Part shown: piece after piece, positions 1-64,000 of the stretch
Layout: each line of letters opens with the position of its first letter
How positions within the stretch are numbered: position 1 is the first letter of the stretch
NCBI GenBank assembly: GCA_041740355.1
Contig: JBGSMD010000016.1
Coordinates: forward strand, 96,001-160,000
Length of the DNA: 64,000 nucleotides
Reading direction: 5' to 3'
Source of the DNA: Bdellovibrionota bacterium
GTDB lineage: Bacteria; Bdellovibrionota_C; UBA2361; CALJRW01
Program-made: the position numbers and the translations under genes
The notes under the pieces: model-generated
What the model saw: only the letters and a program-made list of their open reading frames with translations
Told to the model about the DNA's origin: nothing
The model's database searches: none

Positions 1-324
1 AATTGTTGCTGAAGTTGACCCTGCCGTAATTGATAATGGAGTAGCAGTGATAGTGAAATCACTATCCTCGGTGGCAGTTCCACTAAGAGTATAAGGGATC
101 GTTACGTCTTCTTCGGCCGCTTCCGAAAGGGTAACATTAATATTTGAAGTGCCACTCTCATTAAGAATGGAGGAAGCTACGCTTACAAAATTAATTGTTG
201 GGCCATCAGTAGTAGTTACTGTGGATTGCGCTGCAAAACTATGACTTTCTTGGCAGGCATCCGAACCCAAAAGGAATGGGAGGATGAAGATTAGTAAAAT
301 AAATTTTAAATTAATTTTAAACAT
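1..324 (-). CDS. Exported Calx-beta/Ig-like domain surface protein, 3' end beyond window
   Basis: Own translation from ATG at 324: MFKINLKFILLIFILPFLLGSDAC..., then INVTLSEAAEEDVTIPYTLSGTATEDSDFTIT...ITAGSTSATI, a typical Calx-beta pattern. Frame stays open to position 1. Confidence 0.75.
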   Translation of the reverse strand, partial: MFKINLKFILLIFILPFLLGSDACQESHSFAAQSTVTTTDGPTINFVSVASSILNESGTSNINVTLSEAAEEDVTIPYTLSGTATEDSDFTITATPLSITAGSTSATI

Positions 325-463
325 ATTTTTAAAATAGATTAGGACACAATTTAATTACCATAATAGCTGTTGGAACAAATTGCTATTTGTATAAACTAAC
401 AACATTAAATACTAGGCGACATTGAATCTTTGCCATAATAAAATCTAGGTACCTAGTATATCA

Positions 464-1690
464 TTAGTTCACTATAGTTTTAGTTTGTCTTTGTAACAAG
501 TCTTTACTAAGAAAATAAAGCAAGATGACGGAGATACAAAACTGCGGCATACGTATTAATGTTTGCCCACTTTGAGTGGACCACTTAATACTAAAATTAC
601 TAATATTCCACGTTGTATAACGTGCCAATAAATTTCCATGTGTATTTAAAAATGAATACTCTATTAAGTAGGTGATACTGACAATTCCCAACCAAAAATA
701 GCAAATTATTAGTAAATCACGACTAGCTACTGCCATAATTACAACTAGTAAGGGCAAAAACCAATACGCATATTGAGGACCATACCCAGTACCAAAATTG
801 GTGAGAATCAAAAGAATCATTCCTGTGTAGAGATATAGCTTTTCTGGTTGGATCTTCTTGGAACGAGCAAAGTAATAACTTGCGGAAACGGAGGACAAAA
901 CCAAAGCTCCTAAGAAAAAAGAGGTATATATTGGCAAATATCTTTTCAAGTCAAATAAAAAGAGAAGCCCAGTTACTCCATAATAACCTGGGGTCGAGCG
1001 ATATCTAAGTATGTTGTCAACCGTTGCTTGGGGTGAAAGATGATAAAGATAAGAGATACTTAAAAATGTTGGCAATACAAGTAAGAGTCCACCTATAAAA
1101 ATCGTTCTCAATTTTAGATGTGAGATTGAAGATAATAAAAGCGGAACTAGGATAATCGGAATTGTCTTAGTTAAAATTCCCAGTCCTAAGAAAGCACAAG
1201 ATTTTAACCAGTCATTAGGCTTAAGTGTCGATTGAAAACTGACCAAAAAACTTAAACTTAAAAAAATAAATAATCCTACTAGGACATCAAAATTACAATG
1301 AATGGTGACTAAAATAAGTGGTACGGGACAAAGAATATAAACTAGGAATAAATTAATTATTGATTCTTTGCCAAATTTTTTAACTAAAAATTTATATGAA
1401 ATTATTATTAAAAGTGCTTCAATTAGAACCAGAAAAAAACGAATTAAAAAGACAAAATCTATTTTAAATAATGAGGAAACAAAATTTAAACTGACTAAGA
1501 TCCCTAGCCAAAGGGGGGGCCAGTTTAGGAATGGAGTACTCGCATAGGGATTCTCGCCCCGAGTCCATGCCTTGATCACTTCTATCCAAAATACATGATC
1601 CGTGCATAAAATTTCATTAAAAAACACTACTAAGGCAGCAGTTCTTGTAAATAAATATAGGGATAACAATAAATTGGAATTCTTAAGCAT
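464..1690 (-). CDS. GT-C fold membrane glycosyltransferase (GT87/mannosyltransferase-like)
   Basis: Many TM segments; NPY..TPFLNWPPL, NFD, GILTKTIP and PQYAYW motifs. Confidence 0.7.
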   Translation of the reverse strand: MLKNSNLLLSLYLFTRTAALVVFFNEILCTDHVFWIEVIKAWTRGENPYASTPFLNWPPLWLGILVSLNFVSSLFKIDFVFLIRFFLVLIEALLIIISYKFLVKKFGKESIINLFLVYILCPVPLILVTIHCNFDVLVGLFIFLSLSFLVSFQSTLKPNDWLKSCAFLGLGILTKTIPIILVPLLLSSISHLKLRTIFIGGLLLVLPTFLSISYLYHLSPQATVDNILRYRSTPGYYGVTGLLFLFDLKRYLPIYTSFFLGALVLSSVSASYYFARSKKIQPEKLYLYTGMILLILTNFGTGYGPQYAYWFLPLLVVIMAVASRDLLIICYFWLGIVSITYLIEYSFLNTHGNLLARYTTWNISNFSIKWSTQSGQTLIRMPQFCISVILLYFLSKDLLQRQTKTIVN

Positions 1691-1935
1691 ATTTCTTGGA
1701 AGGAGGAGAACTGAGGTTAATGTAATTCAACAACTGAGGTTGGTAAATATAGGATAACTAATTTTGAAAGTTAAATTAATTTATCCTAGTATCTTCTATA
1801 ATACTTAATTCTTGAATTTCTCTTGATAATTCAACTATCTAAGACCTTTACAGTCCTAAAATAGAAGTATAATATAAACTAAGCTTATTAAGTTAAGAAA
1901 AACTAAAAAAATCATTTAAATAATTAATACCAATT

Positions 1936-2550
1936 ATGGCTCACGAACTTCCAAATTTACCTTACGATTATAATGCTCTCGAACCGCATATCGATGAACA
2001 AACTATGCGTTTACATCATGACATTCACCACTTGGGTTATGTTAATGGTTTAAATAAAGCAGAATTAGAACTTGCAAAAGCTCGTGAAACTAATGATTTT
2101 GCACTAGTTAAGCATTGGGAAAGAGAATTAGCATTTCATGGTGCTGGTCATTTTTTACACTGTATTTTCTGGGAAAATATGGCACCAAATGCTGGTGGTC
2201 ATGCAACAGGCAAACTAGCTGAAGCAATCGACAAAAAATTTGGTAGCTTTGATAAATTTATCTCCCAGTTTAAGGCTGCCGGAACTGCTGTTGAAGGTTC
2301 AGGCTGGGTCCTTTTAACACACAATGGGATGACATCTGAACTTGAAATCCTGACGGCAGAAAAACATCAAGATTTAGCTCAGTGGGTATCCTATCCATTG
2401 TTAGCTTGTGATGTTTGGGAACATGCCTACTACTTAAAGTATCAGAATAAACGCGCAGCTTATCTGGAAGGCTTTGTTAATGTTATTAACTGGGCGGATG
2501 TTTCTAAGCGTTTTGAAAAATGTGCTAGCAAATCTGCTTGCTGTAAATAA
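1936..2550 (+). CDS. sodA: Fe/Mn superoxide dismutase
   Basis: LPYDYNALEPHID, HHxxHH, HCIFW and DVWEHAYY signature. Metal specificity not determined. Confidence 0.93.
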   Translation: MAHELPNLPYDYNALEPHIDEQTMRLHHDIHHLGYVNGLNKAELELAKARETNDFALVKHWERELAFHGAGHFLHCIFWENMAPNAGGHATGKLAEAIDKKFGSFDKFISQFKAAGTAVEGSGWVLLTHNGMTSELEILTAEKHQDLAQWVSYPLLACDVWEHAYYLKYQNKRAAYLEGFVNVINWADVSKRFEKCASKSACCK

Positions 2551-2555
2551 TACTT

Positions 2556-2589
2556 TTAGGATGAAGTTCGCTATTGAACTTCATCCTAA
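2556..2589 (+). terminator. 14-bp stem-loop after sod
   Basis: ttaggatgaagttc-gctatt-gaacttcatcctaa; weak U-tract. Confidence 0.6.
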
Positions 2590-2633
2590 TTCGTCACCAC
2601 GAGATCCTTTTTGTACATCACTTAATAGCTATA

Positions 2634-5264
2634 ATGTCTTTACCAAATAAATTCGAACCAAAAGTTTCTGAAAAATTAATCCAGGATATTTGGGAAACAA
2701 ATGAAACATACAAATGGGATGCCAACTCACAAACAGAGCCATTCATTGTAGACACTCCCCCTCCAACTGTTTCCGGCTCCTTACATTTGGGACACGTATT
2801 TAGCTACACTCAAACGGATATAGTAACCCGCTTTCAACGAATGATCGGCAAAAATGTTTTCTATCCTATGGGCTGGGACGATAATGGACTTCCCACTGAA
2901 CGGCGCGTCCAGAATTTTTTTGGTATTAAGTGTAACCCCAATGTTAAAGATCAAGAAAGCTTTCAGTTAAATTATAATTTCGATCCCAAGAAAGATCAGA
3001 TTCTGGAAGTTTCCAGAAAAGATTTTATTGCTGCTTGTGTAGAATTAACAACTAAAGATGAAGTTGCTTATGAAGCAATGTGGCGTCGCCTGGGTCTTTC
3101 CGTTGACTGGAATGAAACCTACTCGACAATCAATGCCCACTCCCAGAAAATTTCTCAGTTATCATTTTTAGATTTAGCTACTAAAAATCAAGTTTACAAT
3201 CTAGAATCTCCGACTATGTGGGATGTTGATTTTCAATCAGCAATTGCCCAAGCTGAGCTTGAAGATCGCGAAAGACCCGGAGCTTTTCATGATCTGAAAT
3301 TTCAAATGGAAAGTGGTGAAGAATTTATTATTGCAACAACACGTCCAGAATTACTCCCTGCTTGTATCGCGGTAGTTGCCCATCCAAGTGATGAGCGTTA
3401 TCAGAAGTTCTTTGGTAAAACTGCAATCACGCCACTTTTCCACGCACCTGTACCAGTCCTTGCATCAGAACATGCCGAGCCGGAAAAAGGCAGCGGGATG
3501 ATGATGATTTGTACTTTTGGTGATATTAATGACGTTCAGTGGTGGAAACAATCTGGCTTGCCAATCAAACAAGTAATCAACTTACAAGGGATTATCCGTC
3601 CAATAACTTTTGGAGAAGACGCTTTTCTTAGTCAAAATCCAGATTTAGCGAATAAAAACTATCAACAGTTAACAGGACTTTACTTAAAACAAGCTCAGAA
3701 AAAAATAGTTGAACTTTTAGCTTCTCCAGAATCGTCAGTAGATGGGAAGTCTGCTGCTTTAGTTGGAGAGCCAAAGACTATTACCCACTCGGTTAAATTC
3801 TATGAAAAAGGTGATCGACCACTGGAGTTTATTCCAACTAGACAATGGTTTATTAAGACCTTGGATCATAAAGAAGCCTTATTAGAACAAGGAATGAAAA
3901 TTAATTGGCATCCCGAGCACATGCGGGTTCGCTATGAAAATTGGGTTAAAGGATTAAACCAAGACTGGTGTGTTAGCCGTCAAAGATATTTTGGAGTTCC
4001 CTTCCCTGTTTGGTATCCAATCAACGCGCTTGGCGAAGTCAATTACCTGACTCCAATTTATGCTGAGATTAAAGATCTGCCAGTAGATCCAATGAGTCAA
4101 GTGCCTCCTGGTTATCTTGAATCTCAACGCGGACAAGCAAGTGGATTTGTAGGAGATCCAGATGTTATGGATACTTGGGCAACTTCATCGATGACACCAC
4201 AACTTGCCAGCCATTGGGGTACAGACGAAAAACGACATAAAAAATTATTTCCAGCCAACATTCGTCCACAGGCTCATGAAATTATCAGGACTTGGGCTTT
4301 CTATACGATCGTAAAATCTTGGCAGCATTCTGGAGAGATTCCTTGGAAAGATATTTTAATCAGTGGTTGGGTTCTAGATCCTGAGCGCAAGAAAATGAGC
4401 AAATCCAAAGGAAATGTAATAACACCAGAAACTTTATTTGATGAATATTCACCAGATGCTATTCGTTACTGGACTGCGAAAGCTCGACTGGGCGCAGATA
4501 CTGCTATTGAAGAAGCTGTTTTCAAAATGGGAGGAAAACTTTGTACTAAAATCTTCAATGCTTCCAAGTTTGTTTTAATGCAGTTTGAAAGAATTGGATT
4601 AAACATCAAAGATTACAATCTAAGTGATGTAAATTGCGAACTAGATCGTGCTTTAATTGCCAATTTACAGTCAGTGATTACTGAGAGTTCGAAGTCATTA
4701 GAAAATTTTGAGTACACAACTGCTCTAAAGTTAATCGAAGATGCCTTTTGGGATTTCTGTGATAACTACTTGGAATTAGTGAAAGTTAGATCTTACCAAG
4801 ATGAGGACAACGCGGAAAGAAAATCAGCAATGGCAGCACTGGCTTGGAGTCTGAAAACATTCTTAAAATTATTCGCTCCGTATGTACCATATGTAACGGA
4901 AGAAGTTTGGCAGGAGAGTTTTAAAGATGCTTCTCACCCAGCAATTCATAAATCTTCTTGGCCAACGGTTGACGAAGCCAATACTGTCTTAAAACCTAGT
5001 TACGCCATGGCCTACACCTCAGCTACAGAAGTAATTAGTAAAGTTCGTGGTGTCAAAACAGCTTCACAGAAAAGTCTAAAATGGGAAATTGCTGAATTAA
5101 ATATTTCATGTTCAATAGAAGCCAAGCAAGCATTAGAATCGGTAATTAATGACCTAAGACAAGCTGCCAATGTAAAAGATCAGGGTTTGATTTTTAGTCC
5201 TAGTAGTAACCAAGCGGGCAACTTAGAAATTACTGTAATCTTATCCGAAAGTTGGGGCCAATAA
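2634..5264 (+). CDS. valS: Valine--tRNA ligase (shorter type without an obvious C-terminal coiled-coil arm)
   Basis: DTPPPTVSGSLHLGH (HIGH), ATTRPE, DWCVSRQR and KMSKS motifs. ATG 2634 preferred because the track start at 2574 lies in the sod hairpin. Confidence 0.95.
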   Translation: MSLPNKFEPKVSEKLIQDIWETNETYKWDANSQTEPFIVDTPPPTVSGSLHLGHVFSYTQTDIVTRFQRMIGKNVFYPMGWDDNGLPTERRVQNFFGIKCNPNVKDQESFQLNYNFDPKKDQILEVSRKDFIAACVELTTKDEVAYEAMWRRLGLSVDWNETYSTINAHSQKISQLSFLDLATKNQVYNLESPTMWDVDFQSAIAQAELEDRERPGAFHDLKFQMESGEEFIIATTRPELLPACIAVVAHPSDERYQKFFGKTAITPLFHAPVPVLASEHAEPEKGSGMMMICTFGDINDVQWWKQSGLPIKQVINLQGIIRPITFGEDAFLSQNPDLANKNYQQLTGLYLKQAQKKIVELLASPESSVDGKSAALVGEPKTITHSVKFYEKGDRPLEFIPTRQWFIKTLDHKEALLEQGMKINWHPEHMRVRYENWVKGLNQDWCVSRQRYFGVPFPVWYPINALGEVNYLTPIYAEIKDLPVDPMSQVPPGYLESQRGQASGFVGDPDVMDTWATSSMTPQLASHWGTDEKRHKKLFPANIRPQAHEIIRTWAFYTIVKSWQHSGEIPWKDILISGWVLDPERKKMSKSKGNVITPETLFDEYSPDAIRYWTAKARLGADTAIEEAVFKMGGKLCTKIFNASKFVLMQFERIGLNIKDYNLSDVNCELDRALIANLQSVITESSKSLENFEYTTALKLIEDAFWDFCDNYLELVKVRSYQDEDNAERKSAMAALAWSLKTFLKLFAPYVPYVTEEVWQESFKDASHPAIHKSSWPTVDEANTVLKPSYAMAYTSATEVISKVRGVKTASQKSLKWEIAELNISCSIEAKQALESVINDLRQAANVKDQGLIFSPSSNQAGNLEITVILSESWGQ

Positions 5265-6832
5265 TGACTGACCAAAGAATTCTGCTTGGTTGTAATACTG
5301 AAGGGCAACAGGTTTTCCTTAATTGCAAAATGGCGAATCGCCATGGATTAATTGCCGGTGCTACGGGGACTGGTAAAACTGTTACGTTGCAAGTTTTAGC
5401 AGAGGCATTTTCGGCCCTTGGTGTTCCAGTATTTACTGCTGACGTAAAAGGAGATTTGTCAGGCCTAGCTAAATCGGGAACTCTTAGTAACAAAATTCAA
5501 GAAAGAATTGAACAAATCAAATTAGAAAATTTTCAATTGCAATCCTCCCCCGTTATTTTTTGGGACTTATTTCAAAAGAATGGTCATCCCGTAAGAACTA
5601 CGATTTCGGAGTTGGGCCCATCACTCCTAGCTAGATTAATGGACTTAAATGATACCCAAGAAGGTATTCTTCAAATTGCTTTTAAGTACGCGGATGATCA
5701 AAATTTATTATTACTGGACTTAAAAGATCTGCAAGAATTATTAAGATGGCTTGCCGAGCATAGTGATGAAATTAAACTTAACTATGGCAATGTTCATCCA
5801 ACTTCAGTTGCCGCTATTCAAAGAGACCTGCTAGTTTTAGAACAAAATGGAGCGGTTAATTTTTTTGCTGAACCGGCATTAGATATTAAAGACTTATTGC
5901 GAAAAGATTTATCAGGTAAAGGAATTATCAACATCCTCGATGCCACAACCTTACTTCATGACGGACGGCTCTATTCAACTTTCTTGTTATGGTTATTATC
6001 TGAACTTTTTGAACACCTGCCCGAAATTGGAGATCAAGATCTACCAAAACTTGTCTTCTTCTTTGACGAAGCTCATTTGCTTTTTAATTCTGCACCAAAA
6101 GCTCTGCTAGAAAAGATTGAATTAGTAGTACGTTTAATTAGATCTAAAGGTGTTGGGATATATTTCATTACCCAAAACCCTAAAGATTTACCGGAAATGA
6201 TCTTAGCTCAACTTGGCAATCGTTTTCAGCATGCCTTGCGCGCCTATACTCCTGCGGAGCAAAAAGGGATTAGAGTAGCTGCGGAATCCTTTAGAGCAAA
6301 TCCAAAGTTTGAGACAGAAACTGCTATTACGAATTTACAAATTGGACAGGCACTTGTCTCCGTCTTAGATTTGCAAGGCGCGCCAACGATTGTAGAAAAG
6401 ACTTTAATCTGCCCTCCCAAGTCAAGACTAGGTACCATATCTCCAGAAGAGCGTGCCGAGCAGATAATGGCCTCCCCTTTTGTTGATAAATATTTAAAGA
6501 CCGAAGATCGCGAGTCAGCCTACGAAATCTTACGCGGCAAAATGGAAGAGATCGCAATTACTAAACCAGATCAGACTAAGGGACGCCCTAAAGATAGCAT
6601 TCTGGCTTCAAGTGGAAAATCATTTGTTCGCTCCATGGCTTCTACAATTGGACGAATTTTAGTTGGACTATTTGCTGGACTTCTTCTAAGTAAAGGAACA
6701 ACAAGTAAGAAAAAAACGACTTCAATTTCTGAACAAGTTACTCGCTCTGTTGGTACTAGTATTAAGCGAACTATTAGTAATCAAATTGGAAATCAAATTA
6801 GTCGAGGGATCCTCGGCTCGATTCTCAAATAA
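5264..6832 (+). CDS. HerA-like ATPase, DUF853/YjgR family
   Basis: MANRHGLIAGATGTGKT, DVKGDLSG, FFFDEAH and QLGNRFQHALRAYTP motifs. TAATG overlap with valS stop. Confidence 0.9.
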   Translation: MTDQRILLGCNTEGQQVFLNCKMANRHGLIAGATGTGKTVTLQVLAEAFSALGVPVFTADVKGDLSGLAKSGTLSNKIQERIEQIKLENFQLQSSPVIFWDLFQKNGHPVRTTISELGPSLLARLMDLNDTQEGILQIAFKYADDQNLLLLDLKDLQELLRWLAEHSDEIKLNYGNVHPTSVAAIQRDLLVLEQNGAVNFFAEPALDIKDLLRKDLSGKGIINILDATTLLHDGRLYSTFLLWLLSELFEHLPEIGDQDLPKLVFFFDEAHLLFNSAPKALLEKIELVVRLIRSKGVGIYFITQNPKDLPEMILAQLGNRFQHALRAYTPAEQKGIRVAAESFRANPKFETETAITNLQIGQALVSVLDLQGAPTIVEKTLICPPKSRLGTISPEERAEQIMASPFVDKYLKTEDRESAYEILRGKMEEIAITKPDQTKGRPKDSILASSGKSFVRSMASTIGRILVGLFAGLLLSKGTTSKKKTTSISEQVTRSVGTSIKRTISNQIGNQISRGILGSILK

Positions 6833-6853
6833 TTATTTGTTTTAAAGATTGAA

Positions 6854-7546
6854 TTGAAGATCTTATTAACCAACGATGATGGTTTTGACTCCGAGGGATT
6901 AAACGCCCTCCGTCAATTAATGAGTAGTTACGGACAGCTCACTATTTGCGCCCCTAAACTTCCTCACTCTTATGCTGGTCATCGCGTAACACCGGACCGA
7001 CCACTAGAGCTAACCAAGTATCATCAACAAGAAGATTTTTTTCATTTATCAGGTACTCCAGCAGATTGTTCGCGCATTGCCCTAACTCAAATTTGTCCTG
7101 ATGTTGATTGGGTAATTTCAGGTATTAATCATGGGGCGAACCTCGGTGTTGATGTTTACACCTCTGGTACAGTAGCTGCAGCTAGAGAAGCCTCGATCCT
7201 AGGTTACCAATCTATTGCCATTTCTCATTACATATTAAAAGGTAAAATTATTGACTGGAATCTAGCAACTTCTCGCCTAAAAGTAGCGCTTGATGAGATT
7301 TTCCAAAAACATAAAGCAAACAGTGGATATTGGAATATCAATTTACCTCATCCCAATAATCTGGAACTTTGCGAGTTCAAAATTTGTGAATTAGATCCCA
7401 GTCCATTACAAGTTAAATATCTAAAGTCGAATAATTCTTTTCATTACAATGGAGAGTTTGCCTTACGACCTAAAACTCCGGAAAAAGATGTTGACGAGTG
7501 CCTAGTTCAGGAAAAGATAACTGGAACCCTCTTAACTATCGTCTAA
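6854..7546 (+). CDS. surE: 5'/3'-nucleotidase SurE
   Basis: ILLTNDDG, GTPADC and SGINHGANLG..YTSGTVAAAREA motifs. Confidence 0.93.
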   Translation: MKILLTNDDGFDSEGLNALRQLMSSYGQLTICAPKLPHSYAGHRVTPDRPLELTKYHQQEDFFHLSGTPADCSRIALTQICPDVDWVISGINHGANLGVDVYTSGTVAAAREASILGYQSIAISHYILKGKIIDWNLATSRLKVALDEIFQKHKANSGYWNINLPHPNNLELCEFKICELDPSPLQVKYLKSNNSFHYNGEFALRPKTPEKDVDECLVQEKITGTLLTIV

Positions 7547-7582
7547 TGATTGAAAGCAGCTACTTAAATTATCAAGTATAGT

Positions 7583-7629
7583 AAGTCCAAAAAGTAATTT
7601 CCGTAGGGAATTACTTTTTGTCATAACTA
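7583..7629. repeat. Family-A palindromic repeat, short copy, between convergent surE and radC
   Basis: caaaaagtaatttcc-gta-gggaattactttttg followed by tcataacta; shared with the copies at about 15.2 kb and 24.3 kb. Confidence 0.75.
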
Positions 7630-7635
7630 GATACC

Positions 7636-8292
7636 TCAGGCAGACATACGCCCATCTTCAGCAAAACTATAAAAGCCTGTCTGAGCAAAGATGATATGAT
7701 CTAATAATTTGATTCCTAGTAAAGCTGCTGCTTCCTGTAATCTTTTGGTTACTTTTAAATCTTCGGGACTGGGCTGTAAATTACCAGAAGGATGATTATG
7801 TGCCACAATTAATGAGCAAGCTCGATCTACTAAAGGATCGGCAAAAACTTCACGAGGATGAACTTGAGTACAATTAACTAGTCCAATTGAAACCACTCGA
7901 ATCTCAATAATTTCATTTGCTCCGTTTAGACTGATACTTATAAAGTGTTCTTGTTTTTTATCAACGTAAATCATCAAATAAGGAATTAGATCACTAGCAG
8001 ACGATATTTTTTTGCCAAATTTGAGGGAATGCCTACGCCCTAATTCTAAAGATGCCATTAACTGACAAGCTTTAACTTTACTTATCTGGGTAATCGGTCG
8101 CAAATCTTCCAAGGATAGATCCTTATTCTTAAGTTTGATAATTGCTAAGATTTTTATAGCAACATCGCTAGACAATATTTGGCTTTTCCCTCCACCAATA
8201 ATCATCGAAATTAACTCTAGGTCACTTAGACTGTCTCCTCCATAATTAAGTAATTTTTCTCTGGTCAGCATAAATTGAGATTGATCGATCAA
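7636..8292 (-). CDS. radC: RadC family JAB-domain protein
   Basis: REKLL..G..SLSD.EL, VHPREVF and AHNHPSG...PS.ED...LLDHII motifs. Confidence 0.92.
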   Translation of the reverse strand: MIDQSQFMLTREKLLNYGGDSLSDLELISMIIGGGKSQILSSDVAIKILAIIKLKNKDLSLEDLRPITQISKVKACQLMASLELGRRHSLKFGKKISSASDLIPYLMIYVDKKQEHFISISLNGANEIIEIRVVSIGLVNCTQVHPREVFADPLVDRACSLIVAHNHPSGNLQPSPEDLKVTKRLQEAAALLGIKLLDHIIFAQTGFYSFAEDGRMSA

Positions 8293-8390
8293 AAACCATA
8301 AAGGTTGCTTAAAATTATCATACCGGGCAAAATTTTGTTTACCATTATCTAAAAGTCGCTTAGAATTATTGAACTAATTAGTATCAAATT

Positions 8391-9299
8391 TTGAAGATGA
8401 AATATCAAATTAAAGTAAATGACCAACAAATAAAACTAATTACCTGTCCTGAAGAGCAAACTACCAGCAGGAATACGCTCTTTCTTGCTGGTGGCATTTC
8501 GAACTGCCCTGATTGGCAAAGTGATCTAATTAAACTAATTGATAAATTGCCAATAACAACCCTGAATCCTCGAAGATTAAGCTTTGACACTAGCAATCCT
8601 TCCGCAACAGATTTTCAAATAGCTTGGGAACATCGCCATTTGCACATAGCGGAGACAATTTCATTTTGGTTTCCCAAAGAAACAGAATGCCCGATTACCT
8701 TATTTGAATTAGGTTACTGGTTACTTTCCTCCAAGCCACTGATTATCGGAGCCGATCCAGATTATATCCGTATCCAGGAAATATTTGCCTACTTAGCGAT
8801 TCATCGTCCCGAGTTACGGATTGATACAACCCTAAAAGATCTCGCTCTAAAAATTACCAGTGTTGGAAAATCTAATTTTAATGTTACAAATTTCCCAATC
8901 AAAAACGAAGAAATATATTTGGCTGGAGGCATCAGTGATTGCCCTAATTGGCAAATAGATCTTAACAAGGAGTTAACGGAACGAAATATCTTAGTTTTTA
9001 ATCCGCGCACCGATAACTTTATGGGTAAAGGTGGGCTAAATTATCGAAAAATTTTGCAAGCAAATCACCAACGATTCCTTGATTCTAAAGCAATTGTCTT
9101 TTGGTTTCCTAAGTCAACATTAAATTCAATGGCGCTTTTTGAGCTGGGGATTGCCTGCCAACTTAATAAACCTATTTTTATTGGTGTAGAGCCTGGATAT
9201 CAAAGAGAACAAGATATTCATGTCCAAGTTGGCCTTGCTAGACCAGAAGTAAATGTTGTCAATTCCCTTGAACAGTTAGTTGAACAATTATGCTTATAG
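8391..9299 (+). CDS. Tandem nucleoside 2-deoxyribosyltransferase-like (NDT/Rcl-like) domain protein
   Basis: Two copies of LAGGISxCPxWQ...NPR...FWFPK...LFELG. Confidence 0.75.
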   Translation: MKMKYQIKVNDQQIKLITCPEEQTTSRNTLFLAGGISNCPDWQSDLIKLIDKLPITTLNPRRLSFDTSNPSATDFQIAWEHRHLHIAETISFWFPKETECPITLFELGYWLLSSKPLIIGADPDYIRIQEIFAYLAIHRPELRIDTTLKDLALKITSVGKSNFNVTNFPIKNEEIYLAGGISDCPNWQIDLNKELTERNILVFNPRTDNFMGKGGLNYRKILQANHQRFLDSKAIVFWFPKSTLNSMALFELGIACQLNKPIFIGVEPGYQREQDIHVQVGLARPEVNVVNSLEQLVEQLCL

Positions 9300-9580
9300 A
9301 ACAAATTTTTAGTTTATTAATTACCACTAAAACTTAAGCTAAAAATATACTTTCTGAATTTATTATAGTAAACTTGAATGTGAATTTTTTAAAAAAATTT
9401 TTTTAAAAATTCCTGTTGAAATAACTATAGTTAAATGCTGCAAATACAATTCTCTAGAATAGTTTTTGTAATGAGAATTCTTTTTTCAGACAAGCTTTAT
9501 GGTTTTGAGGATCGACATAATTGTGACAACTTTGCTTTTGCCCATACCATAGTTAAAAATTCTACTTCTGATCTCAACAA

Positions 9581-10858
9581 ATGCTTAATCAAAAACATCT
9601 GATCATCGTCCTAGGGATGCATCGAAGTGGAACGAGTGCTATCACTCGAGGATTAGAAACTTTAGGTGTAAGTCTAGGCAATCAACTAGTTACTGGAAAA
9701 GCAGGTGAGAATGATAAAGGGTTTTTTGAAGATCGAGAATTTCTAGACTTAAATCAAACTTTACTAGCTGACCTCGGCACAAGTTGGGATGCTTTGGGGA
9801 ATTTTCCAATAAGCACTGGTTCCAGCTTAAAGATTCAAAAATATCAATTCTCATTTTCACAACTAATTAAGAATCGCTTTCAGGAAACTGATTATTATGG
9901 GTTAAAGGATCCTAGGTTTTGTAAACTATTGCCCTTGATTGAACCTGTACTACTTGATTTGGGGATTAATGTCCGGTTGATTATAGCCTCTCGTAATCCG
10001 CTAAGTGTTGCTAATTCAATCCTTAAACGTAATCAAATTCCATTAGTGAAAGGTTTGTATCTTTGGTTTGAACATACAATCCTCAGTCTTCAGTATTCTA
10101 AAAATTATCCAAGACTTGTAGTCGATTATGATCGAATATTGAAGAATACAACAAATGAAATAAAAAGAGTTGCTGATTTTTTAGAAATTAATCACCAAGT
10201 TTTGGCAGAAGATTTATACAGTTATCAAAGTATATTTCTAGATTCAAAACTACGACATTCAGAATATACTCTGGCAGATTTGGTAGATAATCAAACAATT
10301 CCAAAAATCGTTGTGGAACTCTATCAAATCCTAATTACTCTCTCCGAGGACCCAATTTTTTCTACATCAGCCGATACTATATCTAAGATCAATCAATTAA
10401 ATAATATTTATCAAGATTTTTTACCAGTCTTTAAATCTCACGATTATCTTGAACAGATTAATTCAGATTTGCAAACAATTTCCCTAAAACAAACTGATTC
10501 TATAATTATTAATAATTCCAACTTTAAGAATGAAATTAATTCCTTAAATAATGAAAATATTTCTTTAACGGCCACTATAAATTCCTTAAATAATGAAATT
10601 AATTCTTTATCGGATCAAATTAATTTATTAACAACTGAAAATAAGAATCTAAATATTGAAGTGCAGAATTTAAATCAGCTCTATATTCAAGAGAGACAAA
10701 AAGTTGAGGCGAGAGACACGTTTATTGCCCAACAATATAATCAATTAGAAGTGTCGCAATTAAATTTAAAAAGTGTTCTCCAAAGTCGCTCATGGAAGAT
10801 CACTAAGCCACTGCGTGTTATAAAAGAGAATTATCGCAAATCTAAAATTGATAAATAA
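9581..10858 (+). CDS. Sulfotransferase-family protein with C-terminal coiled coil (WbdD-like layout)
   Basis: VLGMHRSGTSA PAPS loop, GFFED, KDPR, RNPLSVA; Asn/Leu heptad coil; terminal SRSWKITKPLR. Confidence 0.85.
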   Translation: MLNQKHLIIVLGMHRSGTSAITRGLETLGVSLGNQLVTGKAGENDKGFFEDREFLDLNQTLLADLGTSWDALGNFPISTGSSLKIQKYQFSFSQLIKNRFQETDYYGLKDPRFCKLLPLIEPVLLDLGINVRLIIASRNPLSVANSILKRNQIPLVKGLYLWFEHTILSLQYSKNYPRLVVDYDRILKNTTNEIKRVADFLEINHQVLAEDLYSYQSIFLDSKLRHSEYTLADLVDNQTIPKIVVELYQILITLSEDPIFSTSADTISKINQLNNIYQDFLPVFKSHDYLEQINSDLQTISLKQTDSIIINNSNFKNEINSLNNENISLTATINSLNNEINSLSDQINLLTTENKNLNIEVQNLNQLYIQERQKVEARDTFIAQQYNQLEVSQLNLKSVLQSRSWKITKPLRVIKENYRKSKIDK

Positions 10859-10900
10859 CAATAAACGTAAACTATTTTTCAGGGAAAAACTTCTATATAT

Positions 10901-11773
10901 TTAGAAAAGACGATTTAACTGTTTTAACATGCTCATCATCCCAGCTGGTCCTTCAATGCTTATAGCATAGTCTGCTAGTGCTACCAGCTCTGGGCAAGTT
11001 TTAGCAGCAGCAATGACAATTCCTCCATTTGCTTTAATCACTTCCGCGGCTGGAACATCGTTTCGACCATCACCAAAATATGCACAACTTGCCAAATCTA
11101 GTCGACCATCCCGCTGAAGTTTTTCTAGACCCCACCCCTTAGACATTCCCGGAATAGTTATTCGCAATGTTCCATCACCAATCTCCGTCGCAACTAACTG
11201 CTGATCTAATCCCAGCGCTAAAATTTTTGCTTCACACCATTTTTGGATTTTAATAAAGTCCGAGTTACCAACAGTGCCTTTTTCCCACAAGGTCAAACTA
11301 GTTAAGAAATCATTAAATGGAGGAAGCTTAACTAAGGGACTGGAAATATTTGCTAAGGTTTGCCATCCCTCGGAATCACTGTGGGCTGGTGCTAAGGCTT
11401 GTATTACTTCTGATTTAAGTTGTCCAACAGCTTCAACCAATTTTAAATCAATTAATGAATTTACTTTGAGCAGTTCTCTTCGATTTTGACCGCCCTTTAC
11501 TAAGGTGGAGCCATCTTCCAATAATATATCACCATTAAAAACATCACCTAGTTTTAGCCCATCAGGAAGTGCTGCTTCTAATTCGGAAAGACTTCTGGCC
11601 GTGGCAACACCAATCGACATGGGAAGTTTGGCTAATTCCTGACAACTCTCCATTGGAATCCCACTATGTACATCTGCTAAGGTACGATCAATATCAAAGA
11701 TTAAATGTTTACAATCGAGAATCTGTTTAAATGCCTGTTGGGGTATAATTTCAGTTTGAAACATAGAGAACAA
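10901..11773 (-). CDS. HAD-superfamily (Cof/IIB-like) phosphatase
   Basis: IFDIDRTL, VATARS, SKG and FGDGRND motifs. Confidence 0.85.
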   Translation of the reverse strand: MFSMFQTEIIPQQAFKQILDCKHLIFDIDRTLADVHSGIPMESCQELAKLPMSIGVATARSLSELEAALPDGLKLGDVFNGDILLEDGSTLVKGGQNRRELLKVNSLIDLKLVEAVGQLKSEVIQALAPAHSDSEGWQTLANISSPLVKLPPFNDFLTSLTLWEKGTVGNSDFIKIQKWCEAKILALGLDQQLVATEIGDGTLRITIPGMSKGWGLEKLQRDGRLDLASCAYFGDGRNDVPAAEVIKANGGIVIAAAKTCPELVALADYAISIEGPAGMMSMLKQLNRLF

Positions 11774-11809
11774 AAATCAGAAGCTATAAAATTTAATAAC
11801 TTTGTAAAG

Positions 11810-12652
11810 TTATGACTGAAAATCTTTAGATGTGATTTCTAAATTTGTGGCGCCGATCCGTCCAATAATTGAAGCAGCTTGTTTTGCACCCAAAGCAAGC
11901 GCCCGACCATGATCTTGAGGGGATTTCAACCAACTAGCGATAAATCCCGACTGAAAAGCATCACCACATCCCGTAGTATCAACAACTGCTGGAACTGAAA
12001 TCGCTGGTTGATGGAGACAGACACCATGATAAAAGCTATCAGCACCATCCTTCCCTTGCGTTAACACAAAGGTTTTCTCTGGATACTGTAATGCTAAGCT
12101 TTGAATAACAGGCTTAAGGGCCAAATCTCCCCCAATGAAAATAAGATCAAAATAATTTGAATAACGTTTTAAGATCGAAATTAAATCTTCACTTAAATTG
12201 GCATCAATCGAAAAATCCGCAGCTTTTTTCCCTGAATATTCAAGCTTTGCAATATGTTCAAAAATATTTTCAATTCCATCTGATAGTGGAACATGGATCA
12301 AGTCATATTGCTCAAAAACTAGCGGCAAATTCTTAATATTCTTAGCGAAGTCTGCTAAGACTCCAACCGTATATCCGTCAAACTGCCTTTCCCCACTTGC
12401 TGTTAATATGATTCTTTGGATTGTAGTTTGGCCTGATAAACGAGTCATCGAGTGGGCAAATGGTGTTGAAGCAAGTAACTTTAGGCACTGATCTCCTAGC
12501 AGATCATTCCCTAAGGTCGAATAAAGATCTGTGGAAATCTCTAATGAACTTAAATTACTGGCAACATTTAAACTGATTCCGCCTAGAAAATAACGCTCTT
12601 GATTTACATAATAATCAATTGAAAAATCTCCGATGCAAGCAACTTTAGACAT
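11810..12652 (-). CDS. PfkB-family carbohydrate kinase (FrlD-like)
   Basis: GDFSIDYY..LGG..LNVA and VVDTTGCGDAF motifs. Confidence 0.88.
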   Translation of the reverse strand: MSKVACIGDFSIDYYVNQERYFLGGISLNVASNLSSLEISTDLYSTLGNDLLGDQCLKLLASTPFAHSMTRLSGQTTIQRIILTASGERQFDGYTVGVLADFAKNIKNLPLVFEQYDLIHVPLSDGIENIFEHIAKLEYSGKKAADFSIDANLSEDLISILKRYSNYFDLIFIGGDLALKPVIQSLALQYPEKTFVLTQGKDGADSFYHGVCLHQPAISVPAVVDTTGCGDAFQSGFIASWLKSPQDHGRALALGAKQAASIIGRIGATNLEITSKDFQS

Positions 12653-12670
12653 GAATTAGCTAAAACTAAA

Positions 12671-13459
12671 TTAGATTTTACCGGTTAACTGACGTACTTT
12701 TTTCGTTAAAGCTTGGGCCTTTGCCAGATCGAACAAATCTCCAGTCATAATGGAAGTAGCAACTACTGCACCTTGGCAATACTTAATAGTTTCTTCAATA
12801 TTATCAATAGCAAAACCACTACCAACAAAAAGTGGTGCTCCGGCACTTACTTCTTGCAATATTTCAGAATCTTCTAGTGTTGGAGCAGTCCCGGTCTGGT
12901 GGCTGGTAACTATTAAGGAATTAGCACCATTTATAATTGCTAATTTTCCAGACTCGGAAAGCGTTCGACCAGAAAGATTTTTACCGTGTTTAACATGAAC
13001 GTCAGTAAAAAGCAGGGGAAAATGCTCTGGATTATCGGCTCTAAGTTTAGTAACTTCCGTTACACATTCAGGAACAATGCCCCAGCGAGTCTCAGTTGGA
13101 TCAGTAAAAACATCTAAACGAACAAAATCTGCTTTTGCTTCAATCCCAACTTTTACTGTTCCGACCATATCATAAAGAATCTCTAAGCCGAGTGGAATTT
13201 TAGTTGTCGTCTTGAGTGCCCTAATCAACTTGGAAAAATTTCCTAAATATTCCGATGAGACTATTAATGGGTGCGGACGATCTCCCTCGTTCTCCACTAG
13301 AATTCCATCAAAGCCTGCCTGCTCTAAAGTCTTTATTTCTTTGGTAGCAAAATCTATAATTTCAGTTAATCCAGGAGATCCTTCGAAGCCAGGCATTGGC
13401 GGGAGATGGAGTACCCCAATTAAATTAAAATTACTGGTAAATAATTGTTTGAATTTCAT
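12671..13459 (-). CDS. BtpA/SgcQ-family TIM-barrel protein
   Basis: IGVLHLPPMPG, DGILVENEGDRP, DVHVKH and VGSG motifs. Confidence 0.88.
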   Translation of the reverse strand: MKFKQLFTSNFNLIGVLHLPPMPGFEGSPGLTEIIDFATKEIKTLEQAGFDGILVENEGDRPHPLIVSSEYLGNFSKLIRALKTTTKIPLGLEILYDMVGTVKVGIEAKADFVRLDVFTDPTETRWGIVPECVTEVTKLRADNPEHFPLLFTDVHVKHGKNLSGRTLSESGKLAIINGANSLIVTSHQTGTAPTLEDSEILQEVSAGAPLFVGSGFAIDNIEETIKYCQGAVVATSIMTGDLFDLAKAQALTKKVRQLTGKI

Positions 13460-13471
13460 TGATTGGCCCTA

Positions 13472-14692
13472 CTAATCTGTTAGCGGTGGAATCTTACCCC
13501 AAGGCCAGTTTTCAATAAAGCCTCTTCCTTTGGACCAAGTTGGAGTATTTTTTGGAAATACTCCATTAAAAACAGATTTAGCCTGCTCGTGTTTTAAGAC
13601 CATACGAGCTAATGATAGTCCGGCGTTTTCAAAACCATCTGGATTACTTAAGAATTCCTGAGCAGCTTCTTGGGCACCAAGATTTAAAGCCCTTCCCCAA
13701 CTTGCTAAAAATGGAGATCGAACTTCGTGGTAGACTGGAAGAATTAAATTTGAGTCGGCTTCTTTTACATATTTTTCCGATCGAGAAACAGCCCTAGGCA
13801 AACACTCAAAAGTATCATTGAGAGCTTCCAGATCTTGCCGCTCAAGTGACAAACTATGTTTTACATTAACAGCATTCATAAATCCTGAGATATAAGGATT
13901 TTGCGAAAAAATAAAATGTACTCCTTGTAAATTTATATTTTCTTTACCTTGAGCAATCTCGGCTTGAATACCATTAATCATACTACCCCAACAACCGGTA
14001 TCAATAATTACCAGTCCATTAGTATTATGAAAATTTTCTTGTCGCAAATAACCCCGGAACAACTTCTCTTGCTCTACAGATCGGGCAATAGCTTCGCTAG
14101 CCATCTCATCATGAATACTAAGATGTGTTCTATTAAATGTAACATAACGTAAATCAAGTTTGCGTTCAGCAATCTCCGGTTGCGTTTCTAATAATAATCC
14201 TACTTGATAATACATTTCCGCATCTCTTGCTAAAAATGCGACAGTGGATCCGACAGGTGCAGACTGAAGTACTTGATTCACAAAGTTTACAACTAGCGGT
14301 GCTAGAAAATCTCTAGAAAATTCCTGATAAAATTTTACTCCTTGGACACGAATAACCTCAGTCAGAGTCTCATGACTCAAATTCTCACCGAGTAGTTGTC
14401 CATAATCCGCCAAATTCAAATTCTTCATTACTAAACTTATTAGGCTTCTTGAATACTCCTCCGCGTAATCGCGCATATCTGGGGCTATTAATATTTGATG
14501 CTGGGCATGTGCTGAGGCTAAGGCATCTAAAAAAATTAGATTTTCAGGGGATAGCTTTAAAGGGATATCACTAAAAGCCGGTGTGGCGGCAGGATTAAAA
14601 AAAATCCGATGATCATTAAGAGCAAGGGAATTACCCTCAACTGGGACCAGTGGAGAATTAGCATGTGGAGCAGTATTTGGCACTTCGATCAC
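13472..14692 (-). CDS. Hypothetical protein, first gene of the BtpA-PfkB-HAD operon
   Basis: 406-aa ORF with FLARDA and IIDTGCWGS motifs, resembling the FLxRDG / VDxGWxGS module seen in glycan-associated proteins. Confidence 0.6.
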   Translation of the reverse strand: MIEVPNTAPHANSPLVPVEGNSLALNDHRIFFNPAATPAFSDIPLKLSPENLIFLDALASAHAQHQILIAPDMRDYAEEYSRSLISLVMKNLNLADYGQLLGENLSHETLTEVIRVQGVKFYQEFSRDFLAPLVVNFVNQVLQSAPVGSTVAFLARDAEMYYQVGLLLETQPEIAERKLDLRYVTFNRTHLSIHDEMASEAIARSVEQEKLFRGYLRQENFHNTNGLVIIDTGCWGSMINGIQAEIAQGKENINLQGVHFIFSQNPYISGFMNAVNVKHSLSLERQDLEALNDTFECLPRAVSRSEKYVKEADSNLILPVYHEVRSPFLASWGRALNLGAQEAAQEFLSNPDGFENAGLSLARMVLKHEQAKSVFNGVFPKNTPTWSKGRGFIENWPWGKIPPLTD

Positions 14693-15117
14693 TTAAAAAA
14701 ACTACATTTAGGAGTTAAACACCATTTAAACTTCTAAGCAAATTCACCAAATGATATGAATCAAATAATTTCAGTGTTGCATAATAACTAATTATACTAG
14801 TAGAAATTGAAAACTACCGTTTTCAGTATATTAAGTGCGGAGCACTTGTAGCGACCCTAGGGGGTCGCTGAGGTTAAAATGCTTATTGCCTAAGTTTTAA
14901 CAGGGGGGAAAAAATATACTAAAACCCGATATACGAAAATAACAAGCTGCTTTTTGCAGAGCCATCAGGTCAAAACCTAATAGTTTTTAGTATATCCACA
15001 CCCTTCATAAAACAAAATATAGAGGCGCAAGGTTATATCTTTATAAGTTAAGATTTCAGCAAAATCCAGCATTCTAAATTCATATCCGCTTAGAGTACTG
15101 GTTAACTAGGTGACTGA

Positions 15118-15267
15118 TATATAGTGATGACAAAAAATAAATTACGTAAAAATCAAATAGATTGAGTTGTTTTTTGTCATAACTATATAATTTTATTATC
15201 TCTCCGGGGGATAGAAAGCCCCAAAAAGTAATTTCCTTACGTAAATTACTTTTTGGACTTTCTATAT
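15118..15267. repeat. Family-A composite palindromic repeat (about 150 bp)
   Basis: Two hairpin modules: atagtgatgacaaaaaa...tttttgtcataactatat and tagaaagccccaaaaagtaattt...aaattactttttggactttcta. Its reverse complement aligns with 24298-24446. Confidence 0.85.
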
Positions 15268-15323
15268 AAAACCAATGGCTTAGGAATCATATTAATGTTT
15301 TAAGACCAATCAAATAACAACAA

Positions 15324-16568
15324 TTATAAAATCATTCCGCCCGCAACAGTATTACTTGTTTCATAATCAATTAGAATAAAACTTCCGGTGTTTTTATGGT
15401 CTTGATAGCGATCATAGACGATTGGATAATTACTACGAATTATAACTTCAGCAATATCGTTTAACTGTAAGTGAGTTCGAAGTTGATCCTTATTCAGAGT
15501 TTCTGGATCTATAACATAATTAATCTGCTCAACAATTGCTGGAACTTGTTTTACACCTAATTGTAAAATAAACTCTTCCCCTAAAGCTAATTGCCTGTTG
15601 CCCATCCAGCATAAATTTGCAGTAAAGGAAAGACTAACTTTTGGTAAGCCCTTGGAGTTAGTCAAAAGATCTCCCCGTTCAATCTGGATATTGGAATCAA
15701 GCAGGATTTTTGCAGAGTATGGCGCGGTAACAACATCCGCTAAGCCATTCAAATCATTTAGTTGGCGGATATTACTTTTCTCAGATGTTCGAACATTAAT
15801 AACTCGTTCTTTCTTTTTAAGTTCTCCGTTTAAGATTAAAGCTTGAACTAATGGTAAATTAATTCCCTGGGCAATCTGTTCGACATACTGCACACTAACT
15901 CGCAATTCTTGAAAATCAACATTTTTCTTGATTTGCAATGTGTTCAAAGTATCTAATAAATTTTTCCCCTGATACCATTTAGTTTTATTAGAGTTAATTA
16001 CAACATTATCGCCATGTAAAGCACTGACAGGAATGAAGCGGACCTCCCTAATATTAAGTTTATCAGCCCAGGTTAAAAAGTCCTTTTGGATTTTTTTAAA
16101 TACACTTTCCGAATACTCAACGAGATCAATTTTATTGACACAGACAACTAATACCTCAACTCCCAATAGAGAAGCCACTAGCGAATGACGTTTGCTTTGT
16201 TCTGTGATCCCTTTTCGCGCATCAATTAGAATTAAACTGGCATCGGCAGTTGAAGTTCCGGTAACCATATTTCTAGTGTATTGAGAATGTCCTGGTGTAT
16301 CTGCAATTATAAACTTACGATTTCTAGTACTGAAGTATCTGTAGGCAACGTCAATCGTTATCCCTTGCTCTCTTTCAGCTTTTAACCCATCAGTAATTTG
16401 TGCTAGGTCAATTTGATCCCGACCTGCAGCCCGTGCTTTTTTTTCCAAGAGTGCAATTTGATCCAAAGGAAGATTTCCTGAATCATATAACATTCTTCCG
16501 ATAAGTGTGCTTTTACCATCATCAACTTGGCCTGCTGTACTAAATCTTAATAAATCTTTTTCTGACAT
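15324..16568 (-). CDS. cysN: Sulfate adenylyltransferase subunit 1 (no APS kinase domain)
   Basis: LRFSTAGQVDDGKSTLIGR, AEREQGITIDVAYRYF and TGSFILID...TVAGGMI motifs. Confidence 0.95.
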   Translation of the reverse strand: MSEKDLLRFSTAGQVDDGKSTLIGRMLYDSGNLPLDQIALLEKKARAAGRDQIDLAQITDGLKAEREQGITIDVAYRYFSTRNRKFIIADTPGHSQYTRNMVTGTSTADASLILIDARKGITEQSKRHSLVASLLGVEVLVVCVNKIDLVEYSESVFKKIQKDFLTWADKLNIREVRFIPVSALHGDNVVINSNKTKWYQGKNLLDTLNTLQIKKNVDFQELRVSVQYVEQIAQGINLPLVQALILNGELKKKERVINVRTSEKSNIRQLNDLNGLADVVTAPYSAKILLDSNIQIERGDLLTNSKGLPKVSLSFTANLCWMGNRQLALGEEFILQLGVKQVPAIVEQINYVIDPETLNKDQLRTHLQLNDIAEVIIRSNYPIVYDRYQDHKNTGSFILIDYETSNTVAGGMIL

Positions 16569-16618
16569 GTTTTTTTATTGAATAAAATTATTTTTCCTTA
16601 AGTATGAAGTTTTCTGGA

Positions 16619-17560
16619 CTATGGCCAACCTTGTAATTTACGTTGTTCCATACCAGTATTCTGACTATGGTCATCTGCCCTAGTTGATCTTTCACTGTAT
16701 TTGGAAGATTGAACCTCAGCAATTACTTCGCTAATTGTTACCGCATTTGATTCAATAAAGCCTGTAGTTTCACGGTCTCCAACCGTTCGACTTCGCACTT
16801 TTTTGATTTCAACGTTTTCACCTGGCTTCAAAATAGTGTCATCAAAATAAGCTAGCAGTACTCCATCACGACGAAATACTTCACGTTCGTGTGAAAAGTA
16901 TAGCGATGGTAAAACCACTTTTTCTTGTTCGATATATTGCCAGACATCAAGTTCGGTCCAATCACTAATTGGAAAGATCCTTAAATGCTGTCCGGAACTG
17001 ATTCGAGTATTATAAAGATCCCATAATTCAGGTCGTTGGGCCTTGGGATTCCATTGATTAAATTCATCTCTAACAGAAAAAATTCGCTCTTTTGCCCGAG
17101 CTCCCTCCTCATCTCGTCTGGCACCGCCGATTAAACCGCGTAAGGAATTTTCTGCTACTGAAAAATTGATTAATTCGATCAAAGCAGAAATATTACCAAT
17201 TTGTTTTGGTCGTTTTTCTAAAATGCCAGATGTCTCAAATTCTGGGACAGATAAAACTTTTAGGTCAGCATTGATTGATCTTATAAATCGATCTCTAAAA
17301 TCCAAAACTTCTGGAAAATTATTACCGCTATCATAATGATAAAAAGTAAATGGCAATTTTAAATCAGTAAATGCATTTTCAAATGTTTTCTTGGCTAGAT
17401 GTGCAATACACACTGAATCTTTACCTCCCGAAAACATTATCCCAACAGGATTTAAGGTAGCGCGAACTTCCTGTAGGATCTTGCTAGATTGCTCTTCTAG
17501 TGAACGTAGATGACCTAAGTGATATGAATTTAATGACTTTGATGCAGACTGAGAATACAT
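16619..17560 (-). CDS. cysD: Sulfate adenylyltransferase subunit 2
   Basis: FSGGKDS, GGARRDEE..RAKERIFS, QRPELW and WTELDVWQYI motifs. Confidence 0.95.
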   Translation of the reverse strand: MYSQSASKSLNSYHLGHLRSLEEQSSKILQEVRATLNPVGIMFSGGKDSVCIAHLAKKTFENAFTDLKLPFTFYHYDSGNNFPEVLDFRDRFIRSINADLKVLSVPEFETSGILEKRPKQIGNISALIELINFSVAENSLRGLIGGARRDEEGARAKERIFSVRDEFNQWNPKAQRPELWDLYNTRISSGQHLRIFPISDWTELDVWQYIEQEKVVLPSLYFSHEREVFRRDGVLLAYFDDTILKPGENVEIKKVRSRTVGDRETTGFIESNAVTISEVIAEVQSSKYSERSTRADDHSQNTGMEQRKLQGWP

Positions 17561-17589
17561 GAATTCCCTCCCAAATTAATATTTGAATA

Positions 17590-17722
17590 AAAGGATCTTT
17601 GTAAAAAGATCTTATGATTTAACTAATTGTGTAGATTTATATAAGTATGCCTAACGGCACTGACAACATTTGCTTTGGTAGCAAAGAGAGAAGAGAATAT
17701 TTAAGTAATGAATTTTAATCAC
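17590..17722 (-). promoter_or_regulatory. Candidate cysteine-sensing leader peptide/attenuator of cysDN
   Basis: uORF 17722-17651 (GTG to TAG) reads MIKIHYLNILFSLCYQSKCCQCR. A gatcttt/aaagatc hairpin with a T-run (17594-17611) follows before cysD. Confidence 0.55.
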
Positions 17723-17796
17723 ATACCATGTATCGCATATCGTAAAATATTATTCAATATATTTTTTTGGAAATAATATTTTAGTATCAATGACAA

Positions 17797-18864
17797 TTAA
17801 AAATCTTTGACCAATTTGCCATTTTGATTTGAGTAAACAGCCACTTGATGTTTCAGATGGCGACCAAATTCCTTATCTTCGACATACTCTAATTGATCAA
17901 TTGGAGCTTCTAAGAAACTTGCCTGAGGAAGAAACGAAAAATAATCTGTCGAACCTTTTTGTTTTGCTAGATCATTTAGCTGAGAAATCAAATCAACACT
18001 TACCCAACCGGAAGCAGACTCACCAAAATAAGAAATATTGGAATACTTGACTTGGAGGGCATCGATAAAACTATTGGCAATAGAGGCATAGGCAAAAGAT
18101 AACTTACTAGATAAGGCAATAAATAATTCTTGAAATGCTGAATCAGCAAAAATATCACCGCCAATAATTGGCACCATAAACTTTTGTGCTGCTGCTTGAC
18201 GAGCGAATGTTAAAGCTTGTTCCGGCATGGTTAATAAATATACCGCGTCGACATTTTTACTTTTTAGTTTAGCAATGGTTGAATTAAAATCAGCATTGTC
18301 ATTGGGGACAAAGTGTTCAATCAAATTACCATTTAATTTTTTACTGAGCATTTTTATACCAATCACGGCATTACCAATATCGATAGATACCGCAGCAGGG
18401 TTTTTTGCCTTATGGTATTCAAAAAATTTAGCAGTGTAGTCTACTAATAAATCAACTTTAGAACTTATAGTAACTACAAATTTTCGATTCAAAGCATCCG
18501 GATTCATTGACACTAAGATTGTCGGAATTTTCTTTTGTTCAACTATTGGAGCGATCACTCCACTTGGGGTGTTTCCCCAGACAACTAGTAATTGTACTTT
18601 ATCAATCTCTGTAAGTTTTTGAACGGCACTGATCGTATCCTTCCCGTCATAGCGATGATCTTCGTAGAAAATTTCCATCATTTTAGCTTTTTCAGGTTGC
18701 TGAGTTTTCCAGAGTTCAACACCCCGACGAAAGCCCTCACCCATCGGAGCAACTGGCCCGCTTAATGGTAGTACAATCCCCACTCTAAACTTCTCTTCAG
18801 CCAATACTGTGTTGGAATAGGCAAGAAGTAAAACGAGAAAAATTTTTGCAATAAGCTTATTCAT
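17797..18864 (-). CDS. ABC substrate-binding protein, LivK/PBP1 family
   Basis: Signal peptide; VGIVLPLSGPVAPMG, ED.RYD and DFNSTIAKLK motifs. No permease nearby. Confidence 0.85.
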   Translation of the reverse strand: MNKLIAKIFLVLLLAYSNTVLAEEKFRVGIVLPLSGPVAPMGEGFRRGVELWKTQQPEKAKMMEIFYEDHRYDGKDTISAVQKLTEIDKVQLLVVWGNTPSGVIAPIVEQKKIPTILVSMNPDALNRKFVVTISSKVDLLVDYTAKFFEYHKAKNPAAVSIDIGNAVIGIKMLSKKLNGNLIEHFVPNDNADFNSTIAKLKSKNVDAVYLLTMPEQALTFARQAAAQKFMVPIIGGDIFADSAFQELFIALSSKLSFAYASIANSFIDALQVKYSNISYFGESASGWVSVDLISQLNDLAKQKGSTDYFSFLPQASFLEAPIDQLEYVEDKEFGRHLKHQVAVYSNQNGKLVKDF

Positions 18865-19211
18865 TATTAACTTTTAAAATACCAAAACTATTGATGTTTT
18901 TGTGATTAATTTGAATTTCACAATACATTAAATAGCTAACAAAATACAAGAAAATTCATAAAACTCTAAAGGGTTTAAGTCGCATTCGCTTTATTCCAAT
19001 TTTTATTGAGGCACCATGAATTTCCCAAGTTGCTGGTGGCTAGAATTCTTTTTTTTCGGATAGAAAATACTTAGTAAAGCGCTTTCCTATAATTAGCTTA
19101 ATTACATTATCTTGCTATACTCCAATTGCGACATTAATAGATTTAATCGTAATAGAGACTAACGCTGCTAAGATTTCTTCTAAATTAATAATTGTCCGTT
19201 TGTACTAACTT

Positions 19212-20204
19212 ATGTTTGCTACTCAAAGTTCACTGGAGACAGTTCGAGATGTTTACCATGAAAAGTTAAGTCCTGGGATTAATCTTTTCATTGAACCTAA
19301 GAAAGTTATTCAGTGGCCAGAATTTATTGATAATTATCCTCCTTTTTCCATTGCTCTAGATGGATTTGTTTATGGTCCACCTTTATTCAGCTCGATTGGA
19401 CCACATGCTAACTTTAATCATCACGAAGGAGTGGATCGTCTATCAACTAGAGCAACATGCTCACAAGTATTGGTAGCACTAAAGCAAGGCCTACTGGAAA
19501 CATTTTGCATTAATTCCGAGGCAATGATTAATATCTTTGTAAACGATCCTGATCATGATACTGCCCTAGCTGTCTGGTTACTAAAAAATCATAGTCGCAT
19601 AACAAGCCCTGTTCACGAGCCTTATATTAACCGCTTAGTAAGAATTGAAGATTTACTAGATGTTACTGCTGGCGCCTATCCATATCAAATAGATGCAATT
19701 GTGCTTCAAGAAATTGCTTGGGTTTTTAAACCATACGCCGATGCACGTACTGCTGGAAAACTTTTTAATATGTCTGGTGCAGACATGGGTAAGGTGATTT
19801 TAGAGGTCGGTGAAAGAATAACAGAATATTCTTATGGGAGGGGTGGTAAAACTAAACTCGATACTAGATATGAAAGAATTGGAGGTGGGAAAAACTGGGC
19901 CTTGGTTAATGAAATTGGGACACATGCCCGCACAGCAATCTTTGCTGATGGGATAAAGGCATTTGTCTCGTATAGAGATAATAAGGATGGAACATTCACT
20001 TATTCAATTGGTAAAATGAGTCCTTACTTTAAATTTCCAATTACTGATTTTTATATTTTTTTAAATCAAGCAGAGGGATTAGTTCCTGGCTCTGCTAATT
20101 CGTGGGGAGGAAGCGATATAATTGGTGGTTCACCACGGATGACAGGTAGTAAATTGCATCCCAAAGAACTGGAAAGAATTATTAACCGATTACTAGAAAT
20201 TTAA
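19212..20204 (+). CDS. Hypothetical DHH-like phosphoesterase-fold protein
   Basis: IALDG, NFNHH, NDPDHD and WGGSDIIGGSPR motifs. Confidence 0.55.
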   Translation: MFATQSSLETVRDVYHEKLSPGINLFIEPKKVIQWPEFIDNYPPFSIALDGFVYGPPLFSSIGPHANFNHHEGVDRLSTRATCSQVLVALKQGLLETFCINSEAMINIFVNDPDHDTALAVWLLKNHSRITSPVHEPYINRLVRIEDLLDVTAGAYPYQIDAIVLQEIAWVFKPYADARTAGKLFNMSGADMGKVILEVGERITEYSYGRGGKTKLDTRYERIGGGKNWALVNEIGTHARTAIFADGIKAFVSYRDNKDGTFTYSIGKMSPYFKFPITDFYIFLNQAEGLVPGSANSWGGSDIIGGSPRMTGSKLHPKELERIINRLLEI

Positions 20205-20248
20205 TTTATTCTGAGAAAGAATTGAGAAGTTGAAGGAAGAAGGAATCG

Positions 20249-20276
20249 AGCTGGAAGTAACGAATTACTTCCAGCT
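20249..20276. terminator. 12-bp hairpin between convergent genes
   Basis: agctggaagtaa-cgaa-ttacttccagct; UUCG loop on the minus strand. Confidence 0.7.
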
Positions 20277-20285
20277 GAATAAGGA

Positions 20286-20474
20286 TTAAGCACCACGTAC
20301 ATTTACAGCACAAGGCCCTTTGCGTCCTTCGCCAATTTCAAAACTAACTTCTTGTCCTTCTGAAATCTGTTCGCTAACTTCTGAATGATGCACAAAAAGA
20401 TCTTCACCATTATCTTGAGCAATAAATCCAAATCCCTTCTCGGTATCAAACCATTTAACTTTACCTGTAGCCAT
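20286..20474 (-). CDS. cspA: Cold-shock protein
   Basis: MATGKVKWFDTEKGFGFI and DLFVHHS (RNP1/RNP2). ATG 20474 preferred. Confidence 0.93.
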   Translation of the reverse strand: MATGKVKWFDTEKGFGFIAQDNGEDLFVHHSEVSEQISEGQEVSFEIGEGRKGPCAVNVRGA

Positions 20475-20942
20475 TTTTAATCCTAATATAATATAATAAT
20501 ACATATTTGATATACTTATTAGTTTTCACTTTAGAAATTTCTACAGTTAGAACACAAGTACCTTCAAAGATGCCCAAGGAATGTAATACAAGTTCGCACG
20601 CGGGTCAAAGCGCTGATTCTCACAAGCACTTAAGATGCTAAGTAAAGTTACTAAAAAATTAATTTTATTCCCCCATAAAACTGCTTAAATTGCTAAATAA
20701 TACTTAATAATGGCTTTTTTCGACTTATAAGCATCCATTTTATATCATTCTCTATTATCTAACTTTTATAAACTTTAGTCTTAATGTTACCTCTTGAAGC
20801 AGGAGGATCACTCTAGTTATCAAAATGTTAACCTAAAAAGTACGGCTGATCTAGAGACAACTCGCTTTTACTAAAAATTAATCCTTTAAATTTGAACAAC
20901 AAATAGTTATCATGCACCCAAACTTTTTCGTTGAAAAATTCT

Positions 20943-22463
20943 ATGTCTCACACTTATTTCTTTGACAGACTTCGTCGTCTGGCCAATCAATCGCTATCTT
21001 CTGAAGTAGATTTGGATCGTCGAAAATTTATTAAGAATGCCAGTGTCGTTACTGCAGGACTACTAGCTACTCCAATTCTCGGTTGCTCTGCTAGTAAATT
21101 ATTTAATCAAGACTCCAATTATAAAATTGCAATTATTGGAGCAGGCCTTTCGGGAACATCCTGTGCTTATCAACTTAGCAAAATTGGTATTCCAGTAGAT
21201 TTATTTGAAGCATCTAATAGAATCGGCGGAAGAACTTATAGCCTTAGAAACCATTTTGCAGATGGACAAACTGCCGAGCTAGGTGGAGAATTAATTGATA
21301 GTAATCATCTTTCTGTTTTTAGAATTGCTAAAGAACTGGGATTAAAGATCGATGATTGTCGGCAAGGAGCAAAAGATAGCGATCATTTTATTATTAATGG
21401 AAAAATAATAAAGGATCAGTGGATCTTGGAAAAATTTAAGCCTTTAGCTAAAATCATCTTAGAAACCCGAATTAAAGCAGACTCTGACTCCGATTACTTT
21501 AATACTATTGATCAACAAAGCATTACTGACTGGCTAAACAAACAAAATGATATTGCCGCAGAATTAAAACAATTAATTAAAATCGCTTATACTGGCGAAT
21601 TTGGACTAGAGGCCGAGAAACAATCCGCTATTTCTCTCCTCTATTTTATAGATCCGGAATCAAGCGATGAATTTAAAATTTTTGGTGACAGTGATGAACG
21701 TTATCATATTAAAAATGGTAATGATCAAATGGCAATTGGCATGGCCTCACATTTAATCAGAAAGCCATTTCTGGAACATCGATTAAAAAAAATTCAGAAA
21801 TTAGATAATAAGTATCAACTAAGTTTTGTTAATCAATCAAACTTCGATCAAACCCGATATGATTTAGTTGTTATCGCCCTCCCTTTTACAACTCTACGAT
21901 TAATCGACATTACGGAAGCTGGATTTGCCGCTGACAAAGTTAAATTAATCAACGAACTCGGTTATGGCACTAATGCTAAAATTATGGCTGGCTTTAAATC
22001 TCGACCTTGGCAAAAGTATACTGACAACTTCGCCTTAATTGCCGATGAGCCAATTCAAACTGTTTGGGAAACTTCTCGCGCTCAAACGGGTAAATCAGGA
22101 ATACTAACAAATTTCTTGGGAGGAGAACGTGGGTTATCATCTAACGAAGGAACTGCTGATCAGCAGTTTAATAAGTCACTAAGTAAATTAGAAATAACTT
22201 ATCCTGGACTCGCGTCAGAATATCTTCCTGATAAAACTGTGCGCATGCACTGGCCAACTCATCCTCATACATTAGGAAGCTACGCTTGCTACCTTCCTGG
22301 ACAAGCTGCCACAGCTGGACTGGAAGGCCGGAGAGAGAATAATGTCTTTTTTTGCGGGGAACATTGTTCTGAGAATTTTCAAGGCTTTATGGAAGGGGCA
22401 ATAGAAACGGGAGAAAACGTAGCTATCCAAATCGGCAAAGAAATTCAGGCACTTCGTGTTTGA
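20943..22463 (+). CDS. Flavin monoamine/L-amino-acid oxidase family protein with Tat-like lipoprotein signal
   Basis: DRRKFIK...LGC, IIGAGLSG, EASNRIGGR, AELGGE and GEHCS..FQGFMEGA motifs. Confidence 0.88.
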   Translation: MSHTYFFDRLRRLANQSLSSEVDLDRRKFIKNASVVTAGLLATPILGCSASKLFNQDSNYKIAIIGAGLSGTSCAYQLSKIGIPVDLFEASNRIGGRTYSLRNHFADGQTAELGGELIDSNHLSVFRIAKELGLKIDDCRQGAKDSDHFIINGKIIKDQWILEKFKPLAKIILETRIKADSDSDYFNTIDQQSITDWLNKQNDIAAELKQLIKIAYTGEFGLEAEKQSAISLLYFIDPESSDEFKIFGDSDERYHIKNGNDQMAIGMASHLIRKPFLEHRLKKIQKLDNKYQLSFVNQSNFDQTRYDLVVIALPFTTLRLIDITEAGFAADKVKLINELGYGTNAKIMAGFKSRPWQKYTDNFALIADEPIQTVWETSRAQTGKSGILTNFLGGERGLSSNEGTADQQFNKSLSKLEITYPGLASEYLPDKTVRMHWPTHPHTLGSYACYLPGQAATAGLEGRRENNVFFCGEHCSENFQGFMEGAIETGENVAIQIGKEIQALRV

Positions 22464-22734
22464 TATAGTAAACCCAAAAATGTATTTCCGATAAATAGAT
22501 TAACTAATACTTTCGCTGACCCTTATATTTTTTTCCCTGAAGTAATTTAAGGACCTAAGTTTATAGATAAACCTATGGTTTAACTCTATTTTTTAAAGTT
22601 GGGTTTACTATTTGTCTTTTGGCTCCCGCTGGTCGCTTCTATAGTCATGATCTGTTTTATAATTTCCTAAAAGAAATTATTTATTGGGATGACTATATAA
22701 TTGTGGACTACGGATCTACATAAATACTAAATTA

Positions 22735-23715
22735 TTATTCACCGATTAATTCTAGTCTGGCAATTTTAGAACGTGCGGCAATGGTTCTTTGTTTTCGATC
22801 GAATGTGCAATGATCCATGCCTTTAGGGGAGAGATGCCGTTCGGGAAACAAGGCTTTATAAGAATATTGAGATTGTCGATAACCAGTTGGTGAATAACGC
22901 CAATCAGCTCTCCAATCAGCATTCCGATCGTGAATTAAAAGCTGACTTAATTTTTTTAAATTAGTGCTTCCGTCCTTTTTAGGAATTAAATATATCGGGC
23001 ACTTAGTAGCCGTAGTTACAAACTCAGCTAGTCGATTTTGAAAACTAGGTCTTAGATAACCACGGGAATTATTAAAATCTAAATATGCATGTTCAATTTG
23101 AAGATTCACAGCGGCAGCAAAGCCTTTGGGATCAATTCTCTCCCAAATTTGATCTAATTTAAATAAAATATCAGCACGCTCTTTCCATGTATTTCGATGG
23201 AGTTTAAAAAGCTTAACTGCAGATTTAGTATCTTCACGAATTACTGCTAGATCACCAGATTCAATCCTAGCAATTTGCTGATCAGTGATAATAAGCATCT
23301 CAAATAGACCTTCTAAGCTTTGACCCCTGAGATCTAAATTAGAAAATTTTGGCGTTCCCTCGATAATCTCTTTAATTTCTTGAAATTTTAGCTTTTTTTC
23401 AGCAGCATGAAGTTGATCTAAAAAGCTTGGTAACAAAAGATAAGGCGTTGTGTGAATTAAGTCTACTGGCAACTGAGTAGAATTTTGCCCTTTAAGTGCA
23501 ATTGCCGATCTGTAATTTGGTCGCACTGAAGCTAAATCTAAAAGTCCCCCAACTAGCTCGGCTCCAATTTTTCCAGTTAGTAGAAATTTTTCAATCTTAA
23601 TCCAGGACCGCTTAGAATGCAGCGGTTCACATTTCTCGTGCATTGCAAAATGTGCGACATCTACCAATAAACTTGGAAGTGACGCGCCTGCCTGCGACTC
23701 AGCAACTTTTACCAT
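22735..23715 (-). CDS. Hypothetical protein
   Basis: 326-aa ORF; no motif recognised. Confidence 0.6.
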   Translation of the reverse strand: MVKVAESQAGASLPSLLVDVAHFAMHEKCEPLHSKRSWIKIEKFLLTGKIGAELVGGLLDLASVRPNYRSAIALKGQNSTQLPVDLIHTTPYLLLPSFLDQLHAAEKKLKFQEIKEIIEGTPKFSNLDLRGQSLEGLFEMLIITDQQIARIESGDLAVIREDTKSAVKLFKLHRNTWKERADILFKLDQIWERIDPKGFAAAVNLQIEHAYLDFNNSRGYLRPSFQNRLAEFVTTATKCPIYLIPKKDGSTNLKKLSQLLIHDRNADWRADWRYSPTGYRQSQYSYKALFPERHLSPKGMDHCTFDRKQRTIAARSKIARLELIGE

Positions 23716-24297
23716 ATGTTTTCGTATGACTTAAATTTTTCTATAAATAAAGTTATTGCTGCTGACTTAAAACTGTCTCAAAACCTAGAACAACTATTAG
23801 ACAATTTTCTCTACTCTCTTACTTTTGAACAAAAGCACTTGTCTCACAAGATATAACCGTAAAAAAAGTCATTAAACATAAGAATCCTAGAACTTGTATT
23901 CTAGAATAAGTAGTTTTTGGAAACTAAAAATAACTTCCAAAAAATCACAGATTCGACATTTATTTCATAATGATTGAGTGTTTAGCTTAGCAAAGATGTT
24001 ATAAATTGAATTTAAAAATCATGCTTTTTAAGCAGCAAAGAGAATTAGTCGCTAAGCCTTTTGATTCAATTAACCAAACAGCCTCATCAAAAAGCACAAA
24101 GAGTTATTGAAAAAATACTTGTTTATGAGGATGTAAGTGAAATATCCCTAGATACGAAATTTATGAAAGCCAGTTAAGGACTTACGCTATGTAGAGTTCT
24201 CAGTTATTTTGAATTAAAACGAAAGATTTTAAATCCGTTCATAAGTCCATTAAAATTCCAATTTAAGATATTGTCACTAAATAAAAAAAACATATAA

Positions 24298-24446
24298 ATA
24301 TAGAAAGTCCAAAAAGCAATTTACGTAAGGAAACTACTTTTTGGGGCTTTCTATCCCCCGCAAGCGTAGTAAAGTCATATAGTTATTACAAAAAACAAGC
24401 TGCGCTATCTTCTTTATACGTAATTTATTTTTTGGAATAACTATAT
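24298..24446. repeat. Family-A composite palindromic repeat, inverted relative to 15118-15267
   Basis: tagaaagtccaaaaagcaatttacgtaaggaaactactttttggggctttctatcccccg...atatagttattacaaaaaacaa...ttttttggaataactatat. Confidence 0.85.
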
Positions 24447-24544
24447 TATTTCTCTACTGCACCTATAGTTTTCCGACCTTTGATAGTTTTCCTAGATTGT
24501 TGATATAATCTAACAATAATTTACTATTACTCATAAATAATAAA

Positions 24545-25531
24545 TTAATTAGCAAAGCGAATCTTAATTAAACTACTATCATCTGTTTTAAAATTTGGTC
24601 CCTGAGTAAGCCTACATTTATGGAGTGCTGAAGTCAGTATTTGGTCAGCGGTATTTCTCCAACTATCATAATTACAAAGTATCTCCCCTATTTCTGCGGC
24701 TAACTTTGGGATCCCATCGCTAAATAGGTAAATTAATCCTTTTTCTGTGATTTCCTGAACTTTAAAAAAATGTCGGGCATTTGGATCTCCATTTACAACT
24801 CCATAGGCAATAGAATCTGGTTTACCCCACTCATCCAATTTATTGGCCATTCTACGATGAAACTCAATTGGGTTAGGCATTTCATTTCTAATCTTTTCAC
24901 ACAAAGTGGTTTGCGGATCTGTCAGCTTAATTAACTTTAATTTATCCTTAGAATCGTCAATAACAGCAACTTGGCAATCACCAATTGTCCCAATAAATAG
25001 TCTTTGCTGAACTTCTAACAATACAGCGGCGGTGCAAGAACCTCTTGGTGAACTTATCAAATTTCCTCCCAATCCTAATTCTTGATTCAGACTATTAACT
25101 GAATGTGCTCCTAAATTTGCCTGCTGAAAAGCATGCTGAAGTATTTGAGTTGCTGGTAGATTCTCTGCCAAAGCTTCACAAATATGATAGTGCATTAAAC
25201 GTCCGAAAGCTTCTGCTGTCTGCCAGGCAGCATTTTGATTTTCACACTTTGTTCTAGTAACTCCATCGGCAACAATATAAATATTATTATGGCGATCAAC
25301 CACCAAAAAATCATCCATCGTATGACCTGAAAAATTATGGTCTTGAGCATAACTCACTTCAGGCAACTGATTTATCAAGGAATCTTTATTGAGGGAACAA
25401 TCGTGAGCAAGAAACAACCTACTTTCAGGGCTTTCTTTTGTTAAAACTTTCTGTACAATTAATTCAGGCGCAGTTTGATTACTAAGTGATTGATGTCGTT
25501 TAGCTTCTGATCTGTGTAAATCCTGAGTCAT
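24545..25531 (-). CDS. PP2C-family protein phosphatase
   Basis: MDDF, IVADGV, IGDC, LFSDGI and TDDSS motifs. Confidence 0.82.
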   Translation of the reverse strand: MTQDLHRSEAKRHQSLSNQTAPELIVQKVLTKESPESRLFLAHDCSLNKDSLINQLPEVSYAQDHNFSGHTMDDFLVVDRHNNIYIVADGVTRTKCENQNAAWQTAEAFGRLMHYHICEALAENLPATQILQHAFQQANLGAHSVNSLNQELGLGGNLISSPRGSCTAAVLLEVQQRLFIGTIGDCQVAVIDDSKDKLKLIKLTDPQTTLCEKIRNEMPNPIEFHRRMANKLDEWGKPDSIAYGVVNGDPNARHFFKVQEITEKGLIYLFSDGIPKLAAEIGEILCNYDSWRNTADQILTSALHKCRLTQGPNFKTDDSSLIKIRFAN

Positions 25532-25748
25532 CTTGATTTAATATAAGTCTTAGTAATTATAACTTTTATCTATTCTTAATCAATTAAACTATGATTAAAT
25601 TTACCTGTGAATGAACAATAAAATAACAATCAAACCCTCTTGGAAATTAACGACAGTCTTAATTAATGAAATTCAATCAGAAACGACTAATTAAGTTGAG
25701 GCACTATTTTTTCAACCTCCGGAAGATGTAAATCGAGCTAGTATAATC

Positions 25749-26018
25749 ATGATTATAATTGCAATTATTCTGATTCTTCCAGCCTTATTTTTTCCTCCTA
25801 TCTTACTTCTTAATCTTCCGTTACTCTATCTACGTCATGCCTATAGACATTATTTTTATAATAAAGCTTTTCGATTAAAGCTAAGCTTTGAATGTGCTGC
25901 ATGTCATAATTTAAATCCAGCGTCAGAAAAAACTGGAAAACTACCCATAAAGATTTCTTGTTGTATTTGCAATTGCAAATTACAGCTTAGATATTCCAAA
26001 GATGAAGGCCTATGTTAA
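25749..26018 (+). CDS. Small membrane protein with zinc-ribbon-like Cys pairs
   Basis: N-terminal TM segment; CAAC...CCICNC; overlaps the antiporter start. Confidence 0.55.
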   Translation: MIIIAIILILPALFFPPILLLNLPLLYLRHAYRHYFYNKAFRLKLSFECAACHNLNPASEKTGKLPIKISCCICNCKLQLRYSKDEGLC

Positions 26019-27238
26019 ATATTGATTATTTTTCTCCCCTCAGTAGATTTATTCTTCAGTTAATACTTATCATCATCGTCTCACAAATCTTGGGAAAGTT
26101 ATTACAATACCTGAAGCAACCCCAGGTCGTTGGCGAGGTTTTAGCAGGTATCCTTTTAGGGCCTTCGCTTTTTGGACTAATTTATCCAGATGCTTTTCAA
26201 TTTATCTTTGAAAAGAGCTCAATCTCAAATTTATCAATAGTTAGTCAGCTAGGACTAATCCTCTTTATGTTTACAGTTGGACTACACAGTAGTGCTTTAG
26301 AAGGAAATACTTCTGGTAAACATGCCGCTATCATTTCAGGAATTAGTATTATCTTTCCCTTTCTCTTGGGGGTTAGCGTTGCACCGCTACTCTACGTATC
26401 CTTTGCACATCATGGCGCGTCACTCGCTATCTTTTCATTGTTCCTGGGAATTGCCTGTAGTATTACGGCATTTCCTGTACTTGCTAGAATCATTACCGAC
26501 AAAGGCTTAAATCAAGAACCAACTTCTAAAATGGCACTCCATTGTGCAGCGATTGATGATGTTTCAGCTTGGATTATCCTAGCAACGATCATTGGACTAA
26601 CTAAAAGTTCTGCCCTAGCTTCGCTTATTATGACATTAGGGCTTAGCCTAGTAGGCATTCTTTTTCTGTTTAAAATCGTTTCTCCAATTCTTAGTAAAGT
26701 CATTAAAAATAAAATGCTTTCCGAACCGCATCAATTTACTTTAGCTTTACTTATTTTACTTTGCTCCTCACTGTACTTCGAGCTAATTGGTGTGCACGCT
26801 CTCTTTGGAGCCTTCATTGCGGGAACATTAATGCCTGCCATTAAACGTTATCGCGAAAGATTAAAGTTAAGAATCGAGTATATCGCTGGATTAATCCTAC
26901 TGCCTGTATTTTTCGCAATTACCGGACTGAAAACTCAAATCACACTAATCAACTCCTGGGAAATGATCTTAATCTGTTTTGGATTAATTATATTGTGTGT
27001 GGTTGGCAAACTGGCAGGTGCAACTTTGGCAGCTCGATTTTGTAAATTTTCATGGAAGGAATCACTGCTAATCGGAACATTAATGAATACTCGCGGTTTA
27101 ATGGAACTTGTGGTTTTAAATATTGGATTGGAATTACAGATCATCTCGCATTCTCTCTTTACGATGATGGTGATTATGGCACTTGTTACTACATTTATGA
27201 CTGGGCCTATAATTGATTTAATCAGAAAGAGGTATTAA
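26012..27238 (+). CDS. Cation:proton antiporter (CPA2)
   Basis: QPQVVGEVLAGILLGPS, SITAFPVLARI, AAIDD and MNTRGLMEL motifs. Confidence 0.92.
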   Translation: MLNIDYFSPLSRFILQLILIIIVSQILGKLLQYLKQPQVVGEVLAGILLGPSLFGLIYPDAFQFIFEKSSISNLSIVSQLGLILFMFTVGLHSSALEGNTSGKHAAIISGISIIFPFLLGVSVAPLLYVSFAHHGASLAIFSLFLGIACSITAFPVLARIITDKGLNQEPTSKMALHCAAIDDVSAWIILATIIGLTKSSALASLIMTLGLSLVGILFLFKIVSPILSKVIKNKMLSEPHQFTLALLILLCSSLYFELIGVHALFGAFIAGTLMPAIKRYRERLKLRIEYIAGLILLPVFFAITGLKTQITLINSWEMILICFGLIILCVVGKLAGATLAARFCKFSWKESLLIGTLMNTRGLMELVVLNIGLELQIISHSLFTMMVIMALVTTFMTGPIIDLIRKRY

Positions 27239-27289
27239 CTTGTAGGTGAGGAAGATCATTTCCAATTGTATGTTTTTATCTAGTTTGTT

Positions 27290-28771
27290 TTAGGCTGCTC
27301 TTAATTTTAAAATTAATTTTTTCATATATTCAGCATCAATACAAAGAAAACCAGGAATTTCACGAGGAGGATTTCCCATACCTAAAACTATTTCTTGCTC
27401 TGCTAATTTACTAAATACTTGATCCAGCATTTGCTTAACAGGCCTTCCTGATAAATCTTTAAGCGCAATAATTTTAGGATCTTCTAGCAATCTATTAAAA
27501 TCAATGGCGACGCTAGACTCAGAAAAAACCTGCCGATATCGATTAAATTCATTTTGAATTATCCGAACAACATCAGAACCATTCAAATAATTAAATTCTA
27601 ATTCACTCATTTGACCGACACGATTCCGAATGCTTCCGTCAATACGATCTGGGTTATTTGAATTTAAAATTACAATGATTCCTTTTTTTTGGTTTAGTTC
27701 AATCTTAAACTGGTTAGTAATTCCAGATTGATGTCCGGAAGTATTAGCATCCCCAAGAATCGTATCTGCTTCATCCACGAATAGTACGGCAACACCATTA
27801 ACTTCAACCGCCTTTCTTAATCTGACAAATAGTTCTTTAACATTTTTTTCATCTTCCCCCCACCACTTGGCACGAATTGAATTTGGTGAAATAGATTCTA
27901 CAAAGAGGGTTTCTTTTGGTCGATAAGACTTAAGCATATTCTGAAGTTCATTAACAAAACCCTCAACTGCAAAATTTTTCCCAACCCCACTTGGTCCTGT
28001 AAAAATATAACCTTCAGGTACAGTAAGTAGTGATTTAATGATTGGTAATTTGTAACGAAGACCTTCTGGCATTTCTTCAATTTCAAGGAGTGGTTTAAAT
28101 ATTCGTTCAACTCTTTTTAGGCCTGTTTTTAGTTTAGTGATAACGTGCTCTTGTCCTACAAGCTCGGAAAGCTTTGGTGCAGGTAATTCCAAAGTTAATT
28201 CGCTTTCTGGCAAAGTTGCTGCAGACAAATTCTGATTACATCGAAAGATCTCTGGTTTCAGAAACTCAGCCTCGGGATATAGTACCCTAGAAATTGCTGC
28301 AAATTCTTTAGAAAGTATTTGGAATAAATCTATTAAAACTTGCGGCTCAATAATTGCAGATTTCAAATCAGGAATAGGATATCGAATTGCTAAGCGCGCA
28401 TTAACTTTTCCAGCAAGATGATCAAGAGTAAATTCTCGTGGCTTTGATTCGTACAAATCTCGAGCAAAGCTGTATGAAGTTGATTTTTTCTTAGGATCTT
28501 CAGTTAACTGAAACGTTAATTTACAATCAAACTTTCTAAAAAGTTCTGTCAATTGTATTGAGATTTTTTCTAATCCTACTAAATCTTTCTTAAAAGAGTA
28601 TTGGAGGACCGCATTAATAGCATTTGAAGAAACTAGCGCCGCTACGTTAACTATGACACCATTAGTATTAACTAATGAAATTTTTTTCTTTGATGCTAGT
28701 ACAGCACTGATGGATCCTAATTCACTAGAATCAATCTGTAAAATCTGATGCTCTCTATCGGGAGTTAACAT
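27290..28771 (-). CDS. AAA+ ATPase (classical clade) with novel N-terminus
   Basis: Walker A GPSGVGKN, pore loop KWWGEDEKNVKELF, Walker B FVDEAD, SRH NSNNPDRIDGSIRNR. Confidence 0.82.
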   Translation of the reverse strand: MLTPDREHQILQIDSSELGSISAVLASKKKISLVNTNGVIVNVAALVSSNAINAVLQYSFKKDLVGLEKISIQLTELFRKFDCKLTFQLTEDPKKKSTSYSFARDLYESKPREFTLDHLAGKVNARLAIRYPIPDLKSAIIEPQVLIDLFQILSKEFAAISRVLYPEAEFLKPEIFRCNQNLSAATLPESELTLELPAPKLSELVGQEHVITKLKTGLKRVERIFKPLLEIEEMPEGLRYKLPIIKSLLTVPEGYIFTGPSGVGKNFAVEGFVNELQNMLKSYRPKETLFVESISPNSIRAKWWGEDEKNVKELFVRLRKAVEVNGVAVLFVDEADTILGDANTSGHQSGITNQFKIELNQKKGIIVILNSNNPDRIDGSIRNRVGQMSELEFNYLNGSDVVRIIQNEFNRYRQVFSESSVAIDFNRLLEDPKIIALKDLSGRPVKQMLDQVFSKLAEQEIVLGMGNPPREIPGFLCIDAEYMKKLILKLRAA

Positions 28772-29287
28772 TACCTAAAACATACATCTTAAAATCTTAT
28801 GAATAATACCAAAGCCTTGCTCCTTAAGGAAACTAATTTTATGTAGGGTTTCAAATAAAATTTTACTGATAGCACCAATCTAGATCTTCGATATTTTTCA
28901 GATTTTCAAAGCTAGCTAACAATCTGATAATATTAAATAATTTAATTATTAACCGTAGGAGATTTATTACCCCCGGACGGATTAAAACTTACAACTTGTA
29001 ATAAGTAATAAGATAAAAACTAATTAAAATTAATTTTTCTTTATTGATATTCAAATGCTAAGAGCCCAATCCCACAATCGTAAATCCTAATGAATAATTA
29101 GTTATATAACACTATATATCTCCAGATTATCAACTCATTTTCAAACATAACTCCTAATTCTTATTATAACTTAATTCACTTAGAGGAACCTCATGTCACT
29201 AAGTAGCTAGTTTAATAGCTCATTTAACAAATAAATTTATTTTTATAAAAATGCTTATATTTAAGACTAATAATGTAGTATGCATTT

Positions 29288-30094
29288 ATGAATGACATAT
29301 TAAAATCTTCGGATCAACACCTATTAAGTAAACCTCTCTACCTTCTTAAGAACAAACAAAAATATATACCAGCCTTAAATAAAAATGTAGAAAAACTAAC
29401 TGCTTATCAATTTTTGAGTTCTCTTCGAGAATTTTCGGCAATCCCCTCACAAGAACTCCAAACACTCGCTGACTCTTGTCGCTTTGCAACATATACAGCT
29501 AATCAATTTATAAGATCAGAATGTGACGAAGAAAGTCTTTATGGATTTATTGTTGTCTCTGGTCGATTAGCACTATTTAAAAATTCCAATAGTGGCAAGG
29601 AATTGATTGTTGATATTTTACAAGTAGGTGATATTTTTGGACTACTATTAATGCTTGCGGCTGAAAGATTGCCGGAACAACTTTCAGTGCGCTCATTTCA
29701 GAAAGCAAAGTTATTGTTAGTTCCGCTCAAATGCTTTACTCGTCTGATCGAAGCTCATCCAATCCTCTTTAAGGAGTTTGTTGCTCACCTTTTAATTTCT
29801 TTACAATCTTCTTACAATTTATCCAGGGGACTAGCTCATGACAAAGTTAATGTTAGAATTGCCACAGTATTATTTAGCATGTCACTGAAAATTGCCAATT
29901 TAGGAATACCTAATAATTTATTATCATTTAATTTGACCAGAAAACAACTTGCAAACTTAACTGGAGCTACAACTGAAACTGCGATTAGAGTTACAAGAAT
30001 GATGCAAAATGATGGGCTAATAGATATTAGTTGCCCAGGAGTAATTAAGGTTGTAAATCCTCAAGCACTTTTGAAAATTGTTGAAGATTTATAA
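29288..30094 (+). CDS. Crp/Fnr-family transcriptional regulator
   Basis: cNMP-binding barrel (SGKELIVDILQVGDIFG) and HTH LTRKQLANLTGATTETAIRV. Confidence 0.9.
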   Translation: MNDILKSSDQHLLSKPLYLLKNKQKYIPALNKNVEKLTAYQFLSSLREFSAIPSQELQTLADSCRFATYTANQFIRSECDEESLYGFIVVSGRLALFKNSNSGKELIVDILQVGDIFGLLLMLAAERLPEQLSVRSFQKAKLLLVPLKCFTRLIEAHPILFKEFVAHLLISLQSSYNLSRGLAHDKVNVRIATVLFSMSLKIANLGIPNNLLSFNLTRKQLANLTGATTETAIRVTRMMQNDGLIDISCPGVIKVVNPQALLKIVEDL

Positions 30095-30301
30095 TTCTTT
30101 TAACATTAAAAATTCTAACAGTATGTATTAAAAGTTCTATTGGAGTTAGCTTGTAGTTATTTTATCCCAGCAGAGTTTTAATAAAATCCTATTTATTAAA
30201 ATAAAACTGTTGAATTGTTTTATTAATACCTAATTAGTATTTTAGGGAAAATCCCTTCTAAACCTATTCCAGTTGGACCAGACGGCCTGGCAAATTGAAT
30301 C

Positions 30302-30331
30302 CTTGTCCGCCGTAGCTTCAGCGAAGGTGGA
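30302..30331. repeat. Family-B REP-like GC-rich palindrome
   Basis: cttgtccgccgtagcttcagcgaaggtgga; related copies at 54808 and 59641. Confidence 0.75.
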
Positions 30332-30409
30332 ATCTACAGCAAAAGAGTAAGCGCAGATAAATACGTTTTACAAGCCGTCTGTATTACTAAATAGGTAACT
30401 GTTCTGTGA

Positions 30410-30643
30410 CTATCTGCGACGGTCTTCTTCGCGACCAATTAGGCCTCCACCAACAGCGCCAGCAGCACCACCGATCACAGTTCCTCCAACCCCTGGGGAT
30501 ATTACATTACCAACCACAGCCCCAGTTCCACCACCAATTACGGCACCTTTTTCTTTGTTATTTAACTTTCTCCAAGTTGTACAGCCTGAGACCATTGCAA
30601 GAATTGTCAGACAGCATATAAATACAATAATTTTTCTTTTCAT
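30410..30643 (-). CDS. Glycine-zipper lipoprotein (OsmB/YMGG-like)
   Basis: Lipobox VSGC; GAVIGGGTGAVVG...GGAAGAVGGGLIG. Confidence 0.85.
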   Translation of the reverse strand: MKRKIIVFICCLTILAMVSGCTTWRKLNNKEKGAVIGGGTGAVVGNVISPGVGGTVIGGAAGAVGGGLIGREEDRRR

Positions 30644-30920
30644 AATAAATACCCTTAATATTAGATAAGTAAAAAATTCTACTTAATGCTAAGGTTTGAC
30701 AGTATGATCTGGATCAGGCAAATAATGTCAGCGCTAGAATGGATAACGATTCCCCTATGTTGCATCTTTCGTTAAAGTTATGTCGGGCAAGTCGTCGAGA
30801 TAAAAAACTTCATAATATCAGAATAAATTTTTTACAAATACCGTCTGGGCCACTTCTTGATCGGTTTTAAAATATAAAGATTCTGACTGGTATAAAATTT
30901 ATTATTTATAGTATTATAAA

Positions 30921-31008
30921 ACTATGACAAAAAGTAATTTCCGATATTAAAATGTTATTTTTGTTATAAAATATGATTATATTACCCTTCCATGGGGATA
31001 TTAGCCCC
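30921..31008. repeat. Degenerate family-A repeat
   Basis: actatgacaaaaagtaatttccgatattaaaa...tttttgttata...ggggata; resembles the reverse complement of 58324-58420. Confidence 0.5.
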
Positions 31009-31086
31009 CAACAATTAATTTCCTAAGAAAATTACTTGTTGAACTTACTATTAGTCAATTTTAACTCTAATAATAATAAAGTATTT

Positions 31087-31689
31087 ATGAATAAAGTACT
31101 CCTTGGATTAATAATCCTTATATTAACTTCTTGTTCTTCCAAAGACGCAAATCTTCTAACCGATCACAATCCCCCAAAAGGCTTTAAAAAAATTGCCGGT
31201 GATGTTTACTTACAATCAGAGACTCCAGAGGTCTTAAAAAACTATACAGCATTCCATATCAATCCCATTATAATTTATAGTAACGATAAGGGCAGACTTG
31301 TTGTTCCGACTCAAATTGAAGTCGATCGTTTAGCTAAATTGTTTCGTGACAAATTAATTCGAGAGTTGGGTTCTAGCTATACTGGATTTGACCACCCGGC
31401 ACCTCATGTCGCAATTATTGATATTAAGATAGTTGACCTTTGGACCTCACGCGCAATTGAAGCACTGCGGCCCGGATTAATTTTCCCGAATAATCTAAGT
31501 GGTGGTGCCACTATTGAAGCAACTTTTTTTGATTCTAAAAGTCGTGAAATAATTGCGACAGTCTGGGATTCTCGTCCCGGCGATAGGACTGGATTCTTTA
31601 GTGGTCTTACTAAATGGAAATCAACAGAAGCCGCCTTTGATGAATGGACCCAGCTATTAAAAAAGAGCATTAAGCCAAGCCATTACTAA
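31087..31689 (+). CDS. DUF3313-like lipoprotein
   Basis: Lipobox LTSC; GGATIEATFFDSKS...W...AFDEW. ATG 31087 preferred. Confidence 0.7.
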   Translation: MNKVLLGLIILILTSCSSKDANLLTDHNPPKGFKKIAGDVYLQSETPEVLKNYTAFHINPIIIYSNDKGRLVVPTQIEVDRLAKLFRDKLIRELGSSYTGFDHPAPHVAIIDIKIVDLWTSRAIEALRPGLIFPNNLSGGATIEATFFDSKSREIIATVWDSRPGDRTGFFSGLTKWKSTEAAFDEWTQLLKKSIKPSHY

Positions 31690-31874
31690 TAAAATCATAT
31701 TTCAAATAGGTCTTGCTATCAGTGAATGATTCAATCATCGTAAATATGAAAGCGAGACTAAAAAATATCTATGACATTATTTACTGCCTGCTTCGCTAAG
31801 AATAAATTTGAATTATATAAAAATACATTTCCAGTTAATGTTTTGCCATCCGAAGAAGCTTCAAAAACTAAGTG

Positions 31875-32523
31875 CTAACCAGCAAAAAGATCCGAAGTTA
31901 AAATAGTTTCAAAGGAAAGTGCACCTGCTTCTGTAATAACTAATTTAACAGCTCCTGCTATTGGATCATCTCTCTCAAGGATCACTGAAAAAGTTGTTTT
32001 ATGGATATTTAATGGCAAAACAATTTGATCGGTCAAAGCAGTCGAAACTAAACCAGATGTAAAGACAAGAGTAAAAACGAGTCGTCCATTTGTTGGATTG
32101 ATCACATTCCGCATCTTCATTTCACCATCACCAAAAGGAATATTATCAGGCCGAATCTTAATAACATAAGTACCAAAATATTCACCATCAAGCAGATCCC
32201 ATACTGGACTTACCAAAGTAGATTTGGCACAAGCAATTCCATATGATTTTAATTTTTTTATAATCAGCTAAAGTTGTTTGGAACTTAGCAAGTAAAACTT
32301 TATATCTAGGAGTTCTTTTCCCTTCTTTTAGTCCAGAAATTTTAGATTTAGCTTGTTCTATTTTACTATTCATATTTAACTTGAACTTTGCTTAGCGAAC
32401 AACCTTAGCTCGAGGACTCAAAATCTACAGATCATTACAGTCATAGTTTTTAGCAATCGAAATTGCTGGTATTTCAGCGGATACTTGAATAGATAAAAAG
32501 TATCTTGATAATATTATTTTCAT
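31875..32523 (-). pseudogene. Disrupted exported protein gene
   Basis: Track ORFs 32188-32373 and 31875-32216 join if one base is removed from the T7 run at 32253-32259. The upstream frame continues through two in-frame stops towards an ATG at 32523 with a signal-peptide-like start. Confidence 0.5.
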
Positions 32524-32705
32524 ATTTAACTCCAAACTCTTTATCTGCAATTATCAAATCAAGTTAAAATTTAAAACTTTCTACGAGGACATGGCTTACG
32601 TTAATTAGTCAGATTATTAAATGCTTTATTAGCTAACCCTATTAATTACAATATAATATGATCATTTGCTTAAGAAAATATTTTTGGTAAAACTCTAATA
32701 TAAAT

Positions 32706-32888
32706 ATGGAGAATAAAATATCAGAAGGTCCTACAACAATACTTACAATTAGCATATCAAAAGAGGGAGCAGAAAAGCTACAAGAACCAGGCTCTTTGGA
32801 AAAGCTTAATTTAATACTAGCTGAAGCAAATCTGCCTCCTGTTATATCCATTCGATCTGCAGAAAAAGCGGCAACCGATTCTAATTAA
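32706..32888 (+). CDS. Small hypothetical protein
   Basis: 60-aa ATG ORF with protein-like composition; convergent with the RT operon. Confidence 0.4.
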   Translation: MENKISEGPTTILTISISKEGAEKLQEPGSLEKLNLILAEANLPPVISIRSAEKAATDSN

Positions 32889-32945
32889 ATCAGTTTTCTA
32901 TCTATCAAGTTAACATTTTTACACTAAAAAAGTGAAACGCTCATG

Positions 32946-35288
32946 TTATCCCTGTTTTAATCCAATATAACGACGAAATCTTGGAACTTCACAGCGAAAC
33001 AATTCGCTACTATTAAGCGCAAGTTTTTTGCTTTCATAAATTGCGTTTGGATTTTGTTGAAATTGCAATAATCTCTTGGAAATTAATTGATAATCTGTGA
33101 AAGAAACATTTAATAATTTATTTGGGCATTGAAAATAAGCTTCTACTGTCCAATATTCAATGGCAAACGCTAAGGAATACAAAAAACTTAGCTGCCTAGC
33201 GTTCATTCTTTTTAGATGAGCGACTATTATTATATCCCCCATTCTAGAAAATACTACAAAGCGAGAGTTGTTTGGCACAAACAAAGTGTTCCGTCTAGTA
33301 TCAATTAATTTTTGATATACATCCCGAGCTTTTGATAGTTTTAACTTACCAATAGTTGCCAAATTCCCCTTTTTATCCAAGTAGATAAAATCTGTCTGCT
33401 GCTTAAATTTCGTTTCAGTTTTAATTTTAATAAGATTAACCAATTCTTCGATACTGAGTTTGTGTAATTTGGCATGCTTTAACTCTTGATAGCAGCGCTC
33501 TTCATGGAGCATTAAAAAAATACTCTCCATTAGTCTAATAGACTTTTTATCTGCACCGATCAGTCGAAATTGGCCTTTTACTTTTAGCAAGTCAACCTGT
33601 AGATCCTTTTGAAAATCTATTTTCATAACGAAACGAATTAAACCGGAAAGCTGAAATTGTAAATTTGCTATACCTAAATCACTATTTGCTGGAAACGTGA
33701 TCAACAATACTCCCGGAAAGATTTCAGTTTGCCAGGTTAAGGAATCACTAATCCGCTGAATGGATCTGCCAATGTAATTTGAATAGTAACTTTTAGTGTA
33801 TGATTTATCTAAAAAAATTATGGCAAATTCAAGTGGCTGATTGCTTGCGAGCGAGGCACGCGTGGCGGCTAACCAAGCTTTTAAACTAAGGGATTTAGTT
33901 CTTTGGGAAACTTGTTGCCGATAGATATTTAGCAATAAGCTCCGGCTAAAATCAATCCGTAATAGTACAATTAAAGAAGCCCCAATGATAATAACACTAT
34001 CTAATAAAATAATTCCTTGAATATTAGAGTTTGCTATATAGATTAAATAATACTGCAAAGGAATTGTAAAAAGTAAAAAATAAACTAACATAAATCTCTG
34101 GAACTGTATCTCCGTTTTAGTTACTTCAATTATCTTATAGCTTGTTTCAAAAAATGTTTTGGCTACAATAGCAATCAAAACTAAAACGAAGTAATTTAGT
34201 AAAACACTGGAACTATAACCAACCCAATAGGGAAATTTTACATAAAGTAGTGTTAAGATCGACAAGGTCAATCCTAAAAAAATTAATGTGTAAACAATCG
34301 TCCGTTTTGCATATTGATAGGCCTGCTCTAAGTGTCCTTCCTTTAAAGCAAGGTGAATATCCATTGCCAATGACCTAGATACTTGGATGGCAAAGCCAGA
34401 GAGAAAACTAATTGAAAAATATAAGAAAATATATTGTCGCCAATAGTAATTACTATGTAAATATAAGAAGCAACCGAGGCAAAGTAAATAAAGATAGTAG
34501 GCTACTGGTAATGAATAAATCTGGCGAAATACCCTAGATCGCAATAACCCTGTAAGCAAGTATCGTAACTGAATAGGCTTCCGATAGGTATAAAAATTAA
34601 ACCTCAAAGAGTCTAATGCAATTTTGATATGATAATTAATATATAATAAGTTTCCTATTAGATAGCCAAGTATATAACTATACTCCCCCATAAAGCGATA
34701 ACAACTTAGCATTAAAATGATGGGGATAATTCGATAAAAAGTAGAGATTAGAAACTCCTTTTTTAATCGTCTTTGAGTATAGGAAATTGCCCATAAAGCT
34801 AAACTTAAACTCTCTAAAGGCAAGATTATTAAGGTTGTGAAAGCAATCAGCAAAGACGATCGATCCATTTCTAAAAATATTGCTAAAGCAATAATTCCAA
34901 GACTATTTATTAAACCCAGCACTATACTAAAGTTAATAGCCAAGTAATAATAGTCATTGCATTTTTCTTGATTAAATTTCTTTTGAAATTCAACTAACTT
35001 TATCCTAAAAAACTGCATGCCTCCTTTTAGTAAACCTTTCAAACAAAAACTCAAAAAAATAATTATTGCTACTAGGCTAAAGAAGTTAGAGCGAAATAGA
35101 AAATAAATTATTGCCATCTCAAAGATTACAATCAGTTTAAAAACTAATCTCGATAGAAGTGGAAAACGAATTCTATATATTAAATATCTTAAAAAAGTAA
35201 AAAAACTCTGACCTTCCTTCCAACGTCTTAAGCTCTCGAACCTTTGCTTTTCTATTTTTGCTCTTAGGATGAACTTTTGAATTAACAT
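32946..35288 (-). CDS. RT-associated multi-pass membrane protein (MATE/Wzx/MurJ-like N-terminal half plus soluble C-terminal domain)
   Basis: About 12 hydrophobic segments in the first ~450 aa, then a soluble ~330 aa. Its ATG overlaps the RT stop (TAATG at 35286-35290). Confidence 0.75.
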   Translation of the reverse strand: MLIQKFILRAKIEKQRFESLRRWKEGQSFFTFLRYLIYRIRFPLLSRLVFKLIVIFEMAIIYFLFRSNFFSLVAIIIFLSFCLKGLLKGGMQFFRIKLVEFQKKFNQEKCNDYYYLAINFSIVLGLINSLGIIALAIFLEMDRSSLLIAFTTLIILPLESLSLALWAISYTQRRLKKEFLISTFYRIIPIILMLSCYRFMGEYSYILGYLIGNLLYINYHIKIALDSLRFNFYTYRKPIQLRYLLTGLLRSRVFRQIYSLPVAYYLYLLCLGCFLYLHSNYYWRQYIFLYFSISFLSGFAIQVSRSLAMDIHLALKEGHLEQAYQYAKRTIVYTLIFLGLTLSILTLLYVKFPYWVGYSSSVLLNYFVLVLIAIVAKTFFETSYKIIEVTKTEIQFQRFMLVYFLLFTIPLQYYLIYIANSNIQGIILLDSVIIIGASLIVLLRIDFSRSLLLNIYRQQVSQRTKSLSLKAWLAATRASLASNQPLEFAIIFLDKSYTKSYYSNYIGRSIQRISDSLTWQTEIFPGVLLITFPANSDLGIANLQFQLSGLIRFVMKIDFQKDLQVDLLKVKGQFRLIGADKKSIRLMESIFLMLHEERCYQELKHAKLHKLSIEELVNLIKIKTETKFKQQTDFIYLDKKGNLATIGKLKLSKARDVYQKLIDTRRNTLFVPNNSRFVVFSRMGDIIIVAHLKRMNARQLSFLYSLAFAIEYWTVEAYFQCPNKLLNVSFTDYQLISKRLLQFQQNPNAIYESKKLALNSSELFRCEVPRFRRYIGLKQG

Positions 35289-36592
35289 TAATTTAATTGA
35301 TAATCTTTGTTGCGTTTCAATCTATTTCGCATATCTAATACGGAAACTAAACCTAGCTGACGAATCTTTCGATAGGTACAATACTTAAAAACCCGATCAT
35401 GAGAAGTTCCATAGATGAAACGCAAGGAAACTTTTGCCAACCACTTATCAAAAGATTTAAATGAGCTGCGATCATCACAGTGCATGATTAAATCATAAAA
35501 ATAATGATCTCTTCCAAGGTTTGTCAGATAATAATTCAAAGAGTTAATTATCGCTTGTAACAAATTAATCTTTGAGGAACAAAGTTTTTTATTTATGAAA
35601 TATGAATGTCTGGCAATCTCTAATATCTCTTGCTTTATGAAGTTGATCCGTCGATCTGATAAAAATAGTCCCCCCTCGGAGTTAAGCTTAAACCCTAGAT
35701 ATAAAAGTGGTTTATTTTTTATTACGCTACTAAAAACCCCTCTTTCCAATTTCTTTTCATTTAACTTGAGATTCAATTCAGAAAGTTGTTTTTCCAAGAA
35801 AAGACAGACATTGCTCACTACATTCTCTGATTCATGAGCAATTAAAAGATCGTCACCATAGCGACTATAAAAAACTTTGAAGTTATCTCTAATATCTCGA
35901 TCAACATTAACTAAGTAAAAATTTGCAATAAAACATGAGATCGAACAACCAGTTGGAACACTTGCAGATAAAAGAGTAATTTCTGATTGATTGGAAGTTC
36001 TAAATTGCGGACCTACTATCTCATTTAATAATTCCCAAAAATAATTTTCTTGTTTCGGGATTGCTAGTTTAAGCTTCGCAATTAAGATCTGTGGATTAAT
36101 ATGATCAAAATAGCTTTTGATATCACATTTCGCATAATATAAATCAACATCTGATTCCTTAATAAATTGTCGGCAATTCTTAATAGCTGAAATGCTAGAA
36201 AAACCTTTGCGATATGAATATAATGAATCTAAGTAATATTTATCTTGCAAAGCTCCTTGAAGAATATTTGCCAATGTAGCTTCAAAAATCTTATCGATCC
36301 AATTGCTTAGATAAATGGTTCTTTCCTTATTGCTTATTTTAACAATGATTTGCTTCTTAATTTCGGGGAAATATTGCTTTTGTTTGATTGCTTTACAGAT
36401 TTCATCAATAATTAAACCACGATATAATAAGCACCATTTTAAACTTACTCCTTCAGCCAAAGGACTGGAATCCAATTTTTCTTTATCTCCCATGCTTCTT
36501 TGATGAAGCTTAAAAAATACATCCTCATAGTGATCGCGACGAGCTAGTTCTTTTATTATATTTAATTTAGATAGTTTAATTGTTTTTATCAC
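35288..36592 (-). CDS. Stand-alone group II-like reverse transcriptase
   Basis: KERTIYL..WIDKI, YSYRKGFS, KCDIKSYFDHI, VPTGCSISCFIANFYL..VD, YSRYGDDLLI, LKLNEKK and YLGF motifs. Maturase/thumb-like C-terminus (IINSLNYYL...FKSFDKWL). GTG start. Confidence 0.93.
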   Translation of the reverse strand: MIKTIKLSKLNIIKELARRDHYEDVFFKLHQRSMGDKEKLDSSPLAEGVSLKWCLLYRGLIIDEICKAIKQKQYFPEIKKQIIVKISNKERTIYLSNWIDKIFEATLANILQGALQDKYYLDSLYSYRKGFSSISAIKNCRQFIKESDVDLYYAKCDIKSYFDHINPQILIAKLKLAIPKQENYFWELLNEIVGPQFRTSNQSEITLLSASVPTGCSISCFIANFYLVNVDRDIRDNFKVFYSRYGDDLLIAHESENVVSNVCLFLEKQLSELNLKLNEKKLERGVFSSVIKNKPLLYLGFKLNSEGGLFLSDRRINFIKQEILEIARHSYFINKKLCSSKINLLQAIINSLNYYLTNLGRDHYFYDLIMHCDDRSSFKSFDKWLAKVSLRFIYGTSHDRVFKYCTYRKIRQLGLVSVLDMRNRLKRNKDYQLN

Positions 36593-36614
36593 TAAAAGCT
36601 TGTTTGCAAGGAGT

Positions 36615-36830
36615 TAAAGTGGGGTTAGGGGAAATCGAAAGATTGTGTTGGAACAACTAAGTTTTTAAGTTAAGTAGTTAGCGAAGCTAAGTAGTTAGCT
36701 CAAAGAGTGAGTTATTTCAATATAGTCTGGATGTCTTATGAGTTGCAGGCTCCTCCCGTAGCACTTAATTGCAACTCCCGAGACATAAATGGGAAGGTGG
36801 TATTACCACAACACCCTAACCCTATTTCAG
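36615..36830 (-). ncRNA. Candidate RT-associated structured ncRNA
   Basis: Closing inverted repeat gggttaggg (36622-36630)/ccctaaccc (36814-36822). Long hairpin atgtct/agacat plus gagttgca/tgcaactc (36731-36786). Small hairpins gtggtattaccac, aatcgaaagatt, gttggaacaac and ttagcgaagctaa. 12-nt direct repeat. Higher GC than the flanks. Confidence 0.7.
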
Positions 36831-36932
36831 ATTAACAGATTTTACCCTATTAATAAATTATGTTTTTAGATTAAGATGAAGAAAATACTTTAATCAATTA
36901 TGACGATCCTCCGATTTCTACTTTGATTTTTC

Positions 36933-38669
36933 ATGCGCATTATAGCTTTTCTCTTTTTCTTATTTATCCCACTAAGTGCGAGCTGCACAGAGGAGTTCAA
37001 TCTTCAACTATCAGAATTTATTGCTAATGCCACATGTTCCGACCTAGTACCCAAGAGCATCGAAGTTAAATTATCTGCGGGAGGTTTTATTTTTAGCATT
37101 CCAAGTCTTTATGATACCCCAATTATCTCTTCAACTCTGGTCTGTTACCAGCTACTCACATACCTCCATGATTACACAGAAGCATCTCCAGAATCACAAA
37201 TACTAACCTTTGAAGTTAGGGAATCTTCCGGAGAATTCCAATTCCTAGAGAAAAGCGGCCTTATAGATAGTCTTTGTTTAGATGCCGGACTATGTCAAAG
37301 GGGCTTTTTTGATTATTTTCGCTTGAATCAGAATTTGCTCAGTTGCCACGGTGCCAGAACTTTGGCTCTGTCCTTAGAAAGAGCTCTACCTAAGTTCTAT
37401 CGGACCAAGACAAAGATCGTCAAAAAAATGGGTCTTGAAATTCATCCCTTTGTTCCATTTATTCAAAAACTTGAGGAATACTTGAACGATCCTCAAGTTA
37501 AGAATATTTATGCTTCAACAATGAGCCTAGGGGATAAGAGCCTAGTAGAAGTTATTCCAAAACTTAATACTAAATTTTTAAATTTGAGCTTTGATGCCGG
37601 ATTGATGTTAATGAAAAAGCAAGAAAATTTATTTAATCAATTAATCGGTCAATTTTCAAATTTCCAAATAGCCCCAATGACTAGTGGCCAATATTATAAT
37701 AATATTTACCACTTAAAATTTATTACAAGTCCTGAAAATAACAAGTCAGTTGTTTCCTCTATGAATCTTTCTACTCCTGAGAGTACAACTTACATCGACT
37801 TTTTATATTTATTTGATGATTCAGAAATACAGCATGAATTAACTGCGATAACAAAATTAAATAAGCAGCGCTCTTGTCAAACCGAAGAAGATTTAAAGTG
37901 CCTTCTGCGTTTTGCAAACTCAAACTCCAATATTAGTAGTGAGTTTAATTCTTTATTGAAATCTTCCTGTCTAAATCAGGACCCTGTTGAAGATACCAGA
38001 TCAGGCTACTTTGCTTACAATGATGACACTGACTTAGAGCAATATATAATCAAATTTATAAACTCAGCAGAAAAAGAAATTATTCTAATGAGCTATAAAC
38101 TCTCTAATCCAAGCATACTTTCTGCGCTTCGCAAACGTCAAGCTGCTGGACTTAAGGTCTATCTGATTACTGCCTATAAGCCATATTACAATCCAAAGTT
38201 GTTTGATCATTTATATTATGCTGGGAAAGACGATCTTTCGATGATTCCCTATCCACACATGAAATTAATGATTAGCGATCGAGAACAAATGCTCTTTGGT
38301 TCAGGAAATTTTAGCGTCAATGCACTAACTCAATCAGCAGAGATGTTTGGAACTACCACAGATCAAAATGCTATCCAAAAAGCCCTTGCATATGCAGCTA
38401 CATTTGTTCAGGACTTTAACCCCAAACTTTCTAAAAACTTTTACAATCAATCCGTGGAAGATCCATTTTATTCCGTTAATTATTTAAAACAAAATTCATC
38501 GCTTCAAGTTGAATATACAGAGCCTAGCGGAATTAACTGGATGCCATATTACCGAAAGTTTAATCAGCAGGGAAAAGATATTTTAAATCAGTGCAAGATT
38601 AATAATCTTCACTTCGTTTCTAGCCAAAACTTTCAACAATGCTTAGACTTAATTAATAAAAAGTTTTAA
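36933..38669 (+). CDS. Exported phospholipase D-superfamily protein with two HKD-type motifs
   Basis: Signal peptide; HLKFITSP...SSMNLS and HMKLMISD...GSGNFS; INSAEKEI.LMSY. Confidence 0.82.
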   Translation: MRIIAFLFFLFIPLSASCTEEFNLQLSEFIANATCSDLVPKSIEVKLSAGGFIFSIPSLYDTPIISSTLVCYQLLTYLHDYTEASPESQILTFEVRESSGEFQFLEKSGLIDSLCLDAGLCQRGFFDYFRLNQNLLSCHGARTLALSLERALPKFYRTKTKIVKKMGLEIHPFVPFIQKLEEYLNDPQVKNIYASTMSLGDKSLVEVIPKLNTKFLNLSFDAGLMLMKKQENLFNQLIGQFSNFQIAPMTSGQYYNNIYHLKFITSPENNKSVVSSMNLSTPESTTYIDFLYLFDDSEIQHELTAITKLNKQRSCQTEEDLKCLLRFANSNSNISSEFNSLLKSSCLNQDPVEDTRSGYFAYNDDTDLEQYIIKFINSAEKEIILMSYKLSNPSILSALRKRQAAGLKVYLITAYKPYYNPKLFDHLYYAGKDDLSMIPYPHMKLMISDREQMLFGSGNFSVNALTQSAEMFGTTTDQNAIQKALAYAATFVQDFNPKLSKNFYNQSVEDPFYSVNYLKQNSSLQVEYTEPSGINWMPYYRKFNQQGKDILNQCKINNLHFVSSQNFQQCLDLINKKF

Positions 38670-39091
38670 CAAGGAGATCGGGAACTTCTTGGACTTCTAA
38701 TGGGGCAAAGGCCACCTGTCATACTATTCCACCAGTAAGCCTTAGACTTTCCACTACCTTTTAGTGAATAAGCAACAGCAGTATATGAATTGTTATTATT
38801 ATTGGGGTCCGAGCTGACACTCATGTCAACATCCTGACCTAAGGTGAATCCAGGCAAAACATTATTACAATTGCTACTCAAGCAACTTGCATAACCAGAG
38901 ACTCCCTTGCCGACACTATCAGCATAGTAAGTTTCCTGAGCCGAGGCTACCTGTTGTAAAGTTGCGACTGAGGTAGTATCAGAAGCAAGCTTCCGGAATT
39001 CAAACATGTTTTCCATTGCGATAGATGCAATTATCGCCAAAATGGCGATGGTAACTAACAACTCAACTAAGGTAAAACCTCTACAGCTCAT
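38666..39091 (-). CDS. Type IV pilin-like protein
   Basis: GFTLVELLVTIAILAIIASIA prepilin motif; AQETYYAD. Confidence 0.88.
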   Translation of the reverse strand: MSCRGFTLVELLVTIAILAIIASIAMENMFEFRKLASDTTSVATLQQVASAQETYYADSVGKGVSGYASCLSSNCNNVLPGFTLGQDVDMSVSSDPNNNNNSYTAVAYSLKGSGKSKAYWWNSMTGGLCPIRSPRSSRSPC

Positions 39092-39476
39092 ATTACAAAA
39101 TTTAAAAAGATAATTTACTAGATATCTAGGTGTAGATACTTAACTGTAAATGTTAAGCACACATAACTCGAACATAATCATCAGATACATTAATTTTTGA
39201 TTTAAATAATTTTTTATTATTTTTCAAAAAAATGATTCCTAACCCTAATACACTCCAATGATCAGTTACAGTTGAGTAGGTTTAATACTAAAGTTGCTAT
39301 ACTTTAGTACTATTATACCAAAACTAACAATATATTATATATAATTAGTGATAATAATATTATTATTAAGAATTGGGTATTATTACAATAATAATAAAAT
39401 TGTGATTATAAAATGATTTCCGCAACAAAGATGCTTTTAATCAATTATTAGAAGTAAGCTATCAATCCTTACTTAC

Positions 39477-40082
39477 TTAAGATTTATAATCTTTAGGCTT
39501 TACCTTTTGGGCAGTATGTTGGACAATTACCTTTCGTACCTCCTCTAAAATTGTAGATGTTGCATTGCGTTTGGTCGATCTAATCCTACCAATTTTTTGA
39601 AATTCCTCCGATCTTTGACTAAGATTCTCATCGATTAAATCGATATGGGATTGAACCTGATCTCGCCAAGATTTTAATTTAGTTTTCGCAGCGGGACAAA
39701 ATTTAATAATACTTGGAGCAGCAACCCCAAAACCATCTTTCTCAACAACAAAGTCAAGAATTTCCTTGGTCTCTTCGAATTTATTTTTGAGAACTAGCTG
39801 ATCACAAACTTTTAATACTTCTGTTAAAATTTCTGCAATTTCACAGAGTTCTTTAAATCCACTGTGCAACAATGTTGAAAAATAATCCCCATTAAATTGC
39901 TCGAGTAACTTTACTACCTCAGTAATTGAATTAACTTCATGGCGCAGCTCCTCTAAATCCTCAGCTATTTGAGGTGGAACAACTAAAGAATCTTCTCCAG
40001 CTTCTCGGTACTTTAAATAGCAATAAGCAGCAATTGACAAGAAAAGTCCAAAGCCACAAAAGAATGCTAAATAAACTAACAT
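39477..40082 (-). CDS. Hypothetical membrane-anchored helical protein
   Basis: N-terminal TM segment; 201 aa. Confidence 0.65.
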   Translation of the reverse strand: MLVYLAFFCGFGLFLSIAAYCYLKYREAGEDSLVVPPQIAEDLEELRHEVNSITEVVKLLEQFNGDYFSTLLHSGFKELCEIAEILTEVLKVCDQLVLKNKFEETKEILDFVVEKDGFGVAAPSIIKFCPAAKTKLKSWRDQVQSHIDLIDENLSQRSEEFQKIGRIRSTKRNATSTILEEVRKVIVQHTAQKVKPKDYKS

Positions 40083-40302
40083 CTTAAATATCGTTTAAAG
40101 TATTGCATCAGGGATAATAAAGAATTTAATCCTTAAGTGCGAAGCAAGTTGAAATTATTCCATTTCGCTAATTACCTAACTAGCTCCGACTATTTTTATA
40201 ATAGCATATCAGGCCTGAATCTACGACTATATATATTCTTAAATTTATCCTGAATATTAGCCAAGTTTTGGGTTCTAAGTTCGATTAAATTATAAGGCTC
40301 GC

Positions 40303-40698
40303 TTAAGTTTTAGCTCTTATAAAAGAGACCTGAAAGGTTTCCTTAGTAACAGCCTGATAATATGTCCCAACGAGTCGATCCTGAGCGGCATCATAGAGCA
40401 GATTATAATTAGAACCTGGATAATTAACATCTCGCAGTTCAATCATTATCTTAATATTTTCACCGTCTTGAGTTACATTTGCTTCTGATACATTAATTGA
40501 TTGTGGATTAAAATATAAAGCTTTCAAATTTCCATTTGTAGCAATATCTTCAATTGCGATAAGATAATTGCTATCAGTGCGTTTCCAGCGACCTTTAATT
40601 CTCTCGAGCAAAGAAGCATTATCAAGAGCAAATAAATCGCAACTAAGAGTTAACAATATAAATAATAAAGTAATTAGTAATTTTAAAGATTTATTCAT
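40303..40698 (-). CDS. Conserved hypothetical exported protein
   Basis: Signal peptide; GRWKR.D..Y.I...YFNP.SINVS...ELRDVNYPGS.Y.L.YD...DRLVG.YYQA. Confidence 0.7.
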   Translation of the reverse strand: MNKSLKLLITLLFILLTLSCDLFALDNASLLERIKGRWKRTDSNYLIAIEDIATNGNLKALYFNPQSINVSEANVTQDGENIKIMIELRDVNYPGSNYNLLYDAAQDRLVGTYYQAVTKETFQVSFIRAKT

Positions 40699-40762
40699 AA
40701 TTAGCTCCAAGTTTACGATCTATAAAAATATTAACTTTAAAATATCTAATATTTTCTTATTC

Positions 40763-40986
40763 TTAATATGGACTAGTAAAAGTTTCAATTACTACCTGAT
40801 GAATTTTTCTAGTATATTTTTATTTTTAGTATAACTTAGAATTACAGGAGTATTTTCGTCCGAACTAAGATGCGCGAATTTATCAATACCAAATGTATTG
40901 CCATTGGCATTTTAGATTCTTCCTTCAGCTACATTATTGTCATCAATATAAATTTTTGCAATACCACTAAGCAATCCTCCCCCATT
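40763..40986 (-). pseudogene. Relic of an arylsulfatase C-terminal domain
   Basis: Own translation: NGGGLLSGIAKIYIDDNNVAEGRI*NANGNTFGIDKFAHLSSDENTPVILSY, then a frameshift to KYTRKIHQVVIETF. Matches the GGGxGxGG..LYVDG..VAEGRI...F..DE...G.DE.TPV..Y..FTGKI..V.I pattern. Confidence 0.6.
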
Positions 40987-41038
40987 CCTAGATAGCTAAA
41001 AGATATATTAAGTGAAAAACATTTTTATTTTACTCAAG

Positions 41039-42517
41039 CTATCGATAATCAACTTTGTAAGGACATATCTTAAACCCAGGATTTTTTTTTAGTGCAAAAG
41101 TTATACGACGCATTAACTTCGGGTCCTGAAGACTCTCTTCTTTGTATGGTCCAATAATTAAGCGTTTTCTATCAGAACCTAAGTTCTGCTTCAACAACAT
41201 ATCTTCAATAAATCTTTCTCGATCTATTACAGGATCTGGCGTATGCCAGATTAAAAATACTAAGCTTTGCTCAGGGCATGTTTTAATCATGTTGTGCTTA
41301 GCATTCGACATCATCTGGACACGAAACTGGTAGCGTTCTAAAGTCTGGGGAATTGAGGTGTATAAATATACTAGCTGGCAAGTGATTAATATTAGAGCAA
41401 GAACTTTTTGCCATTTTCCAGATATCCCTAGCCAGCTAGTTAGTTGTTGAAGAACCGGCCAACCAAGCGAACAGATAAGCAAAAAAGATCCCCAAAAAGC
41501 AAACCAATAGCGGGAGCCGTATTGTGGCCAACCATCTTTAGAGTGAAAGGTATAGATAAAAACAATTAAAAAAATATGTAAGAATAAAACATAAAGATAT
41601 TTCGTTCGAAACACCTTATACAGTCCCAACATAAACAACAGAAAAGCTGGAAGTCCAATCAATAAAAGGAATTGATCGTAAAATAAGAAATAAAAGAAAC
41701 GATTAAAATTAGAAAAGAACTGTCGAAAGACATCTTGCCATTTTCCCAATATATGAAGCTCCGTATTTATATGTGATCCATATGTAGTTAGAGAAAACTT
41801 TCCCAACTGATAACTATTGTAAGAAATCACTAGGCCTATCCCAATTATTGCTAGAGTCGTAGTTATCAGTATTGGCACCAAACTTTTACGGACTCCATGA
41901 TAATGAACCAATCCAATCAAAATTGGAAATAAAAAGCAGGCAGTTTCAACAGGTCGTGTCAGGAAACCAAGGGCTGCGAATATTCCAATATAAAAAAGAT
42001 TCTTCTTTTGGCTTTGTTTGAGATATTCATAGAATGCCCAAATACCGGCAGTCGATATAAATAAAATTAATGGTTGAGCAAATAGAGATGCTGCGTATCC
42101 AAAGCTATAAGGTACAAAAGCGCCAAGTAATATTATTATTGCGGCATTTTTTTCATTAGTTAAATCCTTTGATAGGCGATATACAAAAAACAAGCTGAGA
42201 CACATTAGTATTGGATTTAAAACGAATGCTAATCCCAGCTTAATCGCACCAGCTAAAAGCAATGAAAATCCAGGGAAATATTTGGAGAATAAAATACCTC
42301 TTTCATAAACAATGTGTGGTTCAATAAATATATAGCTAAAGTTATTTGCTTTTATATAAAAGGACCCTTCTGAAAAAATCTTGGCCTGTATCCAGTAGCC
42401 AAATTCATCAAAACTATTGGGACGCATTTCAAAGATACAGCAGGAGATAAAAATGTAAAAAACTCCAGCGGCAATGATTACCAAGTATGTCATCTTGTCA
42501 AAAGTAGCTGGTTTCAT
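41039..42517 (-). CDS. GT-C (ArnT/PMT-like) membrane glycosyltransferase
   Basis: DEFGYWIQAKIFSEG, KYFPG, FLTRP and YGSRYW motifs; many TMs. Confidence 0.75.
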   Translation of the reverse strand: MKPATFDKMTYLVIIAAGVFYIFISCCIFEMRPNSFDEFGYWIQAKIFSEGSFYIKANNFSYIFIEPHIVYERGILFSKYFPGFSLLLAGAIKLGLAFVLNPILMCLSLFFVYRLSKDLTNEKNAAIIILLGAFVPYSFGYAASLFAQPLILFISTAGIWAFYEYLKQSQKKNLFYIGIFAALGFLTRPVETACFLFPILIGLVHYHGVRKSLVPILITTTLAIIGIGLVISYNSYQLGKFSLTTYGSHINTELHILGKWQDVFRQFFSNFNRFFYFLFYDQFLLLIGLPAFLLFMLGLYKVFRTKYLYVLFLHIFLIVFIYTFHSKDGWPQYGSRYWFAFWGSFLLICSLGWPVLQQLTSWLGISGKWQKVLALILITCQLVYLYTSIPQTLERYQFRVQMMSNAKHNMIKTCPEQSLVFLIWHTPDPVIDRERFIEDMLLKQNLGSDRKRLIIGPYKEESLQDPKLMRRITFALKKNPGFKICPYKVDYR

Positions 42518-42681
42518 GAATTTTAGTAGTCTAAGATAATTTGAGTAATCATTCAGAAAAATTGAATCTGTAAATTGCTAACTCCTATGCAAACTGCATA
42601 AATACAGACTATTTTAAAAAAAATCAGTTTTATATGTCTAACTGTGTTATTAAAAAGCAATTCTAATTTTATAATATAACC

Positions 42682-44142
42682 ATGATTAGTCAATTTGAGT
42701 CTTTAGGCGAGCCTAGTAAAAATCAGCCGTCCAAAGTCAAAGTAGATCCACCCGTAGGTTTTGAACATCTAGCATTTGGCTCTGCCTTTCAAGAATTATT
42801 ATCGCATCGACATGTTGAAGAACAGCGTCCGCTAAGCCTTAGCTTATGCTACACCAATCGGCTAAATCAACATTCAAATATATTAGGTATTGGAGAAAAG
42901 GTTCGTGTGGCAGCAGAGGAAATGCAGGCATCATATGAGTCTTTGGGAGAATTAAATCGTGGGAAGTTATCTTTTAGAAACTTTGCAACCCAAAGTTTTA
43001 ACAATGCAAATTTTCAACTTTCTCAAGATCAAGACTTCTTGGATCGCCAAAGAGTAGCAATGCATTCTGCGACAAGCCCCCAATTAACTGCCAGTCAAAT
43101 TGGAAAAGTTGAAACTCTATGCCTAAACGATCGCGCAATAGTTGCATTATGGGATGAAGTTAACCTTCCTGTACTCAAAAGTTCTAGCTATCAGGTGGCA
43201 ATGCTTGTCACTTCAATCGCAGTTTTAGCGCGTCAACATCAGGATGGAGTTTCTGACAATAATGGCTATTTCGCGGTTATGAAACCTGAGATGTTAATCC
43301 CATCAAGTTCATATCTTGCCGCTCTTGCCCACACGGCACTTCATGAAATTCCCGTAAGTATTGGAACCTACTTTAAGATGAATAGTGAATGGGCCCAGGT
43401 TGGCCGATTAAATGCTGTTTTTAAAAGTTTTGTGATAGCTGTTACTAAAGTGTTGGAAGATAAGATCGAACATCTAACGGGAGTGATCAATCAAATGGAA
43501 TATCCACTATCTGACATCCAACAATATCGTACAGATCTTCTCGGAAATCTACCAATAGGTAATGAATATAATTCTGGCGTTGCGAAAGCACTGCATTTTG
43601 CAAAACTGATCAGCACAGGGGAACTTTCGAGTAATGATTTAATAAATGTTCAGGTAGGAACTTATGTCGGATTTGAGCACCCTGTAAGTTGTGAGGATTT
43701 ACCCGCTGGTATGAATGCAAACTTCACTTTATATCACATGGCTAATGAATTAATTGAAAATTTCTTTAGAACCATTATGGTCGATCATCAAGTTAAAATT
43801 ACTAATGATCAAATGAGTTCTATCCGTCAATTAACAATCGCTCTTGGCGAATTAGAAATTTCTAAAAGAGTTGAACTCGCCGAAGAAATTAAATTTCCCA
43901 AACCTAATGTTGAACAACTAAGAGCTTTGCTAAATTATTTTTCCGACCGAACTCTTGTTTCACATCATACATTGCAAAAGCAAATTTTTCGTGACGAAGT
44001 ACCTGCTTCAGAAATTAAAAGCGTGAATGGACTTCTTACGGAAGCAAATGCTTCCCATTATATTTTTGAACGAATGGTCAAGATTCTCGATCGTCAGAAT
44101 GACGGGCTACGCTCTAAAGATTTAGTTCCATTAGCTGAATAG
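42682..44142 (+). CDS. Hypothetical protein
   Basis: 486-aa ORF; no motif recognised. Confidence 0.65.
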   Translation: MISQFESLGEPSKNQPSKVKVDPPVGFEHLAFGSAFQELLSHRHVEEQRPLSLSLCYTNRLNQHSNILGIGEKVRVAAEEMQASYESLGELNRGKLSFRNFATQSFNNANFQLSQDQDFLDRQRVAMHSATSPQLTASQIGKVETLCLNDRAIVALWDEVNLPVLKSSSYQVAMLVTSIAVLARQHQDGVSDNNGYFAVMKPEMLIPSSSYLAALAHTALHEIPVSIGTYFKMNSEWAQVGRLNAVFKSFVIAVTKVLEDKIEHLTGVINQMEYPLSDIQQYRTDLLGNLPIGNEYNSGVAKALHFAKLISTGELSSNDLINVQVGTYVGFEHPVSCEDLPAGMNANFTLYHMANELIENFFRTIMVDHQVKITNDQMSSIRQLTIALGELEISKRVELAEEIKFPKPNVEQLRALLNYFSDRTLVSHHTLQKQIFRDEVPASEIKSVNGLLTEANASHYIFERMVKILDRQNDGLRSKDLVPLAE

Positions 44143-44173
44143 AATGATCTGTCAGGCAGTGAAGATTGTTGAT

Positions 44174-44214
44174 ACCAAGCTATTTTTTAAATTAATTATA
44201 GGAAATAGCTTGGT
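44174..44214. terminator. Hairpin between convergent genes
   Basis: accaagctattt...aaatagcttggt followed by ttt. Confidence 0.6.
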
Positions 44215-44241
44215 TTTAAAAAATTAATGTTTAAACAGGTC

Positions 44242-44757
44242 TCATCGTGCACAACAAACTGCTGTCGATGCTACTGCTACAGTTGTCGTACTCGCAATAT
44301 TATTTCGACCAAACTCATACTCCACTCCAGAAGAAAATCCCTCCCCACTGAATCCTCTTAATCCGATTGAAATTATATCAATATCTACGGAATTAGAATT
44401 TCCACCATGAGTTAATAAAAATTCAGTTTGATTACAGTCGGCAATTACTGCGGCAGTATCTGCCGTACCAACAATTGCCGAAGTTCCAATCACTGTGCGA
44501 CAACTACCTAAATTTAAAATCCCCGCCACACCTTGTGGACCTTGTGGTCCTACAATGCCTGGCCTTCCTAAATAGGCATCTGTATCTAGTATTGGAAGAT
44601 AACCATTTGGACATCCACCCGAGGCCAGCTTCAAGTTTTGCGCAACCTTAATTGAACCTGTAGCAGATACTTTTGTTGATTTTTTGGCACATAAAAAATC
44701 GGCACTGACTGAGCTTGTAAAAAATAGACATAAAAATAGCATGTTTAACTTGGACAT
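44242..44757 (-). CDS. Exported protein with short collagen-like G-X-Y stretch
   Basis: Signal peptide; GRPGIVGPQGPQGVAG; Cys-containing C-terminal domain ending AVCC. Confidence 0.7.
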   Translation of the reverse strand: MSKLNMLFLCLFFTSSVSADFLCAKKSTKVSATGSIKVAQNLKLASGGCPNGYLPILDTDAYLGRPGIVGPQGPQGVAGILNLGSCRTVIGTSAIVGTADTAAVIADCNQTEFLLTHGGNSNSVDIDIISIGLRGFSGEGFSSGVEYEFGRNNIASTTTVAVASTAVCCAR

Positions 44758-44930
44758 AACTTATTCCTTAATATTAAAGTAGAACAAGCTAAGCTTAGAG
44801 TTCAAACTATTCAAGATTGTATATCAAGACATGGGGTCGGCTTTTTAGCAAAGCACTCAATATAAGCTGGCGCATTCCCCCCTAGCTGACACCTCAATAA
44901 ACTCCTGTGTATTGGAACAATTACTAAATG

Positions 44931-45845
44931 TCACCTAAAAAGTTTTAATTCCTTAACTAAAGCCTGTAGTACCTCTGGCTCACTACTGGAATGTCCGGCA
45001 GTTACTCTCGTTAACTTAGCATGTTTTAGTTTTTGCTTTAATTGATATGCACCGATTGGTGGGCAAACCAAATCATAATTTCCTTGGACGATCGAGATTG
45101 GTATAGCTTTTAATTTGGAGCAATTATTTAAGATATAATCATCTGGGATGAAACAATTATTTTTAATGTAATGACACTCTAGTGCTGCCAGTGAATGAAA
45201 AGTAGCTTCTTTACGAATTGATTTAATAAGATCAGGTATGGGCTTCAAACTTATTATGGACATTTCATAAAGCGTCCACTCAAAAGCATATTTCTTTTGA
45301 ACCTTAATATCTTTAGAAAGAAATTTCTGATAATAGAAATCAACTAAGTTTTTTCTAGCACTAGCTGGAACAAAATTAACAAACCTCTCCCACGCTTCGG
45401 GGGCAAAGGAACTGACACCACCTTCTAAATAATGCTTTTTACTTGCCTTGTTCCCTAAAAAAATTCCGCGAAGAATCAGTCCGATAACTCGCTTTGGATT
45501 TTGGATAGCAAACACAAGTGCTAGTGTTGATCCCCAAGAACCACCGAAGATTAAAACTTTAGTTAATCCAAGATAATCTAAAAGCAGATTAAGATCAGAA
45601 ACTAAATCAGCCGTAGTATTACTCTCTAAACTAGCAAATGGCTTACTCCTTCCTGCACCCCTTTGATCAAAAAATAAAACATTAAATTTTTTAAAATCAA
45701 AAAATTTCTTATGTCCTTCATTAAATCCCGCACCTGGTCCACCATGAAGAAAGACTGTCGGAATACCCTTTTGGTTACCACAACATTCGTAATACAACCT
45801 GTGTCCATTCCCAACTTTTAAATATCCTTTCTTATATGGTTTCAT
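44931..45845 (-). CDS. pip: Proline iminopeptidase
   Basis: LHGGPG, FDQRGAGRS, GGSWGSTL, LILRGIF, DLVCP and AGH motifs. Confidence 0.94.
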   Translation of the reverse strand: MKPYKKGYLKVGNGHRLYYECCGNQKGIPTVFLHGGPGAGFNEGHKKFFDFKKFNVLFFDQRGAGRSKPFASLESNTTADLVSDLNLLLDYLGLTKVLIFGGSWGSTLALVFAIQNPKRVIGLILRGIFLGNKASKKHYLEGGVSSFAPEAWERFVNFVPASARKNLVDFYYQKFLSKDIKVQKKYAFEWTLYEMSIISLKPIPDLIKSIRKEATFHSLAALECHYIKNNCFIPDDYILNNCSKLKAIPISIVQGNYDLVCPPIGAYQLKQKLKHAKLTRVTAGHSSSEPEVLQALVKELKLFR

Positions 45846-46225
45846 AGTCTGCCCGATAGTACTTTAAACAGAGTTAGACTAAACTAATTCTTTTAGATTG
45901 GCATTAAAATTATTATTAGATTTGACTTATAGTACTTTACACTAAAATTTCTGAACAACTGGTGTTTTATATATTGAACTTAAACCAATTATAAATTGAC
46001 CGAACCGCTTTGTATAAAGCATTCCTTGTAATTCGGACCTGTCCGCCGACATCTGCACCATATCTTCAGCTAAGGCCGAAGTTTTACAGATATCAGGTTT
46101 TAATATATTTGCTTTCCCTAGCAATGTACCATTTTTTTATGGGTAATTATTCAAGTGACACCCCTAGCTTCCTTTTAGATTATAATCTTTGAGGAGTAAG
46201 TTTGAATCATTAATTAATGAGGGGC

Positions 46226-47425
46226 TTATTGATAGCAGCTCTCATTTAACAACTGATTACGCTCTTGGATATTATAAAAATCTCTAGAGTATAATTGCTT
46301 AAGGAAGCTTAGACCCCTCACTGGATCAAATTGTACTTTTTCAAATAAATCATTAAAATCTTTAATCCCCAAATCGGCTAATCCAGTAAAAACATGTCGG
46401 CCTGATAAGGCATAAACAGTTTTGTAATCAAAAGAAGCCGCGCGTTTCTGATTAGACAATCGATTGTACATCTCCATTTCTGCTAAATAGTTATAAAAGC
46501 TAGTCACTGCTTCCATGTCTAATTCATTTTTTAGAGACTTTTCCATTACATCGATCACGGCTCCAAGTTTGGCGGCATATTCAATGATCGAAGCATGCAA
46601 GATAACAGTTAAAACCCCATACTCATGCCGATCATCACAAACAATAGATTTTTGTATACTAGAATCTGGTTTAAACATTTTAGCTAATATCTTACTATCT
46701 GGTAGTTGCTCAACGTCAGCAGTTAATAGATTCGCAAACAACTTATCTTGAGCGTGATGGATTTCCTCACCCCAAACAACAGGCAGGCAAATCTTCTCGG
46801 CATATGCCGAAGCGGTCATTACTTCTTGCCTAATCAAACGATCCAGTATTGCTGCGAAAAAATATTCTTCTCTGATTAGCCTTGGTAATGAATGATAATA
46901 ATCAATGCTGTCTTTAATTACAGCGGTTTCATTTACAAGGGCATATTGTCCAATAGCAAAAGCAAACTCATTGGGAATATTTCCACTGTGATGTTTTCCT
47001 TTTGCAATCTTGAAACCATCTTCTCCGTATACTTTTATAAATTGGATGGAAGAAGGATCTATTTTTAGAATCTGATACTTAACGTCTAGTACCTCAGGGA
47101 AAATAATAATTTTAAGACTTACGCCAACACCAATTGGAGCTAAGAAATCAGCAGCAAGTTCACGTAAAGACTTGCTAATCTCAAGATTATTAGCAAGATT
47201 TAGCTTATCTTTAAGCTGTTCAAAGGCATTAAGTTGTTCTTGATTTAACAACTTACTTGTTCGCGTGAAAAAACGCTCCAAATTGGGAGTATTTGTTTTC
47301 GCTGAATTAATTAGTAGATCTTCCAGTAGCACAATAATTCTGTTAGAGATTGCAGGCGCAATTGTGGAAAAGATTTCCGTATTAGATCGCTGAGGGACAG
47401 GTTGAATATTAATCTGTGGTTCCAT
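46226..47425 (-). CDS. Hypothetical protein
   Basis: 399-aa ORF; EEIHHAQD resembles an (H/E)ExxH zincin-like motif. Confidence 0.6.
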   Translation of the reverse strand: MEPQINIQPVPQRSNTEIFSTIAPAISNRIIVLLEDLLINSAKTNTPNLERFFTRTSKLLNQEQLNAFEQLKDKLNLANNLEISKSLRELAADFLAPIGVGVSLKIIIFPEVLDVKYQILKIDPSSIQFIKVYGEDGFKIAKGKHHSGNIPNEFAFAIGQYALVNETAVIKDSIDYYHSLPRLIREEYFFAAILDRLIRQEVMTASAYAEKICLPVVWGEEIHHAQDKLFANLLTADVEQLPDSKILAKMFKPDSSIQKSIVCDDRHEYGVLTVILHASIIEYAAKLGAVIDVMEKSLKNELDMEAVTSFYNYLAEMEMYNRLSNQKRAASFDYKTVYALSGRHVFTGLADLGIKDFNDLFEKVQFDPVRGLSFLKQLYSRDFYNIQERNQLLNESCYQ

Positions 47426-47818
47426 CTAGCGTGTTATGCTAAATCTGCTGTAAATGTGATAGGTATTTATTGCCGATTAAGTGAAGTCTACCTAATAATT
47501 TTCAAAGTTTGCCTATAACCCCAATCCAAACTAGATCCGACTATATTTTTAACGACTTGATCTTATTATTCTTTTTGAGATAGGCAGATGTATTTTCAGG
47601 TATTTAATCAGAGTGCAATTAACCAGCTGTGACTACATTATTTTCTTTTTAGCTAACCTGACCTTAAAAGGAAACTTTGCCCCTTAAATATGCTTATGCT
47701 ATTTTGATGACGCTTTAAAATAAGAAAGGATTTTAGAACTATCAAGTCTTTAATCAATTCAACTGATGAAAAATCAGATCAACTTTAAAATTTTATAAAA
47801 TACTTGGAGTATTTATTT

Positions 47819-48262
47819 ATGAAAATCTTACTTACAGTCTTATCAATTATGATAGCAATGCCCGCTTTTGCCGCTACCTGTAGTGTCGACATTGAAGGCA
47901 ATGATATGATGCAGTTTAATATTAAAGAAATTACTATCAGCAAAAGCTGCGCTGATTTTACAGTCAACCTAAAACATACTGGTAAGCTTGCTCAAAATAT
48001 TATGGGTCATAATTGGGTTTTAACAAAAACACCTGACTTAATGGCTGTTTCTACTGATGCTACTGCTGCTGGACTTCCTAATAATTATGTTAAGCCAGGG
48101 GATACAAGAGTAATTGCTTCTACTAAAGTTATTGGTGGTGGCGAAACTGATTCAGTAACTTTTTCAACATCAGCCCTGACTGTAGGAGGAGACTACACAT
48201 ATTTCTGCTCATTTCCGGCCCATGTTGCACTAATGAAAGGTATCGTTAAAGTTACAGAATAA
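47819..48262 (+). CDS. azu: Azurin
   Basis: Signal peptide; [21 protein letters not shown] and [10 protein letters not shown] copper ligands. Confidence 0.93.
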
Positions 48263-48272
48263 TTTTGAACTT

Positions 48273-48305
48273 CCAGATTAGAAGGTAATAAATCTTCTAA
48301 TCTGG
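48273..48305 (+). terminator. Hairpin after azurin
   Basis: ccagattagaag-N9-cttctaatctgg. Confidence 0.6.
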
Positions 48306-48604
48306 TTACACAATCTTAGGGTATGGCAATTTCTAAATGTTATATTATAGAGCATAGGGGAAATTAGTGGAAGCATTGCTTTAACAACGTGTGCCCTCTC
48401 CGAGATATCCACCCATTAAAAACTTACCAAAATTGAGCAATAATTTTAGTGTGCTTCCTTAAAACTCATTAAAACAACCCAGAGATTAGAATATATCGGT
48501 AATTTTAATATCGTCTATGTTCTGAATGCTATTTTCTTAGGTAACATCTTACTTACATCCTTCATAACATTTAGAGATATGACATTCTTTTAAGGCATCC
48601 TCTC

Positions 48605-49075
48605 ATGATTCAGCAAACTAGCTCCACAGTCGAAAAACTTGATTTACGAGAAATTCAACTTCCAGATGCAACACTATTAGAAAAGGCACCGCCTTCATTT
48701 AACAGAGCAGTCTACGCCCTAGCGGCCATTTCTGATTTTCTTCGTGGTGGAACAACAAAGCGATTTGCTAGTGAGAATGGCGTCGTAGATGATCCTGCTC
48801 CCGGTCAATCGATCATTCCAGGCATGGTTTTGATTTCTGAAAAACATGGTGAACATAATTCTCATAATGCTATTTCGATCTTAAAGAATGAGGCAGGCAA
48901 AGCACAACTTTTTTATGTAGAAACAAGACTAATTGCGACACAAGACTTTGGAGTTATGGTTGGAGAATATTCTCAAAGAATCAAGCCACTCGAATCAAAA
49001 CATTTAAAGAACTTTGATCAAAAAGTAACTACTGAGGAATTAAAAGCTCTAATTAAGAGAGCCTATAGTAACTAA
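48605..49075 (+). CDS. Hypothetical protein
   Basis: 156-aa ORF; no motif recognised. Confidence 0.55.
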   Translation: MIQQTSSTVEKLDLREIQLPDATLLEKAPPSFNRAVYALAAISDFLRGGTTKRFASENGVVDDPAPGQSIIPGMVLISEKHGEHNSHNAISILKNEAGKAQLFYVETRLIATQDFGVMVGEYSQRIKPLESKHLKNFDQKVTTEELKALIKRAYSN

Positions 49076-49351
49076 TTACCTGCCAAAAATATTAATCTGT
49101 AAAGCAACAATTCCTCTTACTACTAAACTAATAATTACTATCCTAGACAAAGCTGAAGATTACAGTTTTTAAAGTTAGTCGCCTAATAACATAACACGAA
49201 GGGTTAGAAATGGTCTTATTGAAATTAATAAATCATTTTTACCGATAACGAAACAAAAAGTTATTTTGACATGAGCTAGATCATACCATTAAAAGATCAA
49301 CTTGTTTACTTTGAATAAATCAAAAGTTTACTTTTATAAAAGGTGGTCAGA

Positions 49352-49675
49352 ATGAAAAAGATTTTAACAATTATCAGTGTATTTATGTTTATCTCTTGTG
49401 GTAGCAGCGGTGATAAGAATTCAGCTTGCAATAATTATTGTGAAGATGCCTGTAATAAATTTGCTAGCTGTGCTGAAGCTGATGGAATTACACTTAATGA
49501 TAATGAAGTTAAGCAATGTGACAACCGTTGTTTAGAAACTTTAGATAAGACAAATAATGAAAATGGACTTTCTGATGATCAAGATGACAACCAATGTTCA
49601 GTTTTAAGTGATAATCTAGAAAATACTAGCTGTTCACAATTAGCAGATTTCCTAACTACTGGCGGTGCTAGTTAA
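49352..49675 (+). CDS. Cys-rich acidic lipoprotein
   Basis: Lipobox FISC; CxxxCxxxCxxxxxC...CxxxC pattern. Confidence 0.7.
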   Translation: MKKILTIISVFMFISCGSSGDKNSACNNYCEDACNKFASCAEADGITLNDNEVKQCDNRCLETLDKTNNENGLSDDQDDNQCSVLSDNLENTSCSQLADFLTTGGAS

Positions 49676-49985
49676 TTAGTATATTATTAATGGTATGTTC
49701 AGATACTAGGGTATATAAAAAAATTATTTCATATTACCCCAGATATACGACTGCAGGAACTTGATTTAGTCCAAGCGGGTCGCATAGCTATTTAATCTGA
49801 TACTATATGGTTAAATATAGGCCAATTACAAAACAGGAAAGAAAACAAAAAATTTCATAAGTCAAAGTGACCGATTAGGGTCAAGCGCTTGTGCTACTAG
49901 CAAAGAATTATTTCTAATGTCCCGTACCATTTCCTCTGTCGGAAGATCATTTAACGACACTTCTAGATAATTGCCAGATACCTGA

Positions 49986-50102
49986 TTTAAGTCACAGATT
50001 TGTCGGCTTATGCTGGTTGGGAAACATACAAACTCGAAGCTGCTCCAGTTATGCTTTCTTTTTTGGTAAACTTAAGAAATATTTCGAATGTCATATTTCC
50101 AT
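49986..50102 (-). pseudogene. LysR-family HTH relic divergent from pirin
   Basis: MEI*HSKYFL / KKESITGAASSLYVSQPA / ISRQICDL across one stop and two frameshifts. Confidence 0.7.
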
Positions 50103-50224
50103 TTAAACAAATACATAACAAAAGGATAGCTGGGGAAAGAATTAAGTATTTTCTAAGTTTCTTAGAAAAGGATATCATGTAAATATTAAGTTATTATCAA
50201 ATATTAAACAGAATCAACTAGATC

Positions 50225-51085
50225 ATGAAAAAATTAAATCGTATCCTCCAAAGCTCAGAAAAACATTGGGTTGGCAATGGCTTCCCCGTTCAGTCTGTTT
50301 TTTCTTATGATTCTATGGGCAAAGAGCTAGATCCATTCCTGTTATTGGATTATGCCTCTCCTTATCACTTTTCTCCTGGAAATGAGAAACGTGGAGTCGG
50401 TGCCCATCCGCACCGTGGATTTGAAACAGTAACAGTTTGTTATCAAGGAGAGATTGAACACCGAGATTCAAGTGGGGGTGGTGGAAAAATTGGCCCCGGT
50501 GATGTTCAATGGATGACAGCAGCTAGTGGTTTGCTACATGACGAATTTCACTCCAAAGAATTTACAAATCTTGGTGGCATCTTTGAGATGGCACAACTTT
50601 GGGTAAATCTTCCTGCAAAATTTAAAAATGCCAAACCGAATTATCAGACTATCACCGCAGAAAAAATTCCTAATGTTGATCTCGGTGAAGACGTTGGATT
50701 GCTTCGGGTGATTGCCGGGGATTATCAAGGAATTAAGGGTCCGGCTAAAACTTTTACTCCAATTGAATTATGGGATTTAACACTTATGGCAAATAAACAA
50801 ATTACTCTGCCAATTGCAGATGGCTACACAACAGCCTTACTTGTTCTCCGTGGAGAAATTACATTGGAAGAAAATGATTTAGCCGGGGAAGGAGCTTTGG
50901 TCCTTTTTGAAAGGGCTGGAAATAGCATCTCTTTTACCACTAATTCAGAGATCAAATTATTATTAATGAGTGGTGAGCCAATCAAGGAAGCAATCGTTGG
51001 TAGTGGTCCATTTGTGATGAATACTAAAACTGAGATTCTACAAGCTTATCAAGACGTTAGAGAAGGGAAAATGGGAACATTATAA
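50225..51085 (+). CDS. Pirin family protein
   Basis: DPFLLLD, HPHRGFETVT, HRDS, VQWMTAASG..HDE, QLWVNLP and GPFVMN motifs. Confidence 0.94.
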   Translation: MKKLNRILQSSEKHWVGNGFPVQSVFSYDSMGKELDPFLLLDYASPYHFSPGNEKRGVGAHPHRGFETVTVCYQGEIEHRDSSGGGGKIGPGDVQWMTAASGLLHDEFHSKEFTNLGGIFEMAQLWVNLPAKFKNAKPNYQTITAEKIPNVDLGEDVGLLRVIAGDYQGIKGPAKTFTPIELWDLTLMANKQITLPIADGYTTALLVLRGEITLEENDLAGEGALVLFERAGNSISFTTNSEIKLLLMSGEPIKEAIVGSGPFVMNTKTEILQAYQDVREGKMGTL

Positions 51086-51419
51086 ATTATGTTCTGGCGC
51101 ACTTACTGAAAATTAGGGAGATTCTAAAGATGGACTTCCGTGAAGGAAATTCTTTTTGAAGACTTAGGCCTTAGAATTTAAATCCTAAGATTGATTTCTT
51201 CCAAATGAATATTTATCGGCATTTCTTTACTGATTATCTTCCTTTATTAACACTAAGTGAGCGCTCAGTTGAAAATCAGCTAAGTATCAATGACTATAAC
51301 AAATAGTTAATCCAGTCACCTAGATAAATTAGACAATCTCAACTTATCTTAATATACTTCTTTAAATTGAAAATTTATTTTTTTCAAATATTCTTATCTT
51401 TATTGAATTTTAAATTTTA

Positions 51420-51911
51420 ATGCACAGAAAAGGTTTTACTTTAGTTGAATTACTAGTCGTAGTTGCTGTTATTTCAATTCTGGCATCTATTTCTATTGCT
51501 AATTTTTCTGAATACAGAGAAAAAGCATTAAATACTGTAGCTATATCCCAAGCACACGATGCCATGTCGGCACTAGAAGCCACGGAAGAATCATTACAAA
51601 GTTTTTATCGTATTTTATTTATTGTAACTAAATCTGGTAGGGAAATTAGTGCCGCTAATAGCCAACCTATACAAAGTGCAGCATTACAAAGAATGGCTTT
51701 AACCAGATTTTTCCCAGCATTTAAAAAAGATCCTGATATAGTAATAGCTTTTGGTAGCACGCCTCTAGGTATTAAAATGACCCTCGCCCTAAACTGCAAA
51801 GCTAGGCGTGACAAAGTTGCCATGTCTTACCAAGGCCTGACAAAACTTGTGACCATCGCCGAAGCTACTAGTCTATATGGAGTAAATATTACTCCATACT
51901 GTGCAAATTAA
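51420..51911 (+). CDS. Type IV pilin-like protein
   Basis: KGFTLVELLVVVAVISILASI prepilin motif. Confidence 0.85.
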   Translation: MHRKGFTLVELLVVVAVISILASISIANFSEYREKALNTVAISQAHDAMSALEATEESLQSFYRILFIVTKSGREISAANSQPIQSAALQRMALTRFFPAFKKDPDIVIAFGSTPLGIKMTLALNCKARRDKVAMSYQGLTKLVTIAEATSLYGVNITPYCAN

Positions 51912-52003
51912 GTTTATACGTAATGATCATACAAGCAATAAACAATACTTAGTTTGTAGAATTGGGAATTAAATTTTAAAAATTATTATCTCTCGCTTAA
52001 AGT

Positions 52004-53917
52004 TTAATTTAAATTTGAAAAATAATATTGTAATCCCATCTCAACAAATGATTGATAATTATCAAAGTTTTTATTTCGGGAAAATTTAATAAAAGAAGTG
52101 AACTCACTAGTTAATTTATAGTTTTGACTGATAGAGATCGAATTAGTAGCATCATAATTATTGATCAAGGGTTGCCCAACCTTACCCTCAAATTGCATTT
52201 GTGACTTACTTGAGTTTGTCCATTGCATCAGGAGAGCCAAACCGGGAAGCGCTTCGACCTTATGTCCTAATGAATCCGCTAGATAAAATTCACCACTAGC
52301 TAGTAGTGTTGTCCTAACGTTCGGTAAAAATTCATAACTAAGTCCATAAACGGCGGAAGGTGCAAAACTTAGATTGCGTTCTGACTCCTGGACTACAATT
52401 CTTTTAAATTCAGCATTTACACCCCAAGAAAATGGTTTAATAAAATACTTTCTAATTGGAAATGAATTAATTTGAACCAATGTAAATCTTTCTAAGGAAA
52501 CCTGTTCTCTCTCAAAATAAACTCGAAATTCAGGTTCCAAAAAAAATAACTCAGAATTAGGCAGATATCCGGCATCAGGATCTGATAAACTATGCAATGC
52601 GGGACGAAGAGCGATGCCTACATATGGCGAATCACTCCCGTCTTGGTGTTGAATACCATAACTTGTTTTTAATCGTCCTAAATCTTGTCCTAATAAAGGC
52701 TCTGGTTTATTATTAATAAAATAATTACTTGCTATATTTGAAGAGAAAAGCTTACTTCTCAAATGAGCAATCTTAGCTCTTTTTTCAAGATTTAATTTAG
52801 GTACTTTCTTCACCTCAAAAGCCAGTAGTGCTTCTGTCGCATCTAATATTTTGATTTGCTCTTCAAAACTAAAAGTTTCCAAACTTAAATCGTCTTCAAC
52901 TAATACTAGATCAGCCAGCCCACGGACTTTTTCTTTTTCAATTAATGACAACTTACCTTCGAGAAAGTCCAAGACAGCAACTTCAGAAAGTCTTCTTTTT
53001 GGCTCTGAGCTAATAATTCTATATTTTTTAAGAATGCGAATAGTATCTAGTGGTATTACATAAGGAAATGGAGTTTGATAGTATTTTATATCGGGCCTAG
53101 CAACAGAGAGCAAAGCTAATAGTTGAAAAGAACAATTCTCATCAATAAAATAATAATCAAAATAAGCATTCTTCAGCTCCCAAAGATGTAATTCTAGAAT
53201 TCGAATCTCTTCCTCTGACAGATTTAAGGGATATTCCCATAGATCCCGTCGATCTGCATCCGCATATTGCTGAACTCTGACGTAGTATGGTGTGTTGTAA
53301 AATTTACCTTTATATCCACCAAATAAACCATTCCAAGCCATACTAAATCCAGTATGTTTGTGCGAATCTGCTGCGAAACTTACTGTGGGATCTAGTAACC
53401 TAGATGCAGGTAATTCACTATTTTCTAACCTAAGAAAAGTATGCCCAAACATGGAAGCAGGGTTATCTAAATAAGATTCTGCAAATATTAGTGATATTTT
53501 ATTAATACTTCTTTCCTGTATTAATTTACCTACTGCCGGACAAACTGTTTCTACGGGTGAGGCAGACTTGTATTTAGTAAAGTTATTTCTTACCCATTCA
53601 TATCGAGCAGGAAATCTACAAATAGTTTTATTTCTATTCTCAATAGAAATATTTTCCAGAAAAAATGAGTTAATAGTAAATTCTAATTCTGACTGTAAGT
53701 TAGTTTTTCCTGTGGGCGATAAGAAAAAATCCACAGAATCAACAGCACTTTGGTACTCAACACCTAAAGAATTTTTTTGAGCATGCATTAATGCTTGCCA
53801 AGCGGGGTTGGAGGCTAAACGTTTAAGTTCTAAATCAGTCGCAGAAGATGTGATTGCTACTAAGTTACTTCCAAAGAAAACTGTCGACAATAAAAATGTA
53901 AGTATCTTTTTTTTCAA
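52004..53917 (-). CDS. DUF4105 (Lnb N-terminal-like) domain protein with beta-barrel-like C-terminus
   Basis: CRFPARY, NPASMFGHTFLR, RDLWEYPLNL and YYFIDENCS motifs. Confidence 0.85.
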   Translation of the reverse strand: MKKKILTFLLSTVFFGSNLVAITSSATDLELKRLASNPAWQALMHAQKNSLGVEYQSAVDSVDFFLSPTGKTNLQSELEFTINSFFLENISIENRNKTICRFPARYEWVRNNFTKYKSASPVETVCPAVGKLIQERSINKISLIFAESYLDNPASMFGHTFLRLENSELPASRLLDPTVSFAADSHKHTGFSMAWNGLFGGYKGKFYNTPYYVRVQQYADADRRDLWEYPLNLSEEEIRILELHLWELKNAYFDYYFIDENCSFQLLALLSVARPDIKYYQTPFPYVIPLDTIRILKKYRIISSEPKRRLSEVAVLDFLEGKLSLIEKEKVRGLADLVLVEDDLSLETFSFEEQIKILDATEALLAFEVKKVPKLNLEKRAKIAHLRSKLFSSNIASNYFINNKPEPLLGQDLGRLKTSYGIQHQDGSDSPYVGIALRPALHSLSDPDAGYLPNSELFFLEPEFRVYFEREQVSLERFTLVQINSFPIRKYFIKPFSWGVNAEFKRIVVQESERNLSFAPSAVYGLSYEFLPNVRTTLLASGEFYLADSLGHKVEALPGLALLMQWTNSSKSQMQFEGKVGQPLINNYDATNSISISQNYKLTSEFTSFIKFSRNKNFDNYQSFVEMGLQYYFSNLN

Positions 53918-53942
53918 AGTTAGTTGAGAAACAAGTAATTCC

Positions 53943-54395
53943 TTAACTATTTTTTTGCCTTACTTCTTCAATTTTAGTAATTAAGATGGCTCCTTGGAAT
54001 TGTTCATTTGTCTGACTATGGTTTAAAAAAATAGCTTCATAATTCGCCTTTAGGAATTTATTAAATTGCTCCGAAGACTCAGAAGACGTAATCATTAGAT
54101 CTCCTAATGTTTGTAAATACTCACCTTCTCCCCTTGAAGCGTCTCTACGAATTTTCTCATAATTAAATGACGCAAACTTAATGGCCATATTTCTTCTATC
54201 TGCTTTGCTGGCAAGTTCACTTGCACCTGATTCTTTTGAGTTCGGAAAGGTGCTGGAAGTCAGACCAATTAAAGCTTCTGTAGTATTGGCCAGTGTTTCA
54301 GAGGTGCCCTCTAAACTTCTAGTAGTAACAGCACAGGCAGAGAGAATAAAAATGGTAACAAACAACGAACTTAGAAATAATAATTTATTTAACAT
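53943..54395 (-). CDS. DUF3015-like lipoprotein
   Basis: Lipobox LSAC; DASRGEGEYLQTL; usual upstream partner of DUF4105 genes. Confidence 0.75.
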   Translation of the reverse strand: MLNKLLFLSSLFVTIFILSACAVTTRSLEGTSETLANTTEALIGLTSSTFPNSKESGASELASKADRRNMAIKFASFNYEKIRRDASRGEGEYLQTLGDLMITSSESSEQFNKFLKANYEAIFLNHSQTNEQFQGAILITKIEEVRQKNS

Positions 54396-54807
54396 AAATA
54401 TAATCCTGAAATATTAAAGAAGAATAAAATAAATTCAAAAATTCCGTTAAGAAGATCCTATTATAAGCTCTATTTCTAAGACTTAAATATACATAGACTC
54501 ACTGTTTATGTTATTTTTAGCTACAGAAAGCTAGATATCTGCCGTAGCTTTTGCTTTGGCGCGACAGGAATCCAAGATTTGCTTTAGCCGTAAGGACTCA
54601 GTTCAATTTACTAAGGTAAATTATTTTTGTCATTACTATTTATTACGTATGGCTTACTCGAAAATTCCAAAAATTTGACATACAACCCGTAACACAACAG
54701 TTTTTATGTGACAAGACAGAATAGATCTAGAATAATCCTACCGTCCAAATTACAAGAATGTATTACGTTTACGGAACAGATTTAATAAACTTTTCTTGGG
54801 ATGCTAA

Positions 54808-54838
54808 CTTGTCCGCCGCAGCTTCAGCGAAAGTGGAC
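54808..54838. repeat. Family-B REP-like palindrome
   Basis: cttgtccgccgcagcttcagcgaaagtggac. Confidence 0.75.
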
Positions 54839-54943
54839 ACCTTAGTTAAGATCAAGCGAAGATGAAAATTCAAGACTGGCAATATCTATCAGATTTTAAC
54901 TTATTAGAAATTATTTTTTCAATTGGGAAAAATGTCATAAAAA

Positions 54944-56050
54944 TTAAATCAAATTTTTGGGATTTAACACTTTTAATTCTGGCAAAACAAATAGTCCATC
55001 TTTACGTACAAGTTTATTATCAAAATAAATTTCCCCTCCTCCATATTCCGGTCTTTGAATTAAAACCAGATCCCAATGAACAGCAGAACGGTTACCATTG
55101 TCAGCTACTTCATAGGCCTGACCAGGTGTAAAGTGAATTGAACCAGCAATTTTTTCATCAAATAAAATATCAGACATTGGATGTAGGATATAAGGATTCA
55201 CTCCAATCGCAAATTCACCAATAAACCTTGCCCCAGCATCGGTATTCAAAATTTCATTTATCTTCTGATGATCAGAACTAGTTGCCTTAATAATTTTTCC
55301 ATTCGCAAATTCTAAACAAACATTCTCAAAACGGCTGCCCAGATAAGTGGAAGGAGTGTTATAACTAATCATTCCTTCCACTGAATTCTTTACTGGACAT
55401 GAGAACACCTCTCCATCAGGAATATTATGAGTACCGGAGCAAGCAATTGCCGGTATTGATTTAATACTAAATCGCAAATCAGTTCCCGGAGAAATAATCC
55501 GAACTTGATCTGTCTTATTCATTAACTTCACCAAGGGCTGCATTGCTTTAGCCATTTTTCGATAATCTAGCGTACAAACTTTAAAATAAAAGTCTTCAAA
55601 TCCTTCTGTACTCATGTTGGCACTTTGTGCCATTGAAGAGGTAGGCCAACGCAGGACAGTCCAGCGAGTCTTGTTAACTCGCTGGTCTAATACTGGTCTT
55701 ATTATCTTAGAGTATCCAGTAAGAACTTTGCCCGGAATATCAGCATACTCTGAAGAGTTATGGGCACCACGTATAGCAATATAGGCCTGCATTTGTTTCA
55801 TTCGAGCGAGTTCCAGCTTAGCAAATTCATTAGTTTGTGAGTCAGAACTGCCTAAAACTAACTCTCTATTTATCCGAGAATGTTTTAATTCAATAAAAGG
55901 ATGAGCTGATTTTTTCCTAACGGCCCGCACCAGGGCAATGGCAAAGTCATCAGGAGTATCAGTCAAATCTAGCAGAATATTTTCTGATTTTTTTAATTTA
56001 ACAGAGTATTCAATTAAGAGATTAGCAAGTTTTGTGTAGCGTAGATCCAT
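54944..56050 (-). CDS. M29 aminopeptidase (AmpS/AmpT/PepS-like)
   Basis: [25 protein letters not shown] and SAVHWD motifs. Confidence 0.92.
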
Positions 56051-56225
56051 TTGTCAAAATTAACATGATTATTATTTTTGGCAAAGTGCGTTTTATCTCT
56101 ACTTATATCTAATAAACTATATAGTCTGAATATAAAACACTAATTTCCCATAAGTTAAATTAGTGTTTAGATCCTGAATTTGCTACTTAAGTGATATTTA
56201 GAATAAAGCTGTGGTATCCCAATAT

Positions 56226-58154
56226 TTAATTTACCAATGCATTGCGAAGTGCTAGTTTTGCTTTGCCTTTATGAACTATCCACTCGGCAGTTAGATCTTG
56301 TGAAACAGTTGTGCAAATTGGGTGAATCCCAGGCTGATACTTAAACCAAAGGCTATCACCTGTATATGCTTCAACTCCTTGGCAGTTAAACTCCCTAGGA
56401 TACTGTCCAATCCAACCACCCCCACCTAAAACTTTTACCTCTACTGTTAATGCTTCTTCTACGATAAGGCAGGCAGTATAAAGTTTAGTTTGATCCCACC
56501 GACCTTGTAATACTGGCAAACGACCATTTTCCAAATTATAATAACGATAATTGGAATGACAAATAGTAGCGGCAGCGCTTGGCTCAAGATAGGTTCGGTC
56601 TTCTTTTAAAAACTTCTCAAAATTATTATTAGAAATATTATAAAGCATTGTCGTGTAACCAAAATGCTTTATTGGACTAAGGTTTTCCCTGGCCCATTGA
56701 TGCTTAGAAAAATTGCGATACACCCCTGCCAATTGATTCACTGAAATTAAATTATATCCAGGAAGGATATGTGCTGGATTATAAACAAACTCTTTAACCT
56801 CTGAAGTAGCCATTAATTTAGAAGCCGTCAGATTTTGATTCCAATCTACGTTTGAATCTGCAATCCACTGATAAACATTCTCCTTGGGCCAAATTAATAG
56901 ATTAGTAAAGGCAAGCTGATTACCAAAATAAGGTTTAACTTCCCAGATAGCCAGAAACGTCAGCAGGAATAGAAAAAGATTAGCTGATTTCTTGGGTTTA
57001 ATATTTATAAAGACTTGAGCTACTAGCAGATATAATAATGGAATACACATTAAGGCGTAGCGCAGACCAACATGTACCCGAAAAATTAAAGAAAAATATA
57101 TTAAAAAATATACAAACAAAATGCCTGTAAAGACAAACTTAGGATCACGAAATAAAGATTTGCTTTGTTTGGTAGCATAAAATGCAGTGACGCCGCAGAT
57201 GGTAATCAAGGAGAGAGGTGTTTTTAAGATCCAACAAAGAATAAAGAAATACCAAATACCATCCGTCAATACTTGCCCCAATATAATTCCATTCCATTTC
57301 CAAGTTCTCTCCACAATTAATTGTTGATCAAAGCCAGCAATGAAATCTATCGGCAGGGGCAATGGTAAGTGTGGGATTAAAGAACTTAAGTTTTGAAATG
57401 CTTGATAATACCAAATCCGACTGGAAAAACTTAACCCCGTCCCTAGAAAACCATAGCTGATATTAATTATTAAAATTGTTATGAAACAGACAACTAAAAT
57501 TTGTATCACAAAACGGCTGACTATATGAAAAAGAGAAGCTTGCTGTAAATTTTTCACTAAAATCAGCAAAACTAGTGGTGGAAACAGAAAAGTGGCGCTG
57601 TATTTTGCTATGAAAGCTAATCCTAGTCCCAATCCTAACTTAGCGATTGAGGATTTATTAGCGTTCTTCCAATAATCAAGACTTAATTTCAACAAGAATG
57701 CTGTTGCTCCAGCAAATGGCAGATCTGTTCCAACTAAACTAGCATGTGCCAGAAGATTTGCATCGAGTGATAACAATATTAAAACTATCCATTTTACCTC
57801 ACGATTGAGAGACTTCGCTAGGATTTGAAAGCAAGAATAGAATAAAAGTAAAAGCCAAAATATTTGTGGAAGACGCGCAATGAACTTATTAAAACCCTGT
57901 TCCCCAGTAATTAGTTGATAAATTTTAATTCCAAAAACATTTAGCAACATTGCTGGTGTTGTGGAATTATAATTATGAACACTAGCTCGCTCAGTTAAAC
58001 CTTGCTGAATTAATCTTTCACTATATGAATAATGCCAATATTCATCGCCAGCTGGCCAGTCATTAGAATGCATTTGAAATAGAACAGCTAGTAGAGCATA
58101 GGCAACTAGAGTTATAGCCAAAATTTGTAAGATTTTTAGCGTTGTGATTTTCAT
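56226..58154 (-). CDS. GT-C (ArnT/PMT-like) membrane glycosyltransferase
   Basis: GDEYWH, AHASLVGTD, AKYS, KTPL, GLRY and DSNVDWNQ motifs. Confidence 0.78.
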   Translation of the reverse strand: MKITTLKILQILAITLVAYALLAVLFQMHSNDWPAGDEYWHYSYSERLIQQGLTERASVHNYNSTTPAMLLNVFGIKIYQLITGEQGFNKFIARLPQIFWLLLLFYSCFQILAKSLNREVKWIVLILLSLDANLLAHASLVGTDLPFAGATAFLLKLSLDYWKNANKSSIAKLGLGLGLAFIAKYSATFLFPPLVLLILVKNLQQASLFHIVSRFVIQILVVCFITILIINISYGFLGTGLSFSSRIWYYQAFQNLSSLIPHLPLPLPIDFIAGFDQQLIVERTWKWNGIILGQVLTDGIWYFFILCWILKTPLSLITICGVTAFYATKQSKSLFRDPKFVFTGILFVYFLIYFSLIFRVHVGLRYALMCIPLLYLLVAQVFINIKPKKSANLFLFLLTFLAIWEVKPYFGNQLAFTNLLIWPKENVYQWIADSNVDWNQNLTASKLMATSEVKEFVYNPAHILPGYNLISVNQLAGVYRNFSKHQWARENLSPIKHFGYTTMLYNISNNNFEKFLKEDRTYLEPSAAATICHSNYRYYNLENGRLPVLQGRWDQTKLYTACLIVEEALTVEVKVLGGGGWIGQYPREFNCQGVEAYTGDSLWFKYQPGIHPICTTVSQDLTAEWIVHKGKAKLALRNALVN

Positions 58155-58323
58155 TTAAACTGACTTATGATTCATGAATTAAAGAAAATTACTTAATGTG
58201 TGATGTACTAAGCGACATTCAAAATTACCGTTTCCTTTTTGTTGCCTAGTATATTCAAGTCCATTAAGAATGGACTTGAATGCTTGGAAAAATGCAACAT
58301 GCATTTTCAGTTTATTAGGATTA

Positions 58324-58420
58324 CTATCCCCCGAAGGAAAAATTAATTTATATAGTTATGACAAAAATAAGAAAACTAACTTTTAATATTCGAAAATTAC
58401 GTTTAGTCATAACTATATAT
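58324..58420. repeat. Family-A repeat, partial
   Basis: ctatcccccg...atatagttatgacaaaaa...gtcataactatat. Confidence 0.7.
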
Positions 58421-58447
58421 GACACCTTCTCAAAGCCTAATTATCGC

Positions 58448-59446
58448 TTAATAGGAAGGCGGCGGAAACCATTCGACACGATAACCAAGAATCATTCTTT
58501 CATAATCCTTATAAGGCTTTAAAATCTCCAAGGCAAGATCTAGACGTTGCTTAGCACTACTTGTAGCCAAAAAATCTTTAATATCTAATCTTCTTTTTGC
58601 GCAAAACTCCTCATAATTCTCCCCCCTTGATATTAATGGTCCTGGATAAACCTCAGTCCAATGCTCACGGGAATACATTCCTTTAGCTTTAATTTGTTCT
58701 TCAAATAATAGCTCAAAAAAAGCTGTTTTCTGTTCCTCCGTCAAAACTTGATATAAGGATGTAATGTTCTGCCCAGCTAAGCCCCTCGAATCTTTTTGAC
58801 TTAAGCTAATTTCTAAAACGGCCTGCAAAGTTGCCGATACTTTTCTAACAGCAAATTCATCTAAAGCCTCAATATGCAACTCCGGAAGTAATCTTATCTT
58901 TCCGAGTAAGGGGATTATCCCCGGTAAATTCATTTCTGCTTGCCATTCTCCAAATAAAATAGGTGTGTGAAAAGCTGTATCTACAACATAATCTCCGACC
59001 ATCACAGCCACATGCCCCACACCCCATGTAGCATTTTCAGCATCTCCCAAATAGACGGTAGGCATTAATTCTGCACGAAGAGCCCCATAATCATCGACAA
59101 CAAAAATACTCCCATTACTAAGGTACTTTGACCCGGTCAGCAGCCGACCAGCCTCTCTTTCCGTCTGAAACCATTCTTTAATTGGCTGAATTAGAGGTTT
59201 TCTCAGACTCAAAAAGTCGCCAACCTTAGTATTAAATACAAAAGCTCTCTTTAATAGTGAAGGATCAATTCCAGCAGATAAAGCTAATTTAAGAACTACT
59301 TCAGCTCGTTCATGACAGCCATCATCGATCACCTTACAAGGCAGCTGAGAATGTGCCTGTGCAATAGCTAGCAATTCTTGCGCCTCTGCAAAACCAAGAT
59401 ATTTCAACTTAGTATCTAAACTTTTTAAAGCGTTCTTAATTTCCAA
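58448..59446 (-). CDS. Protein-glutamine glutaminase-like (papain-fold deamidase) domain protein
   Basis: DDGCHERA, W..GHVAVMV and YVVD provide a Cys-His-Asp triad in the family order. Confidence 0.62.
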   Translation of the reverse strand: MEIKNALKSLDTKLKYLGFAEAQELLAIAQAHSQLPCKVIDDGCHERAEVVLKLALSAGIDPSLLKRAFVFNTKVGDFLSLRKPLIQPIKEWFQTEREAGRLLTGSKYLSNGSIFVVDDYGALRAELMPTVYLGDAENATWGVGHVAVMVGDYVVDTAFHTPILFGEWQAEMNLPGIIPLLGKIRLLPELHIEALDEFAVRKVSATLQAVLEISLSQKDSRGLAGQNITSLYQVLTEEQKTAFFELLFEEQIKAKGMYSREHWTEVYPGPLISRGENYEEFCAKRRLDIKDFLATSSAKQRLDLALEILKPYKDYERMILGYRVEWFPPPSY

Positions 59447-59640
59447 GGCAAAATATATCGAAGGTAAACTATTCTAAGTTATGGATAAATAATAAATAAT
59501 GTAACATTTGAATATATTATTAAAAGTAAAAATCACGAATGAATTGCTAAAAAACCATTTTTGGAATTCCAGTTGGTTTGACTTTATTGCTTGTATATAA
59601 GCATTCAAACTGGGATACCTGCCCGTAACTTGCCAGCCGA

Positions 59641-59669
59641 CTTGTCCGCCGAAGCTTTCTTCAAAGGAT
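59641..59669. repeat. Degenerate family-B REP-like copy
   Basis: cttgtccgccgaagctt...aagga. Confidence 0.5.
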
Positions 59670-59786
59670 AGTCCATGATTGGAGAGTCCAATAAATATTG
59701 ATTTTGAACAAATTAATTATTAACAGTCACAAATCTTACTTATGGAAAAAACCAATCCAGTTATAAATTATATTAATTGTAAGTTA

Positions 59787-61745
59787 TTAAGAACTGGCAA
59801 TCAGCTGTTTATCAACTAAATAAAAAATTGGGTAATCCGGATGAAGATTAATCAACTTCTGATTATGATCTCTTAAGTCTGTAGCAAAAATATAATTTCC
59901 ATTAAAACCAACTGAATTATCAGCAAAAAATGGTGAGTAATTACCAAAACCCTGAAGATCATAATTTAAATCATCCTGACATTCTGCGGGAATTTTGTTG
60001 CCAACTTTTAAACGAAAGGTTGAATCTCCGGCTATATTTAGCTTAAGGACTTCCTGCTTCTGAATAATAAACTCATTTAGTACAGTCAGTAATTGCTCAA
60101 AACTTAATTTGTCTTGATAATAATTTTTAATAATCTCGGATAACTGACAATGATCTGATTGACGATAAACTTGTTCGACAAGAGGAGCAGACACTCCTGC
60201 CCCACGAAGCAAAGAAACTAAGCGGTGTCCAAAACTAACCTTCACAAATACTAAGGCTTTATTGACTTTCCTAGCTTTCAGCATCTCCGGTAAATTAATT
60301 TTAAATGAAGCCATTCCATGGGCATAAGTATTGGCCCTCTGCGGGAAAGAAAAACAGAGTGAATAGATTATAGTCAAAATAATAAAACCACGCCAAAAAA
60401 CAGTTAAGGAAATTACTCGATGTCCTAAACTGAATTCTTTACTTTTGAAGTGCTGATCGATCAGGCCCAGGCTACGGACAAAAAGCGGAATTAAAAATAA
60501 GATCGAGACATGTAAAAATCTTGGACCTAAAAAAGAATCTCGGTGCCAATAAAATATGTATGCTATCGGCGTCGCAAAAGAAAGTATTAAAAATAAGCGA
60601 TCCTCTACGGTATCTTGCTTTTTTAAGAATAAAACAGGCAGAAATATCAAGGCTGGCCAAGGGGATTCGAAAAGAAATTCATTAATCAGTTTCCAGTCAA
60701 TTATAAAATCTTGGAGAGCAATTAGTGGAGTATAATCAATACCCCAGGGAGATTGATGAAAGCCTAATTGATGACTAGCTCCCCAAAGTTTGATATACCC
60801 TGCTAAAAAAGGATCTCCAGTGGTGATCATATTAAAGCCTAAATAAACACAAACGCCAGGCAAGACAGAGAATGAAGCTATTAGTAAATGGCTTATAGGC
60901 AATTCATGCCAAGTTCGTTTTAGAATATAAATCAACAATACTATACCAATTGCAATCATTTCTAATGGTCGAGTTGCTAATGCCAAGCCCGAAAAAAATC
61001 CCGATAAAATTAAATAAAATAATTTTTTATTTTCTACATATTTGAAACAATATAAAGTTGTCAGAGCAATTAATAAGAATGCTGTGCTATGACTCATAAA
61101 GCTAACGCCCAGAAATAAATAGAATGGCGAAATAGCTAATAATAAAGTCGCCCACTTGGCATCTTTGTTGGGCAAAATCATCTGATAGATGACCGACGCA
61201 GTAACAACTCCCAGTATCGAGATAAGAATTTGTACCACGTTAACACTCCCCAGATACACACCAACTGCTAGAAGTAATGAATGAAAGGGCGGATACTGGG
61301 CAAAGACTCCATTCTGCTCATAGAGAATATTATAGGTATAAAAAAATTCAGGATATTTAGGAAGTGGTGCTAGCAGATTTCCAGCAGCAAAAATTTTAGC
61401 CTGAAAAAGATAGGCGATACTATCTACCTGAGGGGGGCGGACTTTAAAAACTAAACTTGAAATTAATGCTAAAAGAAAAATACAAACAAAAAAAATTAAA
61501 GATATCGGTAATCTTTTTACGAAAATATTAAAATCAAACTGGATGATTGTTTGATTAAACCTACGAAAGAAGGAACAACTATAAGCAAAAAGAAAAGCTA
61601 AAAGCAAAGTAGCGCTGATTCCATAAGCCCAAGCTTCTAGATTCAAAGCAAATTTAATATCTTTAACTTTACCAAAAAGCAGCTCTATTGGTAATAAGAT
61701 TACCAATCCAGTAAAGAAACTTAAGATAAGATAGAAGTAACGCAA
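59787..61745 (-). CDS. GT-C (ArnT/PMT-like) membrane glycosyltransferase
   Basis: DSIAYLFQAKIFAAG, QYPP, FMSH, ATRP and LGPRF motifs; paralogous to 41039-42517. Confidence 0.78.
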   Translation of the reverse strand: MRYFYLILSFFTGLVILLPIELLFGKVKDIKFALNLEAWAYGISATLLLAFLFAYSCSFFRRFNQTIIQFDFNIFVKRLPISLIFFVCIFLLALISSLVFKVRPPQVDSIAYLFQAKIFAAGNLLAPLPKYPEFFYTYNILYEQNGVFAQYPPFHSLLLAVGVYLGSVNVVQILISILGVVTASVIYQMILPNKDAKWATLLLAISPFYLFLGVSFMSHSTAFLLIALTTLYCFKYVENKKLFYLILSGFFSGLALATRPLEMIAIGIVLLIYILKRTWHELPISHLLIASFSVLPGVCVYLGFNMITTGDPFLAGYIKLWGASHQLGFHQSPWGIDYTPLIALQDFIIDWKLINEFLFESPWPALIFLPVLFLKKQDTVEDRLFLILSFATPIAYIFYWHRDSFLGPRFLHVSILFLIPLFVRSLGLIDQHFKSKEFSLGHRVISLTVFWRGFIILTIIYSLCFSFPQRANTYAHGMASFKINLPEMLKARKVNKALVFVKVSFGHRLVSLLRGAGVSAPLVEQVYRQSDHCQLSEIIKNYYQDKLSFEQLLTVLNEFIIQKQEVLKLNIAGDSTFRLKVGNKIPAECQDDLNYDLQGFGNYSPFFADNSVGFNGNYIFATDLRDHNQKLINLHPDYPIFYLVDKQLIASS

Positions 61746-61930
61746 TTTAATTATAATTGAAAAAAATTAAAGAAATCAATTGCCAGGAGTTCATTCTTTT
61801 AATTTCAGAGTAGCAAGGCTCAATCATAGATACCTTAGTGTTAAGCATAACAAGCAAAACTCTTCGAATTATAAAGAATATTGCTGATTCAAGAAAGGAA
61901 GAAAATAATTCAGGTTTATATTTCCAAATT

Positions 61931-62431
61931 TTAGTCTAGTAATTGCAAGGAGCTAAAACAACTGACAATCAGATCTCCATCACAATTAGTTCGATCATCT
62001 ACATTAACCAACTGATTAATAAGTAGTTCTTCAGAAAAGCTAAGTCCAGAGTCGTTGCTAAAAAGCTGTCCGGGTCGGGCAACTAGATCGTCCTCAACTC
62101 GAACTTCGCAGCGATTGTCCTGGTCATCCCCATCGGCAAGATACAAATATGCCCCTGTTCCCAAAGAATTTAAAAAGGTGATAGCCGCTCTACTCTTCTC
62201 TGGGATCGGAGTTATAGCTTGTAATTGGATCAAATCAGCACGACCCTCATCGTCAATAATTGAAATCAAATTGGGCTCGGAAATTCCAATAATAGTTACG
62301 GGCTTACCTCGATCTTCTGAAACTGGGTTACGGAGTTTTTCATCTACGACGGCCCCACAATAAGAGGAGGCTTCAGTATTATCGTCCGTGCAGGAAGAAA
62401 GCAGAATTAATAAAATCGTTAATAATCGCAT
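61931..62431 (-). CDS. Lipoprotein with degenerate thermonuclease (SNase)-like fold
   Basis: Lipobox LSSC; IQLQAI...AAITFL...GLSFSEELLINQLV spacing resembles SNase; catalytic motifs not obvious. Confidence 0.55.
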   Translation of the reverse strand: MRLLTILLILLSSCTDDNTEASSYCGAVVDEKLRNPVSEDRGKPVTIIGISEPNLISIIDDEGRADLIQLQAITPIPEKSRAAITFLNSLGTGAYLYLADGDDQDNRCEVRVEDDLVARPGQLFSNDSGLSFSEELLINQLVNVDDRTNCDGDLIVSCFSSLQLLD

Positions 62432-62584
62432 AATTAGCTGAAGAAAAATAAATTGCTGATTATTATTTAGCACATAGCAGGATGCAAACAAAGAGCTTGT
62501 TACAATTTCACAATTTAATAAATTATCTCAAATAAGAACAGCAAACTCAGACTCTAAGCATTTTATTATAAAGTACAAGCAAAT

Positions 62585-63433
62585 TTAGCTTCCTGAAGAA
62601 TTTATTCTAGCTTGAAGATTTCTTGCTAGATCAACAATTAAATCAACGATCGGCAGATAATCACCCTTAATAAACTCAAAAAGATTTGACGCTTTACGAT
62701 CTTGTAGAAATTTTGTTAAGGCCCGATCGATTAATGGATTTTTACCAACTAAAGAATAAGACCCGCTTTCAGTCTGATGAGCTAAGGAATTTACAGCTCC
62801 AAAATTACGAATAATTCCTAAAAAACTTTCCTTCGATAAATCATTTATACTTAACTGACAAAGTTCTATCAGTTGGTCTAATGCTTTTATTACTTCCCGA
62901 TCAGGCGTAACCTGGCTATGTTCATTAATTGCTTTTGGTCTTCCAAATTCAATCTGTTGTCTAGTCTCTTCAAAATTCTTTGGATGTACTTCGCGATTTA
63001 AAGTAGCGCTCTTTTTAAATACTTGTCTAAAAAATTTACGATTGCTTGTGTGATTAACATCTACGGCAGTCTGTAAATCAGAATTCGCTGCAAGGAAAAT
63101 ATGGGTCATCGGACTTTTTGAATCATAAAGACAAGTAAGCATTTCTGCTAAAGATGACAAGACTCTAATTTTTTCAAGTGCTTTAGGATTTGCAATTGTA
63201 TCATCAATTAAATCAACTAAGTTTTGGTAATAACTTTGCTTTAAAGCTGATTGCTTGGCTCCCTTTGGCTGAAGGTCAATTTTAAATTTTACTAAACAGG
63301 CATCAAGCTCTTCACTTGAATTATGGTCGGTACTAAAAATCTTAACAACACATTTGATTAAATCATCATAGCGTTGCTCTAAGGGATTAATTAGATTACT
63401 TCGGATTTGTTGTTGCGTCGTCTGGGAATTCAT
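62585..63433 (-). CDS. Hypothetical protein
   Basis: 282-aa ORF; no motif recognised. Confidence 0.6.
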   Translation of the reverse strand: MNSQTTQQQIRSNLINPLEQRYDDLIKCVVKIFSTDHNSSEELDACLVKFKIDLQPKGAKQSALKQSYYQNLVDLIDDTIANPKALEKIRVLSSLAEMLTCLYDSKSPMTHIFLAANSDLQTAVDVNHTSNRKFFRQVFKKSATLNREVHPKNFEETRQQIEFGRPKAINEHSQVTPDREVIKALDQLIELCQLSINDLSKESFLGIIRNFGAVNSLAHQTESGSYSLVGKNPLIDRALTKFLQDRKASNLFEFIKGDYLPIVDLIVDLARNLQARINSSGS

Positions 63434-63670
63434 AGCGAAGATTAATATTATCTAATAAAAATTGAAGGAAGCTAATCCTAATTTTTGCAATGATTAATGG
63501 GTTTTAGTATCTATCGTCCATAAACTATTAAATATTTAGCATATTCTTGTAAAATCAACTGATACATACTGGGTTTAGATAGGAGTAATCTCAAGTTTTA
63601 TTGTTATAGCTCTAAATCTTCACTTTTAAAGATAGTAATTTTTGATATCAACAGCTATAATAGTTAAAGA

Positions 63671-64000
63671 ATGAGATCATTAAACTTACTCCGTTTGCTT
63701 TTGATTCTATTAATATTACTAACGACATCATGTGGTTCAGATGATTCCCAAATCTTAATTATCTCTTCCAATTATCCAGCAAATGGTGCCGACCCTAACT
63801 CGGGTGGCACCGGTTCTTCTATCGGCTTTGTTTCTAGAAACAATGGAAAGATTAATAAAAATTTTACTACTTCAGATAGTTTTGTGCATATTAATGATCA
63901 GTCAGATGCAGCTTGCCTAGGTGCTGTTATTGGTAAAAATTCTATTTTAACAAATGCAGACTGCCTAAGTGGTAATGGAGATACTAATATTGCCAACCTT
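63671..64000 (+). CDS. Lipoprotein with trypsin-like start, 3' end beyond window
   Basis: Own translation: MRSLNLLRLLLILLILLTTSCGSDD...AACLGAVIGKNSILTNADCL. Confidence 0.65.
   Translation, partial: MRSLNLLRLLLILLILLTTSCGSDDSQILIISSNYPANGADPNSGGTGSSIGFVSRNNGKINKNFTTSDSFVHINDQSDAACLGAVIGKNSILTNADCLSGNGDTNIANL

Follow-up and report, generated by a model that had tools for sequence, protein, structure and literature searches.

Domesticated bacterial reverse transcriptases (RTs) are a fast-moving field that includes the retrons, DRT2, DRT9 and DRT10, and a proposed origin of telomerase. Retron RTs are defined by their NAxxH and VTG motifs. In the portion of the DRT10 preprint drawn on here (bioRxiv 10.1101/2025.10.16.682844), a UG17 RT is accompanied by a SLATT membrane protein and a 137-nt non-coding RNA (ncRNA), in the order RNA-SLATT-RT. 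Mestre et al. 2022 (PMC9226505), in the consulted part, describe RT systems that depend on a membrane protein: UG5-large, an RT-nitrilase with a TM protein, and retrons equipped with 2-TM effectors. The main text of the same article gives UG26 as 35 members that are either stand-alone or, in nine cases, found with a Vsr-like endonuclease; that main text describes no membrane or PLD partner for UG26.

The window analyzed here is a 64,000-nt stretch of a Bdellovibrionota contig (JBGSMD010000016.1). Its minus strand carries an RT gene at 35288-36592 (434 aa, GTG start; RVT_1 match 1.2e-27), directly followed by a gene for a membrane protein, henceforth MEM, at 32946-35288 (780 aa). The RT stop codon and the MEM start codon share one base (TAATG at 35288), as the original prediction had stated. 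The same prediction had read the RT as intact, and the 434-aa frame indeed contains YGDD at residue 245 and PTG at residue 213. Three candidate catalytic aspartates (D157, D247 and D248) do not vary across the family alignment, and the RT is predicted to be catalytically intact and group-II-like or UG class-2-like. On the plus strand, divergent from the RT, lies a gene for a PLD/HKD-family protein at 36933-38669. We propose, with middling confidence, that the locus represents a conserved chromosomal module composed of an RT, MEM, a lineage-specific protein of extracytoplasmic type and a structured RNA, in which the RT product would control MEM.

Among RT-ncRNA-membrane systems, DRT10 appears to be the closest analogue. 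As far as the consulted part of the preprint describes it, DRT10 resembles the module in its class-2-like RT, its long-stem ncRNA with side hairpins and its co-evolving membrane protein; moreover, UG17 is among the better PADLOC matches of the window RT (89 bits). The differences are as follows. The partner in the module is a 12-helix protein of ca. 750 aa and predicted MOP fold with a cytoplasmic tail, whereas that of DRT10 is a small SLATT protein; the window MEM has no PADLOC or Pfam match that would make it a SLATT partner. The module is ordered RNA-RT-MEM and has the additional PLD protein. Finally, no defense-island or mobile-element link was found for the module. The partners of UG5-large and the retrons are likewise small TM proteins, and the window RT has neither the nitrilase domain nor the retron motifs that mark their RTs. 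The module is described by no paper or family library that was searched. In the literature search, no publication turned up in which an RT is paired with a MOP/MATE/flippase or PLD protein; such a cluster may be listed in the supplement to Mestre et al. 2022, which lay outside that search.

In the model of MEM (pLDDT 81.9), ca. 12 long helices lead into a soluble alpha/beta tail, in agreement with the multi-pass, tailed protein that had been described from the sequence. The N-terminal domain (33909-35288; residues 1 to ca. 460, ca. 12 predicted TM helices) was compared to the PDB using Foldseek, which returned matches with E from 2.3e-6 to 1e-3 and TM-scores of 0.5-0.68. The best of these had target-normalized TM-scores of 0.60-0.68 over ca. 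460 columns. There were 40 matches at E <= 0.001, and those listed were MATE, MurJ or Wzx proteins, save one titled “protein A”. This part of MEM thus models as a MOP-superfamily (MATE/MurJ/Wzx) fold, and the earlier description of the protein as flippase-like stands at the level of fold. MEM differs from the known MOP transporters and flippases (MATE/NorM, MurJ, Wzx) in lacking Pfam membership, in its extra soluble tail of ca. 320 aa and in always adjoining an RT. A Pfam search (MatE, MurJ and Polysacc_synt included) gave no match for the window MEM, its two paralogues or eight further homologues, nor did PADLOC and NCBIfam models match the window MEM; the Atlas lead for MEM scored only 0.76. 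Residues E57, R174, P189 and D310 are invariant in the MEM alignment. The C-terminal soluble region (32946-33908; residues ca. 461-780) is modeled as two alpha/beta sub-domains (pLDDT 73.1), and Foldseek found no match for it at E <= 0.001. Residues 465-578 may be GGDEF-like (VIA Z 8.3-6.8 over ca. 110 residues) and the next sub-domain GAF/PHY-like (Z ca. 7), both at the background level for unmatched models. By reading, the GG(D/E)EF motif is absent at the expected hairpin.

The RT motif alone was used to collect 67 RT-homologous loci from several phyla. In 59 of these, a MEM homologue directly follows the RT, which answers the question of whether RT homologues keep the membrane gene. The figure is made up of 51 clear homologues and eight loci with a related protein of ca. 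560-800 aa. Seven of these eight are polytopic proteins whose link to MEM comes from hhalign (probability 94.4%, E 8.8e-8); the eighth (L036) grouped with those seven in BLAST clustering. The RT and MEM are therefore, as judged from their sequences, a conserved and translationally coupled pair, and the module adds to the known RT systems a widespread new type of partner, namely a membrane protein of predicted MOP fold whose tail is sensor-like and which is often accompanied by secreted proteins. IMG/VR viral contigs and PLSDB plasmids yielded no relatives, and the module is chromosomal. In a word-indexed protein search, few relatives of the RT were recovered. The sequences that flank the module in the window were scattered or without a match in a congeneric genome (G041).

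A three-part module had been foreseen; the RT-MEM pair is conserved, but the secreted PLD-like component had been overlooked. The PLD protein (578 aa) begins with a hydrophobic, signal-like segment and contains a PLDc_2 domain (5.1e-16; 59.2 bits, cutoff 27). The source genome holds two further, paralogous RT-MEM-PLD operons, and the pattern HMK...D...G.GN is readable in all three PLD paralogues. Colinear RT-MEM-PLD arrangements occur in these two paralogous copies and at five loci in other genomes of the phylum; PLD homologues lie colinearly after RT-MEM in L004, L005, L014, L015, L016 and L017, and the third gene of L018 was recognized, as L066, only by HMM. A database protein (P0031) is a MEM-PLD fusion (E 4e-53) in which the PLD part follows a signal-like hydrophobic segment. 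These sequence relationships argue that the PLD/HKD protein belongs to the module as its third protein. The partners vary between lineages, and their domains are of a type typical for extracytoplasmic proteins: signal-peptide PLD, Cys-rich EGF_CA/MopE-like repeats, GH18 and FBA lectin.

In one RT clade, the largest, a structured RNA of ca. 135 nt lies just upstream of the RT and displays strong covariation. A covariance model built from three sequences was searched against both strands of 917 kb; its matches adjoin RT genes and lie on the RT strand, as do all 30 matches of model R2. Compensatory changes were found in 38 of 42 pairs. In the alignment, 90.7% of cells were paired (58.9% in shuffles), a value that is inflated because the alignments were fitted to the structure of the model; none of 500 shuffles reached the observed values, and the score was 0.645 as compared to 0.07-0.12 for slid controls. 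The RT-sense strand was the more stable one in eight of eight family RNAs. A Coxiellaceae member matched the model at 24.3 bits in the expected place, and in two other groups conservation is higher in a block 5' of the RT than in the RT coding sequence itself. On the evidence of covariation, the RNA is a genuine trait of the family in this largest clade, and it adds an RNA family that is absent from Rfam. The model found no match in the window, L004, L005, L016 or L020. Between L005 and L019, the closest pair in the clade of the window, the sequence before the RT is not conserved, with only 44 nt free in L019. Fewer than 100 nt are available upstream of the RT in 14 of 50 loci. The expectation that homologues would keep the upstream RNA was thus borne out in the largest clade, but the window element is unmatched by the model.

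That element spans 36608-36827 (220 nt), and in it three hairpins are enclosed by a long stem. It had been placed on the minus strand, ca. 30 nt before the RT. The spacing was accurate (30 nt from the RT start), and the region is strongly structured and single-copy; that strand, however, is doubtful, and folding makes the plus strand the likelier one. On the minus (RT) strand, the best fold (36620-36830) has an MFE of -54.6 and a z of -3.0, with three of 200 shuffles as good. The corresponding values on the plus strand (36608-36827) are -82.3 and -7.75, which no shuffle out of 200 equaled. Taken by itself, the 9-bp closing stem does not reach significance, as a Watson-Crick long-range stem of at least 9 bp arose in 44 of 300 shuffles. 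A MITE or repeat origin was rejected because the genome contains one copy of the element. The window locus lacks the UNCG-loop hairpin motif, as do L004, L005, L016, L019 and L020, and BLAST of the window intergenic region against 19 other loci gave no match.

What the analysis shows is that the genes are linked, which folds they are modeled to encode, that MEM and PLD can be fused, and that the RNA of the largest clade covaries. Around these observations a mechanism may be drawn by analogy with DRT2/9/10 and the retrons. The RT would bind the structured RNA and copy part of it into cDNA. The cDNA, or an RT-RNA-cDNA particle, would act on the cytoplasmic MEM tail (ca. 320 aa), and this input would control the action of the MOP-fold domain; the signal-peptide PLD/HKD phosphodiesterase would act on the other side of the membrane. 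Drawn in this way, the module offers a concrete and testable example of possible signaling from the product of an RT to a protein of transporter type. Its role may lie in conflict and defense or in the envelope and secretion. Anti-phage defense had been considered the likeliest function, and this finds no support: in PADLOC, none of 10 neighboring ORFs belonged to a defense family (the sole match was a weak, generic TRIP13/AAA+ at E 1.5e-4), and the IMG/VR and PLSDB searches revealed no mobile link. Evidence on a defense role was seen neither for nor against. The module could show whether RT systems do something beyond phage defense.

Alternative explanations bear on each of these points. The window element could belong to the plus strand, as a leader or cis-regulator of the PLD gene or as an independent small RNA antisense to the 5' end of the RT, and not be an RT template, a reading that falls only somewhat short of an even chance. 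Since its better fold is the one antisense to the RT, the element may have nothing to do with templating. The intergenic region 5' of the RT is common to the divergent PLD gene, and the plus strand forms 76 pairs with 10 G-U, as against 63 with two on the minus strand; this preference is to be set beside the greater stability of the transcribed strand in all eight family RNAs. In addition, the paralogue L005 and its orthologue L019 keep a closed-stem element of ca. 135 nt by the PLD gene, in the operon sense, with a matched 160 nt that is 80.6% identical as compared to 61-63% amino-acid identity of the PLD proteins. Against this, the position and hairpin order resemble those of the family RNA when read on the minus strand, where a short, a medium and a long hairpin, a U/C-rich stretch and the 3' closing strand succeed one another and the element ends as close to the RT start as family RNAs do. 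The only intergenic promoter-like sites on the plus strand (36832-36861) are downstream of the element. Model R3, applied to both strands of 30000-42000 with filters off, was silent on the minus strand and on the plus strand too; R3 was derived from GC-rich members and also misses the AT-rich locus L061, which carries the hairpin motif. The use to which an RT product is put could likewise differ from control of MEM. The RT might make DNA or a DNA-linked conjugate that MEM translocates over the inner membrane, to be processed or bound outside by a PLD-type phosphodiesterase or, in other lineages, by Cys-rich/EGF-like, GH18 or lectin-like proteins, with a role in the envelope, the matrix, or prey or host interaction instead of immunity. 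The predicted transporter or flippase fold, the variable extracytoplasmic-type partners, the position of PLD after the signal-like segment in P0031, and the absence of defense genes beside the window copy and of phage or plasmid copies in IMG/VR and PLSDB are consistent with such export. So is the range of carriers (chiefly Bdellovibrionota, Myxococcota, Legionellales/Coxiellaceae, Francisellaceae and Rickettsiales, with Actinomycetota as well), as seen in a single motif scan. However, the Actinomycetota copies have a cNMP-binding neighbor in place of a secreted partner, and MOP-family proteins are not known to move nucleic acid. Export seems unlikely. Its fullest form, a dedicated route by which DNA made from an RNA template would pass through a MOP-fold exporter to the surface for processing by PLD or another secreted partner, mainly in predatory and host-associated bacteria, is distinctly improbable. 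If export were true, the module would constitute a secretion or envelope pathway fed by reverse transcription.

Control of MEM by an RT product remains the preferred reading, and the remaining alternatives concern the RT itself. It could be a divergent member of a named UG/DRT group (UG26, UG17/DRT10 or UG28/DRT9) with an accessory gene, which we strongly doubt. RT_UG26 is its best PADLOC match (5.7e-33; near-full coverage at profile positions 44-389 of 398), and the RTs are of similar size; its 112.2 bits, for which PADLOC has no curated cutoff, compare with 104.6 for the generic RT model, 102.9 for group II, 89 for UG17 and 88.6 for CRISPR-associated RT, and are thus no better than generic. 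All seven aligned family RTs match the UG26, Drt9, UG17 and UG4 models. No PADLOC model matches MEM, the module has MEM and PLD partners, and the consulted main text on UG26 (PMC9226505) nowhere uses the terms membrane, PLD or phospholipase. In the PADLOC search that had been proposed earlier, and with the NCBIfam models, the RT did not score as belonging to any RT group. That the RT is the remnant of a group II intron, comes from some other mobile retroelement or lies beside the membrane gene by chance is hardly credible. The RT is as close to group II maturases as to any group, and its PDB matches include group II RTs; against this stand the partner kept in 59 of 67 loci and three RT copies in the source genome that are divergent (30-31% identity) and not near-identical. 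A group II intron RT was ruled out, in line with the original prediction, by the score for maturase model TIGR04416 (102.9 bits, below the cutoff of 300), by the lack of any group II intron RNA (or other family at gathering score) in an Rfam scan of the whole window, and by the overlap of the stop codon with the next gene, which leaves no room after the ORF. The retron and DGR assignments had also been dismissed correctly. Neither NAxxH nor VTG is present, and the retron St85 model gave 56.5 bits (cutoff 235); a DGR was ruled out as a repeat search of 30000-41000 returned no TR/VR pair, the repeats that it did find being AT-rich, 25-36 nt long and 66-78% identical. By sequence, the RT appears to fit no defined group, and the module would add an RT clade outside the named ones. 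The family RT tree was built with FastTree (clades A-C), and the family's own HMM scored 144-323 bits on members in other phyla.

A genuine, conserved reverse transcriptase (RT) system, of which a description was not found in the literature, is present in the window, and it is wider than the original prediction had described. The RT gene occupies 35288-36592 on the minus strand (434-aa ORF, GTG start, RVT_1 1.2e-27), and its TAA stop overlaps, in the sequence TAATG, the ATG start of a 780-aa membrane-protein ORF (MEM; 32946-35288, minus strand). This gene-level description was correct as first given: YGDD lies at residue 245 and PTG at residue 213, NAxxH and VTG are absent from the RT sequence, and no TR/VR-like repeat, as would be expected of a DGR, was found in 30000-41000. 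Residues D157, D247 and D248 are invariant in the family alignment. The top named model for the RT was UG26 (112 bits), which is level with the scores of a generic RT model (104.6 bits), the group II maturase model (102.9 bits; cutoff 300) and CRISPR-associated RT (88.6 bits). Sequence matches of the RT in the PDB were weak and of mixed kind. The family's own RT HMM scored members from other phyla at 144-323 bits. No Rfam match at the gathering score and no tRNA were found anywhere in the window.

MEM had no match in Pfam, PADLOC or NCBIfam, and no Pfam match above cutoff was obtained for its two paralogues or eight further homologues. Its AlphaFold model (pLDDT 81.9) matched MATE, MurJ and Wzx structures over ca. 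460 columns (E 2.3e-6, TM 0.60-0.68). The tail was also modelled on its own (pLDDT 73.1); Foldseek returned no matches at E <= 0.001, and the GGDEF domains (Z 8.3-6.8) and GAF/PHY-like domains (about 7) returned by VIA were both at background level. As modelled, the tail is without a clear relative. When 1.84 billion representatives were searched exhaustively with MEM by HMMER, 25 other proteins matched at E <= 0.001, mostly 644-774 aa long.

The original prediction had the RT and MEM right but overlooked a third protein gene, which was found via the paralogous operons. The window's genome carries three paralogues of the module. A search of this genome with the RT yielded two RT paralogues (30-31% identity), each followed by a MEM homologue (737/744 aa) and then by a third protein (574/576 aa) that is 34-35% identical to the 578-aa product of a plus-strand ORF at 36933-38669 in the window (PLD). 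PLDc_2 was matched in all three copies (2.4e-16 to 1.5e-15), and all have hydrophobic N-termini. The window's PLD gene is divergent from the RT gene, and the two share a 340-nt intergenic region. One of the HMMER matches to MEM, the 1316-aa database protein P0031, is a natural fusion of MEM and PLD; its PLD part (residues 730-1308) corresponds to positions 12-571 of the window's PLD in the alignment (E 4e-53), and the two parts meet at the signal-like segment. MEM is present in 6 of 124 genomes from the phylum (its own genome counted), and the five loci from the other genomes are colinear RT-MEM-PLD; one of them is truncated at a contig end, and in one the HMM alone recognised the third gene. 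Adjoining the PLD gene is a 141-aa ORF (38666-39091, minus strand) whose N-terminus resembles, by reading, a prepilin-type leader and hydrophobic helix.

An RT motif taken from the family alignment was scanned against one genome per species (185,579 species), and 67 of the 101 pattern matches were confirmed as loci, three of them on the same contigs as loci already in hand (L014, L015, L018). The carriers were Bdellovibrionota, Myxococcota, Actinomycetota, Legionellales/Coxiellaceae, Francisellaceae, Rickettsiales, Planctomycetota and Saccharibacteria. Retention of the membrane gene in homologues was borne out: an iterated HMM placed a MEM homologue directly 3' of the RT in 51 of the 67 loci, and a related protein of ca. 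560-800 aa stands at MEM's place in eight Bdellovibrionota loci, mostly Bacteriovoracaceae. Seven of these eight proteins are polytopic and were linked to MEM by hhalign (probability 94.4%, E 8.8e-8); the eighth, from L036, was grouped with them by BLAST clustering. A PLD gene follows in the same orientation in seven of these loci; in L036 it is convergent. Of the eight remaining loci, one is truncated at a contig end, two are from Saccharibacteria and have a shorter RT, and five are weak or cut matches. Partners of RT-MEM differ between lineages. A Cys-rich cluster with EGF_CA or MopE-like motifs was found in 18 loci (in 17 of them as the immediate upstream neighbour of the RT), GH18 in a Coxiellaceae locus (L034), an FBA lectin domain in L042, and a cNMP-binding protein in L044 (Actinomycetes). 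The FastTree RT tree, in which support values are local only and several branches are long, contained three clades: A (the window, L004, L005, L019, L020 and L016; support 91), B (nine Bdellovibrionota rows, mostly Bacteriovoracaceae; support 99) and C (40 rows; support 96). L050 (6752-8287) is probably a broken copy, its RT being spread over two ORFs (304 and 177 aa).

In several loci, a short hairpin that has a UGCG loop and whose stem covaries recurs upstream of the RT. When eight loci were folded as single sequences, a common architecture emerged: a long stem closes the element around a short hairpin, a second hairpin that carries the UGCG stem-loop, and a third, variable hairpin; most also have a U/C-rich stretch ahead of the 3' closing strand. 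A first covariance model, built from three sequences and searched against both strands of 917 kb, gave 33 matches at E <= 10; 28 of them lay on the RT strand, clustered immediately upstream of RT genes. With the second-round model, 27 loci yielded 30 matches, every one on the RT strand. Twenty-five ended within ca. 100 nt of the RT start; the others were two extra tandem copies (L073), two located ca. 715 nt upstream (L044, L071) and one after MEM (L046). In a 29-sequence alignment, which was fitted to the model's structure and thus has inflated pairing, 90.7% of cells were paired, versus 58.9% in shuffles. Compensatory changes occurred in 38 of its 42 pairs, and the covariation score was 0.645 versus 0.182 in shuffles (0/500 reached 0.645) and 0.07-0.12 for slid partners. 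Figures for a 15-sequence alignment were similar. This family RNA has no counterpart family in Rfam 15. Among AT-rich loci, the third model (R3) matched the element of the Coxiellaceae locus, which lies 44 nt before the RT (24.3 bits, E 0.068), and nothing in the others. In the Coxiellaceae trio and clade B, an upstream block with predicted structure exceeds the RT coding sequence in conservation (nucleotide identity 77-91% vs 63-82% for most pairs). Three tandem copies of the RNA (76, 62 and 63 bits) precede one RT gene in L073 (6047-6807), and L039 (1569-10025) holds a tandem pair of RT-MEM modules, each with one RNA copy, with a Cys-rich protein gene between them. The L046 match (7614-7737) overlaps the last ca. 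20 nt of MEM rather than lying upstream of the RT, which another gene precedes with a gap of 5 nt.

The window's own structured element (36608-36827) is single-copy and was therefore ruled out as a repeat. On the RT strand its layout is the same as that of the family RNA, and 30 nt separate its end from the RT start. On that strand, however, z is just -3.0, and the 9-bp closing stem also arose in 44 of 300 shuffles; the plus strand, which is the PLD sense, folds at -82.3 kcal/mol (z -7.75, 0/200 shuffles as good). G-U pairs number 10 on the plus strand versus 2 on the minus, the RT-sense strand was the more stable in all eight family RNAs examined, and R3 matched neither strand of the element. 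These results count against the RT strand or family-RNA identity. The one close pair of clade A, the paralogous module L005 and its orthologue L019 (70.6% RT identity), shows no conservation of the RT-upstream region; conserved instead is an element of ca. 135 nt, closed by 10 bp, immediately 3' of the PLD gene (L005 10516-10680, L019 11087-11255; 80.6% identity across the matched 160 nt). On these results, the window's element is regarded as real and as part of the locus; the minus strand first assigned to it is doubtful, either strand being a candidate, and its kinship to the family RNA is putative.

The anti-phage defence role originally proposed is possible but unsupported. PADLOC scored none of 10 neighbouring ORFs as a defence-family member; a weak TRIP13 match (1.5e-4) looks like generic AAA+ ATPase similarity, and the DrmC match of PLD (2.3e-17) looks like generic PLD similarity. 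IMG/VR contigs and PLSDB plasmids yielded no relatives. By analogy, the mechanism would involve RNA templating and MEM gating; a role in export is the bolder alternative. The closest described analogue is DRT10, in which a SLATT protein and a 137-nt ncRNA accompany the RT (bioRxiv 10.1101/2025.10.16.682844). No description of an RT with a MOP-type or PLD partner was found in the literature, and the portions of Mestre 2022 and Simon & Zimmerly 2008 compared mention no such partner. In the Coxiellaceae module L034 (RT start near 6842), a tRNA gene (6478-6551) lies ca. 125 nt upstream of the RNA element and may mark where an island inserted; in L051 and L058 the flanks resemble, by reading, a tRNA 3' end.

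Elsewhere near the locus, an intergenic stretch of ca. 140 nt (30913-31052) matched more than 10 places in a congeneric genome (G041) at 73-76% identity, which suggests a dispersed repeat. A motif of ca. 30 nt (30300-30336) had several matches in the same genome at 88-97% identity, three of them close together on one contig.

What the first reader, a model, noticed from the sequence alone, without database searches (positions are those of the whole stretch)
36615..36830. Architecture of the RT-upstream ncRNA: closing stem, long hairpin and GAA mini-hairpins on the would-be cDNA strand
Seen: a 9-bp perfect inverted repeat (36622-36630 / 36814-36822) closes the region, as retron a1/a2 arms do. 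Inside are gtggtattaccac (36797-36809) and a 14-bp interrupted hairpin (36731-36786). The RT-proximal part has several short hairpins whose plus-strand loops are GAAA, GAA and GAA (aatc-gaaa-gatt, gttg-gaa-caac, ttagc-gaa-gctaa). Established: d(GCGAAGC) is an exceptionally stable DNA mini-hairpin. Inference: since the RNA would be minus strand, the plus strand is the cDNA, so about 36631-36710 may be the template and the 5' hairpins the RT-binding scaffold.
Basis: partly seen in the sequence, partly recalled or inferred. Interest (0 to 1): 0.8.

Follow-up and report, generated by a model that had tools for sequence, protein, structure and literature searches.

The report
Pseudoknotted RNA partner of a reverse transcriptase
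The structured stretch in front of this bacterial reverse transcriptase gene is very probably the enzyme's own non-coding RNA, with a conserved closing stem, hairpin and pseudoknot, and it belongs to a rare, undescribed three-gene system.

Summary
Taken alone they are weak. A 9-bp inverted repeat is not rare here. The RT-sense strand folds only slightly better than shuffles (z -1.86).

Relatives make the element real. The RT (35288-36592, minus) belongs to a rare operon: a class-2 UG-like RT, a MATE-fold membrane protein and a PLD-like protein. I examined 11 such loci. Eight carry one shared RNA architecture: closing stem P1, 2-5 nt, hairpin P2, then a pyrimidine strand that pairs with a purine strand in the apical loop of the next hairpin. 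That last pairing makes an H-type pseudoknot.

- A covariance model built from 5 loci finds a held-out locus.
- In 124 genomes it matches only its 5 training loci, all RT loci.
- It misses the two most distant loci.

The RNA strand is the minus strand, by homology. The 5' part is a conserved scaffold and the RT-proximal part is variable, probably the template. The cDNA product type is unresolved.

The RT is not retron-type. The GAA mini-hairpins are not conserved. This is a new variant of the DRT-type RT-plus-ncRNA kind.

The parts
36622..36822 (-). Whole ncRNA element from P1 5' arm to P1 3' arm (201 nt); the transcript probably starts some nt upstream of 36822
   Evidence: Descriptor hit C16:132622-132822 minus; covariance model R1 gives 73.2 bits at 36733-36823 minus
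36814..36822 (-). P1 5' arm (GGGUUAGGG), closing stem
   Evidence: P1 is paired in 64 of 64 cells across 8 loci, with changes on both sides at 8 of 8 positions (partly by construction of the descriptor)
36797..36809 (-). P2 hairpin (GUGGU-AAU-ACCAC), 4 nt after P1
36791..36796 (-). S1 5' strand (CUUCCC) of the predicted pseudoknot, directly after P2
   Evidence: S1 is paired in 46 of 48 cells across 8 loci, against 24-35 of 48 when the 3' strand is slid
36731..36786 (-). S2 interrupted hairpin; its apical loop holds the S1 3' strand
   Evidence: (I1); S2 helix covariation
36752..36757 (-). S1 3' strand (GGGAGG) in the apical loop of S2, flanked by the S2a helix GCU (36760-36762) / AGC (36749-36751)
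36648..36720 (-). P4 long hairpin, lineage-specific in length, containing the 17-nt-period direct repeat (36667-36683 / 36684-36700) and the GCGAAGC apex in plus sense
   Evidence: (D2)
36631..36647 (-). J4/1, single-stranded joint between P4 and the P1 3' arm (CACAAUCUUUCGAUUUC C); candidate short template
   Evidence: Motif comparison by reading the eight elements. The A-B-A' pattern is not above chance
36622..36630 (-). P1 3' arm (CCCUAACCC); ends 30 nt before the RT start codon
36839..36844 (-). TAAAAT, a -10-like hexamer 17-22 nt upstream of P1; possible ncRNA promoter
   Evidence: The consensus scan did not report it as a full promoter
35288..36592 (-). Reverse transcriptase, 434 aa, class-2 UG/Abi-like, YGDD motif present, invariant C-terminal G-L-x-S (S417)
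32946..35288 (-). Partner 1: 780-aa polytopic membrane protein; N-terminal ~470 aa have a MATE/MOP transporter fold
36933..38669 (+). Partner 2: PLD-like (HKD) protein with a hydrophobic N-terminus. Here it is divergent from the RT; in the other loci it is the third gene of the operon

Best explanation
The element at 36622-36822 on the minus strand is the cognate non-coding RNA of the adjacent class-2 UG-like reverse transcriptase. The RT belongs to a rare three-gene system: RT, MATE-fold membrane protein and PLD-like protein.

Shown by computation:
- The RNA has a conserved 5' scaffold. It consists of closing stem P1, a 2-5 nt joint, hairpin P2, and an H-type pseudoknot in which the six pyrimidines right after P2 pair with six purines in the apical loop of hairpin S2.
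- It has a variable 3' domain, which in the window is the long hairpin P4 plus the single-stranded joint J4/1.

Inferred from DRT2, DRT9, DRT10 and UG27:
- The RT binds the scaffold and copies part of the variable 3' domain (within 36631-36730) into single-stranded DNA of plus-strand sense.
- Priming is possibly from a protein residue. The invariant C-terminal Ser417 is a candidate.
- The DNA product then controls the two envelope partners.

My preferred product (about 0.35): short repeats templated by J4/1, with P4 acting as the template-boundary hairpin, as in DRT10 and telomerase. This is the only part of the variable domain present in all eight loci. The main alternative (about 0.25) is a discrete hairpin-forming cDNA of P4, as in UG27.
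For: System:
- RT, a 700-820 aa membrane protein and a PLD-like protein are encoded together in 10 loci. An eleventh locus is a partial contig.

RNA architecture:
- A descriptor derived from 4 loci (W, L021, L040, C11) also hits 4 loci not used to build it: L042, L043, C63 and G001. Each locus has exactly one hit, always in one orientation.
- In the whole 3.27-Mb genome, both strands, the descriptor gives 29 hits. Three of them are the genome's three RT loci.
- A feature not in the descriptor holds up. A 3-5 bp helix flanks the S1 3' strand in 8 of 8 loci, with a 2-nt spacer in 7 of 8. At other positions in the same elements a helix of at least 3 bp occurs at 19-34% of positions. With the 2-nt spacer 22 of 24 cells pair, against 8-13 of 24 with other spacers.
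- Covariance model R1, built from 5 loci, finds the held-out L021 element full-length at the predicted place (24 bits, E 6e-4). There is no other match up to E 10 in 147 kb.
- In 124 genomes of the phylum, R1 matches only its 5 training loci, all RT loci.
- On alignment A8, 81.8% of cells pair against 70.4 +/- 2.6 in shuffles (0 of 500 reach it). Ten of 15 pairs change on both sides against 4.5 +/- 1.5 in shuffles. Slid controls pair at 33-59%.

Close pair C63 and G001:
- The elements are 80.6% identical over 160 nt (E 4e-37). Their flanks diverge and the 3' third is variable.

Strand:
- S2 of C63 has 4 G.U pairs out of 9.
- The differences between C63 and G001 inside helices are G.U to A-U and G.U to G-C, so pairing is kept only on this strand.
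- U-runs follow the P1 3' arm in L021, C63 and L042 (3' flanks).
- The element sits 9-40 nt upstream of the RT on the RT strand in 5 of 8 loci.

RT:
- YGDD and a C-terminal GLxS are invariant in 10 of 10 sequences.

Precedents, read as passages or sections:
- DRT10 (PMC12632851).
- DRT2 pseudoknotted ncRNA (PMC12039810).
- UG27 (bioRxiv 10.64898/2026.09.22.753630).
Against: - No transcript evidence: no RNA run holds the region.
- In the window the plus strand folds much better.
- Folding energies do not separate the strands in the other loci.
- Model R2 with filters off does not detect the L042 and L043 elements. Those two rest on the descriptor alone.
- No element was found in 3 of 11 loci: L039, L041 and L020.
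- P1, P2 and S1 complementarity is partly by construction of the descriptor.
- The pseudoknot is predicted, not probed. In some loci the S1 5' strand has a competing nearer partner (C63).
- A-B-A' repeats in J4/1 are not above chance in 7 of 8 loci. Shuffle fractions are 0.23-1.0, with only L021 at 0.015.
- C11 carries its element 286 nt from the RT. C63 and G001 carry theirs downstream of the operon on the opposite strand.
Confidence: 0.62

Rival explanations
1. The RNA and system are as above, but the product is a discrete short single-stranded DNA. The RT copies the variable hairpin P4 (about 36648-36720, perhaps with J4/1) once. [quoted passage not shown] It is.
For: - 36631-36730 folds far better in cDNA sense than in RNA sense. 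With RNA parameters: -34.9 (z -7.5) against -14.1 (z -2.6). With DNA parameters: -10.5 (z -2.7) against -6.0 (z -1.0).
- Six G.U pairs form in cDNA sense against two in RNA sense, and the RNA sense has only 9% G.
- The long P4 of L021 leans the same way (-70.6 against -62.9).
- The cDNA apex would read GCGAAGC. I recall this as a very stable DNA mini-hairpin; no call tested it.
- UG27 precedent: 50-100 nt ssDNA hairpins copied from the central hairpin (passages).
Against: - Six of 8 family members have only 20-38 nt between S2 and the P1 3' arm, with a small hairpin or none. A hairpin-copy mechanism cannot be common to the family.
- The UG27 boundary motifs (AUC-N7-UANAG and UUYA) are not at the P4 flanks in the window, by reading.
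Confidence: 0.25
2. The functional transcript is on the plus strand. It would be an antisense RNA to the RT leader, or a 5' leader of the divergent PLD gene (36933-38669), regulating one of the two genes.
For: - The plus strand folds at -85.4 kcal/mol, z -5.72, against -58, z -1.86 for the minus strand.
- The plus-strand fold has 12 G.U pairs against 2.
- The intergenic region lies between divergent genes.
Against: - The asymmetry is confined to the lineage-specific half. In the conserved half the two strands fold alike (-30.5 against -31.6).
- In 9 other loci the PLD gene is the last gene of the operon, not next to the RT start. The same architecture still sits upstream of the RT in L021, L040, L042 and L043.
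- In C63 and G001, S2 has 3-4 G.U pairs and one-sided changes that keep pairing only on the strand homologous to the window's minus strand.
- The only promoter-like plus-strand site (36832-36861) lies downstream of the element (not above the shuffle expectation).
Confidence: 0.08
3. There is no dedicated RNA. The stems are chance or ordinary regulatory structure, such as a leader or attenuator, in an AT-rich divergent promoter region. The resemblance among loci would then be an artefact of a permissive descriptor.
For: - The RT-sense z-score is only -1.86.
- Inverted repeats of 8-10 bp are common in the region.
- The descriptor has 26 background hits in the genome.
- Covariance models miss L042 and L043.
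Against: - Expected descriptor hits per kb and strand are about 0.004 (26 background hits in 6.5 Mb). Yet 8 of 11 RT loci carry one.
- The S2a helix was not part of the descriptor and is present in 8 of 8 loci.
- A covariance model recovers a held-out locus. In 124 genomes it matches only its 5 training loci, all RT loci.
- The C63 and G001 elements are conserved at 80.6% while their flanks diverge.
- In those two genomes the element lies downstream of the operon on the other strand. That placement does not fit a leader.
Confidence: 0.05

Closest known systems
DRT10 (UG17) ncRNA-RT-SLATT system (PMC12632851; bioRxiv 10.64898/2026.04.29.721553 and 10.64898/2026.10.08.757509)
   Same: - Class-2 UG RT of about 430-470 aa without extra domains.
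- A structured ncRNA of 130-200 nt encoded beside the operon, probably with its own promoter.
- A membrane-protein partner.
[quoted passage not shown]
- A conserved C-terminal Ser or Tyr region in the RT.
   Different: - The RT scores only 89 bits on the UG17 model.
- The partner is a MATE-fold 780-aa protein plus a PLD-like protein, not SLATT.
- The RNA has a closing stem and a predicted pseudoknot. The DRT10 RNA is described as five stem-loops and two long loops (passages).
- A-B-A' is not demonstrable here.
DRT2 (UG2) pseudoknotted ncRNA (PMC12039810)
   Same: - The ncRNA lies upstream of a lone class-2 RT.
- The scaffold includes a pseudoknot.
- The template is the least conserved part.
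   Different: - In DRT2 the pseudoknot lies 3' of a 120-nt template that encodes an endless ORF.
- Here the pseudoknot is 5' of the variable domain.
- All six frames of 36631-36730 contain stop codons, by my reading of the sequences.
UG27 ncRNA units (bioRxiv 10.64898/2026.09.22.753630)
   Same: - Class-2 UG RT with two accessory proteins.
- ncRNA units of 135-167 nt, with a pseudoknot and a hairpin of variable length.
- A precedent for a cDNA that is a short hairpin.
   Different: - UG27 has arrays of units, is phage-borne, and has different accessory proteins.
- Its boundary motifs (AUC-N7-UANAG, UUYA) are not seen here.
- The RT scores 71 bits on the UG27 model.
Telomerase RNA template/pseudoknot core
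   Same: The concept only: a core-enclosing helix, a pseudoknot, a boundary hairpin and a short single-stranded candidate template in one closed domain.
   Different: - The order of elements differs.
- No sequence relation was tested.
- No evidence of repeat addition.
- The GGGTTAGGG of P1 is inside a helix, not in a template.
Retron msr-msd
   Same: A closing stem formed by the two ends (like a1/a2), a structured RNA upstream of the RT, and internal hairpins.
   Different: - The RT is not retron-type.
- No Rfam match at E up to 1 in 30000-42000.
- The effectors differ.
UG26 RT group (Mestre et al. 2022, PMC9226505)
   Same: It is the best-scoring PADLOC model for the window's RT (112 bits) and for 3 of the 8 relatives scanned.
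   Different: - Scores are low and close to those of DRT9/UG28, UG17 and a generic RT model.
- UG26 is reported with a Vsr/YcjD-like endonuclease in 9 of 35 members. No ncRNA for UG26 appears in the passages I saw.

Membership tests
UG26 reverse transcriptases (PADLOC PDLC03764) | A clear best match to the UG26 profile | tested here: inconclusive
   112 bits for the window's RT. Among the 8 relatives, UG26 is best in 3, a generic RT model in 4 and Drt9 in 1. All scores are 84-124 bits.
UG26 reverse transcriptases | Reported neighbour: Vsr/YcjD-like endonuclease (9 of 35 members) | tested here: not met
   The neighbours are a MATE-fold membrane protein and a PLD-like protein.
DRT10 / UG17 | SLATT-domain partner | tested here: not met
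   No Pfam or PADLOC family for the 780-aa partner. Its fold is MATE/MOP.
DRT10 / UG17 | A-B-A' template pattern in a loop downstream of a stem-loop | tested here: inconclusive
   Patterns exist in J4/1 (UUUC-GA-UUUC in the window) but are not above shuffles, except in L021.
DRT10 / UG17 | Protein-primed tandem-repeat cDNA | not testable with these tools
   Needs cDNA sequencing. There is only an invariant C-terminal Ser417.
DRT2 / UG2 | Template whose concatemer gives an endless ORF and a junction promoter | tested here: not met
   Stop codons occur in all three frames of both senses of 36631-36730 (reading of the sequences). NCBIfam Drt2 scores 63.5 bits against a cut-off of 390.
UG27 ncRNA | AUC-N7-UANAG and UUYA motifs flanking the central hairpin; arrays of units | tested here: not met
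   The motifs are not at the P4 flanks (reading). There is a single unit per locus.
Retron | Retron-type RT | tested here: not met
   PADLOC retron RT models score about 57 bits against 112 for UG26. NCBIfam retron_St85 scores 56.5 bits against a cut-off of 235.
Retron | msDNA branched from a conserved G next to a1 | not testable with these tools
   Needs msDNA analysis.
Any Rfam family | Covariance-model match | tested here: not met
   0 matches at E up to 1 in 30000-42000.
Group II intron | Intron RT/maturase and intron RNA domains | tested here: not met
   TIGR04416 scores 102.9 bits against a cut-off of 300. No Rfam intron match.
The ncRNA family defined here (P1-P2-pseudoknot) | P1, 2-5 nt joint, P2, S1 5' strand directly after P2, S1 3' strand in the S2 apical loop flanked by S2a | tested here: met
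   The window's element meets all of these and scores 73.2 bits on R1. It was part of the model's training set.

The most novel reading that the evidence does not exclude
This may be a bacterial RT ribonucleoprotein whose RNA has a telomerase-like core in one closed domain: an enclosing helix, an H-type pseudoknot, a boundary hairpin and a short template. Its output would act at the cell envelope rather than on a cytoplasmic toxin. The RT-made single-stranded DNA would be handed to, or would gate, a MATE/MOP-type exporter and an extracytoplasmic PLD-family phosphodiesterase. In that case reverse-transcribed DNA is exported or processed outside the cytoplasm. Relatives of the membrane protein are fused to PLD or to HlyD-type periplasmic adaptors.
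Probability: 0.1. Interest if true: 0.9.

Novelty: new variant of a known kind. Interest (0 to 1): 0.62.

Why it matters
Class-2 UG reverse transcriptases (DRT2, DRT9, DRT10, UG27) have each turned out to make a different DNA product from their own RNA. One group has been proposed as the root of telomerase. This locus adds a family that I did not find in print. The searches were 'UG26'/'UG17', RT + ncRNA + pseudoknot + defense-associated, RT + PLD + defense + ncRNA + transmembrane, and DRT11-13/UG27. Supplementary files of these papers were closed, so a listing there cannot be excluded.

Three things make the family of interest:
- The RNA is compact and can be modelled: a closing helix plus a pseudoknot.
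- Three diverged copies sit in one 3.3-Mb genome.
- The partners, a MATE-fold transporter-like protein and a PLD-like protein with a hydrophobic N-terminus (a likely signal sequence), point to the envelope rather than to a cytoplasmic toxin.

The family is rare. Only 27 representatives of the membrane partner reach E 1e-30 among 1.84 billion proteins.

The finding yields a defined RNA (about 200 nt), clear mutational targets (P1, P2, S1, S2a, J4/1, Ser417) and two testable product models.

Tried and rejected
Searches that found nothing:
- Close relatives of the RT: none in genome contigs with the single protein, none in viral contigs.
- Only two distant proteins in the word-indexed search.
- No plasmid match to the membrane partner.

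Expression:
- No RNA holder is listed for the region.
- Laying the three DNA runs gave no variants.

Primary-sequence similarity:
- There is none among the upstream regions of paralogues.
- MAFFT alignment of the whole elements was unusable. MAFFT and model alignments put some rows one column out of register. I therefore counted S1 with my own rule-based script rather than with the count of structure pairs.

Strand by thermodynamics:
- Ambiguous in five other loci and in L021.
- The sigma-70 consensus scan found no minus-strand promoter, and its hits were not above the shuffle expectation.

Covariance model R2:
- With filters off it did not detect the L042 and L043 elements. Its best hits there were noise, at E of 1.9 or more.

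Missing elements:
- No element was found in L039, L041 or L020, even with a relaxed descriptor, which only produced noise.

Template ideas:
- A-B-A' in J4/1 is not above chance.
- The 17-nt direct repeat in P4 (D2) is best read as a by-product of two near-palindromic modules in one hairpin, not as a template repeat. This is inference.
- A DRT2-like endless ORF was rejected because of stop codons in all frames.

Other:
- A 12-bp perfect inverted repeat upstream of the G001 RT looked like P1. Its 3' arm lies inside an SspB-like coding region, and the real G001 element is elsewhere.
- The Atlas look-up for the membrane partner gave only weak leads (0.76). The predicted fold later agreed with them.
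- No complex prediction was attempted.

Full report
OBSERVATION

- the perfect 9-bp inverted repeat 36622-36630 / 36814-36822;
- the small palindrome 36797-36809;
- the interrupted hairpin 36731-36786;
- three GAA(A)-looped mini-hairpins;
- a minus-strand TAAAAT at 36844-36839.

One search lists the two larger inverted repeats (I4, I1) and a 17-nt-period direct repeat at 36667-36700 (D2).

Alone these features are not compelling. Similar 8-10 bp inverted repeats occur nearby. The RT-sense strand folds at z -1.86, with 7 of 200 shuffles as good. The opposite strand folds at z -5.72. Rfam has no match.

WHAT THE GENES ARE

The 434-aa protein is a reverse transcriptase (Pfam RVT_1). Its best PADLOC models are class-2 UG groups: UG26 at 112 bits, UG17/DRT10 at 89, UG27 at 71. 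Retron RT models score about 57.

The downstream 780-aa protein has no Pfam, PADLOC or NCBIfam family. The divergent 578-aa protein has a PLD-like domain (DrmC/NucT-like).

Searching the window's own genome, its order and its phylum (124 genomes) found few relatives of the RT:
- two paralogues in the same genome (C11, C63);
- one in a congener (G001);
- six in other genomes.
One further locus comes from a marine metagenome and one from a partial contig.

In all ten loci with enough sequence, the RT is followed by a 700-820 aa membrane protein. In nine of them a PLD-like protein follows on the same strand. Only in the window is the PLD gene inverted upstream of the RT.

The membrane protein:
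- It is predicted with a confident N-terminal helical bundle (mean pLDDT 68.3, and 80-93 over most of residues 20-450).
- That bundle matches MATE/MOP transporters (Foldseek E 3.7e-6, target TM 0.55-0.64).
- A profile search of 1.84 billion representatives gives only 27 proteins at E 1e-30.
- Of the 14 hits I scanned with Pfam, one is fused to a PLD domain and three to HlyD-type adaptors.

The seven PLD-like proteins I read all begin with a hydrophobic segment.

THE RNA

The upstream regions share no primary sequence. Four of them (window, L021, L040, C11) showed the same layout when folded:
- a closing stem P1;
- a 3-5 nt joint;
- a small hairpin P2;
- directly after P2, six pyrimidines complementary to six purines 31-53 nt downstream.

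I wrote this layout as a descriptor. It then hit loci I had not used:
- L042 and L043, just upstream of their RTs;
- the C63 paralogue and its G001 orthologue, where the element lies immediately downstream of the PLD gene on the opposite strand.

Each locus has exactly one hit, always in one orientation. In the whole genome, both strands, there are 29 hits, three of them at the three RT loci. That is 26 background hits in 6.5 Mb.

Folding with the two six-mers held unpaired showed something the descriptor did not ask for. The purine strand always lies in the apical loop of the next hairpin (S2). A 3-5 bp helix closes immediately around it, with a 2-nt spacer in 7 of 8 loci. The result is an H-type pseudoknot.

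Counts over the eight elements:

| Helix | Cells paired | Control |
|---|---|---|
| P1 | 64/64 | none |
| P2 | 24/24 | none |
| S1 | 46/48 | 24-35/48 when the 3' strand is slid |
| S2a | 22/24 | 8-13/24 with other spacers |

Every pair position has changes on both sides. P1, P2 and S1 are partly guaranteed by the descriptor. S2a is not.

INDEPENDENT CHECKS

- A covariance model of the 5' core, built from five loci, found the held-out L021 element full-length at the predicted place. The score was 24 bits, E 6e-4, with no other match up to E 10 in 147 kb.
- On the resulting alignment, 81.8% of cells pair against 70.4 +/- 2.6 in shuffles. Ten of 15 pairs change on both sides against 4.5 +/- 1.5. 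Slid controls pair at 33-59%.
- Across the 124 genomes of the phylum the model hits only its five training loci, all RT loci.
- Against this, a second model that included L021 did not detect the L042 and L043 elements even with filters off.
- No element was found in L039, L041 or L020.

THE CLOSE PAIR C63 AND G001

The C63 and G001 elements are 80.6% identical over 160 nt. Their flanks diverge. The first two thirds of the element are nearly invariant and the last third is variable.

STRAND

Folding energy does not decide the strand. In the window it favours the plus strand. That excess is confined to the RT-proximal half, 36631-36730:
- plus strand -34.9, z -7.5;
- minus strand -14.1, z -2.6.
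The conserved half folds alike on both strands.

The strand is set by other evidence:
- In C63 and G001, S2 has three to four G.U pairs. The species differences are G.U to A-U and G.U to G-C, so the helix exists on one strand only.
- U-runs follow the P1 3' arm in L021, C63 and L042 (flanks).
- In five loci the element ends 9-40 nt before the RT start on the RT strand.

By homology the window's RNA is therefore on the minus strand.

MECHANISM

Known class-2 UG RTs bind such RNAs and copy a small part of them:
- DRT10 makes protein-primed tandem repeats from an A-B-A' loop behind a stem-loop.
- DRT2 copies a 120-nt template next to a pseudoknot.
- UG27 copies a central hairpin into a 50-100 nt ssDNA.

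Here the conserved 5' part (P1, P2, pseudoknot) is the likely RT-binding scaffold. The variable part between S2 and the P1 3' arm is the likely template.

That variable part is 20-38 nt in six loci, 100 nt in the window and 205 nt in L021. The only piece common to all eight is the single-stranded joint before the P1 3' arm. By my reading it carries a recurring (U)UCAAAUU(U)C-like motif and usually follows a hairpin.

I therefore favour a short-template, repeat-addition mode, with P4 as the boundary hairpin. The A-B-A' patterns are not statistically supported, however.

The window's own anomaly points instead to a discrete hairpin cDNA, as in UG27. P4 is long and G-poor and folds much better in cDNA sense, with a GCGAAGC apex. 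I cannot decide between the two models.

A DRT2-like endless ORF is excluded, because all frames of 36631-36730 contain stops. The invariant C-terminal GLxS of the RT (10 of 10) is a candidate priming site, by analogy only.

VERDICT

The retron analogy is wrong, and the mini-hairpins have no support from relatives.

This is a new variant of the DRT-type RT-plus-ncRNA kind. It has a predicted pseudoknot and unusual envelope-directed partners. Nothing is known about its expression or product.

Noticed in passing
G000 contigs C16 (window 32946-38669), C11 (L016:2204-7000), C63 (L017:2688-7001, L045:1123-1252): One 3.27-Mb genome carries three diverged copies of the RT / MATE-fold / PLD-like system. 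RT identity between copies is about 31%. Each copy has its own diverged RNA element.
   Followed up: partly
L045:1123-1252 (minus) and L018:92-226 (plus): In the C63 and G001 systems the RNA element lies directly downstream of the PLD gene on the opposite strand. In G001 it overlaps the last ~20 nt of the PLD gene (207-1952, minus). This suggests the RNA is a separate transcription unit.
   Followed up: partly
window 32946-35288 (minus); proteins P0033, P0036, P0059, P0095, P0104: The 780-aa partner has a MATE/MOP transporter fold. Distant relatives are fused to a PLD domain (P0033) or to HlyD-type membrane-fusion domains (P0036, P0059, P0095). One matches Pfam MatE (P0104).
   Followed up: partly
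window 36933-38669 (plus) and its relatives: The seven PLD-like proteins I read all begin with a hydrophobic segment that looks like a signal peptide or anchor. The window's protein has one H-x-K-x4-D motif (reading). This would be an extracytoplasmic PLD-family enzyme in an RT system.
   Followed up: no
window 36631-36730: The RT-proximal half of the element has only 9% G in RNA sense. It folds much better in the complementary (cDNA) sense. This is unexplained.
   Followed up: partly
window 36622-36630 / 36814-36822; L021:2646-2655: The P1 arm reads GGGTTAGGG, which contains the vertebrate telomere repeat TTAGGG. The L021 arm reads TAGGTTATGG. It lies inside a helix, not in a template, so it is probably coincidence.
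   Followed up: no
L018:5847-6092 (minus): A perfect 12-bp inverted repeat lies upstream of the G001 RT. It spans the start of an SspB-like ORF (Pfam SspB, E 5e-4) inserted between the gyrA-side intergenic region and the RT. It resembles P1 in sequence, but its 3' arm is coding.
   Followed up: partly
window 35288-36592 (minus), residues 414-417: G-L-x-S near the RT C-terminus is invariant in 10 of 10 family members. It is a possible protein-priming serine, by analogy with DRT10.
   Followed up: no
L016:2339-2623: In the C11 paralogue, 286 nt of further non-coding sequence separate the RNA element from the RT start. This stretch includes an 11-bp inverted repeat. Its function is unknown.
   Followed up: no
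window 38666-39091 (minus): A 141-aa ORF with a prokaryotic N-terminal methylation motif (type IV pilin-like) ends inside the end of the PLD gene, in convergent orientation.
   Followed up: no
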